A DNA stretch of 61,698 bases, the filler included, from an uncultured Myxococcia bacterium (GTDB lineage: Bacteria; CAZTWC01): NCBI GenBank assembly GCA_964617105.1. It is 9 parts of 9 records of this genome, joined end to end, with 100 filler letters (N's around TTAATTAATTAA, not from the genome) between each part and the next. Parts side by side here need not be neighbours in the genome. Positions count along the whole stretch, not along the records: positions 7,024 to 13,918 come from CAZTWC010000208.1; 8 more parts are not named here. One strand, 5' to 3'. The position numbers were made by a program, and so were the translations under genes. The notes under the pieces were generated by a model. That model worked only from the letters and a program-made list of their open reading frames with translations. It was not told where the DNA came from and ran no database searches. Shown here in pieces: positions 1-61,698 of the stretch; the stretch's first letter is position 1, and each line of letters begins with the position of its first letter.

Positions 1-259
1 AGAGGGGTTGATTGCCAATAATCATTTCTGCCTCTGAATAAAGAACTGCCTTGTTGTGCAAAAATCGTTTAGGCATTTTTTTGACCCGGATCCACTTTTT
101 TTTCAAAGGGATACCAGGCTTGATATTGCGACCCGCCACCAATACTTTGGCTGTTTCCCCCAAAGAGTGCATTTTTTTAAATTTGTTTGACCATAACCAT
201 AGGATCAATATACCTATCACTCCTAAGATTACCGCAAAAATGAGCACCGATTTTTTCAT
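1..259 (-). CDS. cpaB: Flp pilus assembly protein CpaB/RcpC (SAF domain), truncated at window edge; absent from ORF track
   Basis: Manual translation from ATG 259: MKKSVLIFAVILGVIGILILWLWSNKF...KVLVAGRNIKPGIPLKKKWIRVKKMPKRFLHNKAV. TM helix then SAF-like VLVAxRxIxxG motif; ATGA overlap with upstream stop; Tad context. Confidence 0.85.
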   Translation of the reverse strand, partial: MKKSVLIFAVILGVIGILILWLWSNKFKKMHSLGETAKVLVAGRNIKPGIPLKKKWIRVKKMPKRFLHNKAVLYSEAEMIIGNQPL

Positions 260-1287
260 GAAGTTCTCTCCCAATAGATAATCGTAACTTCGGTATTTCT
301 TATAGAATCGTCAACAGGAATCCTTACCTCATTTTTATCGTTCCCCACCACAATATGGCATTGCTCTTGTTGACGCATAAAATGGATACTCTTCTCTTCC
401 CCGGTCAATTGGTTGTCTGTCAAGTTCTGCGGGTCTATCTTGTCCAGGGCTTCATCATGAGATTCAGAAATTTTCCACCCCTTATTTCCCATGGCCCCCA
501 GATAAAATTGATACACCCTTTCAACCTCCTCTTGAATGCTATACACCACCAGATGATACCCCGATGGAGAACTTTTGTGCTCCACAGAAACCACTCTCAC
601 CGAACCGGGAAAACGGGGCACATGGGGAATATCTTTGCCTGGCGTATCCTGCCCCTGGTCAGCCACAAAATTGTGGATACTAAAATTACCTCCAGGATAA
701 AAGGTTGTATAGCGGGTGCCCTGGTTGGGCTGGGCCTCCGCCATCACCATCTTGGGTTGAAAAAACTCAGAGATATTACCGGTATTGCTAAATCGCTCCA
801 GCCGCTGGGTCAACTGTTCCAGGTTGTCATCCTCTACAAAAGCAGGTAAAAAAGATACCAATACCCCCTTGTGTTCATTTTCAACCCGCATGGAAAACCC
901 AATCTCCTCCACCAGGTATTTTAAAGCCGCCTCCTTATACCAATTTTTTCCTACAATCTTTTCTACCCATCTTTTCAGGGGCGGCCGGCTATCCATCTGC
1001 GGCCAATAAAAGTCAAGCACCTGCTTGATAGAATCCTGAGTATGATCGAACTCCATAAAAACCGGCAGATTATTGATTGAGAGTTCCATCTGCCCGCTAC
1101 TTTTTTCACCTGCCAAGCCCAAATATTTGGGAATACCCATAATAGGACCGCCATGCTCCATAAAAACCGTAGCTAAAGCCTGAGGTTGCCGAAAGGGATT
1201 GTAATAATGGATAAGGCCGATAAAAACCGACAAAAACAGACCAAAAACCAATAAGAGTTTTAGTAATATTTTAAAAAACGTTTTCAT
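256..1287 (-). CDS. Uncharacterised membrane-anchored protein of the Tad operon
   Basis: 343 aa, N-terminal TM helix, 4-nt overlaps with both neighbours; C-terminal PGKDIPHVPRFPGSVR...VYQFYLGAMGNKGW segment. Confidence 0.75.
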   Translation of the reverse strand: MKTFFKILLKLLLVFGLFLSVFIGLIHYYNPFRQPQALATVFMEHGGPIMGIPKYLGLAGEKSSGQMELSINNLPVFMEFDHTQDSIKQVLDFYWPQMDSRPPLKRWVEKIVGKNWYKEAALKYLVEEIGFSMRVENEHKGVLVSFLPAFVEDDNLEQLTQRLERFSNTGNISEFFQPKMVMAEAQPNQGTRYTTFYPGGNFSIHNFVADQGQDTPGKDIPHVPRFPGSVRVVSVEHKSSPSGYHLVVYSIQEEVERVYQFYLGAMGNKGWKISESHDEALDKIDPQNLTDNQLTGEEKSIHFMRQQEQCHIVVGNDKNEVRIPVDDSIRNTEVTIIYWERTS

Positions 1288-1910
1288 TTTGACAACGTAT
1301 CAAAAGTTCCCACCTGATCAGTGAGCAAATCAGAATCGGCTTCAGTATTGGGATTATGATTATTATACACCGCACAATCATCGGAGAGGGTGGCCTTTAA
1401 TTTTCCCTTCATAAAAGAGGAGTTATAATCAAAATCGACCCTGGATCTTTTAATACCGATAGATATGCCGGCAAAAGAGAGAGTCCGGCCAATAATCCCA
1501 TCCGAATCCGCGTCATCCTTAGAAATGGAATTATCGTTTTGAGCCGAATCTTCTATAGAGGTAACATTATTGTTTTGTTCTTCAGGGACCTGTTGGTTTA
1601 TCTCCTGGTTATCATTCAGGCTTTCCATTTTGGTTTTTAAATCTTCCTTATCAAAATCAGATTCATCTATCCCAGAGATGTGCAGGTTATCAACCATACC
1701 ACCAAAATAGATATTGGCCACCATATCCTTCATTTCCTGGTCCACTCCCTGGCCATTAGCCTTTTTCCAGGCCGTATAGCGGGCTGCCATCAGGGTCCGC
1801 TGCTTAAGCACATAAGCCTGGCCAAAATAGATTATCCCCCCGATAATCAAAAGAAAAACAGGCAGCATAATCGCCACCTCCACCATAGATTGACCTCGCT
1901 CAGATCTCAT
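1284..1910 (-). CDS. TadE/TadF-family pseudopilin
   Basis: RGQSMVEVAIMLPVFLLIIGGII...MAARYTAW prepilin/TadE motif; GGAGG RBS. Confidence 0.88.
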   Translation of the reverse strand: MRSERGQSMVEVAIMLPVFLLIIGGIIYFGQAYVLKQRTLMAARYTAWKKANGQGVDQEMKDMVANIYFGGMVDNLHISGIDESDFDKEDLKTKMESLNDNQEINQQVPEEQNNNVTSIEDSAQNDNSISKDDADSDGIIGRTLSFAGISIGIKRSRVDFDYNSSFMKGKLKATLSDDCAVYNNHNPNTEADSDLLTDQVGTFDTLSK

Positions 1911-2014
1911 ATTCCTCCAAAATAAAGGTTGTGGGCTTTATAATACCTCAACCAGGTTTATATACAACTCAAAAACTGCGCCATTTCCTCCAGTTGAGAT
2001 AGAGTGCAGGGGGC

Positions 2015-3742
2015 TTAATGGACAATCATCATATCACCGATCTTCTCCATTAGGGAACCACTGCTGCCACTCATGTATTTGATAATTTCATTCACTTTGC
2101 TGTTAGAGTTGGGGTCGTTATTTTTTTTATTAGCCTCCAGCAAGGAATCGGAATATCCTCCCGGCCTTTCATGCAATTTAAAAGGCACCAGCCGGGCTTT
2201 CCAGCCCAAATCCCATAGACAGCTTACCTTATCGTCAGAATCTGCATCCTTTGCCTGGCAGGAGGAGTTGTAAAATTCTGCTTCGGCAAAGGTAATTATC
2301 CTGCTACCTTCATTACCCTGGTCAAAGAGTTTGTTTAGCACCTCGGATTTTATACCACTTTTGTAGGCAAAAGCCGCAAAGGAGAGTTCCCCTGCCTCTC
2401 GTAAAACATTAATTCCCTTTGGAAGGACTGCGGGGGCAATATCTCTGGAAGTTTGATCAAATTCTGTTTTGAACTTTTTTTTCTCTTTCCAGATGCAACC
2501 ATCAAAAGTGTACACTTCGTGGAATTTATAAACATCATTACAGTCTGGATATTTTGATTTTGCATCATCTGGTTCAGAATATTTGAACTTCAAAGATGTT
2601 TGGGGGCAATTTTCCAAGATTCTTATGCGTGTAGAATGGTTATTCTGATAACGCATATTTTTCATTTTATAACGCTTATATTTCACCTCTATTCCACTGT
2701 AAACCACCAGATTATCTTTACCTTTTATTGCAAAATTTTCATCTACTACCTTTTTAGGATATTTGAATTGAGATTGGTTCATTGAATATAATTTTTTTTC
2801 TTCTTTAATTGGATTACATATGCCTCCGCTATCACTAATTGGGTATTTTTCAAATCTATTAACCTGGTAAATGCTGCTTATTAAATCCATTTTCCATATA
2901 GTTTTCTCCAGATCTTCTCTTTTGTTTCTGCATTGAACGCAATCTTTACTGCCAGTAGTTATTTTTACATCAAAAGAGGTTTTATCATCACATAAAATTG
3001 CCACAATTCCATTAACGATCTCTTTTGCATATTTTTCTATAATACTAATTTTGTCTATAATATTACCAACAACTGGTATTTTTTTAATTGCATTTCTGGC
3101 ATATGTCGCTACCTGATTACATAGGTTTTTCAATGATCCTTTTTCTGCTGGCAATTTACAATAAGGCGGCCACCAGAACACCAAATCAGCATTATTGGCT
3201 TTGCCAACCCGGAAACTCTCAACCATGGCCCAGGCCGGCACTGTTTTGGCAATCACTTTTTGTACCTTCATTAAAATTATTTCTGTTTTTTCTAACACTT
3301 TGATTATATTATCGATCATATGTTGTACCCTGGACCACCACAATTTTATTTCTAAGTCTAAACCACACGCAGCACATGATAATCCAGCAGTAAACAAGAA
3401 GGTCCATGCGCAAGTAACGCAGATACCAAGCAATGTATATATAAAAACATCTACCGCTATCTTCAAAAACTTCAGTAACACTATAATGCTCATTATCAAC
3501 ACCATGACGATATTGACAAACACTATCATGTTCATCCCTTTGGCTTTTACTGCAGCGCCGGAATAGGCGGCGGCATCGGCAGCGGTCTGCATCTGGATCT
3601 TCTGGTGTACCCGAGCGCCGGTGTTTATCACCACCACCGCAAAGGCGACCAGCACAAAAATCACCAGCGCGATAAAGACTATGGCCTGACCGTGGTTGTC
3701 GTGATGTAGACGTTTAAGTTGATTGGTAAATATTTTCAGCAT
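2015..3742 (-). CDS. TadG-like large pseudopilin / putative tip adhesin
   Basis: HGQAIVFIALVIFVLVAFAVVVINTG...QMQTAADAAAYSGA Tad N-terminal motif; C-terminal LWDLGWKARLVP; Cys-rich middle. Confidence 0.85.
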   Translation of the reverse strand: MLKIFTNQLKRLHHDNHGQAIVFIALVIFVLVAFAVVVINTGARVHQKIQMQTAADAAAYSGAAVKAKGMNMIVFVNIVMVLIMSIIVLLKFLKIAVDVFIYTLLGICVTCAWTFLFTAGLSCAACGLDLEIKLWWSRVQHMIDNIIKVLEKTEIILMKVQKVIAKTVPAWAMVESFRVGKANNADLVFWWPPYCKLPAEKGSLKNLCNQVATYARNAIKKIPVVGNIIDKISIIEKYAKEIVNGIVAILCDDKTSFDVKITTGSKDCVQCRNKREDLEKTIWKMDLISSIYQVNRFEKYPISDSGGICNPIKEEKKLYSMNQSQFKYPKKVVDENFAIKGKDNLVVYSGIEVKYKRYKMKNMRYQNNHSTRIRILENCPQTSLKFKYSEPDDAKSKYPDCNDVYKFHEVYTFDGCIWKEKKKFKTEFDQTSRDIAPAVLPKGINVLREAGELSFAAFAYKSGIKSEVLNKLFDQGNEGSRIITFAEAEFYNSSCQAKDADSDDKVSCLWDLGWKARLVPFKLHERPGGYSDSLLEANKKNNDPNSNSKVNEIIKYMSGSSGSLMEKIGDMMIVH

Positions 3743-4683
3743 ATTATCTCAACTAAATGGGTTATATTCTGCCTTTTTGATACCCAAGAATATTGACTCT
3801 CCAAAGGCAGCACATATCGACTGCGCAAAATCAGGTAATAACCTGGTACTCCCATTTTTAGCAGGGAATAGTTACTGTCAAACACTTGGTTTAAATCATC
3901 CAGCGTCTCTTTATCCATGTCTCTTATTTGAATACCAAACAATTTATTTACCAATGGAATGGCGCAGAAAAAAAGATAGGTTACCTCTACTCCCACATCA
4001 TCGCCAGAAGAGTAATCAAAAGTTTCGGTTTCGCCATCCTTGAGTAAAGGTCCATTGTCTTTGGGATTAAATAGCCGGACTCCTGTGCCCAAAAAAGCAT
4101 ACGGCAACTTCAGTCCGGTTTTGAATACTTTGTAACTTGCCAAAGAACTCTCCGGAGCATAATCAACCGCTTTGGCCACACTTAACCCCCTGCTGCCACC
4201 ATCACCGATAACCATATTATTATCGCCAACCCGTAATAGTATTCTGGTGATCTCTTCATAATCAGATGGTATTTGTAACAATTTAGGAATAAAATCTGCC
4301 AGATTATCTTTTAGAAATTCTAAATAGGTGTCAATCCTGGGTGAAGGAGGGATCATTGCCATTACTGCTGCTTTTTTGATTCTCTCCATTTTGGCAGAAT
4401 CTTCGCCCTGCACCAGAACTCTGTTAGCCTCTTCATCAGGATATTTTTCCTGGTCTTCATCTGGAATTATTACTATGGCCGCCCTGGTAGCACAAAAGGC
4501 AGCATATTCAAGTAAAAGTTTCCCGGTATAGGCCAGGGAGAACTGAATAATCCCCATCACCAGCAGCATCACCACTGGAAATATGAGAATAAATTCGGTC
4601 ATGGCAGCGCCACTGGTTGGCCCCCAATTTACTTTTTCCAGTTTTTTCCCGATTAAACGTGATGTGAAGCGCAATATTAGCAT
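3736..4683 (-). CDS. TadE-family pseudopilin
   Basis: SGAAMTEFILIFPVVMLLVMGIIQFSL...YAAFCATRAAIV TadE motif. Confidence 0.88.
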   Translation of the reverse strand: MLILRFTSRLIGKKLEKVNWGPTSGAAMTEFILIFPVVMLLVMGIIQFSLAYTGKLLLEYAAFCATRAAIVIIPDEDQEKYPDEEANRVLVQGEDSAKMERIKKAAVMAMIPPSPRIDTYLEFLKDNLADFIPKLLQIPSDYEEITRILLRVGDNNMVIGDGGSRGLSVAKAVDYAPESSLASYKVFKTGLKLPYAFLGTGVRLFNPKDNGPLLKDGETETFDYSSGDDVGVEVTYLFFCAIPLVNKLFGIQIRDMDKETLDDLNQVFDSNYSLLKMGVPGYYLILRSRYVLPLESQYSWVSKRQNITHLVEIIC

Positions 4684-4742
4684 CTAATAAAACCAAAATA
4701 GAACCTGTATTCCCTCAGTCCAGGCAGGCCAACTATCCTCCT

Positions 4743-5294
4743 TTACCCAGGGAAGAGGGGGTAAAATTGAACTATCTTATAATGATAATCTACCATGCAC
4801 AGAAAGTTCCCCAATAAAACTGCCAACCCAAAGGGCAAAGAGTTTCTATCTTTTTTTTCTATTGGCTGCGTCTTTAAATTAGGCATAAAAAAATATAAGA
4901 AAAACCGGCCCAAATTCTTTAAGTTTATTAATAGGGTTTTACGCCAAATAGACAGAATTATAGCCAATAATCCGCCGGCAATGATAGAATACAACACCAA
5001 ATTGATGGCTTGAGGATATCCAGCCAAAGCGCCGATAGCGCCTATTAATTTCACATCACCCCCACCCATGGCACCAAACATAAAAAGCAGGAAAAAGGGG
5101 ATAAAAACTATAATAAAGCCTAAAAAACTGGCATATAGACCGTCTAATCTGTATAGAAAAACATTAAGAAAAATCCCCAGAAGGATTCCCGGATAAGTGG
5201 CATGATTAAAGATTTTTTCATATTTTTTATCGGTGTAGGCGCAATATAGCAGCAGAATGGACAAAGCAGTAATAATTATAGGACTTTCAATCAC
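4743..5294 (-). CDS. cpaA: Prepilin peptidase CpaA/TadV (peptidase A24)
   Basis: AYTD...KIFN and AMGGGDVKL catalytic Asp motifs; LPFGLAV C-terminus; multi-TM. Confidence 0.92.
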   Translation of the reverse strand: MIESPIIITALSILLLYCAYTDKKYEKIFNHATYPGILLGIFLNVFLYRLDGLYASFLGFIIVFIPFFLLFMFGAMGGGDVKLIGAIGALAGYPQAINLVLYSIIAGGLLAIILSIWRKTLLINLKNLGRFFLYFFMPNLKTQPIEKKDRNSLPFGLAVLLGNFLCMVDYHYKIVQFYPLFPG

Positions 5295-5562
5295 CTATTT
5301 CCTCACATACCTGGCATTTATCACCCACAAAAATCAAAATATATAAATTAATAAAAAATTTCCAATACAATTTACCAATTACATAGTTAGGAATAGTAAA
5401 AGTAATCTGTTCGCCCATAGGAGATTTAATGCTGGTTATTCCCAAATAGTAAAGCAAAGTAACAAAATCGTTGGGGCTAAACTCTTGTAATTGATCCTGG
5501 CTTAACAGGTTTAAAGCGGTTGGAGTCAAGGTAATTTGTCCATTTTTAAGTAACTCTTCCAT
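5287..5562 (-). pseudogene. Internal fragment of an AAA-ATPase-like (PF09820-type) / PD-(D/E)XK-fusion family gene
   Basis: NDFVTLLYYLGITSIK...FTIPNYVIGKLYWKFF resembles the conserved DFxSLLxYxGxLTI...IPNYVIxxLYW block of that family; no P-loop; only 91 aa. Confidence 0.6.
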
Positions 5563-5749
5563 TGCTGGATATCCCAGGATAAAAAGACAATAGATTTTAG
5601 AATCTTTGGTTCAATCAATTGCTATATAATCAATCTGTATATAGCAATATTTTATTAGGTGAAAATATGGGTAATAGTATAATTCCAAGGTGCTTTGGAA
5701 TTAATATAGATTACTCAGGGTTTCGCGTATCAGGCTAATTTACTAGTTA

Positions 5750-5950
5750 TTACTCCAATTTTTTTGTTGTTTCGAGTGTATTAAGTTCTTTTCCTTGAGA
5801 TTTGAATAAATTCGCAATATCCTGGCCAAAACCAGTAATGATCGCCGTTAAGGCAATAGCAATCAGGGTTATAATAATAATATATTCTGTAGTGGTGGCC
5901 CCCTCTTGATCTTGGTGGAAATTTTTAAAAAAAGATTTTATCTTTTTCAT
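5750..5950 (-). CDS. flp: Flp family type IVb pilin
   Basis: QEGATTTEYIIIITLIAIAL Flp motif; AGGAGAG RBS; 66 aa. Confidence 0.92.
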   Translation of the reverse strand: MKKIKSFFKNFHQDQEGATTTEYIIIITLIAIALTAIITGFGQDIANLFKSQGKELNTLETTKKLE

Positions 5951-6058
5951 TGGGCACTCTCCTTAATTAAATTTTTTCTCGGGTATTATATAGTTTATTC
6001 CCAGGGCCAGTATTTATCTGACTTAACCAGATGCCTGGTTTATATCGCCTGAACCTGG

Positions 6059-6226
6059 TCAGGGAAAAGGTAACTCTATTATAAAGGTTATAAAGCGATA
6101 ATATTCGATTAGCGGATATAAGAGCGATGCTCCAACTATCCCTGCTACTATAGCCACCAGAGTAGTTAAAAGGGCATATTCGGTCATCACCTGACCGGAT
6201 TCGTTTTTTAACCTTTCAATAACCAT
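6059..6226 (-). CDS. Second Flp-like pilin (start 6226 ATG preferred over 6304 TTG)
   Basis: ESGQVMTEYALLTTLVAIVAG Flp motif; hydrophobic C-terminus ending LPFP. Confidence 0.8.
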   Translation of the reverse strand: MVIERLKNESGQVMTEYALLTTLVAIVAGIVGASLLYPLIEYYRFITFIIELPFP

Positions 6227-6334
6227 GAATAATGCTCTGGTAAAAGTTTTCTCCGCTTGTATTCTCTTCTGTTCCAAATCAAAGTCTGGGACAGGGAAAC
6301 CCAAAAGTATAAAACTACTTGTTATTCTTTATAT

Positions 6335-6363
6335 TTTATATGAATTTTTGTAACTATTGTCAA
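6335..6363 (-). promoter_or_regulatory. sigma70-type promoter for the flp/tad operon
   Basis: Minus strand TTGACA-17 bp-TATAAA upstream of the first pilin. Confidence 0.65.
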
Positions 6364-6557
6364 CTGGTAATTTAATTATGAGCATTTGCTGGTCAATTTT
6401 AGGTTAGTGCAACCAATTTGGACCTTTATGATGATGGGGGGGTTCCATTATTGGTCACTAAAACTTTTCGATTTACAGCATTTTCTGTTTGTAAATTAAA
6501 TTCTAATTGTTTACACTCTGTCATGGGAAAATTCTTGTTTCGTTATTTGTTTTATAA

Positions 6558-6623
6558 GGTGTTGTAGACCGGGTTTTTATCACCGGAGTTACTCCGATTG
6601 CCTTAGATAGTTTATCAAGTTGA
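6558..6623 (+). pseudogene. 21-codon relic of an AAA-ATPase-like (PF09820-type) gene
   Basis: Translates GVVDRVFITGVTPIALDSLSS*, bounded by TAA and TGA; matches the family FITGVxPIxLDxLTSGFN motif. Confidence 0.55.
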
Positions 6624-6686
6624 GGACAAGCCTCGCTGGAATGACAGAAATAATGCTTTGTCCAATTTTGCCTTGATTTTTCAAGC

Positions 6687-6757
6687 ACAGGTGGTCAACT
6701 TTCGGTTGACATTACGTTAACAAATCCCACCAAAAATAATGTGAATTGACCACCTGT
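6687..6757. repeat. 12-bp inverted repeat with overlapping alternative hairpin
   Basis: ACAGGTGGTCAA (6687-6698) / TTGACCACCTGT (6746-6757); GTCAAC-TTTCG-GTTGAC at 6694-6710. Confidence 0.6.
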
Positions 6758-6923
6758 ACTAACGGTAAAATAAAATATCATTTTTTTCTTCAAGCAGACC
6801 TGCTCACCATTTACAATTTCCTTGGAATTATATATTATAGTCAGAATATATTGAGTTTGTAATAGATTGGTATCGATTTAAATATATTTAACTTTCAACT
6901 GTTTAATATGACTAATATTTTTA

Positions 6924-7023
6924 NNNNNNNNNNNNNNNNNNNNNNNNNNNNNNNNNNNNNNNNNNNNTTAATTAATTAANNNNNNNNNNNNNNNNNNNNN
7001 NNNNNNNNNNNNNNNNNNNNNNN
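6924..7023. other. Artificial contig linker
   Basis: 44 N + TTAATTAATTAA + 44 N. Confidence 0.98.
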
Positions 7024-7308
7024 GCAAGCTAAAGCAAAATCGGCATTTTCCGAAAGAAATCCAAAACCCGGATGAATCGCCTGGCAAGAGTAACTGTGGG
7101 CTGTTTCGAGAATAGCATCCATATTCAGGTAACTTTCTCCACTCTGAGCCGGGCCTATGCATACTTTGAAATCGGCAGCATCCAAATGGGGTGAAGTTTT
7201 ATCAGCCTCGGCGTAAATAGCCACAGTTTCGATTTCCAATTCCTTACTGGCCATGATAATTCGCAGTGCAATCTCGCCCCGGTTAGCAACCAGCAATCGC
7301 TTAAACAT
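7024..7308 (-). CDS. accC: Biotin carboxylase N-terminus (truncated by contig end)
   Basis: [17 protein letters not shown]...ESYLN...[16 protein letters not shown]. Confidence 0.88.
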
Positions 7309-7313
7309 TTATA

Positions 7314-9863
7314 TCACTCCTTATTGGCATACTCTAAAATAGCACTCTTTAGCGTGGCCTTTTTTATGGGTTTAGTCAAGTGACCTGAGCACCCAACATC
7401 AATACTCTTTTGGATCTCTTCCTTAAGGGCATAGGCAGTCAAAGCCAATACTGGAGTTACCGGTCTATTCTGCTGATTTTCCAGTTCTCTTATCTTTCTG
7501 GTGGCGGTGTAACCGTCCATGACCGGCATCTGCATATCCATAAAGATTAAATGGTAACGTTTGCTGATAAATTTATCTACCGCGATTTTTCCATTTTCAG
7601 CAATATCGATCCTATGATTAGTTTTCTTTAAAAAGGCCTTTATCAGCAAACGATTATCCTCTAAATCCTCTACCAGCAGGATATCAAAACCCACTTTGGA
7701 GCCCTTTGACTCTGAACGGTCCACCTTAATTTCTTTTTTGACCTTTTTTCTGGTTTTTCCAAACAGCGATTCCAAGGCTTCTTTAATCTTATTGAGGGTA
7801 ACAGGTTTAACCAGCAGGGCCTTTATGCCATCCTCCATGGCCCGTTGAAAATCACCCCTCCGATAGTTGGAGGGCAACATCATTATTGTTTTGGCAACCA
7901 ATTCGGGCGCAAGTTCCTTCAAACTGGCCAACAGTTGGAATCCATCCATACCTGGCATACGACTGTCAAGATAGATCAAATCAATGGGATACTTTTGCTT
8001 TCCTCCTAAAGTAGATTTAATTTCATCCAGGGCCAACGCCCCATTTCCAACACACTTTACATTACCCCCCAAACCGACTAGATTATTCTTTAGTATCTCC
8101 TGGACAGTTGAGTTATCGTCTATCACCAGCGTTCTTAATCCAGTCAAGTCCCGTCCAATAGTCTGAATTCGTTCCGCTTTTTTATGGTCCAGGGTAAAAA
8201 CCGCTGTAAAACAGAAAAGGCTCCCCTGATCTTGGTTGTTTTCACACCAAATCTTTCCTCGCATCAAATCCACCAATTTTTTGCAAATAGCCAGTCCCAA
8301 TCCGGTGCCGCCATATTCCCGGGTAATGGAAAAATCCACCTGGGTAAAACTTTTAAAAATGGCCTTCAACTTCTCTTCAGGAATACCAATACCGGTATCC
8401 CTGACTGAAAATAGGAACTCTATTGTTTCCCCTACCAGGTTGGTTCTCTCTACACTTTCCACCCGCACCACCACCTCCCCCTCTTCGGTAAACTTGATGG
8501 CATTACCTATCAGGTTGGTAAGAATCTGCCGTAACCGGCCACTGTCACCTATTAAATTGACTGGTATCTCAGGAGAAATTATGTGGGCTAACTCTAATCC
8601 TTTGGCATAGGATTTAACTGACAGCATATCACATATTTTTTCCACTTCTCCAGATAAGTCCATCTCCCTCTCATCTAACAGCAGTTGCCCGGCTTCGATT
8701 CTGGAAAAATCGAGGATATCATCGATTATAGCCAGCAGATTACCGCCCGCCGAGCGAAAAGTGTCCAGATATTTTTGCTGTTCAGCATCCATAACGGTTT
8801 CATTCAGCAATTCCGCCATGCCCAAAATAGCATTCATGGGAGTACGGATCTCGTGACTCATGTTGGCCAGAAATGCGCTCTTGGCCTGGTTGGCTGCCTC
8901 TGCCTCCAGCATAGCCTGCCGCAGTTCGGCATCGGTACGTTTTAGTTGGTTGTAGGTTTTCTCCAATTTATTATAAGTCTTGACCAATTCTTCAGATTTC
9001 TGTTTTTCCATCTCGGCTGTGGCCTTTAGCACCGCCATTTCTCTTTCCTGCTCCGCCTCCTTCTTACGGCGGGTGATATCGCGAATAATTCCCACAATAT
9101 TCCATTTGCCCTTCAACTTTACCGTGGAGAGGGCAATCTCCGCCGCCACCCGGGAACCGTCTTTTCTTTCTAACCATAACTCTTCCGCCCGGTCAGCTAC
9201 AACACCACTCCATTTTTTTCTCAACTTGTGTAAAAGTCTTGGCTCAAAGGATATAAATTCTGGTAAAGGAATAACTGCATAAATATCCTTACCCAGCATT
9301 TCTTGAGATTTGTAGAGAAATAACCTTTCGGTGGCCTGATTCCAAAAAATAACTCTACCTTTTTCATCCACCATAAAAATAGAATCGTGAGCCAAATCGC
9401 TGATAGTCTGAAATTTGTTTTCACTCTCTATCATAGATATTTCAGCTCTTTTTCTAGCCGTAATATCATGGAGCATAACCACACTGTTAAACCTCTTACT
9501 GTCATCCTCTTTTCTCACTTCAATGGGGGATATCATCAAAGAGGCCCAAAACACCTCACCCCCATTTTTGATAAAACGGGTTTCGGTTTTGATAAAAGAG
9601 ATCTGGCCCTTTTTTAATTCTTCCACCTGCTTGGAATCGTAGTTGACATCATGAAGATGGGTTATCTTGGGTAGGGTAATTTTTAGCAGTTCATCTTCGG
9701 AATAGCCCAGTATCAGGCAAAGGCTCTGGTTGACTTGCAAAAGACGCCGATCTTCATCCTCTATTGCCATACCAATGTAACTATGGTTGAAGAGAGTATC
9801 GAACAACCGCTTATTTTCGACTAATTGATACTTTAAATCTTTTATTAATTTATCTTGATCCAT
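7314..9863 (-). CDS. Cytoplasmic PAS-PAS hybrid histidine kinase with two receiver domains
   Basis: H-box FLANMSHEIRTPMNAILG; NLIGNAIKFT; DTGIGI; GGTGLGLAI; receivers YLDSRMPGMDG and FMDMQMPVMDG; two PAS/PAC segments ending DITxRK. Confidence 0.95.
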   Translation of the reverse strand: MDQDKLIKDLKYQLVENKRLFDTLFNHSYIGMAIEDEDRRLLQVNQSLCLILGYSEDELLKITLPKITHLHDVNYDSKQVEELKKGQISFIKTETRFIKNGGEVFWASLMISPIEVRKEDDSKRFNSVVMLHDITARKRAEISMIESENKFQTISDLAHDSIFMVDEKGRVIFWNQATERLFLYKSQEMLGKDIYAVIPLPEFISFEPRLLHKLRKKWSGVVADRAEELWLERKDGSRVAAEIALSTVKLKGKWNIVGIIRDITRRKKEAEQEREMAVLKATAEMEKQKSEELVKTYNKLEKTYNQLKRTDAELRQAMLEAEAANQAKSAFLANMSHEIRTPMNAILGMAELLNETVMDAEQQKYLDTFRSAGGNLLAIIDDILDFSRIEAGQLLLDEREMDLSGEVEKICDMLSVKSYAKGLELAHIISPEIPVNLIGDSGRLRQILTNLIGNAIKFTEEGEVVVRVESVERTNLVGETIEFLFSVRDTGIGIPEEKLKAIFKSFTQVDFSITREYGGTGLGLAICKKLVDLMRGKIWCENNQDQGSLFCFTAVFTLDHKKAERIQTIGRDLTGLRTLVIDDNSTVQEILKNNLVGLGGNVKCVGNGALALDEIKSTLGGKQKYPIDLIYLDSRMPGMDGFQLLASLKELAPELVAKTIMMLPSNYRRGDFQRAMEDGIKALLVKPVTLNKIKEALESLFGKTRKKVKKEIKVDRSESKGSKVGFDILLVEDLEDNRLLIKAFLKKTNHRIDIAENGKIAVDKFISKRYHLIFMDMQMPVMDGYTATRKIRELENQQNRPVTPVLALTAYALKEEIQKSIDVGCSGHLTKPIKKATLKSAILEYANKE

Positions 9864-9965
9864 AGTGCTATTTTCTTTGCTGAAACAAATAAATTGTTGA
9901 TTATTAAAACTATAAATTTTACAATAATTTTACTCGAATAGAAAGCTTATAGTTCAGTATATATT

Positions 9966-10095
9966 GTGTCCGTCCGGAAATCAACTTTGTTGCAAAAATT
10001 CGGAGACATCTTCAAAGGCGGCGTCAGCAGACCGACTCCCCCTGGCAGGGGGAGATGCCCTTGGGCAGAGGGAGTAAAGAGTTTCGGACGGACAC
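9966..10095. mobile_element. 130-bp MITE/REP-like element
   Basis: Terminal IR GTGTCCGTCCG / CGGACGGACAC (11 bp perfect); internal hairpins CTCCCCCT-GGC-AGGGGGAG and TGCCC-TT-GGGCA; GC-rich within AT-rich intergenic DNA. Confidence 0.6.
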
Positions 10096-10117
10096 TTACA
10101 AAAGTCAGGACAAAGTA

Positions 10118-11371
10118 ATGAAAAAGGGAAGAAATCTGTTTGTTCCACAGCGGATCAACTATTTTCTCCCTGATTGGGACGATCTGGTAGATCCTGGCTT
10201 TGACTTTATCGGGGAGATATCGTCCCCGGGACGGCGCAACAACCAGGATGATTACTATGCTCACGAAATTTTTCCCTGTCCGCCGTACGATGGCATCTTA
10301 ATCTCTCGAGCAGTTACCGAGAAAAAGAAAATAAAAGGCCAGCTTATGCGGAAAAAAGGAGTACATGCCTTTTTGAGACTCCCCAAAAAAATTCCGGTCA
10401 TGGGCGACTGCGGCGCTTTTGAATATATCGATTTGCCCAATCCGCCTTACAGTGTAGAAAATGTTCATCAATACTACTGTTCAATTGGTGTGGATATAGG
10501 GGTCAGCGTTGATCACCTGATTGTCAAAGGTAAGGAGGAGGAGAAAAAGCATCGGTTTGAGATAACTCTGCAAAACGCGGCGCATTTTTTTCGCCTCTGC
10601 CAGAGAGACACCCCTTTTATTCCTCTGGGGGCTGCCCAGGGCTGGGATCCATCCTCATACGCCAGAGCGGTTACAGAGTTGCAAAAAATGGGGTACCGCC
10701 GTATCGGTCTGGGTGGTTTGGTTCGCACTTCCAGTCGGGATATTATCGAGATCCTAAGCCAGGTCAACTTGATTCGCCGGCCTGATGTCCGCCTCCACCT
10801 TTTTGGCATAGCCCGTCCGGAACATATTCACACCTATTGGAAACTGGGAGTATCCAGTGTAGACTCCGCCTCTTTTCTGCGGCAGGCCTGGCTAAGTCTG
10901 GATAAAAACTATTTTACTGGCAACGGTAAATTCTATACCGCTTTACGAGTGCCCCAGGCCCTTCGCAAACCAGTGCAGGAAAAAGCGAATAAATTAAACA
11001 TTAGCCAGGATAAATTGCTGGAGCGGGAGCAGACCCTACTAAAAAATCTACGTAGTTTTGACCAGGAACCAAAAAACTTTGAAGCCCTGGCTGATGAGAT
11101 TATTGAATACAATCGAATGACCGGCAATACCAGGGTTAAACAAAAAGCCGTAGTGCGCACCCTGCGCAGTCAACCCTGGAAAAAATGCTCCTGCCCGATT
11201 TGTCAACAATTGGGGATTGAGGTGATCATTTTTCGGGGAAACAACCGCAACCGGCGACGCGGCTTTCACAATACCAGGGTTTTTTACCAACAATTGAAAG
11301 AAAAGTTTAAAAAAAAAGCGGCTAAGCCTGCTGAGCCAACCATTAATCAAGCCTGTCTACCGGGTCTGTAA
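10118..11371 (+). CDS. dpdA: DNA 7-deazaguanine transglycosylase DpdA (TGT paralogue)
   Basis: YFLPDWDDLVDPGFDF, DDYYAHEIF..PYDGILIS, MGDCGAF, SVDHLI, QGW, LGGLV, HLFGIARP, SVDSAS, PWKKCSCPIC...IFRGNNRNRRRGFHN (Zn site). Motif order and 417-aa length match bacterial DpdA as I recall it; AGGA RBS before ATG 10118. Confidence 0.88.
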   Translation: MKKGRNLFVPQRINYFLPDWDDLVDPGFDFIGEISSPGRRNNQDDYYAHEIFPCPPYDGILISRAVTEKKKIKGQLMRKKGVHAFLRLPKKIPVMGDCGAFEYIDLPNPPYSVENVHQYYCSIGVDIGVSVDHLIVKGKEEEKKHRFEITLQNAAHFFRLCQRDTPFIPLGAAQGWDPSSYARAVTELQKMGYRRIGLGGLVRTSSRDIIEILSQVNLIRRPDVRLHLFGIARPEHIHTYWKLGVSSVDSASFLRQAWLSLDKNYFTGNGKFYTALRVPQALRKPVQEKANKLNISQDKLLEREQTLLKNLRSFDQEPKNFEALADEIIEYNRMTGNTRVKQKAVVRTLRSQPWKKCSCPICQQLGIEVIIFRGNNRNRRRGFHNTRVFYQQLKEKFKKKAAKPAEPTINQACLPGL

Positions 11372-11421
11372 CCTGCTGTAATAAGAATTTTGACAAGATT
11401 AACAAAATGGAACAGGGTTAA

Positions 11422-11832
11422 ATGAAAATAACCTGGAAAAAATTTATCCCGCTCACAGTCCATAAAATCTACGCAGCCATGGGACTTTCTCTGGTGGTTT
11501 TGGCTACCCTGCAGCCAGGGCAATTGCAACTGCTCTCTTGCCCCCTGTTACGCAATTTACACCTACCCTGCCCCAGTTGTGGCATGACCCGCAGTTTCAC
11601 TGCCTTTGCCCGGCTGGATATTGCTATTGCCTTTCATTATAATCCCCTGGGCGCCCTCCTGTTTTTGCTGATCCTTTTCTTGGCCCTTTACGTGTTGGTA
11701 CTGGCTCCGCTGCTCCCCAAAATGCCGCATCTGCACTTAAGTCACAAAGAAAATAAATCGCTCCCCTGGATTGGGGCTTTAATACTAATCTCCAACTGGT
11801 TATATCTAATATCAATCCGCGGGGAGTTATAA
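11422..11832 (+). CDS. DUF2752-family membrane protein
   Basis: CPL...LPCPSCGMTRSF...AFHYNPLG motif; TM helices. Confidence 0.85.
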   Translation: MKITWKKFIPLTVHKIYAAMGLSLVVLATLQPGQLQLLSCPLLRNLHLPCPSCGMTRSFTAFARLDIAIAFHYNPLGALLFLLILFLALYVLVLAPLLPKMPHLHLSHKENKSLPWIGALILISNWLYLISIRGEL

Positions 11833-11929
11833 CCAATAATCCGCAACTACCAACTGCTATTTTAGCGATATTTTTTTCCTACCTCAGATGATATATGGTA
11901 GAATATTTGAATATGATTTAGGCAATTGT

Positions 11930-11961
11930 AAAAAAAAAGGGTTGCAAAAATTGCAACCCTT
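11930..11961 (-). terminator. Intrinsic terminator after tRNA-Lys
   Basis: AAGGGTTGCAA-aaa-TTGCAACCCTT stem followed by a T run on the minus strand. Confidence 0.85.
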
Positions 11962-11970
11962 AAAGGTATT

Positions 11971-12046
11971 TGGTGAGCCGTGAAGGATTCGAACCTTCGA
12001 CCCACAGATTAAAAGTCTGTTGCTCTACCACCTGAGCTAACGGCCC
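11971..12046 (-). tRNA. tRNA-Lys (UUU)
   Basis: GGGCCGTTAGCTCAGGTGGTAGAGCAACAGACTTTTAATCTGTGGGTCGAAGGTTCGAATCCTTCACGGCTCACCA: cloverleaf, anticodon loop CTTTTAA, encoded CCA. Confidence 0.97.
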
Positions 12047-12080
12047 TTATTTTTCCAGCCTCCCTGGAAAAGATTGTCAC

Positions 12081-12109
12081 ACCATAGACCAAATAAGGAT
12101 GCTTGTCAA
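12081..12109 (-). promoter_or_regulatory. sigma70-type promoter for tRNA-Lys
   Basis: TTGACA-17 bp-TATGGT on the minus strand, about 35 nt upstream of the tRNA. Confidence 0.6.
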
Positions 12110-12116
12110 GATTTGT

Positions 12117-13466
12117 ATGCAAAAAATATCCCTTCAGCGTAACAAAAATAAGCCTTTTCCGGCAGGAGGTTTCAGAGAACTGCTTACCCTGGCGTATCCG
12201 GTAATGATCTCTATGCTGTCCCAATCCTTTATGGGGACAGTGGATACTTTTTTAATGGGATGGGTTGGAACTCCAGAACAGGGTGCGGTAGGACTTGGTT
12301 CCACTATCACCTGGTCCACTATCTGTATGGTCTATGGCACCTTGACAGTAATCACCACTTTTGTTTCACAGCGATTGGGGGCCAAAAACTATGAACAATG
12401 CGGCAATTACGCCTGGCAGGGATTTTACTTTGGCATAACCTATTTTATGTTTCTTTTGTTGCTTATTATCCCCAATTTGAATTCGCTGCTGGCAATAATC
12501 GGCCCGGACCCTGGTCTGGTTGATCTTACCAGCCGGTATATGGAAATTCGACTCCAGGGCAGTCTATTTGTGTTTACTAATTTCTGTGTCATAAGTTTTT
12601 TCAGAGGCATCGGCAATACTAAAACCCCAATGAAAATCACCCTGTTTATCAACCTGATAAATATAGTTCTTAGTTATATNNNNNNNNNNCCTTTAGGATT
12701 AATGGGAGCAGCGGTGGGTTCAGTGATGTCCACTGCGATTGGCAGCGCCATTTATCTCTCTATTTTTTTGGGCGCCCATTATCGAAAAAAATACCATACC
12801 GATAAAATATCGCTAGACTTGAACAAAACAATCTCCTTTTTGAAGATCGGTATTCCGGTTGGTATCAGTTGGCTGATGGAAATGATTATATGGGCGGCTT
12901 TTGCCGGCATGGTAGCCAAATTGGGAGCCAAACAGTTGGCTGCCCACAATATTGTTATGCAACTAGTTCAACTCTCCTTTTTACCCGGGGTGGCTATCTC
13001 GGTAGCCAACTCAACCCTGGTAGGTCAGTATATCGGCGCTAAAAAACCAAAGATCGCGGTAAAGTGTGGTTATACAGCCACCAAAACTGGTGTTGCCTAT
13101 ATGGCCTGTATGGGGATAACCTTTCTATTACTCCGGGAGCAGTTGCCCTTTGTATTTAACCGGGATCCTGAGGTAATTGCCATCAGCAGCCAAATCATTC
13201 TCTTTGCCGCCGGCTTTCAGGTATTCGACGCTCTTTTTGTCACTTCTATAGGTGTTTTGCGAGGAGCCGGGGACACTCGCTGGTGCATGGTAGTGACTAT
13301 TCTCCTCAGTTGGCTGTTTTTCCTGCCCCTTTTATATCTGCTGACTTTTTATTTTAACTTTGGCATAAGCGGCGCCTGGTGCGCGGCCTTAATCTACATA
13401 ACAGTGCTGGGATTGACCATGTTTGCCCGGTTTTACGGCGGCAAATGGCAGAAAATTAAGATTTGA
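12117..13466 (+). CDS. MATE family efflux transporter (10-N gap at 12680-12689; start 12117 or 12099)
   Basis: LAYPVMISM...VDTFLMG, FRGIGNTKTPM, LRGAGDT; about 12 TM helices. Confidence 0.92.
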   Translation: MQKISLQRNKNKPFPAGGFRELLTLAYPVMISMLSQSFMGTVDTFLMGWVGTPEQGAVGLGSTITWSTICMVYGTLTVITTFVSQRLGAKNYEQCGNYAWQGFYFGITYFMFLLLLIIPNLNSLLAIIGPDPGLVDLTSRYMEIRLQGSLFVFTNFCVISFFRGIGNTKTPMKITLFINLINIVLSYXXXXPLGLMGAAVGSVMSTAIGSAIYLSIFLGAHYRKKYHTDKISLDLNKTISFLKIGIPVGISWLMEMIIWAAFAGMVAKLGAKQLAAHNIVMQLVQLSFLPGVAISVANSTLVGQYIGAKKPKIAVKCGYTATKTGVAYMACMGITFLLLREQLPFVFNRDPEVIAISSQIILFAAGFQVFDALFVTSIGVLRGAGDTRWCMVVTILLSWLFFLPLLYLLTFYFNFGISGAWCAALIYITVLGLTMFARFYGGKWQKIKI

Positions 13467-13918
13467 ACGGATGGTTGCAAAAACACAAGAAAAACTCTTG
13501 ATTTCCTTTGGCGCCCTCTAGTTGTGATGCGCGTTGTCCTTTGAACTCCAACCCTGCCTCCTGGCAAAAACTTATGATCTTTTGGCAACTGGCCATTTGC
13601 TTCTCTGGCTCCAACACCAATCCTCCTTTGCCCACCTCGCCCTTACCCACTTCAAACTGAGGTTTTACCATGGGAAGCAGTAATCCTTCCAGTTTTAGCA
13701 ACTCCAGGGTCTTGGGGATGATTTTGGTTAGAGAGATAAAGGAGACATCAATAACCACAATGTCTACCGGTTCAGGGATCAGCGCTGGATCAAAATAGCG
13801 AAAATTTACCCGCTCAAAATTTACCACTTCGGGACGTGTACGCAGCGACCAATCCAATTGCCCATAGCCAACATCCACACAATATACCTTTTTGGCCCCC
13901 CTTTGAAGGAGGCAATCG
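13456..13918 (-). CDS. tlyA: TlyA family rRNA 2'-O-methyltransferase, 5' truncated
   Basis: DVGYGQL, DVSFISL, MVKPQFEVG, GAKGNQEF motifs. Confidence 0.92.
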
Positions 13919-14018
13919 NNNNNNNNNNNNNNNNNNNNNNNNNNNNNNNNNNNNNNNNNNNNTTAATTAATTAANNNNNNNNNNNNNNNNNNNNNNNNNN
14001 NNNNNNNNNNNNNNNNNN
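13919..14018. other. Artificial contig linker
   Basis: N44-TTAATTAATTAA-N44. Confidence 0.98.
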
Positions 14019-14493
14019 TTTGAATTAACTCCTCAACTGCTTCCGGTTTTTTTTCCAACACCACTATGGGGATTTTCTCCCTTCTCAACTGTTTGCAAAT
14101 CACCCGGCCCATCCGGCCGTATCCGCAGACAATCCAGTGGTTCTTTGTACGTAAAATATTACGCTCCATCCGTTTTCTCCCAAAAATGTATCTCATCTCG
14201 CCAACAATAATGTATTCCAGCAACTGGACAGCAGTATACGCTACCGTAGATGTGCCCAGGATAATTACAAAAACAGTAAAAATCCTGCCGTTAGTGGAAA
14301 GAGGAAAGACCTCGCCAAAACCAACCGTGCTGATGGTAATTACCGCCATGTAAAACGATTCAACCAGGGTGACATCTTCTATTAGGATATAGCCAATGGT
14401 GCTGGCTGCCACCACCAGATTGATCAGCACAATCCCGACAATAATATTGCGGGTACGGCCATGTTCAAAATAGTTTATCTTTGTGGATATCAT
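14019..14493 (-). CDS. Two-TM potassium channel with RCK/TrkA-N domain, 3' truncated
   Basis: TISTVGFGE selectivity filter; HWIVCGYGRMG Rossmann motif. Confidence 0.92.
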
Positions 14494-14589
14494 AGGTTCA
14501 ACTTAACACCAAAGAGTTGTAGCAAACGCAAATAGCAAAAACTCGACTCCCCAGTTGTTGCAGGTTTTTGGTAACAAGTTAATCTCTAT

Positions 14590-16995
14590 TTATGGCGGCG
14601 GTGGTATAAGCACCTGGCGCGGTTTGTTTCTATCCTGGGGCCCCAATATTCCATTCCGCTCCATGCGCTCGACATACTTTGCTGCCCGGTTGTAGCCTAT
14701 AGACATTTTTCTCTGCAAACGAGAGATGGTTATCTCTCTCTCCTGGGCGGCAATATGCACGGCCAAATCGTATTTCTCGTCCATCTCTTCCTCCTGGCTT
14801 TTCTGGAATTCGTCCTCCTCCTGAGAAATTAATATCTCCTCCTGATATTGGGGTTTACCCTGGGACTTTAAAAAGCGCTGGAGCCGCTTTAATTCTTTTT
14901 CCGATACATAGGAGCCATGAATCCGCAAAGGCTTTGACAGTTTGGGAAGAATGGCCAGCATATCTCCCATAGAGAGTAAGTTCTCAGCCCCCGTCTGTTC
15001 TAAAATAATTTTTGAATTAACCTGGTTAGACACTTTCAGAGCAAAACGGGAAGGCATATTAGCCTTAATAAGACCGGTTATCACATCGGCAGATGGCCGC
15101 TGAGTAGCTAGAATCAGGTGGATACCAGCAGCCCGGGCCTTAGCGGAAAGCCTGGAGATAGCCTGCTCTACATCCTTGGGCGAGGTCATCATCAAATCAG
15201 CCAACTCGTCAATTATAATCACCAGCGAAGGTAATTTTTCCATCTCCTCCTCTACCAGATTTTCCTGCTCATTTTCGGCAGTCAATTGAGCGGATCTATT
15301 TTGTTCCTGGCTCCTTCCAAAAATTTTCACATCATTGGTATCAACCGACTTATCTTTTAGTTTCTCCAGCCGCCGGTTATAAGATTTGATATCCCGCACC
15401 TTAAAATGATTCAGCAACTCGTAGCGTCTTTCCATCTCTACTACCGCCCATTTCAGAGCCTGAGCCGCCTTCACCGAGTCAATAACCACTGGCAACAGCA
15501 AATGGGGGATATCCTGGTACATGGAAAATTCCGACATCTTGGGATCCACCAGGATAAAACGCACATCCTCGGGGGTGGACTTGAAGAGAATAGAGCAAAT
15601 CAGAGAATGCACGGTAATACTCTTGCCCGCTCCGGTAGCGCCGCCCACCAGCAAATGGGGCATTTTTGCCAAATCACCAACCACTGGTTTTCCCTCGATA
15701 TCCTTGCCCAGGGCCAAAGTCAGATTGGACTCACTCTGGGTAAAAACCGCTGACTCCAGTATCTCTTTTAAATAAACCGTTGCCCGTCTTTGATTGGGTA
15801 GATCGATGCCCACCACATCCTTGCCTGGAATGGGCGCCTCAATCATCACAGTCTGAGCGCTTAAAGCCATGGCCAAATCATTGGACAGAGAAGATATCTT
15901 GCTGATGCGGGTCCCTTTATCCGGTTTAAACTCAAAGCGGATCACCACCGGACCTGGCCGGATGTTGGTAACCTTTCCCTTTATCCCATAATCTTCCAGG
16001 GCTGAGGTTAAAAAAGCGGCTTTATCCTTCAACTCTTCAGAATCGTATTCAACTCTGTTGTCATCTTTACTTTCCAAAAGATCGATTGACGGCAGGCGCA
16101 TTTGACCAAAGTTGTTTAATCGCATTGGCGGTTCAATTTCATCCTCATCTCTGACTTTGGTGACTGCGATGGTCATAGGCTCATCCTCGACCACCTCTTC
16201 GGTAGGAGGAATTATGGTGATACTCTCGCCATTGAGTTCCACACTCTCAACCTCTCCGCTCTTCTCAACCTTATTTTCAGCCGGTTTTCCTTCCCGAATC
16301 CCATGGCCATCTTGGAAATTTTCTTTCCCTTTTGCGGCCCGTTCTGCTTTTCTGATTTTCCATAACTCTTTTTTCTGCTGCAAAAACCTTCCCGCATATT
16401 GCCAAAATCGACGGCACAAATCAGAAAATAAAGCCAATGCCCGGAAAGATAAGCGCCGTGGGGAGAAACCAGTGAGGGCCATTATAATTATGAGCAGCAG
16501 AACTGAACTGAGCAGAAAAGCGCCCAACCGGGAAAACCAGGCAATCAAGTAAGTTGCCAACAACTCTCCCAGGACTCCACCGGATGGATAAGTAAAAAAC
16601 TGGCGGCCTTTAAAGAATAGGTGGGTTAAAATAGATACATCCACCATTAGCAACGGAAGCCATACCAGCAAAAAGGATTTGAACAACACATGCTTACCCA
16701 GAAAAAAAATCACTCCTGCGGCTAACAAAGTGGCCACCAACAAAAATGAAACCATGCCTAGACTCTGAAAATATAGATCAGCAATATAGGCCCCGGCCAC
16801 TCCGATTAAATTGTCCACTTGTCCGGCTTTACTGTTGATACTGCTGAAAGATTTATCAGAAGCGTTGAAAGTGACTAAACTCAAAAAAGAGATGATCGAA
16901 AAGAGTATAATAATTATACCATTGTATTCTGACCAACGCCTCCTCTTCACCGGTTTTTTTATTTCCGCCAACTTTTTTTGGCGATTTTTAGACAT
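14590..16995 (-). CDS. ftsK: DNA translocase FtsK
   Basis: 4TM N-terminus; MPHLLVGGATGAGKS; IIIDELADLMM; LATQRPS; C-terminal gamma domain LQRKMSIGYNRAA. Confidence 0.96.
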   Translation of the reverse strand: MSKNRQKKLAEIKKPVKRRRWSEYNGIIIILFSIISFLSLVTFNASDKSFSSINSKAGQVDNLIGVAGAYIADLYFQSLGMVSFLLVATLLAAGVIFFLGKHVLFKSFLLVWLPLLMVDVSILTHLFFKGRQFFTYPSGGVLGELLATYLIAWFSRLGAFLLSSVLLLIIIMALTGFSPRRLSFRALALFSDLCRRFWQYAGRFLQQKKELWKIRKAERAAKGKENFQDGHGIREGKPAENKVEKSGEVESVELNGESITIIPPTEEVVEDEPMTIAVTKVRDEDEIEPPMRLNNFGQMRLPSIDLLESKDDNRVEYDSEELKDKAAFLTSALEDYGIKGKVTNIRPGPVVIRFEFKPDKGTRISKISSLSNDLAMALSAQTVMIEAPIPGKDVVGIDLPNQRRATVYLKEILESAVFTQSESNLTLALGKDIEGKPVVGDLAKMPHLLVGGATGAGKSITVHSLICSILFKSTPEDVRFILVDPKMSEFSMYQDIPHLLLPVVIDSVKAAQALKWAVVEMERRYELLNHFKVRDIKSYNRRLEKLKDKSVDTNDVKIFGRSQEQNRSAQLTAENEQENLVEEEMEKLPSLVIIIDELADLMMTSPKDVEQAISRLSAKARAAGIHLILATQRPSADVITGLIKANMPSRFALKVSNQVNSKIILEQTGAENLLSMGDMLAILPKLSKPLRIHGSYVSEKELKRLQRFLKSQGKPQYQEEILISQEEDEFQKSQEEEMDEKYDLAVHIAAQEREITISRLQRKMSIGYNRAAKYVERMERNGILGPQDRNKPRQVLIPPPP

Positions 16996-17025
16996 CTATA
17001 ATTCTCCTAAGAATCCAAAATATGC

Positions 17026-17099
17026 TTGACACAACAATGGATTGATTGTTATTGTGCCCATCCTGATATTATTTTATTTCACCTGCCACAGCAAGTCAA
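17026..17099. promoter_or_regulatory. Face-to-face sigma70-type promoters for the IMPase operon (+) and ftsK (-)
   Basis: + TTGACA-18-TATTGT (17026-17055); - TTGACT-17-TAAAAT (17099-17071). Confidence 0.45.
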
Positions 17100-17135
17100 A
17101 TTTATGTATACTTCAATTCAACCAAGAAGAATGAT

Positions 17136-17930
17136 ATGAAAAACTGGGATACCACCTATGCAGAATTAAATGAACTATTAGAATTAACCATCAGCCTATC
17201 CACTCAATGCGGTCAAATAGCAATGAGTCACTATCAGCAGAGTTTCGTCTATGACGAATCCCTGGTAACTCAGGTAGAATTGGCCTCCTTTGAATTTATC
17301 AACTCAGAACTGAAAAAATACTTCCCCAAATCCAATATTTTTGGTCAAAACTATCACCCGGATGATACTCCCCCAAAAGAGGACGACTATGTTTGGGTTA
17401 TAGATGCCTTGGACGGCACCTCAGCTTACTCTAGCTCGGTGCCCATCTGGAGTATCAGCATGGCCCTGTTTATCTCCGGCAAACCCGCCGTGGGAGTTGT
17501 AAACATGCCTGCCACTGAAGAGACCTATTATTCCATTTATAACCACAAGGCATTTCTTAATGGTGAAGAGTTGCAGGTCACCGATTGCAGTGGAGAAGAT
17601 AACGATTCAACCATGTTGACCTACTCCCGCTTTCACCAAAAATATACCGTAGATTACCCTGGCAAATTACGCAGTTTTGGGTCTACCGCAGCCCACCTGG
17701 CCTACCTGGCCAGAGGGACAGTTTCCGCTGTACTAATCGACAATGTGCACCTGTGGGATATCGCTGCCGGAGCAATAATCCTGCAATCAGCCGGTGGTGA
17801 AATCCATTACTTGGATGGTAATCGGGTAGATTTTGGCGAACTACTGCGGGGTGAGCCCATCTCCGATACCATGCTGGCAACGCCCAAAGGAATTTACCCG
17901 GCCATTGCCCACTATATTCACAGTTTTTAA
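17136..17930 (+). CDS. Inositol monophosphatase (FIG) family protein
   Basis: WVIDALDGT, RSFGSTAAHLAYLARG, LWDIAAG motifs. Confidence 0.88.
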   Translation: MKNWDTTYAELNELLELTISLSTQCGQIAMSHYQQSFVYDESLVTQVELASFEFINSELKKYFPKSNIFGQNYHPDDTPPKEDDYVWVIDALDGTSAYSSSVPIWSISMALFISGKPAVGVVNMPATEETYYSIYNHKAFLNGEELQVTDCSGEDNDSTMLTYSRFHQKYTVDYPGKLRSFGSTAAHLAYLARGTVSAVLIDNVHLWDIAAGAIILQSAGGEIHYLDGNRVDFGELLRGEPISDTMLATPKGIYPAIAHYIHSF

Positions 17931-17953
17931 CGCCAACAATATGTGAATCCTGC

Positions 17954-19699
17954 ATGAACCCTCTATACTCTATTAATAAACCAGATTTTGTTTTTCTTCA
18001 TGCTCCCAGCGTATTCGACTTTAGGGAAAAATCGATCCTCTTCGGCCCTATCAGCGATGTGGTACCTTCCACCCCAGTGTTCGAAATGTATCCAATCGGC
18101 TTTGTGTCCATGGCGGAATACCTGCACCGGGCCGGTTTTAAAGTAGCCATTATCAACCTGGCCTACCGGATGCTGCAAGATAAAAATTTTCAGCCAGCAA
18201 AACTTATTGAACAGTTACAGCCACTGGCCTTTGGTATCGATTTGCACTGGCTGCCCCACGCCCACGGCAGTCTAGAGGTGGCCAAGATATGTAAACAGTT
18301 GCATCCCCAGATTCCAGTTATTTTCGGCGGTTTATCCTCCACCTATTTTCACCATCAACTGGTAAAATACCCCCAGGTGGATTTTGTCATCAGGGGAGAC
18401 TCCACCGAAGAGCCACTTTTACGCCTGATGCGGACTATTAAATACCATGGGGAATACCGGAGTGTCCCCAACTTAACCTGGAAAAATATCCAGGGCGAGG
18501 TGAAGGTCAACCAGTTTAGCCATGTCCCCGAGCAGTTGGACGACTTTAGCAACAACTATAGTTTTATGTTCTCCAATGCCACCAAATATGTGGACCCAAT
18601 AAGTTGCACAGCCATTCACGATTGGTGGCGCTATCCCATAACCGTGGTTATGACCTGCCGGGGATGCAGTCAGGACTGCGGTATCTGTGGCGGCTCCAAC
18701 TTTGGACTGGCTCACTACGCCAACCGCCCCTGTCCGGCTTTTCGACCGGTTCAAACTGTAGTGGCCGATGTTGCCCAAACCAGCCATTTTTCTCAGGCAC
18801 CTATCTTCATTGTGGGTGATCTGCTGCAGCCGGGCCACCAATACGCCCAAACATTCTTCCAGGGTATAAAAAAAATCGGTCTAAAAAATCACCTGGTTAC
18901 TGAATTTTTCTCAGTGGTGCCCGAGGATCATTACCGCCTGGTGGCATCATCGGTGGAAAATTTTGATTTTGAGATATCGCCAGAATCCCACGACCAAAAT
19001 GTGAGGGCACATTCAGGTAAACACTACTCTAACCAGGAGTTGGAAAATAATATCAAATGGGCACTAAAGCATGGCGCTTCCAAATACGACATATTCTTTA
19101 TGATCGGTATGCCAGGGCAAGATATTGTTTCGGTTAGAAAAACCATTGACTACTGTGAACACCTGATGGATCGGTTTGGCCCCAAAGTGTTTCCCTTTAT
19201 CGCTCCTTTGGCTCCTTTTATCGATCCCGGCAGCCTAATCTATGAAAACGCCGAGTTTTATGGATATAAAATCCTCTTTAAGGATTTGGAGGATTACCGC
19301 CAGCATCTTTTAGCCCCCAGTTGGAAATATATGCTCAATTACGAAAGCAAATGGCTAAGCCGCGATGAACTGGTGAACAGCACCTATGAGGCGGCGCTAA
19401 GGCTTAACGACCTGAAACTGAAGCACAACCTAATAGACAGTGCTACCCATTCCCGGGTATCTAACAGTATAAACAAGGGGATTGGGCTCCAGCGCCAAAT
19501 TGATGAAATTCAAAAAATTGTTGATCTCAAAGAGCGCCAGGCAGCCCTGGATCAACTAAAAATAGATATGAATACCAGTTCTATCTCCTCGGTTTGCGAT
19601 ACCGAAGAGATCAAGTGGCCTACTCAGGGCGGACTAAGGTATTTTAATATTTTTAAAACTCTGATTACCGACATCTTTAATCAAAAGAACGGCAGGTAA
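17954..19699 (+). CDS. B12-binding radical SAM protein, TIGR04190 (Ta0216)-like family
   Basis: LHAPSVFDFR...FGPISDVVPSTPVFEMYPIGF, GIDLHWLPHAHG, CSQDCGIC (CxxxCxxC), PLAPFIDPGS. Confidence 0.88.
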   Translation: MNPLYSINKPDFVFLHAPSVFDFREKSILFGPISDVVPSTPVFEMYPIGFVSMAEYLHRAGFKVAIINLAYRMLQDKNFQPAKLIEQLQPLAFGIDLHWLPHAHGSLEVAKICKQLHPQIPVIFGGLSSTYFHHQLVKYPQVDFVIRGDSTEEPLLRLMRTIKYHGEYRSVPNLTWKNIQGEVKVNQFSHVPEQLDDFSNNYSFMFSNATKYVDPISCTAIHDWWRYPITVVMTCRGCSQDCGICGGSNFGLAHYANRPCPAFRPVQTVVADVAQTSHFSQAPIFIVGDLLQPGHQYAQTFFQGIKKIGLKNHLVTEFFSVVPEDHYRLVASSVENFDFEISPESHDQNVRAHSGKHYSNQELENNIKWALKHGASKYDIFFMIGMPGQDIVSVRKTIDYCEHLMDRFGPKVFPFIAPLAPFIDPGSLIYENAEFYGYKILFKDLEDYRQHLLAPSWKYMLNYESKWLSRDELVNSTYEAALRLNDLKLKHNLIDSATHSRVSNSINKGIGLQRQIDEIQKIVDLKERQAALDQLKIDMNTSSISSVCDTEEIKWPTQGGLRYFNIFKTLITDIFNQKNGR

Positions 19700-19750
19700 C
19701 TTAACAACAAATATAGCCCGAAGAAACAAAATTTTCAAGGAGATACCATA

Positions 19751-20710
19751 ATGGATGAGCAAGACAAACCTACTATAATTGTGGCCATGGGCGGACACGC
19801 CTTTATCAAACCGGGAGAAAAGGGCTCTATCCGGGACCATGAAAGGAACGCCGAGGCTATTTGCGGTTATTTAATGTACCTGGTGGAAAAAGATTACAAC
19901 ATTGTCATCACCCATGGTAATGGACCCCAGGTAGGCGCTCTGTTGTTAAAAAACGAATTAACCAGGGACCAGGTTCCGCCCATGCCTTTAGATGTACTAG
20001 TGGCCAATACTGAAGGCAGCCTGGGATATATGATGCAACAGTCCATGCTTAACCAATTACGCCGGCGCAATATTCAGCGATATGTGGTCACCGTGATCAC
20101 CCAGGTTTTAATCGATGATAAGGATCCTGCCTTTTGCAAACCTACCAAGCCCATCGGACCCTTTCTCTCCCAGGAGGAGGCTGAAAAAAGAGCCCAGGAT
20201 CTGGGATGGGATATTGTAGAAGATTCTGGTCGCGGATGGCGGCGGGTGGTACCGTCACCCTATCCTATTAAGGTGATCCAACACCGTACCATAAAAGAGG
20301 CGGCGGCCAATGGGCATATTGTCATCGCTTGCGGCGGCGGCGGAATACCTATTATGAAAAATGCCAACAACGACTACCAGGGTATGGAGGCAGTTATAGA
20401 CAAAGATTTCACCTCCAGCATATTGGCCACCGAGATCAATGCCGATATCCTGATTATCCTTTCCGATGTGCCTCAAGTATATAAGAATTATAATACACCA
20501 AACCAGCGGGCTCTGGGAGCACTCACCATATATGAGTTGGAACAGTTGATCAAGGAGGGGCACTTTCCAGTGGGCAGTATGGGGCCAAAAGTGGAGGCGA
20601 TCCTGCAATTCTTAAAAAAAGGTGGAAAACGAGGCGTAATCACATCACCGGATAACCTGGCCAATGCCCTGGAGGGAAAGGGTGGGACCCATTTTGTCGG
20701 ACGGTGTTGA
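19751..20710 (+). CDS. arcC: Carbamate kinase
   Basis: ITHGNGPQVG, PTKPIGPF, GWRRVVPSP, CGGGGIP, AVIDKD, GSMGPKV. Confidence 0.94.
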   Translation: MDEQDKPTIIVAMGGHAFIKPGEKGSIRDHERNAEAICGYLMYLVEKDYNIVITHGNGPQVGALLLKNELTRDQVPPMPLDVLVANTEGSLGYMMQQSMLNQLRRRNIQRYVVTVITQVLIDDKDPAFCKPTKPIGPFLSQEEAEKRAQDLGWDIVEDSGRGWRRVVPSPYPIKVIQHRTIKEAAANGHIVIACGGGGIPIMKNANNDYQGMEAVIDKDFTSSILATEINADILIILSDVPQVYKNYNTPNQRALGALTIYELEQLIKEGHFPVGSMGPKVEAILQFLKKGGKRGVITSPDNLANALEGKGGTHFVGRC

Positions 20711-20722
20711 GAGATAAAAATT

Positions 20723-20902
20723 TCAGTGAACTAACAGGTCTTCCAAATCTAAAAGGTTGCCGTCTATTTTACCGAAACTATCTTCGTATTTACGAATATT
20801 TTCTGCCAGGGCAGATATCAGCCTCTTGGTGTGCCTGGGACTGCTGATTATTCTGGAGATAACCCTGGCCGTTGGCTGCTGGGGTTGAACAAAAACCAAA
20901 TC
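20723..20902 (-). CDS. DUF3467-family protein, C-terminal part; absent from ORF track
   Basis: Manual translation DLVFVQPQQPTARVISRIISSPRHTKRLISALAENIRKYEDSFGKI...VH*; RIIxSPxHxKRLxxALxxNIxxYExxFG motif. Confidence 0.8.
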   Translation of the reverse strand, partial: DLVFVQPQQPTARVISRIISSPRHTKRLISALAENIRKYEDSFGKIDGNLLDLEDLLVH

Positions 20903-20903
20903 A

Positions 20904-21003
20904 NNNNNNNNNNNNNNNNNNNNNNNNNNNNNNNNNNNNNNNNNNNNTTAATTAATTAANNNNNNNNNNNNNNNNNNNNNNNNNNNNNNNNNNNNNNNNN
21001 NNN
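20904..21003. other. Artificial contig linker
   Basis: N44-TTAATTAATTAA-N44. Confidence 0.98.
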
Positions 21004-21140
21004 TTTTTCTTATTCGAATTGATTTGAGGACCACCGCAAAGCGCCCAGTTCAAACCTATAGCCGCAATTACCAAAATAACCACAACAACAACCCGGAAAC
21101 GGAGTTGAGCGCCCTCATTTTGTTTTCTTTCTTTTTCCAC
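21004..21140 (-). CDS. N-terminus of an unknown membrane-anchored protein (truncated)
   Basis: Basic N-terminus then hydrophobic helix VVVVVILVIAAIGL; runs into the linker. Confidence 0.45.
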
Positions 21141-21198
21141 CGCTCATCCATACCATAAAAAAATTGAATTGAACAGATGCAACCTTTAAAAAATCTGC

Positions 21199-24100
21199 CT
21201 ACATATTCCGACGATACCACCCGCCTACTCTATAGAGGACGCCGGTTAACTGGCCCAGAGAGCAATATTTGGCTGCTTCCAGGATAACCTCGAACAGGTT
21301 GCCTCCGGTCTGGGCTGTGCGGGTTACCTCTGCCAAAGAGGCTTCTGCCTGTTGAAGGTTAAATCTCTGAAAAGCACGCAAATTATCTATCTGCTGATCT
21401 TTTTCTTCCTGAGTGGAGCGGATAAGTTCCATGGGTTCACACTCTTGATCCTCCAGATGCTGAGGGCGCAAAAAGGTATTGACTCCAATTATCGGGTACT
21501 GTCCCGAGTGCTTCAACTCTTCGTAATAGAGGCTCTCCTCCTGGATTTTTCCCCGCTGGTACATGGTCTCCATAGCCCCCAATACCCCGCCCCGCCTGGA
21601 TATGCTTTTAAATTCGGTTAGGATGGCTTCCTCCACCAGGTCGGTCAACTCATCAATCATAAAAGAACCCTGCAGAGGATTTTCATTTTTTGCCAATCCG
21701 TATTCCCGATTGATAATCAGTTGAATGGCCATGGCCCGCCGCACCGATTCCTCGGTCGGGGTGGTGACAGCTTCGTCATAGGCGTTGGTGTGCAGAGAGT
21801 TACAATTATCATAAATGGCGTAAAGGGCCTGCAAAGTGGTTCTGATGTCGTTGAAATCGATCTCCTGCATATGAAGGCTGCGGCCGCTGGTTTGAATGTG
21901 ATATTTGAGTTTCTGACTCCGCCCATTACCTTTATAATAATATCTCATGGCTACCGACCATATACGTCTGGCCACCCGGCCGATTACTGCATATTCAGGA
22001 TCAATTCCATTGGAGAAAAAGAAACTCAGGTTGGGGGCAAAAGAATCTATAGGCATCCCTCTGGAGAGGTAGTACTCCATATAAGTGAAGCCGTTGGCCA
22101 GGGTCAAGGCTGCCTGGGTAATAGGGTTGGCGCCCGCCTCGGCGATATGGTAACCTGAGATACTAACCGAATAGTAGTTGCGCACCTGTTGCTGGATAAA
22201 ATATTGCTGGATATCTCCCATCATCCGCAGGGCGAACTCAGAAGAAAATATACAGGTATTTTGGGCCTGGTCCTCTTTGAGGATGTCTGCCTGCACTGTA
22301 CCTCTTACTACTTGAAGAGTTTTCTCCTTGATCTGGTTATATCTCTCCTGGTCAATCAACTGATCGGAACAGACCCCTAAAGTTCCAAGGCCAAAAGCCC
22401 TCTCTTCCCGGGGCTCTATATTACCCCGGTATGTGGGAGGAATCATCTCTTTTTGGCGAAAAAGATCAATTATTTTCTCTCTGGCCTGCTCCCATTTACC
22501 CTCCTGGCGTAAAACTTTCTCCACCTGCTGGTCTATGGCAGTGTTGAGAAAAAAGGCCAACATAATCGGGGCTGGCCCGTTGATGGTCATAGAGACCGAG
22601 GTGGCTGGATGGCAAAGATCAAAACCACAATACAACTTTTTAGCATCGTCCAGGGTGCAGACACTTACCCCGGAATTGCCGATTTTTCCGTAAATATCGG
22701 GCCGCTGGTGAGGGTCCTCCCCGTAAAGAGTTACCGAATCAAAGGCGGTTGATAACCTTTTGGCCGGTAATCCGCGGCTCAAATAATGAAAACGCTGGTT
22801 GGTTCTTTCCGGTGTTCCCTCACCGGCAAACATGCGGGTGGGGTCCTCGTTGAGCCGTTTGAAAGGAAATACTCCAGCAGTATAAGGAAACGCTCCAGGC
22901 ACATTTTCCAGCAGCATCCACTTCAGCCGCTCGCCCCAATCCTGGAAGGAAGGCATCGACACTCTGGGAATACGGGTTCCGGAGAGAGAAGTGGAGGATA
23001 GATGGTTGACAATCTCCTTGTCCCGGATGCGGGTGACCATCTTATCCTGGCTGTAGGCCTTTTTGGCATCTTCCCACTTTTCTAAAAGTTCCCGGCATTG
23101 CGGTTCTAGACGGTTGAGATAAAAATCTCTTTCCGCAGTCAAAATATCTAGCATTTGGGGGGGCACTTCCCGTTTCCGTATCTCCACCGAGCCTTCCCCC
23201 ACCTGATCACCGGCGCCAATGTGCAACTCCTGGCGGCTCGATGCTTCGGTCAAAGCATCGATACTCCCCTGAATTTGAAATGCCCGCCGTGCATAGTGCT
23301 CCTGCTTTTCCACCCTTTGCCGGTATTTAAAGGCATTGTCGGCTATGCGGGTTAAGTATTGCTGCCTCTCTGGCGGAATAATTGCATTTTTTCCCGGTTC
23401 CTCTCTCTCCACAGCCAAAGGATTAATCCAGGTTAGTCCGGTTTTTTCTCCCACTTTAGCGAACAGGTGGTAGAAAAAGTAGTTGACGCCCGGATCGTTA
23501 AATTGACTGGCAATAGTGGGGAAAACCGGCAAATCTTCGGCCTGGACTTCAAACAATTGGTGATTGCGCTGATACTGCTTGCGCACATCCCGCAGAGCAT
23601 CCTGTGCACCCTGTTTTTCAAATTTGTTGAGCACAATCATATCAGCCAAATCCAGCATATCGATTTTTTCCAACTGGGTTGAGGCCCCATAATCTGAAGT
23701 CATCACATAGAGGGAAAAATCCACCAAATCGACAATTTCGGTGTCTGACTGGCCAATTCCAGCAGTTTCCACCAAAATCAAGTCAAAACCAGCCGCTTTT
23801 AAGATTAAGATACCATCCTGCAGCGCCCTGGAAGTGGCGCTGTTGGTCCTCCTGGTGGCCAGGCTACGCATATAAACTCTGGTATTACCCTCAGCCTCGG
23901 AGGTGGCAACTGCATTCATCCGAATTCTGTCCCCTAACAGCGCGCCGCCAGTACGCCGCCGCGATGGATCAACCGAAAGGATACCCAATTTTTTATCGGG
24001 AAACTGGGCCAAAAAACGCCGCACCAACTCATCTGTTAATGATGATTTACCCGCACCGCCAGTGCCGGTAATACCAACCACCGGAATAATTGCCGAGTTC

Positions 24101-24738
24101 TCCCGGGCTGCGGCGAATATCTTTGGTAATTGATTAGAAGCATCCTCTGTCTCTGGCCGGGCAGTTGTTTGGCTTTCCCGCCCTTCGGTAGTAAAGTCTT
24201 CCGCCGCCTCTTCAGCCAGGGTGATGGCCCGGGCGATCTCCTTAACCCCCCCTTTTTTGATAGCCGGCAATAGTTGCCGCCCTTGGCTGGTCATACTGTA
24301 GTCACACTCTTTGAGCATGTAGTCGATCATCCCCTGCAGACCCATTTTACGGCCATCTTCTGGAGAAAAAATACGGTTGATCCCTGCCTGGTGCAACTGC
24401 TCCATTTCTTCCGGCACGATTACGCCGCCGCCACCGCCAAATATTTTAATCCAGGGCGCGCCTCGCTTTTGCAACAAATCGTAGATATACTGAAAAAATT
24501 CCAGATGACCACCCTGATAGCAGGTGACCGCTATCGCATGGGCATCCTCCTGGATGGCGGTATCCACGATCTCTGCCGCTGAGCGGTTGTGCCCCAGATG
24601 GATCACTTCAGCCCCCGATGACTGGATAATTCGGCGCATTATATTTATGGTGGCGTCATGGCCGTCAAACAGAGAAGTGGCGGTGACAAATCGTATCTTA
24701 TTTTTCGGTTTGTATTGGTTCGGTTCTTTTTGACTCAT
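21199..24738 (-). CDS. icmF: Fused isobutyryl-CoA mutase / MeaB-like GTPase IcmF
   Basis: N-terminal B12 domain SLFDGHDA; GTPase [28 protein letters not shown]; mutase domain [23 protein letters not shown]; ends YRRNM. Start MSQKEP preferred. Confidence 0.95.
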
Positions 24739-24912
24739 TGTTCTCTTCTGCCTCTTTCTTCTTAATCCTGAATAATAGAAAGAAGTTTGGCACAAGGTCA
24801 ACATATCGTCAACCATTGATTGATTTTTGCTCCCTGAAGACTTTTTATCACTCCTGCATTTGTCAATATTACCTATTTATGATAAAAATATAATTTTGGA
24901 CCAATAGAAAGG

Positions 24913-26154
24913 ATGGAGAGGGTGAAACAGAAAATTATTTCCTATTTCAAAGAAAATTCCCAGGAGATCGAGCACTTGATCATCGATCTTTTAAGCGAGA
25001 TGGTGCAGCAACGGACGGTAAATGTGGCAGAGGATAAGTTGGCAGACCATCCCTATCTGAAAATCCGGGGTGAGGAATACCGGGTTGGCGATATTGTCAA
25101 ACGGGAATTTGACCAGTGGGAGATACCGTATCAAGTACATGCCCGTCATCCTCAACGTCCTAATATTATTGGTACCCTGGGCAAAAATGAAAACGGCAAG
25201 CGTCTATTGGTGGCCGGACATATGGATATTGTCCCGGCCGGACCAGAATCGGATTGGGCCAATGGTGACCCCTACCAGCCGGTGTTAAAAGATGGTATGC
25301 TATACGGCCGCGGTGTTTTGGACAACAAAGGCCCCCTGGTTTCCTCTATGATAGGGGCAAAAGTTTTAAAAGAGGTGGTGGGCGATCAGGCTTTAGCCGG
25401 ACAACTACAAATTGCCGCCCTGGCCGATGAAGAGGCAAAAGGGGCTGACGGTGACTATGGTATCGGCTATTTACTGGATAACCACTTAATCGATCCCACC
25501 TATGCAATTATTCCCGATGTGGGCGAAAATATGCAAAAAATCGATATCGCTGAAAAAGGGAGAGTGGTTTACCTGATTACCGCAGTGGGCAAACAGGCCC
25601 ACGGTTCCATGCCGGAATTGGGGATAAATGCTGTCTTAAAAATGGGCAAACTGCTGAACCTGCTGGAAGATTATACACCAGCGCATGAACCCCACCCCTT
25701 GTTGAACCACTGCACAGTGAACTTAGGGGAAATCTGGGGAGGCGCTGCCCCCAATATTGTCCCGGCCAGTTGCACCATATCCCTGGATATCAGGACAGTG
25801 CCTGGACAAAGCGTTGATGGTATAAAAACAGAGCTGCTACAATTGTGCCAAAAAGTGGCGCCAGACTTCAAGGTGGAAACCCAGGACGCCACCGAACCCC
25901 ATACTATAACCCCAGACAATGTGCTGGTAAAATCGATCCAACAGAACTGTCACGAATTTTACCACTACACTCCTCAGACTTATGGCCTGGGTGGCGGCAC
26001 CTATGCCAAGAGCCTGAACGAACATGGAATTATCGCTGTTGGTTTTGGACCGGGTGACGATACCTATTTCCATGTGGCCGATGAACAGGTGCCTCTGCAG
26101 CAGTTGAAAGATTTTGCCTGCCTGATCGCTATTTTGGCTCTGGATCTATTATAA
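24913..26154 (+). CDS. M20 metallohydrolase, ArgE/DapE family
   Basis: GHMDIVP, YGRGVLDNKG, ADEE, GKQAHGSMP, FHVADE. Confidence 0.92.
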   Translation: MERVKQKIISYFKENSQEIEHLIIDLLSEMVQQRTVNVAEDKLADHPYLKIRGEEYRVGDIVKREFDQWEIPYQVHARHPQRPNIIGTLGKNENGKRLLVAGHMDIVPAGPESDWANGDPYQPVLKDGMLYGRGVLDNKGPLVSSMIGAKVLKEVVGDQALAGQLQIAALADEEAKGADGDYGIGYLLDNHLIDPTYAIIPDVGENMQKIDIAEKGRVVYLITAVGKQAHGSMPELGINAVLKMGKLLNLLEDYTPAHEPHPLLNHCTVNLGEIWGGAAPNIVPASCTISLDIRTVPGQSVDGIKTELLQLCQKVAPDFKVETQDATEPHTITPDNVLVKSIQQNCHEFYHYTPQTYGLGGGTYAKSLNEHGIIAVGFGPGDDTYFHVADEQVPLQQLKDFACLIAILALDLL

Positions 26155-26163
26155 AGTTACCAA

Positions 26164-27767
26164 ATGAAATACCAATTTTTATTTCCAAGACTCATTATAC
26201 CGGTTTTTCTGGTATTGCTGATGATGCCCCTTGAGGCGGGTAAAGATGCGAATTTGGTAATTTGCAACCAACCCCGGCCAGAGATCTGTGATGGACTGGA
26301 CAACGACTGTGACGGCGTCAGCGATGAAGATTTCCCCCTCAAGGGAAAACACTGTGACTCCAAGGATGCCGACCTCTGCGCCAGGGGGGTTTTCCGTTGC
26401 CTGGTTAATGGCAGCAGCCTGCACTGCAGCGGAGATGAACCTGCAGCGGAAGAGACAAAAGCAGTGATTAAGATCACTGCTGCCAGAGATCCTAACCCAA
26501 ACTGTCCCCAGGAGGACCACCAGCCGCCAAAACTTAAATTTATATCCCCCCGGCCCGGTAAAGTGGTAGGCAAGTTGGTAGAAGTGATAATATCTGCCCA
26601 GGACCAAAAAAGCGGCATAAAAGAGGTCACCCTGTCTGCCAACGGTCAACCCATCAAGCACTTTACTTCTCCTCCCTATAACGTCAAAATCGATACTACC
26701 AAATTCAGCAATTCGGTGTTGTTGCTTTACGCCACTGCCAGAGATAGAGGCGCTGACCACAACCTGACCGAAAAAGCCATAGGCTGCCCCATAGATTTAC
26801 TGGCACCAAAGGTAGAGATAGTAAGCCCCATTGAAAAAAGCCTGGATCAACAATTCAATTTTGAGGTGGCGGTGGATGAAAAACATCTGCAGACAGTGAA
26901 CCTCTATTTAGACGGTCACAAAGTTCACACCTGCACCTCCTCCCCCTGTAAAAAAACCCTGGACGCTGGCAAACTACAGTTCGGATACCATTTTTTAAAC
27001 GCCCTGGCCGAAGATGAAGCCGGTAATAAGGAAGAAGCGGTCAAAGAGGTGTTAATTCCCGATCATGAACGTTATTCCCTTCAATTTGAAGGGGAGGTTA
27101 GCGATTATCCCAGCCACAATTTTCCCACTAAAATTTTACAGCGCCGGAGGGATGAGGAAAACCAGAAAATCATCACCATTAAGGCCTACTCCCACAACCG
27201 CCCAATCTCCTATTGGCTTTCCACTCCAGTAAATAGCCAGGGAATTCCCAAAAAAATAGAGGAGAACGTTTTAAAAAAGATCTATGTATTCTCCGATATC
27301 AAAGGGCGGCAGATTCAATTTCCCCTGCTCGAGGAACCTCCTGATGACTCCGAGTATAATCCATTTTTTCAGATGGTTGAGGTGGTTTATCCGCCAGGAT
27401 ACCCGCCCGATTCAATTAGATCGGTGGATACTCTGGCCCAGGCTTCCCAGGATATGCTGTCTGGTTTCAACCTTATCGCCACCGACAGAATTATATGTAT
27501 CGATCTGGTGCCTGCCAGTATCTCCCTGTCCGGTGGACAACATTTGCTGGCGCCCAGGCTGCAAAAATTCTGGTTTGAGGAGCAACTGGTTTACGGGTAT
27601 CAATATGATGGGCCGGGCGAACAGGGTGAACTGAAGACCACCTCTTATACTAATACAGAGGGTGAGGTTGGTTATCGGATTCACAAGTCGGAACTATTTC
27701 AATTTACTTATGGTTCAAAACCCATTTTTGGCCGTAACCTGGTATCATCTACCTATGGAGACCAGGA
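26164..27767 (+). CDS. Secreted protein with a Cys/Asp putative metal-binding motif and two Ig-like domains, 3' truncated
   Basis: Signal peptide; EICDGLDNDCDGVSDE; two PP/APKxxIxSP...A.D beta-sandwich repeats. Confidence 0.8.
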
Positions 27768-27867
27768 NNNNNNNNNNNNNNNNNNNNNNNNNNNNNNNNN
27801 NNNNNNNNNNNTTAATTAATTAANNNNNNNNNNNNNNNNNNNNNNNNNNNNNNNNNNNNNNNNNNNN
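27768..27867. other. Artificial contig linker
   Basis: N44-TTAATTAATTAA-N44. Confidence 0.98.
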
Positions 27868-27975
27868 CGGCAGATAGATATCACTCTGAGGCGATTGTCC
27901 AAGCAGGGTGTTATAGCGATCTATATTTACGCTGAAAATGGTCTTATTATCCTGTCTGTATTCTATTCGGGGCAT
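27868..27975 (-). CDS. N-terminus of a probable FHA-domain protein (truncated); absent from ORF track
   Basis: AAGGAG RBS then MPRIEYRQDNKTIFSVNIDRYNTLLGQSPQSDIYLP, resembling FHA GRxxxxDIxL. Confidence 0.55.
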
Positions 27976-28026
27976 CCAGCTGCTCCTTCTGATAACCAGC
28001 CATTAACCGGCCGGGATTCTTTATTC

Positions 28027-29679
28027 TTAAGTTTGTTTTCCCCAACTCCCGCCACTTCTAACCGTTACTTTCATAGGGACATTTTTCAAAAAACCAGCCC
28101 CCGCCTCCAGCATGGCATCTTTAACCATGGTTTTTATCTCCTCTACCTCCCCGGCGGCGCACTCCACCATCAGTTCATCGTGCAGTATATTTAATATGTT
28201 CAGCCGGCCATTATCAACCGCCTCTTTTAACAGCACCACCGCTAATTTGGTAATATCGGCGCTGGTGCCCTGTACTGGCATATTTCTGGCCAGCCTCTCC
28301 AGGGCGTTGCGGTTCTCGTTTTTTGAGTTAAGAAACAGAATTCGTCCCGACATACTACGGCAAAATCCCCTTTGAAGCGCCTTTTGCGCCGCCAGGTACA
28401 AATATTTTTTTACTCCGGGAAAACGGTTAAAATAGGCATCCAGGATTCCGCCGGCTTCCTGGATGCTTATGTTCAGTTTTTTCGACAATCCCGCCGGACC
28501 CATGCCGTAAATTAAACCAAAATTTACCATCTTGGCCTGTTGCCGTAAATGATTATTCTTCTCCTTGCTAACTTTCTGGCCAAAAACAGCGGTGGCCACC
28601 ATGGAGTGTAAATCCTGACCGCTACGCAAAATAGCCTGCATCTCCCGGTCTTCTGAAAGTTCCGCCAATATTCTTAATTCACAGGTGTCATAATCAGCAG
28701 TGATGATGGTCTTTCCCTTAGGCGCGGCAAATAGATTCCGCAAGCCAGAGGCTTTTTCTATACCCTGGATGTTCGGCTCACTGGTAGTAATCCGGCCGGT
28801 CTTGGTCCCCAATTGGTGAAATTTGGGATGCAAATGTCCATATTGATCCAGATGTTGAGCAAAGGAGTACTCATATTGGGAAATCAAACGCCGGATCTCC
28901 CGGTGCCGGTTTATGGAAACTCCCAGGGAGCCCAAATTTTCCAATTGCGCCTTGGACAACGTAGTCACCTGGAATCCAGCCTGATTAAGCAAACCTTTGA
29001 GCTGGCTGTCTTGAGACAAAAATTCTCCAGCCGTATCTCTTGCTGCTCCCTTTGCTCCTCGCGCGTCCAACTGTTGAGCAATTTTTACCTGGAGAACATC
29101 CAGTTCCCCAGCCAACTCCTCTTTGTAGTTCAACCAATTCTGATAATCAAAATAGACCCCTCTCTTAGCCATTTGGGCTAAAAGAGGCTGCAATTCTGTT
29201 TCTAGCCGCACCACCCGTTGCAAGCGATATTTTTGTACCCTTTGCCAGGTTTGGTAAAAAAGATGGTATAAAGAGATCAATTTGCACTTTGTTTCATCCT
29301 CAGGAGATTGGTTGCCTGAGCCCTTCCCGCTACTTTTTTGAAGGTCATTGCCGGGTTCACAATTTTTCTCAACGCCATTAAAGGCCAACTGGGACAGCAA
29401 ATCCAAGTCAATAATGTTTTTCAATCTATTGGTAAAATCAGAATAATATTCAGAAAAATATTGGCATAAAATATCCTCTTTCTCCACCACTTTTAGATTG
29501 GTGGAACTCCAGAGAGGGCTTAAAAGACGGCTGTTTTTTTTATCCAGACAGCCGGTCCATTGGAATCGGTGATCACCAATCCCTATGTATGTATGTTGGT
29601 TGGCATATTGCCTAAAGTAGATTGCGACTAAAGGTAATTTTATTAAAATATCGGTAGGTGGGTTATCTTTTACATGCAT
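28027..29679 (-). CDS. Short family A DNA polymerase without a 5'-3' exonuclease domain
   Basis: TKTGRITTSEPNIQ; motif A ADYDTCELRILA; motif B RQQAKMVNFGLIYG; NMPVQGTSAD; motif C LHDEL; 550 aa. Confidence 0.9.
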   Translation of the reverse strand: MHVKDNPPTDILIKLPLVAIYFRQYANQHTYIGIGDHRFQWTGCLDKKNSRLLSPLWSSTNLKVVEKEDILCQYFSEYYSDFTNRLKNIIDLDLLSQLAFNGVEKNCEPGNDLQKSSGKGSGNQSPEDETKCKLISLYHLFYQTWQRVQKYRLQRVVRLETELQPLLAQMAKRGVYFDYQNWLNYKEELAGELDVLQVKIAQQLDARGAKGAARDTAGEFLSQDSQLKGLLNQAGFQVTTLSKAQLENLGSLGVSINRHREIRRLISQYEYSFAQHLDQYGHLHPKFHQLGTKTGRITTSEPNIQGIEKASGLRNLFAAPKGKTIITADYDTCELRILAELSEDREMQAILRSGQDLHSMVATAVFGQKVSKEKNNHLRQQAKMVNFGLIYGMGPAGLSKKLNISIQEAGGILDAYFNRFPGVKKYLYLAAQKALQRGFCRSMSGRILFLNSKNENRNALERLARNMPVQGTSADITKLAVVLLKEAVDNGRLNILNILHDELMVECAAGEVEEIKTMVKDAMLEAGAGFLKNVPMKVTVRSGGSWGKQT

Positions 29680-29697
29680 ACCAGAAATACTGGCCGT

Positions 29698-30048
29698 TTA
29701 ATGAATTGAGTCAGAAGGGTCAACCAGCCGGTCTTCATCTACTGTTTGGGGAAGATTTTCCAACAATTCGGCAATTTGCTCCTGTTTTTCGTGGAGTCTG
29801 CCCAGCACCTCTTTCCTGCTTTCTTCCCACTCGTCAGGTTCTATGATCCCCTTGCTTCCCAATATATTCAACAGTACATAATTATTTTCTGTGGTCATAA
29901 CCGCCACTTTTTCCAGCCTTTTCTGTTTGTTTTCCCAATCCTGAAGGATTTTGATAAATTTTTCCTCCAACCGCTTACGAGTAAAATAGTGGTAGGTAAA
30001 AATGGCCGTCATCACAAACATGAGAATTACTATCACCGATAAAGACAT
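29698..30048 (-). CDS. Hypothetical single-TM protein
   Basis: 116 aa, N-terminal TM, acidic coiled region, AGGAG RBS. Confidence 0.7.
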   Translation of the reverse strand: MSLSVIVILMFVMTAIFTYHYFTRKRLEEKFIKILQDWENKQKRLEKVAVMTTENNYVLLNILGSKGIIEPDEWEESRKEVLGRLHEKQEQIAELLENLPQTVDEDRLVDPSDSIH

Positions 30049-30165
30049 GATTTCTCCTAAATTATTCAGACTGTCAAATTCAAGAATGAACGTATGAACC
30101 TGAGTATTCTTTTCATTATTAATTTTTTAATTATAGCATTTCCCCCCCAATTTTAAAAGGGGTGT

Positions 30166-31599
30166 TTAGAGATAGGTCTCAAATTGGCTGAAATTATGGG
30201 TTAGATTCGATTTATACTGCTGCAAAACCTGTTGGCAGTGATCAATTTGGCGGGCCAAAGCATCCCCTCCTGTTCCTCCTTCAATTTCCCTTCTTTTTAC
30301 AGCCGCTTTAAAGTCGAGCCAAGAAAAGATCTCCTGGTCAAAAAGTGGGGAAAAACCGTGCAACTCTTCCAAAGTCAACTGATCCAGGTTACGTTTTTTT
30401 TCTTGAGCATATTTTACTATTTTCCCGCATATTTTATGGGCTTGCCTAAAGGGAAGTGAACGGCAAGTTAAAAAATCGGCCAATTCGGTGGCTAGCAACA
30501 GAGAATCCATGGACTTTTCAATCTTGGGCACATTGAACTGTACGGTTTTAACCACTCCGGTTACCACTGGTATTACTGCGGTCATGGTATCGGCAGCATC
30601 AAATACCGGTTCCTTGTCCTCCTGTAAATCCCGGTTATAGGTTGATGGAAGCCCTTTGAGGGTAACTACAAGAGAGATCAAAGAACCGATTACCCGGCCA
30701 ATTTTCCCCCGGGATAGTTCCAGAGAATCGGGATTTTTCTTGTTGGGCATTATGGAGGAACCGGTGCTGTATTCGTCCGCCATCTGGATAAAAGAAAACT
30801 CTGAGGAGGAAAAAATAATCCAATCTTCGGCCAGTCTGGATACATGCAGGGATACCAGCGAGGTCATAAACAAAAACTCCAGGGCAAAATCCCGGTCAGA
30901 AACACTGTCCATAGAGTTTTTGGCCACTCTTAAAAAACCCAGTTCCTTGGCCAGCATTTGCCGGTCCAATTTAAATCCGCTGCCAGCCATTGCGCCGCTA
31001 CCCAGGGGCAAAGTTAAAAGCCGGGGCAGGGAGTCAAACATCCTTTCAACATCCCGGGCAAAGGCCCAGAAAAAAGAGAGCAGATAATGGGCCAGGCTAA
31101 CCGGTTGAGCCTGCTGTAGATGGGTATAGCCCGGCAAAAGATGATCAACGTGCTGTAATGCTTTTTGCAACAGGGTTTCCATCAACTCCACTAACTGGCG
31201 GCAAATCTTTCCCTCCAGAGCAGTCAAATAGAGCCGGAAGGAGGTAGCCACCTGATCATTTCGACTGCGGCCTGAGTGGATTTTTTCTCCGGCAGAACCA
31301 ATTTTCTCGCTCAGCAGTCTCTCCATCGCCATATGGATATCTTCGTCAGAAGATAAAAACTTGGCCTCTCCTCGGCCTATTTCTTGATGCAAATCTTGCA
31401 ACCCCTGGACAATTGAGGCTCGTTCAGACGAACTCAATACCCCCACCTTTTCCAGGGCCTTTGCATAAGCCGAGGATAGATGACACTCGGCCAAATAGAG
31501 CCGGGCATCAAAATGTAGAGAACGGCTCATGGCCTCAAAATCGCTGTCCGGTGCTTTGGAAAAGCGCCCGTCCCAGGCTTTAGAAGAGTTTGTATTCAT
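30166..31599 (-). CDS. argH: Argininosuccinate lyase
   Basis: EDIH, HSGRSRNDQ, PGYTHLQQAQP, TGSSIMPNKKNPD, YNRDLQEDK. Confidence 0.97.
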   Translation of the reverse strand: MNTNSSKAWDGRFSKAPDSDFEAMSRSLHFDARLYLAECHLSSAYAKALEKVGVLSSSERASIVQGLQDLHQEIGRGEAKFLSSDEDIHMAMERLLSEKIGSAGEKIHSGRSRNDQVATSFRLYLTALEGKICRQLVELMETLLQKALQHVDHLLPGYTHLQQAQPVSLAHYLLSFFWAFARDVERMFDSLPRLLTLPLGSGAMAGSGFKLDRQMLAKELGFLRVAKNSMDSVSDRDFALEFLFMTSLVSLHVSRLAEDWIIFSSSEFSFIQMADEYSTGSSIMPNKKNPDSLELSRGKIGRVIGSLISLVVTLKGLPSTYNRDLQEDKEPVFDAADTMTAVIPVVTGVVKTVQFNVPKIEKSMDSLLLATELADFLTCRSLPFRQAHKICGKIVKYAQEKKRNLDQLTLEELHGFSPLFDQEIFSWLDFKAAVKRREIEGGTGGDALARQIDHCQQVLQQYKSNLTHNFSQFETYL

Positions 31600-31611
31600 A
31601 GCGTTTATTTC

Positions 31612-32904
31612 TTATTTGTCATGAAAAGAGGCCAAAGCCCTGATATCGTCTGCCTGGCCATCGTGACTTTCTATCCTTCTCTGCACCAGGGCGGTAACTC
31701 CGGTGGATAATCCGTAGAGATTGATAAAACCGCCGGCATCTTTCTGGTCGTAGTTGTCACTGGTGCCAAAGGAGGCCAACTCCTGTAAATAGAGAGAATA
31801 GGGAGAGCGCCGGCCGCTTACCATTACGTTTCCTTTATAAAGCACCAATCGCACCTCTCCGGTGACATAGCGGCAAATAGAGGTTATAAAAGCGTCAAAT
31901 CCCTGCCTAAGAGAGGAAAACCACTTACCATTGTAAACCAACTCCGCATATTCCAGGGCAAGTTTTTGCTTGTAGCACAGAGTTTCCCGGTCAAGGGTCA
32001 ACATCTCCAACTCCCGCAAAGCGGTATATAGTAAACTCCCGCCTGGAGTTTCGTACACTCCGCGGCTCTTCATACCCACCAGTCTGGTTTCCATTACGTC
32101 ACAGCGTCCTATGGCGTTTTTGGCAGCATGCTCGTTCAAGGTCAGCATCAACTCCACCGGACCTAAACGCTTGTCATCCACCGCTACCGGCACACCTTGA
32201 TCAAACTCGATAGTTATCTCGGTTTCCTTATCCGGCGCCTGTTCAGGACTCTTGCTCAAGGTGAACATCTCTTCATTGGGTCGGCTCCAATTTTTCTCCA
32301 ACTCACCTCCCTCGTGGCTCATGTGCCAAATATTTCGATCCCTTGAATAGATGTTGGTGCGGGAGATTTTACCCAGGTCGATCCCCTTTTGCTGGGCATA
32401 ATTGATGGCGTCTTCCCTGGAGTGGATATTCCAAATCCTCCAGGGGGCTATCACCTTCAGTTGGGGGGCCAAAGCCTTGTAAGTCAACTCAAAACGAACC
32501 TGATCGTTACCCTTGCCGGTACAGCCATGAGCCACAGCGTCGGCTCCTTCCTTTTTGGCAACCTCCACCTGGTGGTAAGCCTGTAGCGGACGAGCCATGG
32601 AAGTACCCAGCAAATATTTACCCTCGTAAACAGCGCCAGCCATCAGGGTGGGATAGATATAGTCTCGAACAAATTCTTCCCGCACATCCACGCAATAGAA
32701 TTTATCGGCGCCACTCTTTATGGCTTTTTCCTCCAACCCGTCCAACTCATCGCTCCCCTGTCCCACATCGGTGGTCATGGCTACCACCCGGCAACCGGAG
32801 TAATGTTCCTTGAGCCAGGGAATGATGATGGAAGTATCAAGACCTCCAGAGTAAGCCAAAACGATGTTTTTTATCTTGTCCTGACCATTGTGCACCATGT
32901 TCAT
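31612..32904 (-). CDS. argG: Argininosuccinate synthase
   Basis: LAYSGGLDTS, HGCTGKGNDQVRFE, GMKSRGVYETPG. Confidence 0.97.
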   Translation of the reverse strand: MNMVHNGQDKIKNIVLAYSGGLDTSIIIPWLKEHYSGCRVVAMTTDVGQGSDELDGLEEKAIKSGADKFYCVDVREEFVRDYIYPTLMAGAVYEGKYLLGTSMARPLQAYHQVEVAKKEGADAVAHGCTGKGNDQVRFELTYKALAPQLKVIAPWRIWNIHSREDAINYAQQKGIDLGKISRTNIYSRDRNIWHMSHEGGELEKNWSRPNEEMFTLSKSPEQAPDKETEITIEFDQGVPVAVDDKRLGPVELMLTLNEHAAKNAIGRCDVMETRLVGMKSRGVYETPGGSLLYTALRELEMLTLDRETLCYKQKLALEYAELVYNGKWFSSLRQGFDAFITSICRYVTGEVRLVLYKGNVMVSGRRSPYSLYLQELASFGTSDNYDQKDAGGFINLYGLSTGVTALVQRRIESHDGQADDIRALASFHDK

Positions 32905-32935
32905 GCTATATTTTCTCCAGTTAGATTGTTGGAAA

Positions 32936-34588
32936 TTAAAAGTTAATATTATCTCGATAGTTAAGGTAAACCTCTTCCGGAAGAGACATCACTCTTTTGC
33001 GGCCGCCATAGAGCCAGCGGTAGATCACATACCCGCTCAAAACCCGCCGCATATACTTGCGGGTTTCCCGGTAGGGAACCTGTTCAATAAACTCCTCCAC
33101 ATTCAACGCACTCCATAAATCGAGCCAACGGGTCATGGCCAGAGGGCCGGCGTTATAGGCGCCCACTGCCATAGGCAACTGGCCGTAGTATTTTTTCAGC
33201 AGCTCACTAAAATATTTTGCTCCCATAGCAATACTAACCTGAGGTTCAAACAGTTGCTTCAAGTTGAAGTTCCGAATCCCTTTTAAATGCGACAACCGGT
33301 TGGCGGTTGGGGGGATTATCTGCATCAACCCCCGGGCGTCAGCTGGCGAAACCGCTCTTTTATCAAACCTGCTCTCCTGACGGATAACCGCCAGCAACAG
33401 GTAGGGTGAAATGGCATATTTCTCCGCTTCTTTTTCCACCAACTCCAGAAAACCACGAGGATAACCCAGATGCCATACCTTCCTGTTATCTCCAACTATT
33501 TTATTATATTTCCCCTGGGGCAAGGTGAGATGGCAGGTCAAGTGATTCGCCACAATATCCATAGATAACTTGTATATTCCCAAATAGTCGGCCATTTGGG
33601 CCAATTTTAACCGGCGGCCGTTTTTATAGCCAGACTTCCGGTACATTTTTTGTAAATAATGGCGGACTTCACGGTAAAAGCCCAGTTTAGTCAGATCTCT
33701 GGCCAGACTCATTTGCGGCCCTCGCACCAGGGCCGATGCTTTTTGGTTCTCGGCCTCCTCTCTATTTTCTTGGGGAGATGTCTGTGCTTTCATAGATGGG
33801 ATCAATTTTTGGCAATAATAAACTAATTTGTCCAGAGCCAGCAAGTGATAATATTTATCGGGCGGGCTGTCATTTACAATTTGTTGGAATCTTTGACAGG
33901 CTTCACCTTTTTGTTTGGCATTCTTAAAACTAATGGCTGTCCAATAACGCCCACGCCTACCCATGGTTGATTGTGGATAGAGGCGAAACAATTTTTCAAA
34001 AAAAATTCGGCTGTTAAAATATTCACTCTGCAAATAATAACTCCAGCCGATATACCAGTTGGCACTACCCCGGTAGTAGGAGCGGGGATATTTGCGCAGG
34101 TAGCGTTTGAATATTTCAATGGCAGATTTGTATTGCCCGGCATACATTAGATTAAGGCCAGCGTAAAAAAGTGAATTACGCGCCCGGGACAATCTATAAT
34201 AACGGTTGTAGTGCTTAATATAATAGTGATGGGCTTGTTGAAAATTCTCCAGTTTATTGTTCAGGTAAGCCAATTTCCGTAAAACCTGATAATCAATTCT
34301 GGGGCCGGGAGACTGGGCCAGCAATTTTTTATACTGGGAGATGGCCTGGGCATAATTTCGTTGTCTGGTGTAGGCTCGGGCAAATAGGTACAAAATTTTA
34401 TCAGAGCGCTCTTTTGATTTATCTTTGACTTTCCTGGTAGTAAGATGTTTGGGCAACAGTTTCAATTCCTTCAGGGCTCTTTCCGCTTTTCCCCCCCTGA
34501 TCAACTGATGAATCCACTCTAACTTCTCATCCAGCGATGGTTCTTTAACCGGAAAACCGTTTGTTTTAAGAAGGGTCAAGCGGTTGGT
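32936..34588 (-). CDS. TPR-containing soluble lytic transglycosylase, 5' truncated
   Basis: TPR repeats, then AVIRQESRF, ARGLMQI, AYNAGP, PYRETRKY SLT motifs. Confidence 0.92.
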   Translation of the reverse strand, partial: TNRLTLLKTNGFPVKEPSLDEKLEWIHQLIRGGKAERALKELKLLPKHLTTRKVKDKSKERSDKILYLFARAYTRQRNYAQAISQYKKLLAQSPGPRIDYQVLRKLAYLNNKLENFQQAHHYYIKHYNRYYRLSRARNSLFYAGLNLMYAGQYKSAIEIFKRYLRKYPRSYYRGSANWYIGWSYYLQSEYFNSRIFFEKLFRLYPQSTMGRRGRYWTAISFKNAKQKGEACQRFQQIVNDSPPDKYYHLLALDKLVYYCQKLIPSMKAQTSPQENREEAENQKASALVRGPQMSLARDLTKLGFYREVRHYLQKMYRKSGYKNGRRLKLAQMADYLGIYKLSMDIVANHLTCHLTLPQGKYNKIVGDNRKVWHLGYPRGFLELVEKEAEKYAISPYLLLAVIRQESRFDKRAVSPADARGLMQIIPPTANRLSHLKGIRNFNLKQLFEPQVSIAMGAKYFSELLKKYYGQLPMAVGAYNAGPLAMTRWLDLWSALNVEEFIEQVPYRETRKYMRRVLSGYVIYRWLYGGRKRVMSLPEEVYLNYRDNINF

Positions 34589-34688
34589 NNNNNNNNNNNN
34601 NNNNNNNNNNNNNNNNNNNNNNNNNNNNNNNNTTAATTAATTAANNNNNNNNNNNNNNNNNNNNNNNNNNNNNNNNNNNNNNNNNNNN
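34589..34688. other. Artificial contig linker
   Basis: N44-TTAATTAATTAA-N44. Confidence 0.98.
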
Positions 34689-36654
34689 GGTAAAAAACAC
34701 TTACGACCTGGTGATTAACCGGCTAAATACACCTATACCGCTGGGCTACAGCCTGGCTGGACAGGTTGAAGAAATTTCCAGCGATGTGTCAGGTATTGAG
34801 AAGGGTGACTTAGTGGCTTGCGCCGGGGTCGGTTATGCCAGTCACGCAGAAAAAGTATTTGTCCCCTCTAACTTGATGGCAAAAATACCTTCCGGTGTTT
34901 CTGTAAAAGATGCGGCCTTTACCACTGTGGGAAGTATTGCCATGCACGGAGTCAGGCAGGCGGATATCGGTCTAGGAGACCGGGTGGGGGTTATCGGCCT
35001 GGGGCTAGTAGGACAGATAACAGTATCCCTTTTAAATATACAGGGATGCAAAGTATTTGGCATTGATTTAAGCGACTATAGCGTGAATCTATCCAGAAAA
35101 ATGGGGACTAAAGAAGCCGTAACTAGAAACTCAGCCCATTTGGCAGAAAAAATAAATGCTTTTAGCCAAAATTTAGGTCTGGATGCAGTCATCATAACTG
35201 CTGGAACAGATTCCAACGATCCCTTTGAGTTGGCCGCAGAGATTGTCAGAAATAGAGGCACCGTGGTTGTGGTGGGAGGCATAAGAATGGAGATCGTCAA
35301 ATCGGTTTCCAGCCTTTTTTACATGAAAGAGATTGAGATAAAATTCTCTCGCTCCTATGGTCCTGGCAGATACGATCCTGTGTACGAAGAAAATGGCCTG
35401 GATTACCCTATCGGCTATGTACGCTGGACTGAAAACCGAAATATGCAATGCTTTTTGGAGTTGTTAAAATCGGGACAACTGGACTTGACCCCCATCACCA
35501 CCCACACTTTCCCCTTTGAAGAAGCGTTGAAGGCTTACCAATTGATCGAGTCCAAAGATAGTGAACCCTATATGGGGGTGATACTGGAGTACCAAAAGGA
35601 GAAAAAGCCGGAACTACGGGAAATCTATATAAGCAATAAGAACAACAAACTGGTTTCCGGTAAAATCGGTGTCGGTATGATTGGAGCCGGCAATTTCGCC
35701 CAATCCAACCTGCTTCCATTTTTAAAAACCGATACCAGCATTAATCTTACCGGAATTTGTACAACCAAAGGTATAAGCGCAAAAAATGTAGCGGAAAAAT
35801 TTAATTTTTCCTTTTGCTGCAGTGATCCTGAAAGAATTCTCTGTGATGATAATACCCAGGCTGTTTTTATTGCCACCAGGCATGATACTCATGCTCGTTA
35901 CGTGATTGAAGCCTTAAAGCGAAAAAAGCATGTGTTTGTAGAAAAACCGCTCTGTATATCCCAGGTAGAATTGGATGAAATTGTAACCGCTTTTAATACT
36001 AACAACAGCAACCATGAAAATCTAATAGTTAGAGTTGGGTATAACCGGCGTTATGCCCCGTTGGCTTTACAGTTAAAACAAAAACTTAACCAAATTGTTG
36101 GCCCGGTAACTATGATATATCGCATCAATGCCGGATATATACCTGGTGATAGTTGGTACCAAGATCCGGCTCAAGGTGGGCGATTTATTGGAGAAGGATG
36201 CCATTTTATTGATCTGGGACAATTTTTAACCGATGCCGAACCTTTGTGGGCCAGTTCCGTTGGTATTACCGCCCCGGACAAGCAGACAGCACTTATTGAT
36301 GATTTGGTGGTTTCTTATAAAATGTCAGATAACTCAGTCTTGACTATTATTTATAATTCCAGCGGTGATAATTCTATGCCCAAGGAACGGCTCGAAGTGT
36401 TTAGCCATAAATGCTCATTTGTCCTGGATGATTTTAAATCATTGAGCATTTTTCAGAGCGGCAAGAAAAAAGTAATCCGCGATTTTTTTAAAAACAAGGG
36501 CTATAAGAATGAAATCAAATCATTTTTGAATACCCTTAGAAATGGTGATGAAGTAGTCAATATTAAAAAGACCACCATAACCTCTGCCGCCACTTTTGCC
36601 GCCATTGAAAGCCTAAAAACTTCACAACCGATAAAAATTCAGATAAATAGTTAA
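34689..36654 (+). CDS. Bi-domain oxidoreductase (MDR dehydrogenase + Gfo/Idh/MocA), 5' truncated
   Basis: PLGYSLAG, GLGLVGQ, SRSYGPGRYD, YVRWTENRN, then IGAGNFA, HVFVEKPL, GEGCHFID. Confidence 0.9.
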
Positions 36655-36701
36655 AATAGTATCTCCAATAATTATCTCTCCAGACAGGCTAACCATTTTC
36701 C

Positions 36702-38690
36702 ATGAAAAATGCCATATGGTATCTCCAACGCCTACAAAAAATGCCGCCCAGAGAGTATCCTTACCGGATTAAGCAAGCATTTAATAAAAGATTTGACCAC
36801 CTCTTTTATCTACTTAAAGGAAGCGGAAAAGAGTTTCCGGAAACCGAACTTTCCATAAAAAAGTCCGACATATCTCAACTTGAAACCGATTTCCCCCGTT
36901 TAAAAGCAACCATAATCTCTTTTGCCGATGATATTGTAAATCATAATTTTAACATCTTTGGCATAAATAGATCATATGGAAAAAAGATAAATTGGCACCT
37001 TGATCCAAAAACCGGCAAATCCTGGCCATTGAAGTTCTGGGGACAAATCAACTACCGGGACAGCAAAGAGATCGGCGGGATAAAATTCGCCTGGGAACTT
37101 AACCGCCTCCACCATCTGCCTTTTTTGGCCATTGCCTTTCAGATAAGTGGGAAAACGCAATACAAAAAAGAGGTTTTTGCCCAACTCGAGTCGTGGCTCG
37201 ATTCCAATCCATATCCCAAAGGAATAAATTGGATAAGCGGTATTGAACTTGGTATCAGGATTGTCAACCTGGTATATGCCCTTAAATATTTAGGAGAAAA
37301 ACTGGAGCCAGCCCAACTTCGGCTGGTAAATCAGTTTATCAGCCTTCACGGAAGTCATCTTCACCGCTATCCATCTAAATATTCATCCTGCGCCAACCAT
37401 ACTATATCCGAAGCCTTGGGGTTATTTATTGCCGGTCTGGTGTTTTCAAAATTATCTGGGGCTAAAAAATGGAAACGGGAAGGAAAAAAGATATTAGAAC
37501 GAGAGGTGGGGCGGCAAATCTATCCGGATGGCAGCAGTTTCGAGCATTCGGTGCCCTATCTTCACTTTGTGGTGGAGCACTATTTAGTATATTACCTGCT
37601 GTGCCATGAATACGGTGAAGATTATGAAACTCTGATAGAGCAACGGCTCAAAGCCAGCCTGGACTTTATCTCTCATACCACCGATGAAAATGGAAACTAT
37701 TTTCAGGCTGGAGATAATGATGACGGACACCTTTTACGGTTGGATATTGAGAGAACAAATCCGGTAATATCACTTTTAAATACTGGTGCGGTTTTATTTC
37801 AAAATCCCCAATGGATTCTAAAACCAAGCCGGTTTGATCCAAAGAGTTATCTTTTATTGGGGCCTGGTTCAAAAGTTATCTGGCAGCGTCTGCAAAAGAG
37901 TAAATCTTCAAAACCAGTATGTCGGAAAAAATATTTTGACTTCGCCGGCTTTGCTGTCTATCAAAAGAGCGGGAAAAATGGTAATTTACTTTTTGCCGGC
38001 AACAGCGGTCCTTTGGGGCTTCCACCTTTAGCGGGCCACGGCCATGCTGATGCCCTTAGTTTTTGGCTCACGGTTAATCATAAACCGGTTTTAGTAGATC
38101 CAGGAACGTATCTTTACCATAGCGGTGGCAAATGGAGAGATTTTTTTCGTTCAACTGCTGCCCACAATACCATAACCGTTGATGGGCTCAGCCAGGCTAC
38201 TATGCTGACTGATTTTATTTTCAAAGATTTTTATCAAGTAGTTGAGCCAAAATTTTCCTTCACCCAGGATGGGTTTAATTGGTCGGCGGAACATAATGGT
38301 TACCAGCGGCTGGCGGATCCGGTTTTTCATCGCCGGGAGGTTGGATATTCAACACCGAAAAACCATTTGACAATTTCCGATTTTATCACCTGCAAGCAGG
38401 ACCATTTAATTGAATCTTTTTTCCACTTTCACCCTGATTGTCAAGTTGCCCTTCAAAAAAGTAACATATTGGTTATCAGAGAGGGGAAAATGGTGTTAAA
38501 GATAATACCGGATGAACAATTTGAGGTAATTGAGATAAAAAAAGGTAATGAATCTCCACTAACTGGTTGGTATTCATCGGGTTTTAACTGTATTGAAGAG
38601 TGCTGCACAGTCAGATTTGCTGCAAATATTAATAGTGATATAACCTTTACAAACACTCTTTTTATAGATGAAGGGCAATTATCTGAATAA
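36702..38690 (+). CDS. Heparinase II/III-like protein
   Basis: KFAWELNRLHH, ANH, GHGHADALSF, VDPGTYLY, RSTAAHNT. Confidence 0.9.
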   Translation: MKNAIWYLQRLQKMPPREYPYRIKQAFNKRFDHLFYLLKGSGKEFPETELSIKKSDISQLETDFPRLKATIISFADDIVNHNFNIFGINRSYGKKINWHLDPKTGKSWPLKFWGQINYRDSKEIGGIKFAWELNRLHHLPFLAIAFQISGKTQYKKEVFAQLESWLDSNPYPKGINWISGIELGIRIVNLVYALKYLGEKLEPAQLRLVNQFISLHGSHLHRYPSKYSSCANHTISEALGLFIAGLVFSKLSGAKKWKREGKKILEREVGRQIYPDGSSFEHSVPYLHFVVEHYLVYYLLCHEYGEDYETLIEQRLKASLDFISHTTDENGNYFQAGDNDDGHLLRLDIERTNPVISLLNTGAVLFQNPQWILKPSRFDPKSYLLLGPGSKVIWQRLQKSKSSKPVCRKKYFDFAGFAVYQKSGKNGNLLFAGNSGPLGLPPLAGHGHADALSFWLTVNHKPVLVDPGTYLYHSGGKWRDFFRSTAAHNTITVDGLSQATMLTDFIFKDFYQVVEPKFSFTQDGFNWSAEHNGYQRLADPVFHRREVGYSTPKNHLTISDFITCKQDHLIESFFHFHPDCQVALQKSNILVIREGKMVLKIIPDEQFEVIEIKKGNESPLTGWYSSGFNCIEECCTVRFAANINSDITFTNTLFIDEGQLSE

Positions 38691-38734
38691 TAACTAAAAC
38701 TATTAAATATTTTAAATTTTAAGGGAATAGAACT

Positions 38735-40051
38735 ATGATGAAAATAAGTGTCTTCGGACTTGGCTATGTCGGGGCGGTGACCTCCGCCTGTTTAGCGCAA
38801 AAAGGTTTTGAAGTAATTGGAGTTGAGCCCAATAAAGTAAAAGTCGATATTGTCAATAGTGGCCATTCTCCCATCATTGAAAAAGATCTGGCTGAATATA
38901 TCTCCAGGGGGGTTAGCGCTGGTCGAATCAAATGCACTTCTGACTTCCAAGAGGCGATTGCCAACACCGAGGTATCCTTTATCTGTGTGGGCACTCCCTC
39001 CAGAAGTAATGGCTCTATAGATCTACGGTATATTGAAAATGTTTGTACCAATATCGGCACTGCTTTAAGAGAGAAAGATGAATACCATCTGGTGGTGGTG
39101 CGTTCCACTGTGCTGCCTGGGACAACTTTAAACGTTATTGGCCCATTGTTGGAAGAGGTATCAGGGAAAAAGATCAACCAGGGTTTTGGCCTGGCCTTTA
39201 ACTCGGAATTTCTGAGAGAATCAACCGCTATATACGATTTTTTTCATCCGCCCAAAACCGTAGTTGGTTCTGGTTCTCAGAAAAATGCTGAAACCATCGC
39301 CAATATCTACAGAGGAATTGAAGGGCCCTTTATCAATACCACTATTGAAACTGCCGAAATGGTTAAATATGCCGACAATCTATTTCACGCCCTCAAAGTC
39401 TGTTTTGCCAACGAATTTGGCAATATTTGCAAACAGTTAAATGTCGATTCCCATGAAGTTATGAATATTTTTTGTCAGGATAGAAAACTAAATCTCTCCC
39501 CCTATTACCTGAAACCAGGGTTTGCCTTTGGCGGCTCATGTCTTCCCAAAGATTTAAAGGCTCTCACCTATCTTGCCAACAGAAAAGATCTCAATACACC
39601 GATATTAAATGCCATTATGCCCAGCAATGAACAACAAATAAAATACGGGATAAATCAGATAGTATCCCTGGGCAAAAAGAATATCGGAATATTGGGATTT
39701 GCCTTTAAGGCTGGGACCGATGATTTACGCGAATCACCGATTGTGGAGTTGATAGAAACTCTATTGGGCAAGGGTTACAGGATCAAAATTTATGACCAAA
39801 AAGTCTCATTGGCCAAACTATTTGGAGCCAACAAAGCGTTTATCCAGCAGCGCATACCCCATATATCGGAGTTGATGGTTGAAGATATAAACGATATTGT
39901 CGAGCACTCCCAGGTAATCGTAATCGGCAATAAAAGTGATGAATTTATCAATATTTTTCCACAACTGACCGAAGAACAATACGTAATCGACTTGGTTAGA
40001 ATTTCAGAGACCATATCGACAAAAGCAGTTTATGATGGGATATGCTGGTAA
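38735..40051 (+). CDS. GDP-mannose/UDP-glucose 6-dehydrogenase (AlgD-like)
   Basis: FGLGYVG, CVGTPS, EFLRES, GFAFGGSCLPKD, FKAGTDDLRESP; ends GICW like AlgD. Confidence 0.92.
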   Translation: MMKISVFGLGYVGAVTSACLAQKGFEVIGVEPNKVKVDIVNSGHSPIIEKDLAEYISRGVSAGRIKCTSDFQEAIANTEVSFICVGTPSRSNGSIDLRYIENVCTNIGTALREKDEYHLVVVRSTVLPGTTLNVIGPLLEEVSGKKINQGFGLAFNSEFLRESTAIYDFFHPPKTVVGSGSQKNAETIANIYRGIEGPFINTTIETAEMVKYADNLFHALKVCFANEFGNICKQLNVDSHEVMNIFCQDRKLNLSPYYLKPGFAFGGSCLPKDLKALTYLANRKDLNTPILNAIMPSNEQQIKYGINQIVSLGKKNIGILGFAFKAGTDDLRESPIVELIETLLGKGYRIKIYDQKVSLAKLFGANKAFIQQRIPHISELMVEDINDIVEHSQVIVIGNKSDEFINIFPQLTEEQYVIDLVRISETISTKAVYDGICW

Positions 40052-40052
40052 A

Positions 40053-41240
40053 ATGAGAAAAAAAGCACTAATTTTTATCGAAGATGGATCTTTCAGTTAT
40101 GATAACCGGGTAATTCGCGAAACTAAGGCATTACTCGATGATGGCTGGGAAATTACCGTAATATCACCGAAATATCCTGAAGATCCCTTTTATAAAAAGA
40201 TAAACGAAAATCTCCGGGCCTATTATTACCCAAAACCCAATGCTGTATCAGCCTTTGGCCATCTCTTTGAGCATAGTATATCGTTGCTTTTAGGGTCTGT
40301 TTTAACTTGTTGGGTAAAATTTCGCCACGGATTCCAGGTATTTCAGGGGTGCAACCCCATGGATATATTATGGCTGATCGCCCTGCCATACAAATTGTCA
40401 GGCTCTAGTTTTATCTTTGATCAGCATGACCTCTGTCCGGAATTGTACCTTTCCAGAGTAAAAAACGGTCACCATAGTTTTTATTACCGTATTCTAAAGA
40501 TTTTAGAAAAATTGTCCTACCGGTTTGCCGATATTGTTATGGCCACCAATCAGTCCTATAAAGATACTGCTATTGAACGAGGGGGAAAAAAACCTGATAA
40601 TGTCTTTATTGTAAGAAATGGACCGGATCTGAAAAAATTCAAAAAAACCAAACCCCAAACCGGCTTAAAAAAAGAAAATGAGATATTGGTGGGATATCTT
40701 GGTAATATGAATATTCAGGATGGAGTCGATTATCTATTATTTGCAGCCAAAGAGGTATTAAAAAAACATAATAGAGGTGATATCAAATTTGTTCTGGTAG
40801 GGGGAGGCAGTTATCAGCCATTTCTATGTAATAAAGCAAAAGAGATGGGACTTTCGAATAATATTATTTTCACCGGCAGAATTCCGGACCAGCAGATGCT
40901 ATCAGTATTAAATGCCTGTGATATATGTGTCCAGCCTGATCCATACAATCCTTTGAACGATAAATCTACCATGAATAAGGTTCTTGAATACATGGCGCTG
41001 GAGAAGCCTTTGATCTCTTTTGATCTAAAGGAAACCAGAGTGTCATGTGGAGAGGCCGCCATCTATGTAAAGCCAAATGATATCAATGAATTGGCAGAAA
41101 AGATACTATTGCTGGCCGATAATCATCAATTGAGAGAAAAAATGGCCAGTGCAGGTAGAGAACGGGTGGAAATAAAGATGAGTTGGGAATATTCAATCCC
41201 CCATTTACTCAACGCTTATCAGAAGGCTTTGGAAAAATAG
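40053..41240 (+). CDS. GT4 family glycosyltransferase
   Basis: DNRVIRE, FDQHDLCPE, STMNKVLEYMA GT-B motifs. Confidence 0.9.
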   Translation: MRKKALIFIEDGSFSYDNRVIRETKALLDDGWEITVISPKYPEDPFYKKINENLRAYYYPKPNAVSAFGHLFEHSISLLLGSVLTCWVKFRHGFQVFQGCNPMDILWLIALPYKLSGSSFIFDQHDLCPELYLSRVKNGHHSFYYRILKILEKLSYRFADIVMATNQSYKDTAIERGGKKPDNVFIVRNGPDLKKFKKTKPQTGLKKENEILVGYLGNMNIQDGVDYLLFAAKEVLKKHNRGDIKFVLVGGGSYQPFLCNKAKEMGLSNNIIFTGRIPDQQMLSVLNACDICVQPDPYNPLNDKSTMNKVLEYMALEKPLISFDLKETRVSCGEAAIYVKPNDINELAEKILLLADNHQLREKMASAGRERVEIKMSWEYSIPHLLNAYQKALEK

Positions 41241-41383
41241 ATAGAAAAAATCTTATTGGATGGAAAAATTTACGCTGGCAGAAAACTTAATCTATTCCTT
41301 TAAAAAAGTTATCTCAATATCGTTTCTCTTGGCATATTTAATTAGATTATAGCGCTTGGCAAATGCCTTGCCGCACTGTTCAA

Positions 41384-41483
41384 NNNNNNNNNNNNNNNNN
41401 NNNNNNNNNNNNNNNNNNNNNNNNNNNTTAATTAATTAANNNNNNNNNNNNNNNNNNNNNNNNNNNNNNNNNNNNNNNNNNNN
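41384..41483. other. Artificial contig linker
   Basis: N44-TTAATTAATTAA-N44. Confidence 0.98.
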
Positions 41484-41944
41484 AGATGCTATTTCTGGAA
41501 TCTGAGGATCCGGACAAAGATATCAATCTCTATATCAACTCTCCAGGCGGGATTATTACTGCTGGTTTGGCCATCTATGATACCATGCAGTATGTAAAAC
41601 CAGACATCTACACTATTTGCATCGGTCAAGCCGCCAGTATGGGCGCTATTCTGTTAGCCGGCGGCGCTAAGGGCAAGCGGACATCGCTGCCTAACTCACG
41701 AATTATGATCCACCAACCATTAGGGGGGGCTGGCGGCCAGGCCACTGATATAGATATTCAGGCCAAAGAGATTATGAGATTGAAAAAGCATTTAAATCAA
41801 CTTTTAGTGCATCATACCGGTCAATCAATAAAAAAAGTGGAAAAAGACACTGACCGGGACTTTTTTATGAGCCCTAAAGAAGCATTAAAATATGGTATAA
41901 TTGACGAGGTTGTCCAGCAGAAAGATTTGGCTGAAAAAAAATAG
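41484..41944 (+). CDS. clpP: ClpP protease, 5' truncated
   Basis: [28 protein letters not shown]. Confidence 0.97.
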
Positions 41945-41983
41945 CCGGACCAGGTTTGGACACACTATTAAAGGGAAAATAAT

Positions 41984-43237
41984 ATGGCCAGAAAGAAAGG
42001 CAGAGAGACAAAAAATTATTCCTGCTCTTTCTGTCAGAAAAATGCCCGGGAAGTCAAAAAATTAATCGCTGGAGCCGGAGTTTATATTTGTGATGAATGT
42101 ATAAATCTTTGCACCGATATCTTGCAGGAAGATATTGACAAAGAGGGATACACCTCTGCCAGATTAAATATCCCCAGGCCTAATGCCATCAAATCCTTTT
42201 TAGACGATTACGTAATAGGGCAGCACCGGGCGAAAAAAATCCTCTCGGTTGCGGTACACAACCACTACAAGCGTATTCACTCCCACTACATCAGTCGTGA
42301 CGTTGAGATTCAAAAAAGCAACATTCTACTCATTGGCCCCACCGGTTGCGGAAAAACCCTGCTGGCCCAAACACTGGCCAGGATGTTAAACGTACCCTTT
42401 TGTATTGCCGATGCCACCAATCTCACCGAAGCCGGGTACGTTGGCGAAGATGTGGAAAATATTATCGTAAGTCTTATTAGTGCCGCTGACCATGATTTAG
42501 AAAGGGCCAGCAAAGGGATAATCTATATAGACGAAATCGATAAAATCTCCAGAAAATCGGATAACCCTTCCATAACCAGAGATGTTTCCGGCGAGGGAGT
42601 TCAACAGGCTTTACTAAAAATGATCGAAGGGACTGTGGCCAGCGTTCCGCCTAAAGGTGGACGTAAACATCCGCAACAGGAATTTACCCAGTTAGACACC
42701 ACCAATATCCTCTTTATATGCGGGGGCGCCTTTAATGGTTTAGAAAAAATAATCGAGCAAAGAACCGATAAAAAAACCATCGGCTTCGGAGCCAAAATTG
42801 AAAAAAACGTAGAGATGAAAATCGGCGAAATTCTCCAGACTGTCCAGCCGGAAGACCTCTTAAAATATGGATTGATTCCGGAGTTGATTGGCCGATTACC
42901 AGTGTTAACCACCTTGAGTGAGTTGGAACAAGATGACCTGGTTCAAATTTTGACCACCCCTAAAAATGCGCTGATAAAACAATATCAACACCTTATGAAT
43001 ATGGATAACGTGGAGTTAATTTTTACCGATAACGCTCTGGGTGAAATCGCTGCCCAGTCCATAGAGAGAAAATCGGGAGCCCGGGGACTCAGGGCTATTA
43101 TCGAAAAAATCATGCTAAATGTAATGTATGACGTTCCCTCAGAAAAAGGCATAAAAGAGGTGCTAATTGATAAAAAATCCATAACCGGCCAGGAGATGCC
43201 AAAATTTACTTACTCTAAAAAGGCAAAAAGTGCCTGA
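41984..43237 (+). CDS. clpX: ClpX ATPase
   Basis: CSFC...ICDEC Zn domain; [31 protein letters not shown] loop. Confidence 0.98.
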
Positions 43238-43318
43238 TTATGAACGGCAACTAAATAACGGCTGCTGTGCTTAAAACAACTGATTAGTTAAAAATTGACA
43301 CCAAAACAGGAGAGACTG

Positions 43319-45724
43319 ATGTTTTTTAAGAATAACCCCAAAGACGCTCCACCACCATTGATGGGCAAAACCAAAGTGGTGCCCCTGTTAGCATTACGCG
43401 ACATAATTGTCTTTCCCCACATGGTGGTTCCCCTTTTTGTAGGCAGAAACAAGTCAATACATGCCCTTGAAGAAGCCATGCAAAGCAGTAACAAGGAGAT
43501 AATGCTCTCTGCACAACACCGGGCCAAAACCAACAAGCCGGGACCAGATGACATTTACGAGTACGGCACCTTAGGCACTATCATTCAATTGCTCAAACTC
43601 CCGGACGGAACCTTGAAAGTTCTGGTGGAAGGGAGAAGCCGGGCAATAATCAAAAAATATCTCCCCCATCGTGAGTTTTTTGTGGTGGAAGTTGAAAAAG
43701 TAGAGGAAAAACTGCTGGACAACGTGGAATTAGAAGCATTGATACGAAGTGTTAAAACCACTTTTGAATCCTATATCAAGATAAACAAACGGATCCCTCA
43801 GGATATGGTTCATAATATTCTGGCTATTAATCATCCTGGTAAATTGGCGGATACCATAACCGCTCACCTAACCCTGAAAATTAAAGAAAAACAAAATGTA
43901 CTGCAAATAGAGGATATCCAAAAAAGATTGGAAAAACTCTACTCTTTGCTTCAGGCAGAAATCGAAATAATCCAGGTGGAGAAAAAAATCCGCACCCGGG
44001 TTAAGAAACAGATGGAAAAAACTCAAAAAGAGTACTATCTCAACGAGCAAATTCAGGCCATTCAAAAAGAGTTGGGAGAAAAAGATGAATTCAGAAACGA
44101 AATAGTCGAGTTGGAGGAGGAGTTAAAGAAAAAGAAAATGAGCGCTGAAGCCAAGGAAAAGGCGAAAAAGGAGATTAAAAAACTAAAAATGATGTCTCCC
44201 ATGAGCGCTGAAGCCACAGTAGTTCGTAACTATATTGACTGGATTCTATCACTGCCCTGGTTTGAACTTACCGATGATAAACTGGACATTGTGGAAGCTG
44301 AAAAAATCCTGGATGAGGATCATTACGGGCTCGAGACCGTAAAGGAGAGAATTCTGGAATATCTGGCGGTCCAGGGACTCGCCAAACACCTAAAAGGACC
44401 GATATTGTGCTTTGTGGGCCCTCCGGGAGTTGGTAAAACCTCTTTGGCCCGCTCCATCGCCAGGGCCACCGGCAAAAATTTTGTCCGCCTCTCCCTGGGT
44501 GGCGTGCGTGACGAAGCAGAAATCAGAGGGCACCGGCGTACCTATATTGGTGCTATGCCTGGTAAAATTATCCAATCCCTGAAAAAGGTCAAGTCCAGCA
44601 ATCCGGTTTTTCTGTTGGACGAAATTGATAAAATGAGTACCGATTTTAGGGGCGACCCATCAGCCGCTCTGATGGAAGTGCTAGATCCTGAACAGAATAA
44701 AGAGTTCAGTGATCACTATATGGATATGGACTATGATCTAAGCAAAATCATGTTCCTCTGTACTGCCAATACCCTCCACGGAATACCTGTACCCCTGCAG
44801 GATCGTATGGAGATAATAAGACTGGCCGGGTACACCGACTATGAAAAAACCCATATAGCCACCAAATTTTTAGTCAAAAAACAGTTGATAGAAAATGGGC
44901 TAGATGAGATTCGTATAGATTTTTCCATCGGGGCTTTGAAAAAAATTATCCGGCGTTACACCAGAGAGGCCGGAGTTAGAAACCTTGAAAGGCAGATATC
45001 CTCAATTTTTCGTAAAATTGCTCGCCTGGTTCTTAAACATGGTAAAGATAAATCTTATCGGGTTACGGAAAAAACTATCCCCAAGTTCCTTGGGGTTTAT
45101 AAGTTCCGCGATGCCAAAATTGAACAAAAAAGCGATATTGGTATAGCCAACGGACTGGCCTGGACCGAGGTTGGAGGTGAACTACTGGCTACCGAAGTTA
45201 CTCTTATGCCGGGCAAAGGCATTTTTACGGTTACCGGGAAACTTGGTGAGGTGATGAAAGAGTCGGCCCAGGCGGCCATGAGTTATGTACGCAGCAGAAC
45301 CAAGGCCATTGATGTTGACAAAGATTTTTACCAAAAAACCGATGTCCATATTCATGTTCCCGAAGGAGCTATCCCCAAAGATGGTCCCTCCGCTGGCATC
45401 ACCATGGCAACCTCTATTGTTTCTGCCCTGACCAAAATACCGGTAAAATATGACGTGGCCATGACCGGTGAGATCACTTTGAGAGGAAGAATATTACCTA
45501 TCGGCGGTTTGAAAGAAAAAGTGCTGGCCGCTCATCGCTGTGGTATTAAAACCATTATTATTCCCTATGAAAACAAAAAAGATTTAGAAGAGATCCCCAA
45601 CAGTGTGGCCAAAGATTTAACCATAAAACCGGTGGATTGTATGGACGAGGTTTTACAGATTGCCCTGGATATGAATAAGGCAAAAGATAATAAAATCTCT
45701 TTTATTGACCAAAAAAGTTCCTAA
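43319..45724 (+). CDS. lon: Lon protease
   Basis: [41 protein letters not shown] before ATG 43319. Confidence 0.97.
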
Positions 45725-45731
45725 GAATTGA

Positions 45732-46154
45732 TTGCAGACTAAATATATACGAATATTGGCCTTAGACCCTGGTGAAAAAAGAATTGGGGTAGCCATTAGT
45801 GACCCCCTGGGTATTACCGCCCAGGGATTACCTACCTTACCTGCCCAGCCGCAGGAAAACTTTATTGCCTCCCTACAAAAATTGGTAAATAATTACGAGG
45901 TAAAAAAAATCGTTCTGGGTTTGCCCTTAAATATGGACGGCAGTTATGGTCCAAAAGCTCAAGCATCAATCCTTCTACAAAAAATACTCGAACAACAATT
46001 ACAAATAGAGGTAGTACTGTGGGACGAACGCCTCACCACCTGCCAGGCCGAAAGAATTCTTTTGGAAGCCGATATGAGCCGGAAAAAGAGGAGAAAAAAA
46101 ATAGACCAGATTGCTGCTGTTTTGATTCTGCAATCGTATTTAGGCTCCCTTTAA
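45732..46154 (+). CDS. ruvX: YqgF/RuvX nuclease
   Basis: LALDPGEKRIGVAISD, VLGLP, WDERLTT, IDQIAAVLIL. Confidence 0.93.
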   Translation: MQTKYIRILALDPGEKRIGVAISDPLGITAQGLPTLPAQPQENFIASLQKLVNNYEVKKIVLGLPLNMDGSYGPKAQASILLQKILEQQLQIEVVLWDERLTTCQAERILLEADMSRKKRRKKIDQIAAVLILQSYLGSL

Positions 46155-46160
46155 ACATAA

Positions 46161-47231
46161 ATGAAGAAACTAATCATTATACTATCAATTTCCCTTGTTA
46201 TTTTGATTGGCATTATGACTTTCATAGGCTTTCTTTATGTTCAAGATATTATACACCAACCGCTGCAGTCTGTTGAAACAACCACTGACCCTTTAACAAA
46301 AATAAAAATAAAAATTGCCCGTGGAGCCACTCCCAGAGAAGTGTTTCAACTTCTATATCAACAAAAATTGATTAAAAATCCTCAATATGCCTATTATACT
46401 TGGCGCTACCAATTAAAAAAAGAGATCAAAGCTGGTGAATACAGTCTGTCTCCTTTCATGTCCCTGAAAAAAATAGTGGATATCCTTAGTAGCGGCAAAG
46501 TGGTATCTTATCAGTTTACCATTCCAGAAGGGTATAATCTGTTTGAAATTGCCGATGTGATTTCCGGTTTGCCCATTAATGACCGGGATAAATTCTTATC
46601 TCTGGCCAGGAATAAAGAGTTATTGGCCGATTTTAAAATCCCGGCTGAATCCTTAGAAGGTTACTGCTTTCCCGATACCTATACCTATGTTCGCGGCCAA
46701 AATTTGCTCAGCCTGGTAGAAAAAATGGTGAACAGGTTCTGGCAGGTTTTTAATAATCATTTGCTGAAGAGAGCGAAAAAACAAAATTTTAGTGTGCACC
46801 AGACGGTTACTTTAGCCTCTTTGATAGAAAAAGAGACCGGACAGGCCCAGGAACGCAAAACTATCTCCGGAGTATTTCATAATCGAATGAATCGCAATAT
46901 GAAATTACAGACCGACCCTTCAGTAATATATAGTATATTGCTAACCAGGGGAAGTTTTAACGGCAATTTGCGACGACGGGATCTAAAAAAAGATCATCCT
47001 TACAATACTTATACTCGTAAAGGATTACCTCCCGGACCAATAGGTAATCCGGGCAAGGCTGCTTTGGAAGCAGCCCTATGGCCGGAAAAGACCAAAAATC
47101 TCTTTTTTGTATCAAAAAACGATGGTTCCCATATCTTCTGCCCCACTTTAAAATGCCATAACCAGGCGGTTTATAAGTGGCAGATCAAATATTTTCGTCA
47201 AAAAAGGCGCCAAAAGAGAAAATCAAAATGA
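46161..47231 (+). CDS. mltG: Endolytic transglycosylase MltG
   Basis: TIPEG, LEGYCFPDTY, LASLIEKET, LQTDPSV, YNTY...GLPPGPI. Confidence 0.95.
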   Translation: MKKLIIILSISLVILIGIMTFIGFLYVQDIIHQPLQSVETTTDPLTKIKIKIARGATPREVFQLLYQQKLIKNPQYAYYTWRYQLKKEIKAGEYSLSPFMSLKKIVDILSSGKVVSYQFTIPEGYNLFEIADVISGLPINDRDKFLSLARNKELLADFKIPAESLEGYCFPDTYTYVRGQNLLSLVEKMVNRFWQVFNNHLLKRAKKQNFSVHQTVTLASLIEKETGQAQERKTISGVFHNRMNRNMKLQTDPSVIYSILLTRGSFNGNLRRRDLKKDHPYNTYTRKGLPPGPIGNPGKAALEAALWPEKTKNLFFVSKNDGSHIFCPTLKCHNQAVYKWQIKYFRQKRRQKRKSK

Positions 47232-48176
47232 AAATTGCTACCCTAATATCTGTTCTGCTATTCTTACTCTCTTCTGCAGCCAACTCCTTTGCCAAAAATG
47301 AGGCTGAACCTACTGCCCCCTCCTTCTCCCCTTCACCTTATGGAGGCAGTGGACTTATACATCTAAGTAAAGCAGAAACATCTCCGAATAATAAATACTT
47401 TTTAACCTTGCAATTTAATTACTTTTCTCAGGACTCATTTATCAGTTCTGGTATTCAGCGTCGATTTAAACAAACTCTCTCTTTAACCACCAGCCCCTTT
47501 AAACATCTCCAAACCTGGTTTAACTTAGCCGGTATGTCCTCTACCAACTCCAAAGCCCTGGAAAAAGGCAGTGCCGCTTTTATCCAAAATATAGGCGACC
47601 TGGATATGGGACTTAAGTATGCTCATCCCTTGAGAGATACGGTCACTATCGGATTTGATGCCGGAATACAACTGTTTTCTGGTATAAACTCCCTTTTTTT
47701 CGACCTATCCTCCACCTCCTTTCTGCTTAATATGTTGACCAGGTGGGAGATGCAACAACTGGTTAACCAGCCTATTACCACTCACTTTATGGCTGGATTT
47801 CATTTTGATAACCGTAAATGTCTGACCAATAAAAATTTAAATCCCATAGACCAGTTTGCCTTTAACCGCTGGTTATATCACCAGTTTAATTTTGCCCTGG
47901 GGGCTGAATACTTTTTTCCCGATTTTACCCCTTTTGCCGAATATTCCCTGGTATTTCCTTACTCTATCCCAGATAGGAGGTTCAGAAACGCTAACTTATC
48001 TTCCGAAGATTCCAATTTTTTCTCCCGCACCATCCACCGGCTGGCCCTGGGAGTCAAATCCAAACCCCGGAAAAATTTTATCTTCGGCCTGGGTGTTATA
48101 GCCGCTCATGCTGCCGACCAAATCGAGGGGATACCACTTCATCCCCGTTTTAGTGTTGATTTTTCTATAAGTTATC
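47228..48176 (+). CDS. Predicted outer-membrane beta-barrel protein, 3' truncated
   Basis: Signal peptide MKIATLISVLLFLLSSAANSFA; alternating aromatic beta strands; GDLDMGLKY; ATGA overlap with the mltG stop. Confidence 0.7.
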
Positions 48177-48276
48177 NNNNNNNNNNNNNNNNNNNNNNNN
48201 NNNNNNNNNNNNNNNNNNNNTTAATTAATTAANNNNNNNNNNNNNNNNNNNNNNNNNNNNNNNNNNNNNNNNNNNN
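48177..48276. other. Artificial contig linker
   Basis: N44-TTAATTAATTAA-N44. Confidence 0.98.
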
Positions 48277-49365
48277 CGCAATATCTAATGGGACTGGATT
48301 CTCTTTTAACAGAACTGTATCGGCCATGACCTGATTAGATAATTGGTTGAATTTGTTATCATCAAAAGAGATTTTATTAATGGCATTATCCAGATTTGAT
48401 TGTAAATCACCGGTAATTACACTGATAAAATCGCTAATTTTTGACAATATTGAAAAGTTTGGTTGCAGATATGGTTGATTAAAGAGAAATACCGGCTTTA
48501 TGAAAGGTATTAAAGAGAGTGTATGGGGCAGATTAAACATTGAAGCAAAGGGAACTGCCAGACTATGGATTAAACCAGTCCTACTGTTGTTTAAACCATA
48601 ACCAGCCAAAACAGAAGAGAGGCAAATGTTTTTTCCTGCCAGAGGTTGGTTTTGCAAATAGTCTATAAAATTGTCCACCATTAGTTGCAGCGACTTTTCC
48701 AGGATAATATCAATGATTGGAGATCTTTCCCGTTTTAAAGTAAAAGCCTCCAAAGCATGGACAAAAGCATCCACAGCAAAGATCCGTTTTTTATCTGCCG
48801 GAGTCTCCATGCTTACCTGGGAATCAACCAATGCCAGGTCAGGCAGGAGAAAGCCTCTTTTGATGGCCATTTTGGTTTTTGCTTCAAGATCATTAATATG
48901 AGCGTATAAATTGACTTCAGAACCAGTGCCAAAAGTGGTTGGCACTGTAACAAGTTTAATATTGTTAATGAAATTAGGGTCTAATTGGCCTAAATTACTG
49001 GGCGCTACTCCTGAACAAAGAGATGTCCTTATAATTTTAGCTGCATCTAAAACACTGCCACCACCAATAGCCAGGATGACATCGATTTTTACTTTTTTAA
49101 AATTCTTGATTGCCGCCTGGATTGACTCTAAATCAGATTCATATTTTATGTGACCCTCTGCCTGGCACAGGTCTTTAAGATTTTTGTGAATATTTGTATA
49201 ATAATTTAATTTTTCCACCCCATGGTCAGTTACTATACCAACGCGTTTACCAAATTTTTCTATAATGCCAACAATTTTATCCGCTAAAAAGTCGGTAAAA
49301 ATAAGTTTGCAAGAGCAATCGAATTTCCAAAAACATTGCTCAATATCTGAATAAAAACGATGCAT
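48277..49365 (-). CDS. Iron-containing alcohol dehydrogenase family protein, 3' truncated
   Basis: AIGGGSVLDAAK, VPTTFGTGSE, DAFVHALE, GLIHSLA...PH. Confidence 0.9.
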
Positions 49366-49387
49366 TAAATCTTGTTTTCCTCTAAAC

Positions 49388-50347
49388 TCAGTTGTCTATT
49401 TCTATAATTTGATTATACAATCCCGGCAGGGTCTCAGCATGGTTGCCCCTTACGTAAAAACTCTGGCCACCGTCGGCCACGGTCCGGACCAGCATGGTTT
49501 TGTAGGGGCGAAAATAGTAGGTGGGGGTGTCTTTGGGCTGCTCAGTGGAGGTGTCGTCACCAATATCAGCCAGGTCAAATACAGCGGTGGTAAAGTGGCG
49601 GATCTCTTTTCCCTGTTGATGGGCCAGGTTGCGGGCCATGGCTAGAGCCTTGAGATAGACTTCTGGACCCATTACTGCGGAACCGAAATTCAGCAAAACG
49701 CCCCCCTCCAGATTTTGGATGACACCGGCAAAGGTAAGAAAATCTGAGTAGGATGCATCTCCAATAGCAGCGCCGTCGCAGTTGGGGTGTTGGTGGATGA
49801 TGTCGTACCCGATACCAACATGCACAGTCACCGGCTTACCCAGATTGTAGGCAGCGGCAAATAGGCTGATCTCCTGGTTAGGAAAATCACCCAGCATAAT
49901 AGCCCGGCCTACTGCAGTACCAAAACCGTTGGCGGTATTTTGCACATAGGAAAGGTTGATTATATCGTTTATCTGGCCGGTTTCTTCCCAAAGACCAAAT
50001 TGACCCTCTTTGATATAACGGGGCACACTTTCGGCAGTGGCGCCGATGAGGGAAAATTCATAATCATGGATAGCCGATGCGCCATTAGTGGCCACATGGG
50101 TGATATATCCTTTTTCCATCAAATCGATAATCAAAGGAGACAGACCTTTGCGGATTACGTGGGCTCCCATCATCAGTACAATTGGACGGCCATTATCCTT
50201 AGCCTGTTTGATTTTTTGGGCAATAGTTGGAAGGTGCGGATGTTGAAAATTAATGTCCGATTTTTTCCACTCATCCAAAGTCTTTATTTTTTCATCGTGT
50301 ACCCGCTCTGAAAGCGGTTTTATTTTTAATTTATTTCGGTCAAACAC
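49388..50347 (-). CDS. Uncharacterised deoxyhypusine-synthase-like fold protein (GSU2086-type)
   Basis: MMGAHVIRKG, ATNGASAIHDYE, TVHVGIGYDIIH, NFGSAVMGPEVYLKAL. Confidence 0.7.
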   Translation of the reverse strand: MFDRNKLKIKPLSERVHDEKIKTLDEWKKSDINFQHPHLPTIAQKIKQAKDNGRPIVLMMGAHVIRKGLSPLIIDLMEKGYITHVATNGASAIHDYEFSLIGATAESVPRYIKEGQFGLWEETGQINDIINLSYVQNTANGFGTAVGRAIMLGDFPNQEISLFAAAYNLGKPVTVHVGIGYDIIHQHPNCDGAAIGDASYSDFLTFAGVIQNLEGGVLLNFGSAVMGPEVYLKALAMARNLAHQQGKEIRHFTTAVFDLADIGDDTSTEQPKDTPTYYFRPYKTMLVRTVADGGQSFYVRGNHAETLPGLYNQIIEIDN

Positions 50348-50415
50348 TTATATCCTCAAAAAAAAAGAAATTTAAGTTTAGGTCGGCTAAAAAAGAAAAT
50401 TAAATTTAAATATTT

Positions 50416-51687
50416 TCAGTCAAGCAGCCAATCTAGAACATTGATAGTCTCAATCCAATCCGGGATTTGAATATTCAATGATTTATCTTCCACAATAATT
50501 AAGCATTGAGCCTTGGGAACAATTTTTTTGGCACTCTCAAGACCTTTAATCTCCCTTTTTAGATTTGCTTTAGAAAGTTTTTGAGTTACTTGGATGGCTT
50601 TTACTTTTAATGGATAAAAAGCAAGAAAATCACATTCCCATCGATTTTTCGAAAAGAAAATATCCTCTGTTTCTCTACGCAGATGGTTGAAAATCATATT
50701 TTCCAATAGTTTTCCTCTGTCTTGGTTGGAAATAAACTGGTTAGCCGAGATTAAACCATTGTCAAACAAATAAACTTTTTTATTGCTCATCTCTCTTCTG
50801 GTAACAGATGGGTCATATTTTTCAACATTGGCCAGCAAATAAACCGAAAAAATTTGTTCAACGGTTTTGTATAAATTATCTTTACTGGTTGATATCCCTC
50901 GAGATTTTAAATCATTATAAAGTTTATTGATGGAGAATTCTTTAGTGAAAGAGCCAATCAGACGTTTAATAAAATATTTTACCTGGGATAAATCGTTTAT
51001 TTTGTAGCGTTCAACCAGATCCCTGTAAAGCATTACTTGAAAATACTCTTGTAATATCTTAACTTTATATCGCGGTTCAACTTTAACCAATTCCGGATAT
51101 CCACCCCATTCCAGATAACAATTATAATGTTTTTTTATTAAACTACTATTCTTTAGTGAAAATCTGTCTTCTACGCTAATATTACCGAAATTCAAGTATT
51201 CTTCAAAAGAGAGAGGCATAATTTCAAATGATATGCTACGCCCCCGTAGAGATGTTGCTATCTCTTTTGATAGCATCTTGGCATTTGAGCCAGTAAGAAA
51301 TATTTTTTTGCTGATGTTGTCGTAAATTCTACGGATAAACTTTTCCCAATTACTCAATTCCTGTATCTCATCAAAGAAAAAATAAACATCATTTAAATTT
51401 TGTTCTGGATACAGTTGGAGATAGGCTTCTAGAATACTGTCATAATTATTGGTAAAATTCAGGCGTTCATCTTCAAAATTGATATAGACAATCTTGTCTT
51501 TTAAAACTCCATTCTGCAGCAAAGTTGAAATCAATTGATAGAGACAATAAGTTTTTCCAGCCCTTCTTGGGCCGATCACAGTAATGACTTTTTCCAAATT
51601 TATGGGTATATCAACTTGCCTTTTTATTACCTTGGGCAAATCATTATTGTGAAAGTCTTTTATTATTCTTTTTAAAGATTCATTCAT
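50416..51687 (-). CDS. AAA_14 / DUF4143 ATP-binding protein
   Basis: GPRRAGKT, YINFEDER, FFDEIQ, TGSNA, GGYPE, KVYLFDNG, LLEN, WECDF...IQV. Confidence 0.92.
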   Translation of the reverse strand: MNESLKRIIKDFHNNDLPKVIKRQVDIPINLEKVITVIGPRRAGKTYCLYQLISTLLQNGVLKDKIVYINFEDERLNFTNNYDSILEAYLQLYPEQNLNDVYFFFDEIQELSNWEKFIRRIYDNISKKIFLTGSNAKMLSKEIATSLRGRSISFEIMPLSFEEYLNFGNISVEDRFSLKNSSLIKKHYNCYLEWGGYPELVKVEPRYKVKILQEYFQVMLYRDLVERYKINDLSQVKYFIKRLIGSFTKEFSINKLYNDLKSRGISTSKDNLYKTVEQIFSVYLLANVEKYDPSVTRREMSNKKVYLFDNGLISANQFISNQDRGKLLENMIFNHLRRETEDIFFSKNRWECDFLAFYPLKVKAIQVTQKLSKANLKREIKGLESAKKIVPKAQCLIIVEDKSLNIQIPDWIETINVLDWLLD

Positions 51688-51703
51688 CCCAAAGACCAAT
51701 CGC

Positions 51704-51754
51704 GTTTATTTTCCTTATCACAAGGAAAATACCACCGTTTATTTTCCTTGTCAA
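51704..51754 (-). promoter_or_regulatory. sigma70 promoter overlapped by three AAGGAAAATA operator half-sites
   Basis: Minus strand TTGACA-17-TATTTT; CAAGGAAAATA-8-TATTTTCCTTG perfect IR plus a third copy at 51704-51716. Confidence 0.7.
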
Positions 51755-51759
51755 TCGAT

Positions 51760-52080
51760 TTCAGTCCATAGCTCCGCCATTTCGAGTTTTTTATGCCTAA
51801 ACCCGATGGTAAAAACAGATGTTCCCCTACCCTCTCACTAACTCCTTCCCGATTTTTCCTCTACCCCCATCCAGAACCAGAATATTTAATTTTTATCCTC
51901 TGATCCCTTCCACTGTGTAATTATCAGGACACCTATGAGTTCCCCTGATTCCTGTTTCGGTTCCTTTCCTGAACTCATTACCCTCATGACCAATTCCCAT
52001 TCTATTCCTCCACTATGGCTGTGTCCTCCTTAACACCACTGTAACCCGTTCCGGCCTTCCCTTCCGGAACCTCCAGGGAT
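51760..52080 (-). ncRNA. Candidate GGA-rich structured RNA (CsrB/Rsm-like)
   Basis: 21 GGA on the minus strand in 51822-52075 versus 3 on the plus strand; several lie in hairpin loops. Confidence 0.4.
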
Positions 52081-52704
52081 CTAGATCAGTTTAATGATCT
52101 TAACTCCCACCTCTTCCAGATGCTTAATCGATTTATACATCTCTTCACCGTGTCCCAGAGAAGTGATAATAACAGCATCTGGATCTAAAAATTTAATCTG
52201 GCCGGGAGCCAAAATGGTCCGGCCAAAAAATTCTTTTCCATGTTTTTTGGTATCACTGTCAACAATACCGATTATGTTTAATCCCAGAGCCTGACAGGCA
52301 GTGAACAGGATCTCACCAGTATCTAAGGCGCCAAACAAAATAACTCTTTTTATTCCCGAATCGGCAATGTGGCGGATCTTATCCACAAAGATCTCTTTTC
52401 CTTTTTTAAACAGTCCCACAGTTTCTTGCAGATATCTTTTAAGCAGATTTTCCATCTGCTGCTTACCTTTTGGGGTAAGAAAATAGGTGGTTTGACGACG
52501 GGTTTCTCCCCGGTACTCAACAATTCCCTCATGAACAAAATCTTTTAAATAGTTGTTGATCATGGATGAAGTTAAGCCAACTTTATTGCTAAGTCTTTTT
52601 TGAGTTATGCTGGCATCTTTTTCAATCTCAATAAGAATTAAAAGTCCCCGGAACAGAGGTGAGGGCTGAAAAAATTCGATCTCATTATAGTTGATATGGT
52701 TCAT
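52081..52704 (-). CDS. Winged-HTH (MarR-like) regulator with C-terminal Rossmann-like domain
   Basis: ITQKRLSNKVGLTSSMINNYLK...YFLTPKG; RVILFGA...IIGIVDSDTKKHG. Confidence 0.85.
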   Translation of the reverse strand: MNHINYNEIEFFQPSPLFRGLLILIEIEKDASITQKRLSNKVGLTSSMINNYLKDFVHEGIVEYRGETRRQTTYFLTPKGKQQMENLLKRYLQETVGLFKKGKEIFVDKIRHIADSGIKRVILFGALDTGEILFTACQALGLNIIGIVDSDTKKHGKEFFGRTILAPGQIKFLDPDAVIITSLGHGEEMYKSIKHLEEVGVKIIKLI

Positions 52705-52787
52705 TCCTTTTTTATCCTTATTTTCCGTTTAAATTGTCTGAGTTTATTTAAACCTCAGCAATAATAAGTTAACCCTTATTAAGTTAT

Positions 52788-52804
52788 ATGAAATTTTCGT
52801 GCCA
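52788..52804 (-). promoter_or_regulatory. Putative sigma54 (-24/-12) promoter
   Basis: TGGCACG-AAAA-TTTCAT versus consensus TGGCACR-N4-TTGCW (one mismatch at -12), about 85 bp upstream of the wHTH gene. Confidence 0.55.
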
Positions 52805-53152
52805 ACAAAACAATTAAAAAGCACTTTTTTATAACTTTTTAAAATTATAGTAATGCAAAAATGGGGTTGGAGACTGTTTTAGCCTTTAATATAGCGGTTT
52901 TTAGAGTGTTTGATATACCAGAAGACGACTTCTTGTTTATTAAATTACTGAATAGAGAGTGATTTGCCTGATCCTGGCAGAACCAGAGTGTATAAAGATA
53001 TTTTATTGCAGAAAAGTCTTGTTTTTCAATGCGGTTAGGCATATATTGCCTACTTCCTTCCCCAAGGATGCATTTTTAATATATTTTAAAAGAATAGAGG
53101 AGAATTTATAAACTGTCAACAAAAAAACATTCACTGACTAAATATTGACAGG

Positions 53153-54073
53153 TTATAGCTTAGCCATCACCCTATTGGCAATATCTTGAGAGGTAAGTTG
53201 GTATTTGACGGCCAAGTCTTGGGGTTCACCAGATTCGCCAAAGCAGTCCTGAATACCCATCATGACCATGGGACAGGGATGGTTGAGGGCCAGAACCTCG
53301 GCCACGGCACTGCCCAGTCCGCCAATAATATTGTGATCTTCGGCAGTAACAATCAGTCCGGTTTTCTGGGCGCTCTGGACAATAAGATCAATATCCAGAG
53401 GTTTTATGGATGAGAGGTTTACCACTCTAACTGAGATCCCTTTTTCTTTAAGCAATTGGGCAGTTTCCAAAGCCCGGTGAACCATAACGCCAACAGCCAT
53501 AATAGCGGCATCATCCCCTTCCGCTAGAATATGACTCCGGCCAAATTGAAATTTAGTTCCAGGTTCTAAAAAAGTGGGTAAAGGGCTGCGGCCGGTACGC
53601 AGATAAACCGGACCGGGAGTATCAAGAACCGCAGATAAGGTGGAGTTAAGTTCATTGGGATCAGCGGGAGAAGCCACTTTGAAATTGGGTATAGCCCGAA
53701 AAAAGGCCATATCCTCCACTGATTGGTGGGTGGCTCCATCGGGTCCTACATCCAGCCCCAAATGGCTGGCAGCGATTTTAACATTAAACTCTGGATAGGC
53801 GATGGAGTTGCGGGCCTGTTCAATAGCTCTCATAGAGGCAAAAACCGCGTAGCAGGTAACTACGGGAATCACTCCGGTGGTGGAGAGTCCGGCGGCCATG
53901 GAAAACATATTCTGCTCGGCAATTCCACACTGGATAAACCGATCCGGAAAAGTTTCCCGGAAATGGTAAGTGCCGGTTCCGCCAGCTACATCGGCATCAA
54001 GCACCACAAAATCCTCTCTTACCTTACCCAACTCCACCAAAGCTCTACCAAAGGCATCGCGCATATTGTCCAT
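53153..54073 (-). CDS. Transketolase, C-terminal subunit (split type)
   Basis: GIAEQNM, GPDGATHQ, GPVYLR, AEDHNIIGGLGS. Confidence 0.93.
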   Translation of the reverse strand: MDNMRDAFGRALVELGKVREDFVVLDADVAGGTGTYHFRETFPDRFIQCGIAEQNMFSMAAGLSTTGVIPVVTCYAVFASMRAIEQARNSIAYPEFNVKIAASHLGLDVGPDGATHQSVEDMAFFRAIPNFKVASPADPNELNSTLSAVLDTPGPVYLRTGRSPLPTFLEPGTKFQFGRSHILAEGDDAAIMAVGVMVHRALETAQLLKEKGISVRVVNLSSIKPLDIDLIVQSAQKTGLIVTAEDHNIIGGLGSAVAEVLALNHPCPMVMMGIQDCFGESGEPQDLAVKYQLTSQDIANRVMAKL

Positions 54074-54091
54074 TTAATTTAACCCCGTTGC

Positions 54092-54937
54092 TTATTTTGC
54101 CAAATGCTCCAATCTATTACTACACTCCTGCAAAGCCCGCTCTTTCTCCTCCCCCTGAGGGGCTAAACTGCCGTGCCACTTGGGGACATTTTCCATAAAG
54201 GAGATACCTTTCCCTTTGGTGGTGTGAGCCAAAATAATCGAGGGTTTCCCCTTAGTGTTTCTGGCCTGAGCAAGAGCATGGTCAATCTGCTCAAAATTGT
54301 GACCATCAATCTCCTGAAAAAACCAGCCAAAAGATTGGAATTTGTCTTTTAAAGGCTCCAAAGCAGTTACATTCGAATTTAGATCATCACTTTGAAATTT
54401 ATTGTAATCCACCATGGCCACCAGATTATCTAGTTGGTAAAAGGCGCCAAACATCAACCCCTCCCAGATCTGCCCCTCGTTTAACTCCCCATCCCCTAAT
54501 ACGGTGTAAACCCGGAATTTATTATCTCCTCGCTTTGCTCCTAAGGCACAGCCCAGAGCAAAAGAAAAGCCCTGACCCAAAGATCCTGAATTGAACTCTA
54601 TCCCTGGAGTTTTTACCCGATCCGGATGTCCCTGCAGCATACTGTCAATCTGGCGCAGTCCCTTATATTCCTTTGGGTCAAAAATCCCTTTTCTGGCTAA
54701 AGCGGCATAGAGCACCAGACAAGAGTGTCCTTTGGATAGGATAAATCGATCCCGTTTTTGGTCTTTATAGTTATTAATGTTATAGTTCATCTCTTTCCAG
54801 AACAGATAAGTAACTAACTCCACCGCAGAGAGAGAACCGCCCGGATGTCCTGAACCGGCAAAACAGTTCATAGTAATAATGTCATGACGCAGTTGAGCAG
54901 CCATGCGCAGCAATTCTTTAGATTGAGTAATATTCAA
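54092..54937 (-). CDS. Transketolase, N-terminal TPP-binding subunit (split type)
   Basis: SGHPGGSLS, DRFILSKGH, LQGHP, GDGELNEGQIWE, TKGKG...WHG. Confidence 0.93.
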   Translation of the reverse strand: MNITQSKELLRMAAQLRHDIITMNCFAGSGHPGGSLSAVELVTYLFWKEMNYNINNYKDQKRDRFILSKGHSCLVLYAALARKGIFDPKEYKGLRQIDSMLQGHPDRVKTPGIEFNSGSLGQGFSFALGCALGAKRGDNKFRVYTVLGDGELNEGQIWEGLMFGAFYQLDNLVAMVDYNKFQSDDLNSNVTALEPLKDKFQSFGWFFQEIDGHNFEQIDHALAQARNTKGKPSIILAHTTKGKGISFMENVPKWHGSLAPQGEEKERALQECSNRLEHLAK

Positions 54938-54956
54938 CTTTTTTCCTTTTAATTCA

Positions 54957-55056
54957 NNNNNNNNNNNNNNNNNNNNNNNNNNNNNNNNNNNNNNNNNNNN
55001 TTAATTAATTAANNNNNNNNNNNNNNNNNNNNNNNNNNNNNNNNNNNNNNNNNNNN
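54957..55056. other. Artificial contig linker
   Basis: N44-TTAATTAATTAA-N44. Confidence 0.98.
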
Positions 55057-55058
55057 TT

Positions 55059-55176
55059 TTCTGGTGATTTTAGCAAAAGGGAAACACCCGATCCCATTTC
55101 GAACTCGGAAGTTAAGCCCTATAGCGCCGATGGTACTGCATGGGTAGCTGTGTGGGAGAGTAGGTCATTGCCAGGA
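55059..55176 (+). rRNA. rrf: 5S rRNA
   Basis: CTGGTG...ACACCCGATCCCATTTCGAACTCGGAAGTTAAGC...GCCGATGGTACTG...GGGAGAGTAGG...GCCAGG; terminal helix pairs. Confidence 0.96.
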
Positions 55177-55181
55177 TTTAT

Positions 55182-55218
55182 AAAAAAAGGAGTATCTTTT
55201 AGATGCTCCTTTTTTTTT
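55182..55218 (+). terminator. Intrinsic (bidirectional-type) terminator after 5S
   Basis: A7-GGAGTATCT-ttt-AGATGCTCC-T9. Confidence 0.9.
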
Positions 55219-55221
55219 GCC

Positions 55222-55343
55222 AGAGTTATGAGAGCAGCGCATTTGCGGCGTTGCCAGCAGCAATTTAATCCTCAACGTATTAGTTATACGCCTGTGGTTA
55301 AATTGCTGCTAGCGCCTTGCATCTGCACTACTCTCATAACTCT
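55222..55343. repeat. 122-bp nested palindromic repeat / MITE-like element
   Basis: AGAGTTATGAGAG / CTCTCATAACTCT 13-bp perfect IR (18/20 extended); inner AGCAGCAATTTAA / TTAAATTGCTGCT; core CGTAT-5-ATACG. Confidence 0.75.
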
Positions 55344-55418
55344 TCTAGCAGTTCTTAATAAATTTTATCGATATCATTAAAAAGTGTTAATCGTCGGGCT
55401 ACTGATCGCTAATTTTAT

Positions 55419-56801
55419 TTAATAGTTGCTATAGTATTTTAGTAAGGCTTCTTTAAGCGCCTGCTTGGCTTTATATTCACCATGAACCAGGCGAATTTCT
55501 TTGGGTTGCCGTTTCATCCTCTTTACCCAGTTTATGAGCCCTCGTGAATCTGCATGAGCCGAGTAACCGGATAAAGTGTGGATCCCGGCATTAACCTTTA
55601 CCAGGCGGTTTTTTATCCTAACTGATCTGTTATTTTTGCCGGCACAGCGCTGAATCTCTTTTCCCAGGGTGCCTTTGGCCTGATAACCTACAAAAATAAT
55701 ATCATTGCGCTCATCAGGCAGATCTTTTTCCAGGTGATCCAATATCCTCCCACCAGTACACATTCCACTGCCGGCGATAATTATTGCCGGTCCAGGTAAA
55801 TTCATAGCGGCCTGGTGGGAACGAAAACTCAATGCTGTGTAGAGACTTTCAAAATCAAAAGGGTCTTTACCTTGTACCAGAGATTTTTTGGCTTCTTTTT
55901 TCCAATACCTTACTAAATTTTGGTAATGTTCTGTGATTGTCTGCCCCAGGGGACTGTCCAACACCACTGGAATCGATCTAAATTTATTATTTCGGTCACA
56001 TATAACTTTCAATTCATACAGAATTTCCTGAGTACGTCCAAGCGAAAAGGCGGGTATAATTACTCTGCCATTGTCATTTATGGCATGCGTCAACACCTTT
56101 TCCAGAGTATCTGTACGGTTTTTTTTACCCCGGTGGTTTCGGTTGCCGTAAGTGGACTCCAAAATTAACAAATCGCAACCATAAGGCCGGTCAGGCGATG
56201 GTAAAAGTGGGCTGCGCGAGGCACCAAGATCTCCAGAAAAAGTGATTCGAACCGGTTTTTTGTTCATCTTTTTAAGGCGTAAATTTATATAGGCAGAGCC
56301 CAAAATATGGCCGGCGCGGCGAAATTGCACCTCCATATTGCTATTAAGGGAGATCCACTCTCCATACTGGCAGATTTGAGCATTTTTAAGGGCTGCGGCA
56401 AGTTTTGTTTTCCATTTATGGTTCTGTTTTGAACGCTTCAGCAACTTTGAATGTTTCAAACTATCCTGCAGCATAGGAAACAATAGCGCCCTGGTGGGTT
56501 GGCTGCACAGGATTTTTCCCCGGAAATTTTCGCTAAAGAGTTGAGGAGTTCGCCCGATATGGTCAATGTGGGCGTGGGTCAAAATCAGCCAGTCGATTTC
56601 TTGAGGTTTAAAAGGAAACGGTTCTAAATTGAGGTGATTTTTTCCGGATCCACAGTCCACCAGCAATTGAGTATTACCGTACACCAAACGATGGCACGAG
56701 CCGGTCACGCCCAGAATTGCTCCGTGGTGAAAGAGTTTTATCTCCGGCAATAAAATCGAGGAGGCGATGAAGCCTGGAGTATTAGGTATTTGAATATGCA
56801 T
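55419..56801 (-). CDS. MBL-fold beta-CASP ribonuclease
   Basis: VTGSCH, VDCG, LTHAHIDHIG, AGHILGS, FSGDLG, ESTYG, GSGMCTGGR, YSAHAD, VHGE. Confidence 0.93.
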   Translation of the reverse strand: MHIQIPNTPGFIASSILLPEIKLFHHGAILGVTGSCHRLVYGNTQLLVDCGSGKNHLNLEPFPFKPQEIDWLILTHAHIDHIGRTPQLFSENFRGKILCSQPTRALLFPMLQDSLKHSKLLKRSKQNHKWKTKLAAALKNAQICQYGEWISLNSNMEVQFRRAGHILGSAYINLRLKKMNKKPVRITFSGDLGASRSPLLPSPDRPYGCDLLILESTYGNRNHRGKKNRTDTLEKVLTHAINDNGRVIIPAFSLGRTQEILYELKVICDRNNKFRSIPVVLDSPLGQTITEHYQNLVRYWKKEAKKSLVQGKDPFDFESLYTALSFRSHQAAMNLPGPAIIIAGSGMCTGGRILDHLEKDLPDERNDIIFVGYQAKGTLGKEIQRCAGKNNRSVRIKNRLVKVNAGIHTLSGYSAHADSRGLINWVKRMKRQPKEIRLVHGEYKAKQALKEALLKYYSNY

Positions 56802-56840
56802 GAAGAGTTAAATTAAAGGGAAAACCATCCCCATATTATA

Positions 56841-57779
56841 TTATAGTTGATCAAAGAAGTGGAAATTTCGATTGTAATACTTAAAATCACGAGTCTTTAA
56901 AGTGTAATCAATTATCCCGACAGCCTCGGTTTGTTTTCCCGGAGATACGTTAAAGATTAGACTATTGAGTGATTTGCTGATTTTATATAGACCAACTCCG
57001 GCACCAGCAGTAGTATAATCGATCATTGAATTCCTGTGGATATAGCATTTGTACAAATATTTGACAACTGTGTACCAATTTAAAGAACCGTGAGGATCAG
57101 TTATGGAAACAGCGAAAAATTGTTGGTCATATCCCCATTGGAGTGAAAGTTTCTCATCTTCTGTCAGGAGAACACCTTCGGTTCGGTCTTGGTCACAGTA
57201 AATTGGGTGAGCGTCATACAGCGCATTCATCAGCAGTTCATCCAGCGCATCAAAAATGAATCGGCCCAGGGCTCTGCTTCTACTCAGACGCCGAAGTTTG
57301 CTCTCAATTTTTTTTGTCTCATCGTAACGATTTATGGAGTCGAGAATATAATTTTGATGAAAGGTAAAATTGGGTGATAAATATTTATCAATACCAAAAA
57401 CATTTTTATAGCAAAGTTTTGCCAAAGTGTTTTTCATCAACATTTGGCAGGGTAGGTGATCTGCCTGAATTCCAATAACGTGTTGGATAAATTTAAACTT
57501 AGATAAAATCGCGATAATATTTTCAAAGGAAGTCTGATAAACTAAAATAACCTTAGGCTTTTCGTCGTACTGGACAATTTTATCGGCTAATTTATCGATG
57601 GTAGTTGAATCTACGATTATAATTCCATCTTTACCCCATTGTTTTAAATATTTAACTGTTTTTTGGGGACAACTGTTGTTAATAAAGTCTATGGGCAAGG
57701 CTTGACTGAGTTCATCTATAGCGTCAACAATATTTCTGGTCAAGGACAGGTTAACCAGGATTGATTTTTTATCAGACAT
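56841..57779 (-). CDS. Uncharacterised protein with a degenerate receiver-like N-terminus and HATPase-like C-terminus
   Basis: LDELLMNALYDA (N-box-like), SITDPHGSL, GAGVGLY, FNVSPGKQTE. Confidence 0.65.
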   Translation of the reverse strand: MSDKKSILVNLSLTRNIVDAIDELSQALPIDFINNSCPQKTVKYLKQWGKDGIIIVDSTTIDKLADKIVQYDEKPKVILVYQTSFENIIAILSKFKFIQHVIGIQADHLPCQMLMKNTLAKLCYKNVFGIDKYLSPNFTFHQNYILDSINRYDETKKIESKLRRLSRSRALGRFIFDALDELLMNALYDAHPIYCDQDRTEGVLLTEDEKLSLQWGYDQQFFAVSITDPHGSLNWYTVVKYLYKCYIHRNSMIDYTTAGAGVGLYKISKSLNSLIFNVSPGKQTEAVGIIDYTLKTRDFKYYNRNFHFFDQL

Positions 57780-57806
57780 ATAATTTTTAGCAGTGTCAAT
57801 TTTGTT

Positions 57807-60281
57807 TTAGTAAACAGTGCCCATTTTGAAAAATTGGTCCGGCTCTGGAGTGCTCTTTTGAAAGGTATATTCTACCGGCTCCGAACCTTTCACAAAAGCC
57901 TCTACCACGTATTCTTCAGACTCTGGTAATGCCAATAGCCCTGTCTTTGGATCGATTCTGGTCATTATTACCCCTTCCGGTGGTTTGATTTTATCCTGGG
58001 GTTTATTTTGTAAACTGTTGCCCATATAGTCGATCCAAATGGGTAAAGCAGCCCGAGCACCAGTTTCGTAGCGACTTAAGGGGATTTGATAGATGTCATA
58101 CCCGGTCCATACTCCGGTGACCAGGTCTTTGGTAAAGCCCATAAACCAGGCATCAAAAGAATCGTTGGTGGTACCTGTTTTGCCTGCCACCGGTTTGCCG
58201 ATACTATTGGAGCGGGCTCCGGTTCCAACAGTAGCTACGCCTTCCAGGAGATGAGTAGTCAAATAGGCTATATTTTCATCCATAAGTTGCGGTCTTTTTG
58301 ACTGGATTTCTTTATATAGGTTCCCAATTTTTTCGGCAGCAGTTAATCTGAAGTTGTTGAAATGTAGGTTGTTTTCTAATACTTTTCCCTGCGGGCCAAC
58401 TATTTTTTCGATAAAATGTAAGGAGATATCTTTGCCTAACTGATTAAATACCCCATAAACCCGGGCTAATTCCCACAAGGTCAGACAGGAAGAGCCAAGA
58501 GCCAGCGATAGATCGGCGTTTAGTTTGCTGGTTATTCCCAGTTTGTGGGCAAATTTGACAGCAGTGGGGATAGTTACTTTTTGTAGAACTTTTATGGAGG
58601 GAATGTTCATAGAGTTAATTAGCGCATCCCGGAGAAAAACTTCACCGGCAAATTGATGGCCGTAATTAGAAGGGGTCCAACGGTGTTTGTTTTCTGGATC
58701 ATCGTATATAATCGGAGAATCCACTATAATTGAGGTAGGAGTTAAATCCGTATGCTGAAGTGCAGCGGCGTAAATTATCGGTTTCATGGCACTGCCTGGT
58801 TGGCGACAGGCCTGGGTTGCCCGGTTAAACTCACTTTTTTCAAAGTTATAGCCGCCCACCATGGCCTTGATTTTACTAGTATGTGGATCAAAGGAGAGGA
58901 GAGCACCTTGAACTCCTGGTTCTTGCTCTAATTTAAATAGCCGCGATCTTTTTGAAGTTTTCGGGATTATCCGGTGGTATTCAGGCAGGCTGTTTTTTTT
59001 TAGATCGGCGTTATCAGTTAAAGAAACTAAAATAACATCACCTTTTTTTAATACCCTGGTTACATCGCGGATCCGGGAACCCTCAAAGTGCAACTCCGGG
59101 TTTACCGGGCGGGCCCACCACATACCGGCTAAGGGTAAATTTCCCTCATAATGCCCAACCGTTACCAGGGCATATCTAATTTTAACGTTTTTTACCAAGC
59201 CGAAAAGGTATTTTGACTTTATAGGCTTCTTGGGGTTAACTTTTTTCAGCAGATCAATAAAGTTTTTCTGCTGGCCCGGAATGTTTGGAATAGATGCCAG
59301 GGGACCTCTGTATCCTTGCCTTTTATCCAACTGCAAGATTCCCTGTTGGAGGGCTTTTTGAGCAAATTTTTGTTTTTCCATATCCAGAGTGGTATAAACC
59401 GTCAGGCCGCCTTCATACAGGAGTTTTTCCCCATAAGTTTCTGCTATGTAGCGACGCACTGTTTCGCTGAAATAGGGAGCCATAGTTCTAAAGCGGTTTA
59501 TATCTGGCTTTAACTTTATACCTTTGGTTTTGGCAATGCTATATTCATCTGGGGATATGTATTTTTCTTCCAGCATGCGGGTTAAAACATAGAGTTGTCT
59601 TTCCCTGGCCTTCTGGCGATTGTTAAAAGGGGAATAGGAGGTGGGGGCTCTGGGTAATCCCGCTAACAGGGAGATTTCGGCCAAATCTAACTGGGCTAAA
59701 TTTTTACTGAAATACCGCACTGCTGCCCGGGCTATACCGTAGGCACCGTGTCCCAGGTAAATTTGATTGAGATAAAGAAAGAGAATATCTTTTTTGGAGA
59801 GATTTTTTTCAATTCTTCTGGCCAATATGGCTTCTTTTATTTTTCTAGAAAAGGTTCGCCTGGGACTCAAGAATGTTTTAGCCACCTGCTGGGTAATAGA
59901 ACTGCCTCCCTGGACAATAGAACCGGCCTGAATATTTTTAATTACAGCGCGGAGAATTCCCCATAGATTGATGCCAGAATGTTGAAAAAAACGACTATCT
60001 TCAGCGGCAATAAAGGCTTGTATAACTTTTGGGGGAATTTTAGTTAGGGGCATGAGCACCCGATCCTCAATAGCGAATTCAGCAATGGTTTGTAAGTCTT
60101 TATCTAATACTTTAGTGGTTAATTTAGGCTTAAATTGTGCCAGGGAGGATAGAGGGGGTAATTGATTGGCAAAATAGATATATAGAATAGTGCCCAGCAA
60201 AAATAAACTGCTAGCCAGAGAAATTAATGCGCAGAGAAAAATTTGTCCAGTTTTTTTTAAAATTCCGGGTTTTTCCACCAT
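57807..60281 (-). CDS. mrcA: Penicillin-binding protein 1A (start uncertain: 60281, 60308 or 60344)
   Basis: AAEDSRF, QGGSSITQQ, RKIKE, YLNQIYLG transglycosylase; QPGSAMKP, SMN, GKTGT transpeptidase; OB insert. Confidence 0.95.
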   Translation of the reverse strand: MVEKPGILKKTGQIFLCALISLASSLFLLGTILYIYFANQLPPLSSLAQFKPKLTTKVLDKDLQTIAEFAIEDRVLMPLTKIPPKVIQAFIAAEDSRFFQHSGINLWGILRAVIKNIQAGSIVQGGSSITQQVAKTFLSPRRTFSRKIKEAILARRIEKNLSKKDILFLYLNQIYLGHGAYGIARAAVRYFSKNLAQLDLAEISLLAGLPRAPTSYSPFNNRQKARERQLYVLTRMLEEKYISPDEYSIAKTKGIKLKPDINRFRTMAPYFSETVRRYIAETYGEKLLYEGGLTVYTTLDMEKQKFAQKALQQGILQLDKRQGYRGPLASIPNIPGQQKNFIDLLKKVNPKKPIKSKYLFGLVKNVKIRYALVTVGHYEGNLPLAGMWWARPVNPELHFEGSRIRDVTRVLKKGDVILVSLTDNADLKKNSLPEYHRIIPKTSKRSRLFKLEQEPGVQGALLSFDPHTSKIKAMVGGYNFEKSEFNRATQACRQPGSAMKPIIYAAALQHTDLTPTSIIVDSPIIYDDPENKHRWTPSNYGHQFAGEVFLRDALINSMNIPSIKVLQKVTIPTAVKFAHKLGITSKLNADLSLALGSSCLTLWELARVYGVFNQLGKDISLHFIEKIVGPQGKVLENNLHFNNFRLTAAEKIGNLYKEIQSKRPQLMDENIAYLTTHLLEGVATVGTGARSNSIGKPVAGKTGTTNDSFDAWFMGFTKDLVTGVWTGYDIYQIPLSRYETGARAALPIWIDYMGNSLQNKPQDKIKPPEGVIMTRIDPKTGLLALPESEEYVVEAFVKGSEPVEYTFQKSTPEPDQFFKMGTVY

Positions 60282-60368
60282 ATTTTTTATTGTCAATTTT
60301 GCACCCATTACATTAAATTTATCACTTAAAATAATAGGTGTCAAATAAGAGGATTAATACTTCCTTTT

Positions 60369-61394
60369 TTAGGCAGAGGAAGGAACTAAATTAGGTAATT
60401 GAAGTTGGACAGGTTTTTGTAGAGGCGATGAGTCAATATTAAATTTTTTCTTTATTATGGTTGAAAATTCGGTGGCCAGGGTGGAGAAAGTGTAAACCTT
60501 TTTTGGGCGGACTTGATCGATATATTTAAGTAAATCTTTGTATCCAGTATGTAATGAGAGAGAAAACTGGTAATCAAAGGTACTATTATTTGGTTGAAAA
60601 AGAGGATTCTGGGGTTCTGTCACCAGGATGGTGCCAATATTTTTTGCTTTTTGTAATATGGGAGAAGTTAGTAAATCGGCGGGTATAATGGATAGTTGTT
60701 GTAATGGGCCTTTAAAGGGATCAGAATAGTTTAACCGTTTGATATTTTTAAGAGGAATACCTGCTTTTTGATAGGCTCTACAATATTTATAAATAGACGG
60801 ATGCAGGCTAAAGGTAAAATCGAATTCTTGCCATGCTTTGATAATATTTTGACTTATTCCCAACCGATCAGATAATATTATGGGATATTTTCCGGCGCGT
60901 TGAAGTTTTTCAACTGCCTGTTTGATGTGACGGTAAATATCATTTCCCTGGCCAATTTTAAGTTTTGAAGAACCATTTGTAGAGTCGAGGATAAGAATGT
61001 CCACTTGTTTGGGGATATGCCCAGGCTTACAAGTTGGAGAAGGGGATAAATTAAGATGGCCGGTATATAAAAGGGTTTGCTCATTTTGAGAAAAGTTTAA
61101 TTGGGCCGAACCAGGTATATGGCCGGCAGGGAATAGTTCCACAGCATAGGAGCCCAGGTTGAAAGGGCGAAAATATGAGGCGGTCAGATGGCTTTGGTAA
61201 TAAGATGAAGGTTTTCCGCTTAACTGTAAAGTCATACTGGTAGTTAGTATTCTATTCCCCTTCAGTTTTTTAGTGAAATGCTGATGGGATAAAAAACAAA
61301 GATCGCCTTTGTGGTGGGTATCCAACCATAAAATTGTATCGCTAATATGCAGGCCCGAACTATATTTGATTTTTAATGAGTGATTTGATGGCAT
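60369..61394 (-). CDS. Degenerate MBL-fold / beta-CASP-like protein
   Basis: LWLD, FLSHQHF, PAGHIPGSAQ, LYTGHL, LILDST, LSLHTGY...V.PKKVYT: fold motifs in order, metal ligands substituted. Confidence 0.75.
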   Translation of the reverse strand: MPSNHSLKIKYSSGLHISDTILWLDTHHKGDLCFLSHQHFTKKLKGNRILTTSMTLQLSGKPSSYYQSHLTASYFRPFNLGSYAVELFPAGHIPGSAQLNFSQNEQTLLYTGHLNLSPSPTCKPGHIPKQVDILILDSTNGSSKLKIGQGNDIYRHIKQAVEKLQRAGKYPIILSDRLGISQNIIKAWQEFDFTFSLHPSIYKYCRAYQKAGIPLKNIKRLNYSDPFKGPLQQLSIIPADLLTSPILQKAKNIGTILVTEPQNPLFQPNNSTFDYQFSLSLHTGYKDLLKYIDQVRPKKVYTFSTLATEFSTIIKKKFNIDSSPLQKPVQLQLPNLVPSSA

Positions 61395-61698
61395 TATTAA
61401 ATATTCGATCCATTTTTTTGACTTGATTATCTAGTCAGAGTATACTTGATTTTAGAAAAGGTGACAATAATTCACTTATTTCGATTTAAAAATATCTGCA
61501 GATTTTTAAAATTCAATTAGCACCAGAAGTTTAGTTAGTGCCCGTCCAAGAATTCACTTCAACACCATGTGAATTTCTGGAAGGACATTGGTTAACAGAC
61601 AAATTATGGCAAAAATTTTAACTTTAAGTCAGTGATTGACTAAATGCCGTTGCTGATTTTTAGTGTCTGGTTCAAGGACAGATGTTGCTTGACCAGTT

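Follow-up and report, generated by a model that had tools for sequence, protein, structure and literature searches.

The stretch of DNA analysed here (the window, 61,698 nt) comprises nine parts of nine records joined via 100-N filler and contains a single open reading frame of the DpdA family, dpdA. The gene lies on CAZTWC010000208.1 (positions 7,024–13,918 of the window), and its host is an uncultured marine Myxococcota-like bacterium. All four neighbours named by the initial annotation, a hybrid kinase on one side and DUF2752, tRNA-Lys and MATE on the other, were located at their sites, together with a promoter-like site and a structured leader in the divergent intergenic region (Table 1).

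Table 1 Features of the dpdA locus, in window positions.
Feature	Position	Strand	Description
Hybrid PAS / histidine kinase / receiver gene	7314–9863	−	Pfam HisKA, HATPase_c, Response_reg, PAS; left flank, divergent from dpdA
Promoter-like site	9897–9925	+	TTGATT-17-TACAAT, 9/12 matches; consensus match only; divergent intergenic region
Structured 5′ leader element of dpdA	9966–10095	+	17-nt arms 9966–9982 / 10079–10095, branched fold
dpdA CDS	10118–11371	+	417 aa plus stop; DpdA-family DNA-guanine transglycosylase
DUF2752 small membrane protein gene	11422–11832	+	Pfam PF10825, E 3.9e-16; 50 nt 3′ of dpdA
tRNA-Lys(UUU)	11971–12046	−	ARAGORN; Rfam tRNA 72.4 bits; convergent
MATE gene	12099–13466	+	

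The dpdA reading frame is open from 10055 to 11371 on the plus strand, and the start compatible with homologues is the ATG at 10118, which carries an AGGA 7 nt upstream. The alternative ATG at 10055 was discarded: it is part of the leader hairpin, and homologous proteins start at about residue 12. The arms of the leader form an inverted repeat with 88% complementarity, and the fold of 9950–10125 (−59.7 kcal/mol, z −4.13) was matched in stability by 0 of 200 shuffles. A riboswitch or other known RNA was discarded for the leader, as Rfam returned no match to it at the gathering score or at E ≤ 10; elsewhere in the window, the arm motif did not occur beyond chance. On the 3′ side, no terminator-like site was found on the plus strand between dpdA and the DUF2752 gene. 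The latter may be co-transcribed with dpdA and is probably functionally unrelated to it; in the 80 reference loci described below, its family did not recur next to DpdA. The terminator-like hairpin at 11961–11937 belongs to the tRNA-Lys(UUU) gene. An integration scar at this tRNA was discarded as well: a search from 5500 to 13000 for att-like direct repeats of the 3′ end of the tRNA gave nothing better than a 15-nt match at 80%, which is chance level.

The product of dpdA is a genuine full-length bacterial DpdA (bDpdA), as had been proposed from the sequence. It scored 451.6 bits against the NCBIfam DpdA equivalog NF041059 (cut-off 200), with residues 13–395 covering profile positions 1–405 of 406, and 427 bits against the PADLOC DpdA model PDLC02807; the match to the structure of DpdA from S. 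Montevideo (PDB 7UI4) had an E value of 2.4e-85 over residues 12–395. An AlphaFold model (pLDDT 86.9, pTM 0.85) has a TGT-type TIM barrel with the large insertion specific to DpdA and superposes on 7UI4, which ranked first in Foldseek (TM 0.82/0.83, 409 aligned columns). A tRNA TGT identity was ruled out: the score was 46.5 bits for arcTGT (TIGR00432, cut-off 350) and 25.5 bits for tgt_general (TIGR00449, cut-off 47.6), both below threshold, and TM values to tRNA TGTs were 0.42–0.54 versus 0.82 to DpdA. What the protein has in common with these enzymes (TIGR00432, TIGR00449/PF01702) is the TIM-barrel superfamily and the catalytic Asp residues. Grouping with tRNA TGTs, an outcome that the initial annotation had set against its own reading, was not seen. 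Phage-type DpdA (DpdA1–4) was also ruled out: the sole match in a PHROG search was phrog_887 at 21.7 bits, and 50,697 phage records yielded a single match, which was 33.5% identical.

Each of the motifs listed in the initial annotation was located: GDCGAF at residues 96–101, VDH at 131–133, VDS at 248–250 and the Zn site C357-x-C359-x2-C362…H384, whose spacing is that of Cys368/370/373/His395 in 7UI4, including the interval from Cys373 to His395. Asp97, Asp132 and Asp249 align with the catalytic Asp95, Asp130 and Asp256 of S. Montevideo DpdA, the roles of which are given in PMC10164549. The counterparts of all three, of Phe99 and of Cys368, Cys370, Cys373 and His395 are kept. The GGLVRT motif matches the 'GGhsbb' pattern, which the same paper assigns to preQ0-type pockets (PMC10164549). 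An enzyme with the DpdA fold could nevertheless have been retargeted to RNA (tRNA or rRNA) or to the insertion of a different base: no DNA-processing genes surround dpdA, the DpdA family has its origin in tRNA transglycosylases, and at the position of Gln174 TGTs use Gln too. But nearly all DpdAs have Gln here as well (79 of 80 reference sequences), both the DpdA-specific large insertion and the basic segment IIFRGNNRNRRRGFHN are unchanged between the window's protein and the 23 aligned relatives, and the tRNA-TGT models score far under their cut-offs. The arcTGT C-terminal domains are also missing from the protein, which has 417 residues against 582 for 1IQ8. We consider retargeting very improbable.

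Partner genes were sought across the whole window. A Pfam scan of 45 ORFs over its 61.7 kb detected no ParB/DndB, DUF6884/DUF328, QueC/D/E or FolE. Custom HMMs of 21 partner families, run against all six-frame ORFs of at least 40 aa and reported at E ≤ 1, gave a sole match, that of QueC to argininosuccinate synthase (E 0.0043, 11 bits); we attribute it to the shared PP-loop fold. At this threshold, dpdB (DGQHR ParB-like ATPase, NF041060) had no match among the six-frame ORFs of the window, and neither did dpdC (DUF6884/DUF328-like), for which three DpdC-type HMMs were used that do match 76 of the 80 reference loci. The same search of the window found no DpdD, DpdE, DpdF, DpdH-like, DpdJ, UvrD-like, PD-(D/E)XK, HerA-like or Hel308-like gene, and neither YhhQ nor preQ0 synthesis genes. 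PADLOC reported nothing but DpdA and, at a distance of 39 kb, a PDC-S01 ATPase unrelated to it. The 10 kb upstream and 50 kb downstream of dpdA in the window are occupied by housekeeping genes, with 0 partner genes. At the scale of the window, the claim that neither flank carries dpd or preQ0 genes was thereby confirmed, and the orphan status of dpdA is shown for the locus only. With dpdB, dpdC and dpdD–K all absent from it, the locus is not a canonical Dpd restriction–modification system.

To place this gene among its relatives, we surveyed the 80 nearest reference loci and counted partners within 10 kb of DpdA. At least one partner family was linked in 80 of 80 loci: a DpdC-like DUF6884 gene or domain was present in 76, QueC in 26 and DpdB in 14. 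No locus was devoid of partner families, so a truly lone bDpdA is without precedent in the reference set, and the solitude described for the window's gene is indeed atypical. By contrast, the initial annotation took too narrow a view in pairing bacterial DpdA with DpdB, since DpdB is present at 14 of the 80 nearest loci and the DpdC-like gene or domain at 76. In the genomes of DpdB-less loci, a genome-wide search for DpdB yielded matches in none of five, with a positive control of 5/5. We also compared the nine positions at which the 13 DpdAs with an associated DpdB differ from the remaining 67 of the reference set. The window's DpdA carries the 'other' (DpdB-less class) state at 9/9 and the canonical state at 0/9, and Salmonella DpdA is canonical at the seven of these positions read from the alignment (window residues 20, 21, 153, 201, 203, 251 and 258). 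Judged by these residues, the window's DpdA is of the DpdB-less, non-canonical class. The rarity of DpdB, the frequency of the DpdC-like protein and the nine non-canonical residues make a DpdC-like protein, rather than DpdB, the missing partner to be expected.

The main rival explanation follows from this survey. The window's DpdA could be the functional modification half of a split system, the DpdC-like DUF6884 protein, helicase/nuclease and preQ0 genes of which lie elsewhere in the genome. Because some partner family is found in all 80 nearest loci, and a DpdC-like one in 76, a DpdA without partners is unexpected; preQ0 genes are mostly unlinked in any case, with QueC nearby in 26 of 80 loci. 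In the four genomes with a DUF6884-less DpdA locus, a DUF6884 match was present on another contig in 4/4, at marginal scores of 30–35 bits that were also reached in 4 of 14 well-known genomes used as a control. Against a split system, the window holds housekeeping genes only across 50 kb downstream and 10 kb upstream, and the host-like composition of dpdA suggests a settled gene, not a part of a mobile island. Moreover, members of this family are as a rule linked to their partners, so the 80 loci offer no more precedent for a split arrangement than for a lone gene. We regard a split system as possible but doubtful.

The composition of dpdA is close to that of its surroundings, with a GC3 of 0.498 versus a window mean of 0.454 ± 0.068 and a codon-usage distance of 0.133 versus 0.138 ± 0.030, which suggests an old, settled host gene rather than a piece of a mobile island. 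The protein keeps 70 of the 71 columns that are at least 95% conserved in the 80 reference DpdAs (the sole change being F125V) and 105 of the 110 that are at least 80% conserved, a pattern that we read as purifying selection on the core. Its relatives are distant: the closest among 5.8 billion proteins is 47–50% identical, and the terminal branch measures 1.27 substitutions per column versus a median of 0.3. In the tree, the window's DpdA falls outside the canonical clade, possibly as its sister (SH-aLRT 85); placement with the Kofleriaceae/Haliangium clade was not rejected (p-AU 0.103), so that no donor clade can be named. Across dpdA, contig pieces from 4/4 runs show 0 other letters at a depth of 0–5.5 (zero in some bins of two runs), leaving no variation for pN/pS. 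None of the eight runs listed was of RNA.

The long branch, the low identity to the closest relative and the window without partner genes would suit a relic, a gene left over from a dpd island that has otherwise decayed and itself now inactive or drifting. However, the frame is intact, the near-invariant columns are retained but for one, along with every catalytic residue and Zn ligand, the structure is modelled with confidence as a DpdA fold and codon usage is host-like. The sequence is also identical in contigs from 4/4 runs of two studies, although such identity is no measure of selection. Decay, the other outcome that would have told against the initial reading, was not observed, and we give the relic no more than an outside chance.

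We therefore favour, with a probability of roughly 40%, a functional DpdA that writes dPreQ0 alone and independently of DpdB, and that has long resided in the chromosome, detached from any dpd island; its DNA substrate, preQ0 as the incoming base, its independence of DpdB and the genome-wide absence of partners are what we infer. DpdC-like, restriction or even DpdB genes may be encoded outside the window. By homology with S. Montevideo DpdA, Asp249 would attack C1′ of the target deoxyguanosine to give an intermediate in which enzyme and DNA are covalently joined, with Asp97 as the general acid/base, and preQ0, supplied by salvage or by the queuosine pathway of the cell itself, would then displace the enzyme and leave dPreQ0 in the DNA. 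As no DpdC-like amidohydrolase adjoins dpdA, the mark would remain dPreQ0, with no conversion to dADG; as no helicase/nuclease module is linked, it would not be the label by which a linked restriction system knows self, but would stand alone as an 'orphan' modification with an epigenetic or protective role. More tentatively, we propose a settled cellular-type DpdA that writes dPreQ0 into its own DNA with no DpdB, DpdC or restriction partner genome-wide, the product being an epigenetic mark or a passive protection against restriction, possibly under control of the leader. Experiments reported in PMC6884629 provide a precedent, in that dpdA of phage 9g expressed alone in E. coli introduced dPreQ0 into plasmid DNA. 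The 9g enzyme belongs to another DpdA subfamily than the window's. The sole bacterial DpdA characterised biochemically requires DpdB and ATP (PMC10164549).

Comparison with known systems sets the window's gene apart from each of them. S. Montevideo DpdA (7UI4, NF041059; PMC10164549) is 37% identical to the window's protein in the structural alignment and has in common with it the three catalytic Asp residues, the base-stacking Phe and the Zn site with its spacing. Unlike that enzyme, the window's DpdA is encoded without adjoining dpdB, dpdC or dpdD–K and has Gln174 where that enzyme has His181. Its nine non-canonical residues include those that give GGLVR in place of GGMVP, as well as Trp258, the counterpart of Phe265, which is proposed to occupy the space vacated by the flipped base. 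DpdB-less Dpd-like islands contain its nearest relatives, at 43–50% identity, with the same signature residues and no DpdB; TGT and HerA systems without DpdB or DpdC have also been described (PMC12839542). In these islands, however, the enzyme is fused or adjacent to DUF6884 and is accompanied by QueC/D/E/FolE2, UvrD-like plus PD-(D/E)XK, HerA-like or DpdH-like proteins or a second small DpdA paralogue, none of which occurs in the window. Phage genomes with dpdA only (DpdA1/DpdA2 types) are described in PMC6884629 and PMC10516641; like the window, they have DpdA without DpdB or preQ0 genes, and the phages rely on host preQ0. The window's gene, by contrast, sits in a cellular chromosome among housekeeping genes, and its protein is not of the phage type.

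A writer with no partner genome-wide, as in the more tentative proposal, would be to 7-deazaguanines what an orphan methyltransferase is to methylation. Dam and CcrM are examples of such orphans, DNA modifiers kept without a cognate restriction partner. The likeness is one of logic only: those enzymes transfer methyl groups whereas DpdA exchanges bases, the folds are unrelated and the role of the window's DpdA is putative. To our knowledge, 7-deazaguanines in cellular DNA have so far been understood solely as the self-mark of Dpd restriction–modification islands. In the literature, we found no account of a cellular DpdA that stands alone among housekeeping genes; supplementary dpd gene tables may list genomes with dpdA only. 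A conserved, intact lone DpdA would be a natural test of whether members of the widespread DpdB-less class of cellular DpdAs work without partners, and of whether 7-deazaguanines have roles outside restriction comparable to those that orphan methyltransferases give to methylation. Of wider weight is that, in the 80 nearest reference loci, the partner that DpdA almost always has is the DpdC-like DUF6884 (76/80), not DpdB (14/80), so that genome mining that requires dpdA plus dpdB (PMC12235509) misses most of the diversity.

We assigned the product of dpdA to the DpdA family from profile and structure comparisons. Translation from ATG 10118, the start that fits the homologues and that has AGGA 7 nt upstream, gives a protein of 417 aa; to the right of the gene lie a DUF2752 gene, tRNA-Lys(UUU) and a MATE transporter. 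The protein matched the NCBIfam equivalog DpdA NF041059 at 451.6 bits (cut-off, 200) over almost the entire profile and the PADLOC DpdA model at 427 bits, and PDB 7UI4, the solved S. Montevideo DpdA, aligned with residues 12–395 at E 2.4e-85. 7UI4 was also the top structural match (TM 0.82/0.83) of a confident AlphaFold model (24 sequences; pLDDT 86.9, pTM 0.85). tRNA transglycosylases reached TM values of only 0.42–0.54 and tRNA-TGT models scored well under their cut-offs, and a tRNA TGT identity was rejected. A phage-type DpdA was likewise rejected, with only 21.7 bits for phrog_887 and one match, at 33.5% identity, among 50,697 phage records. Together, these comparisons therefore identify a cellular-type DpdA, as the initial annotation had claimed, and the grouping with tRNA TGTs that it had named as a possible refutation was not seen.

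Features of the window by position
Feature	Position	Strand	Details
N runs (pairs of 44 N)	6924–7023, 13919–14018, 20904–21003, onward		steps of ~6.9 kb
Biotin carboxylase fragment	6976–7308		ORF end trimmed by N run
Hybrid histidine kinase	7314–9863	-	left flank of dpdA
dpdA leader element	9966–10095	+	130 nt, strongly structured
dpdA ORF	10055..11371	+	single ORF between hybrid histidine kinase and DUF2752 gene
10-N run	12680–12689		inside MATE gene
B12-binding, MeaB GTPase and methylmalonyl-CoA-mutase domain fusion	21199–24816	-	1205 aa
AAA_14/DUF4143 ATPase	50416–51699	-	PADLOC candidate defence family PDC-S01, 342 bits
5S rRNA gene	55060–55176	+	98.4 bits, immediately after N run

Alignment with 7UI4 allowed residue roles given in PMC10164549 to be transferred. 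Asp97 (GDCGAF) corresponds to Asp95, the general acid/base of the Salmonella enzyme, and Asp249 (VDS) to its nucleophile, Asp256; Asp132 (VDH) and Phe101 align with Asp130 and Phe99. The zinc ligands Cys357, Cys359, Cys362 and His384 match Cys368, Cys370, Cys373 and His395 with identical spacing, so that every catalytic Asp motif and the Zn site noted originally have Salmonella counterparts. Gln174 occupies the place of Salmonella His181, as Gln does in 79 of 80 reference DpdAs. The GGLVRT segment agrees with the 'GGhsbb' pattern, which that paper assigns to preQ0-type pockets. We regard retargeting of the enzyme to RNA or another base as very improbable.

The gene also appears intact. Among columns conserved in at least 95% of the 80 reference DpdA domains, 70 of 71 are kept (the sole change is F125V), and 105 of 110 are kept at the level of at least 80%, a retention at or above the family median. 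GC3 (0.498 versus 0.454 ± 0.068) and codon-usage distance (0.133 versus 0.138 ± 0.030) fall inside the spread of the 38 window ORFs compared, and no att-like repeat was found at the adjoining tRNA-Lys. The retained columns and host-like composition speak against the decaying remnant considered earlier; dpdA looks like an old, settled gene, neither a recent arrival nor drifting, and an inert relic is improbable. Its terminal branch is long (1.27 versus a median of 0.3), and its closest relative among 5.8 billion proteins shares just 47–50% identity. The host Lon protease has a best match of 70–71% identity, with Myxococcales and Deltaproteobacteria MAGs as the named matches, and judged from such sequence matches the host itself is a deep lineage. 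Eight marine/seawater DNA runs, belonging to 2 studies, contained the stretch.

Scanning 45 ORFs from the whole 61.7-kb window against Pfam revealed housekeeping genes, including a Tad pilus cluster, FtsK, ClpP/ClpX/Lon, RuvX, MltG, ArgG/ArgH, PolA and PBP1, and no ParB/DndB, DUF6884/DUF328, QueC/D/E or FolE. For greater sensitivity, HMMs were built for 21 families that recur next to DpdA in the reference loci (DpdB, three DpdC-like kinds, DpdD, DpdE, DpdF, DpdH-like and DpdJ; QueC, QueD, QueE, FolE2 and YhhQ; UvrD-like, PD-(D/E)XK, HerA-like, Hel308-like and three unnamed families) and applied to all six-frame window ORFs of at least 40 aa at E ≤ 1. A single match resulted, between the QueC HMM and argininosuccinate synthase (11 bits), and we attribute it to the common PP-loop fold. 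The N runs trim a few ORF ends and were judged too small to conceal a gene. Within the window, both searches thus bear out the reported lack of dpd and preQ0 genes around dpdA.

Next to its relatives this locus is atypical. Scanning a single genome for each species yielded 547 DpdA relatives, of which the most similar 80 were retained together with flanks of at most 10 kb per side, a set of nearest relatives rather than a random sample; families were named by NCBIfam and Pfam scans of representatives. At E ≤ 1e-5, all 80 loci contained at least one partner family. The counts in this reference set arise in part by construction because the HMMs derive from these loci, whereas the window search is independent. 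No nearest locus being without a partner, the window's dpdA is locally naked unlike all 80 relatives. A DpdC-like DUF6884 gene or fused domain occurred in 76/80 loci, QueD in 31/80, QueE in 29/80, QueC in 26/80 and DpdB in 14/80. Only a minority of these loci therefore fit the initial premise of DpdB as the normal partner of DpdA. At the locus level the orphan status stands and is atypical, and the notable absence is that of a DpdC-like partner, not of DpdB. According to a review (PMC5699537), 92% of genomes with dpdA also have dpdB, 90% have dpdD and 88% have dpdC; DUF6884 is equated with DpdC in PMC12235509, which mined islands requiring dpdA and dpdB.

Three architectures recurred: canonical DpdC–DpdB–DpdA with or without DpdD/E/F/J; a DpdC–DpdA fusion of ~685 aa, after which come an unnamed gene, a HerA-like gene and genes for a UvrD-like helicase and a PD-(D/E)XK nuclease; and a second, ~300-aa DpdA paralogue with a DpdH-like gene. 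The second is a DpdB-less island (L001, L003, L004, L007–L010, L025 and L027) whose unnamed genes encode 405 aa and, between the HerA-like ATPase and the helicase, 604 aa; QueC/QueE/FolE2 often lie upstream, and it spans Planctomycetota, Verrucomicrobiota, Acidobacteriota, Proteobacteria and Firmicutes. In the third (L005, L022, L034, L036, L038, L042, L046, L055, L062 and L073), a DpdC–DpdA fusion is accompanied by the paralogue, which shares about 27% identity with the window's DpdA, by the DpdH-like protein and by an unnamed gene of 257 aa. Two archaeal MAGs (G002 and G004; loci L024 and L075) carry DpdA with a DpdC-like neighbour and no DpdB; neither had QueC above cut-off (best E 5e-8 and 2e-7), reflecting either incomplete MAGs or preQ0 salvage. 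In Nannocystis pusilla (G010, locus L058), the DpdB adjoining DpdA (C2:2988209–2989218) has an in-frame TAA that leaves 113-aa and 392-aa frames, and may be broken.

In a quick IQ-TREE analysis (87 rows, SH-aLRT support only), the window's DpdA was sister, on a long branch, to 13 DpdB-associated DpdAs with support of 85; grouping with DpdB-less myxobacterial DpdAs was not rejected (p-AU 0.103). Nine alignment positions split these 13 from the other 67, and at all nine the window's DpdA carries the state of the 67; thus dpdA is not a stray copy from within the canonical dpdABC clade. The Salmonella enzyme has the canonical state at the seven positions read (window 20, 21, 153, 201, 203, 251 and 258), with PDSQD, GGMVP and Phe265 in place of PDWDD, GGLVR and Trp258. 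DpdA occurs in 5 of 401 sampled Myxococcota genomes, with DpdB adjacent in four of those. Genome-wide, DpdB was found in none of five reference genomes whose DpdA locus lacks it (control genomes, 5/5 matched, four above cut-off), and QueC exceeded its cut-off in three of the five. That the window's system is split, with partners elsewhere in the genome, is possible but rather unlikely.

We favour, with a probability of about 0.4, a lone functional writer. By homology, this DpdA would exchange bases on DNA by double displacement, with Asp249 as nucleophile and Asp97 as acid/base; preQ0, from its own pathway or salvage, would be the incoming base, and the product would stay dPreQ0 because no DpdC-like partner lies nearby. 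PMC6884629 describes dpdA-only phage genomes and dPreQ0 placed in plasmid DNA by phage 9g dpdA alone in E. coli, a precedent for action without DpdB, but from another subfamily. According to PMC10164549, the only bacterial DpdA studied in vitro requires DpdB and ATP, which counts against DpdB-free action. Reports exist, too, of islands lacking restriction genes and lacking dpdC (PMC12235509) and of HerA systems that contain a TGT but neither DpdB nor DpdC (PMC12839542); bDpdA and DpdA1–4 are defined in PMC10516641. Literature searches on DpdA/DpdB, DUF6884 and orphan dpdA turned up no account of a solitary DpdA of cellular type among housekeeping genes.

In the dpdA leader element, a 14–17 bp stem closes a branched fold (z −4.13). 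Nothing in Rfam matched it, and the window contains it only once; a regulatory RNA is one possibility, the remains of a small repeat element another. Apart from the 5S gene, the window yielded no rRNA of the 16S or 23S kind. The 1205-aa fusion, of IcmF-like architecture, looks like ordinary metabolism. The AAA_14/DUF4143 ATPase, 39 kb from dpdA along the window and with no Dpd link, was probably acquired, since its GC (0.32) and GC3 (0.31) are the lowest among window genes.
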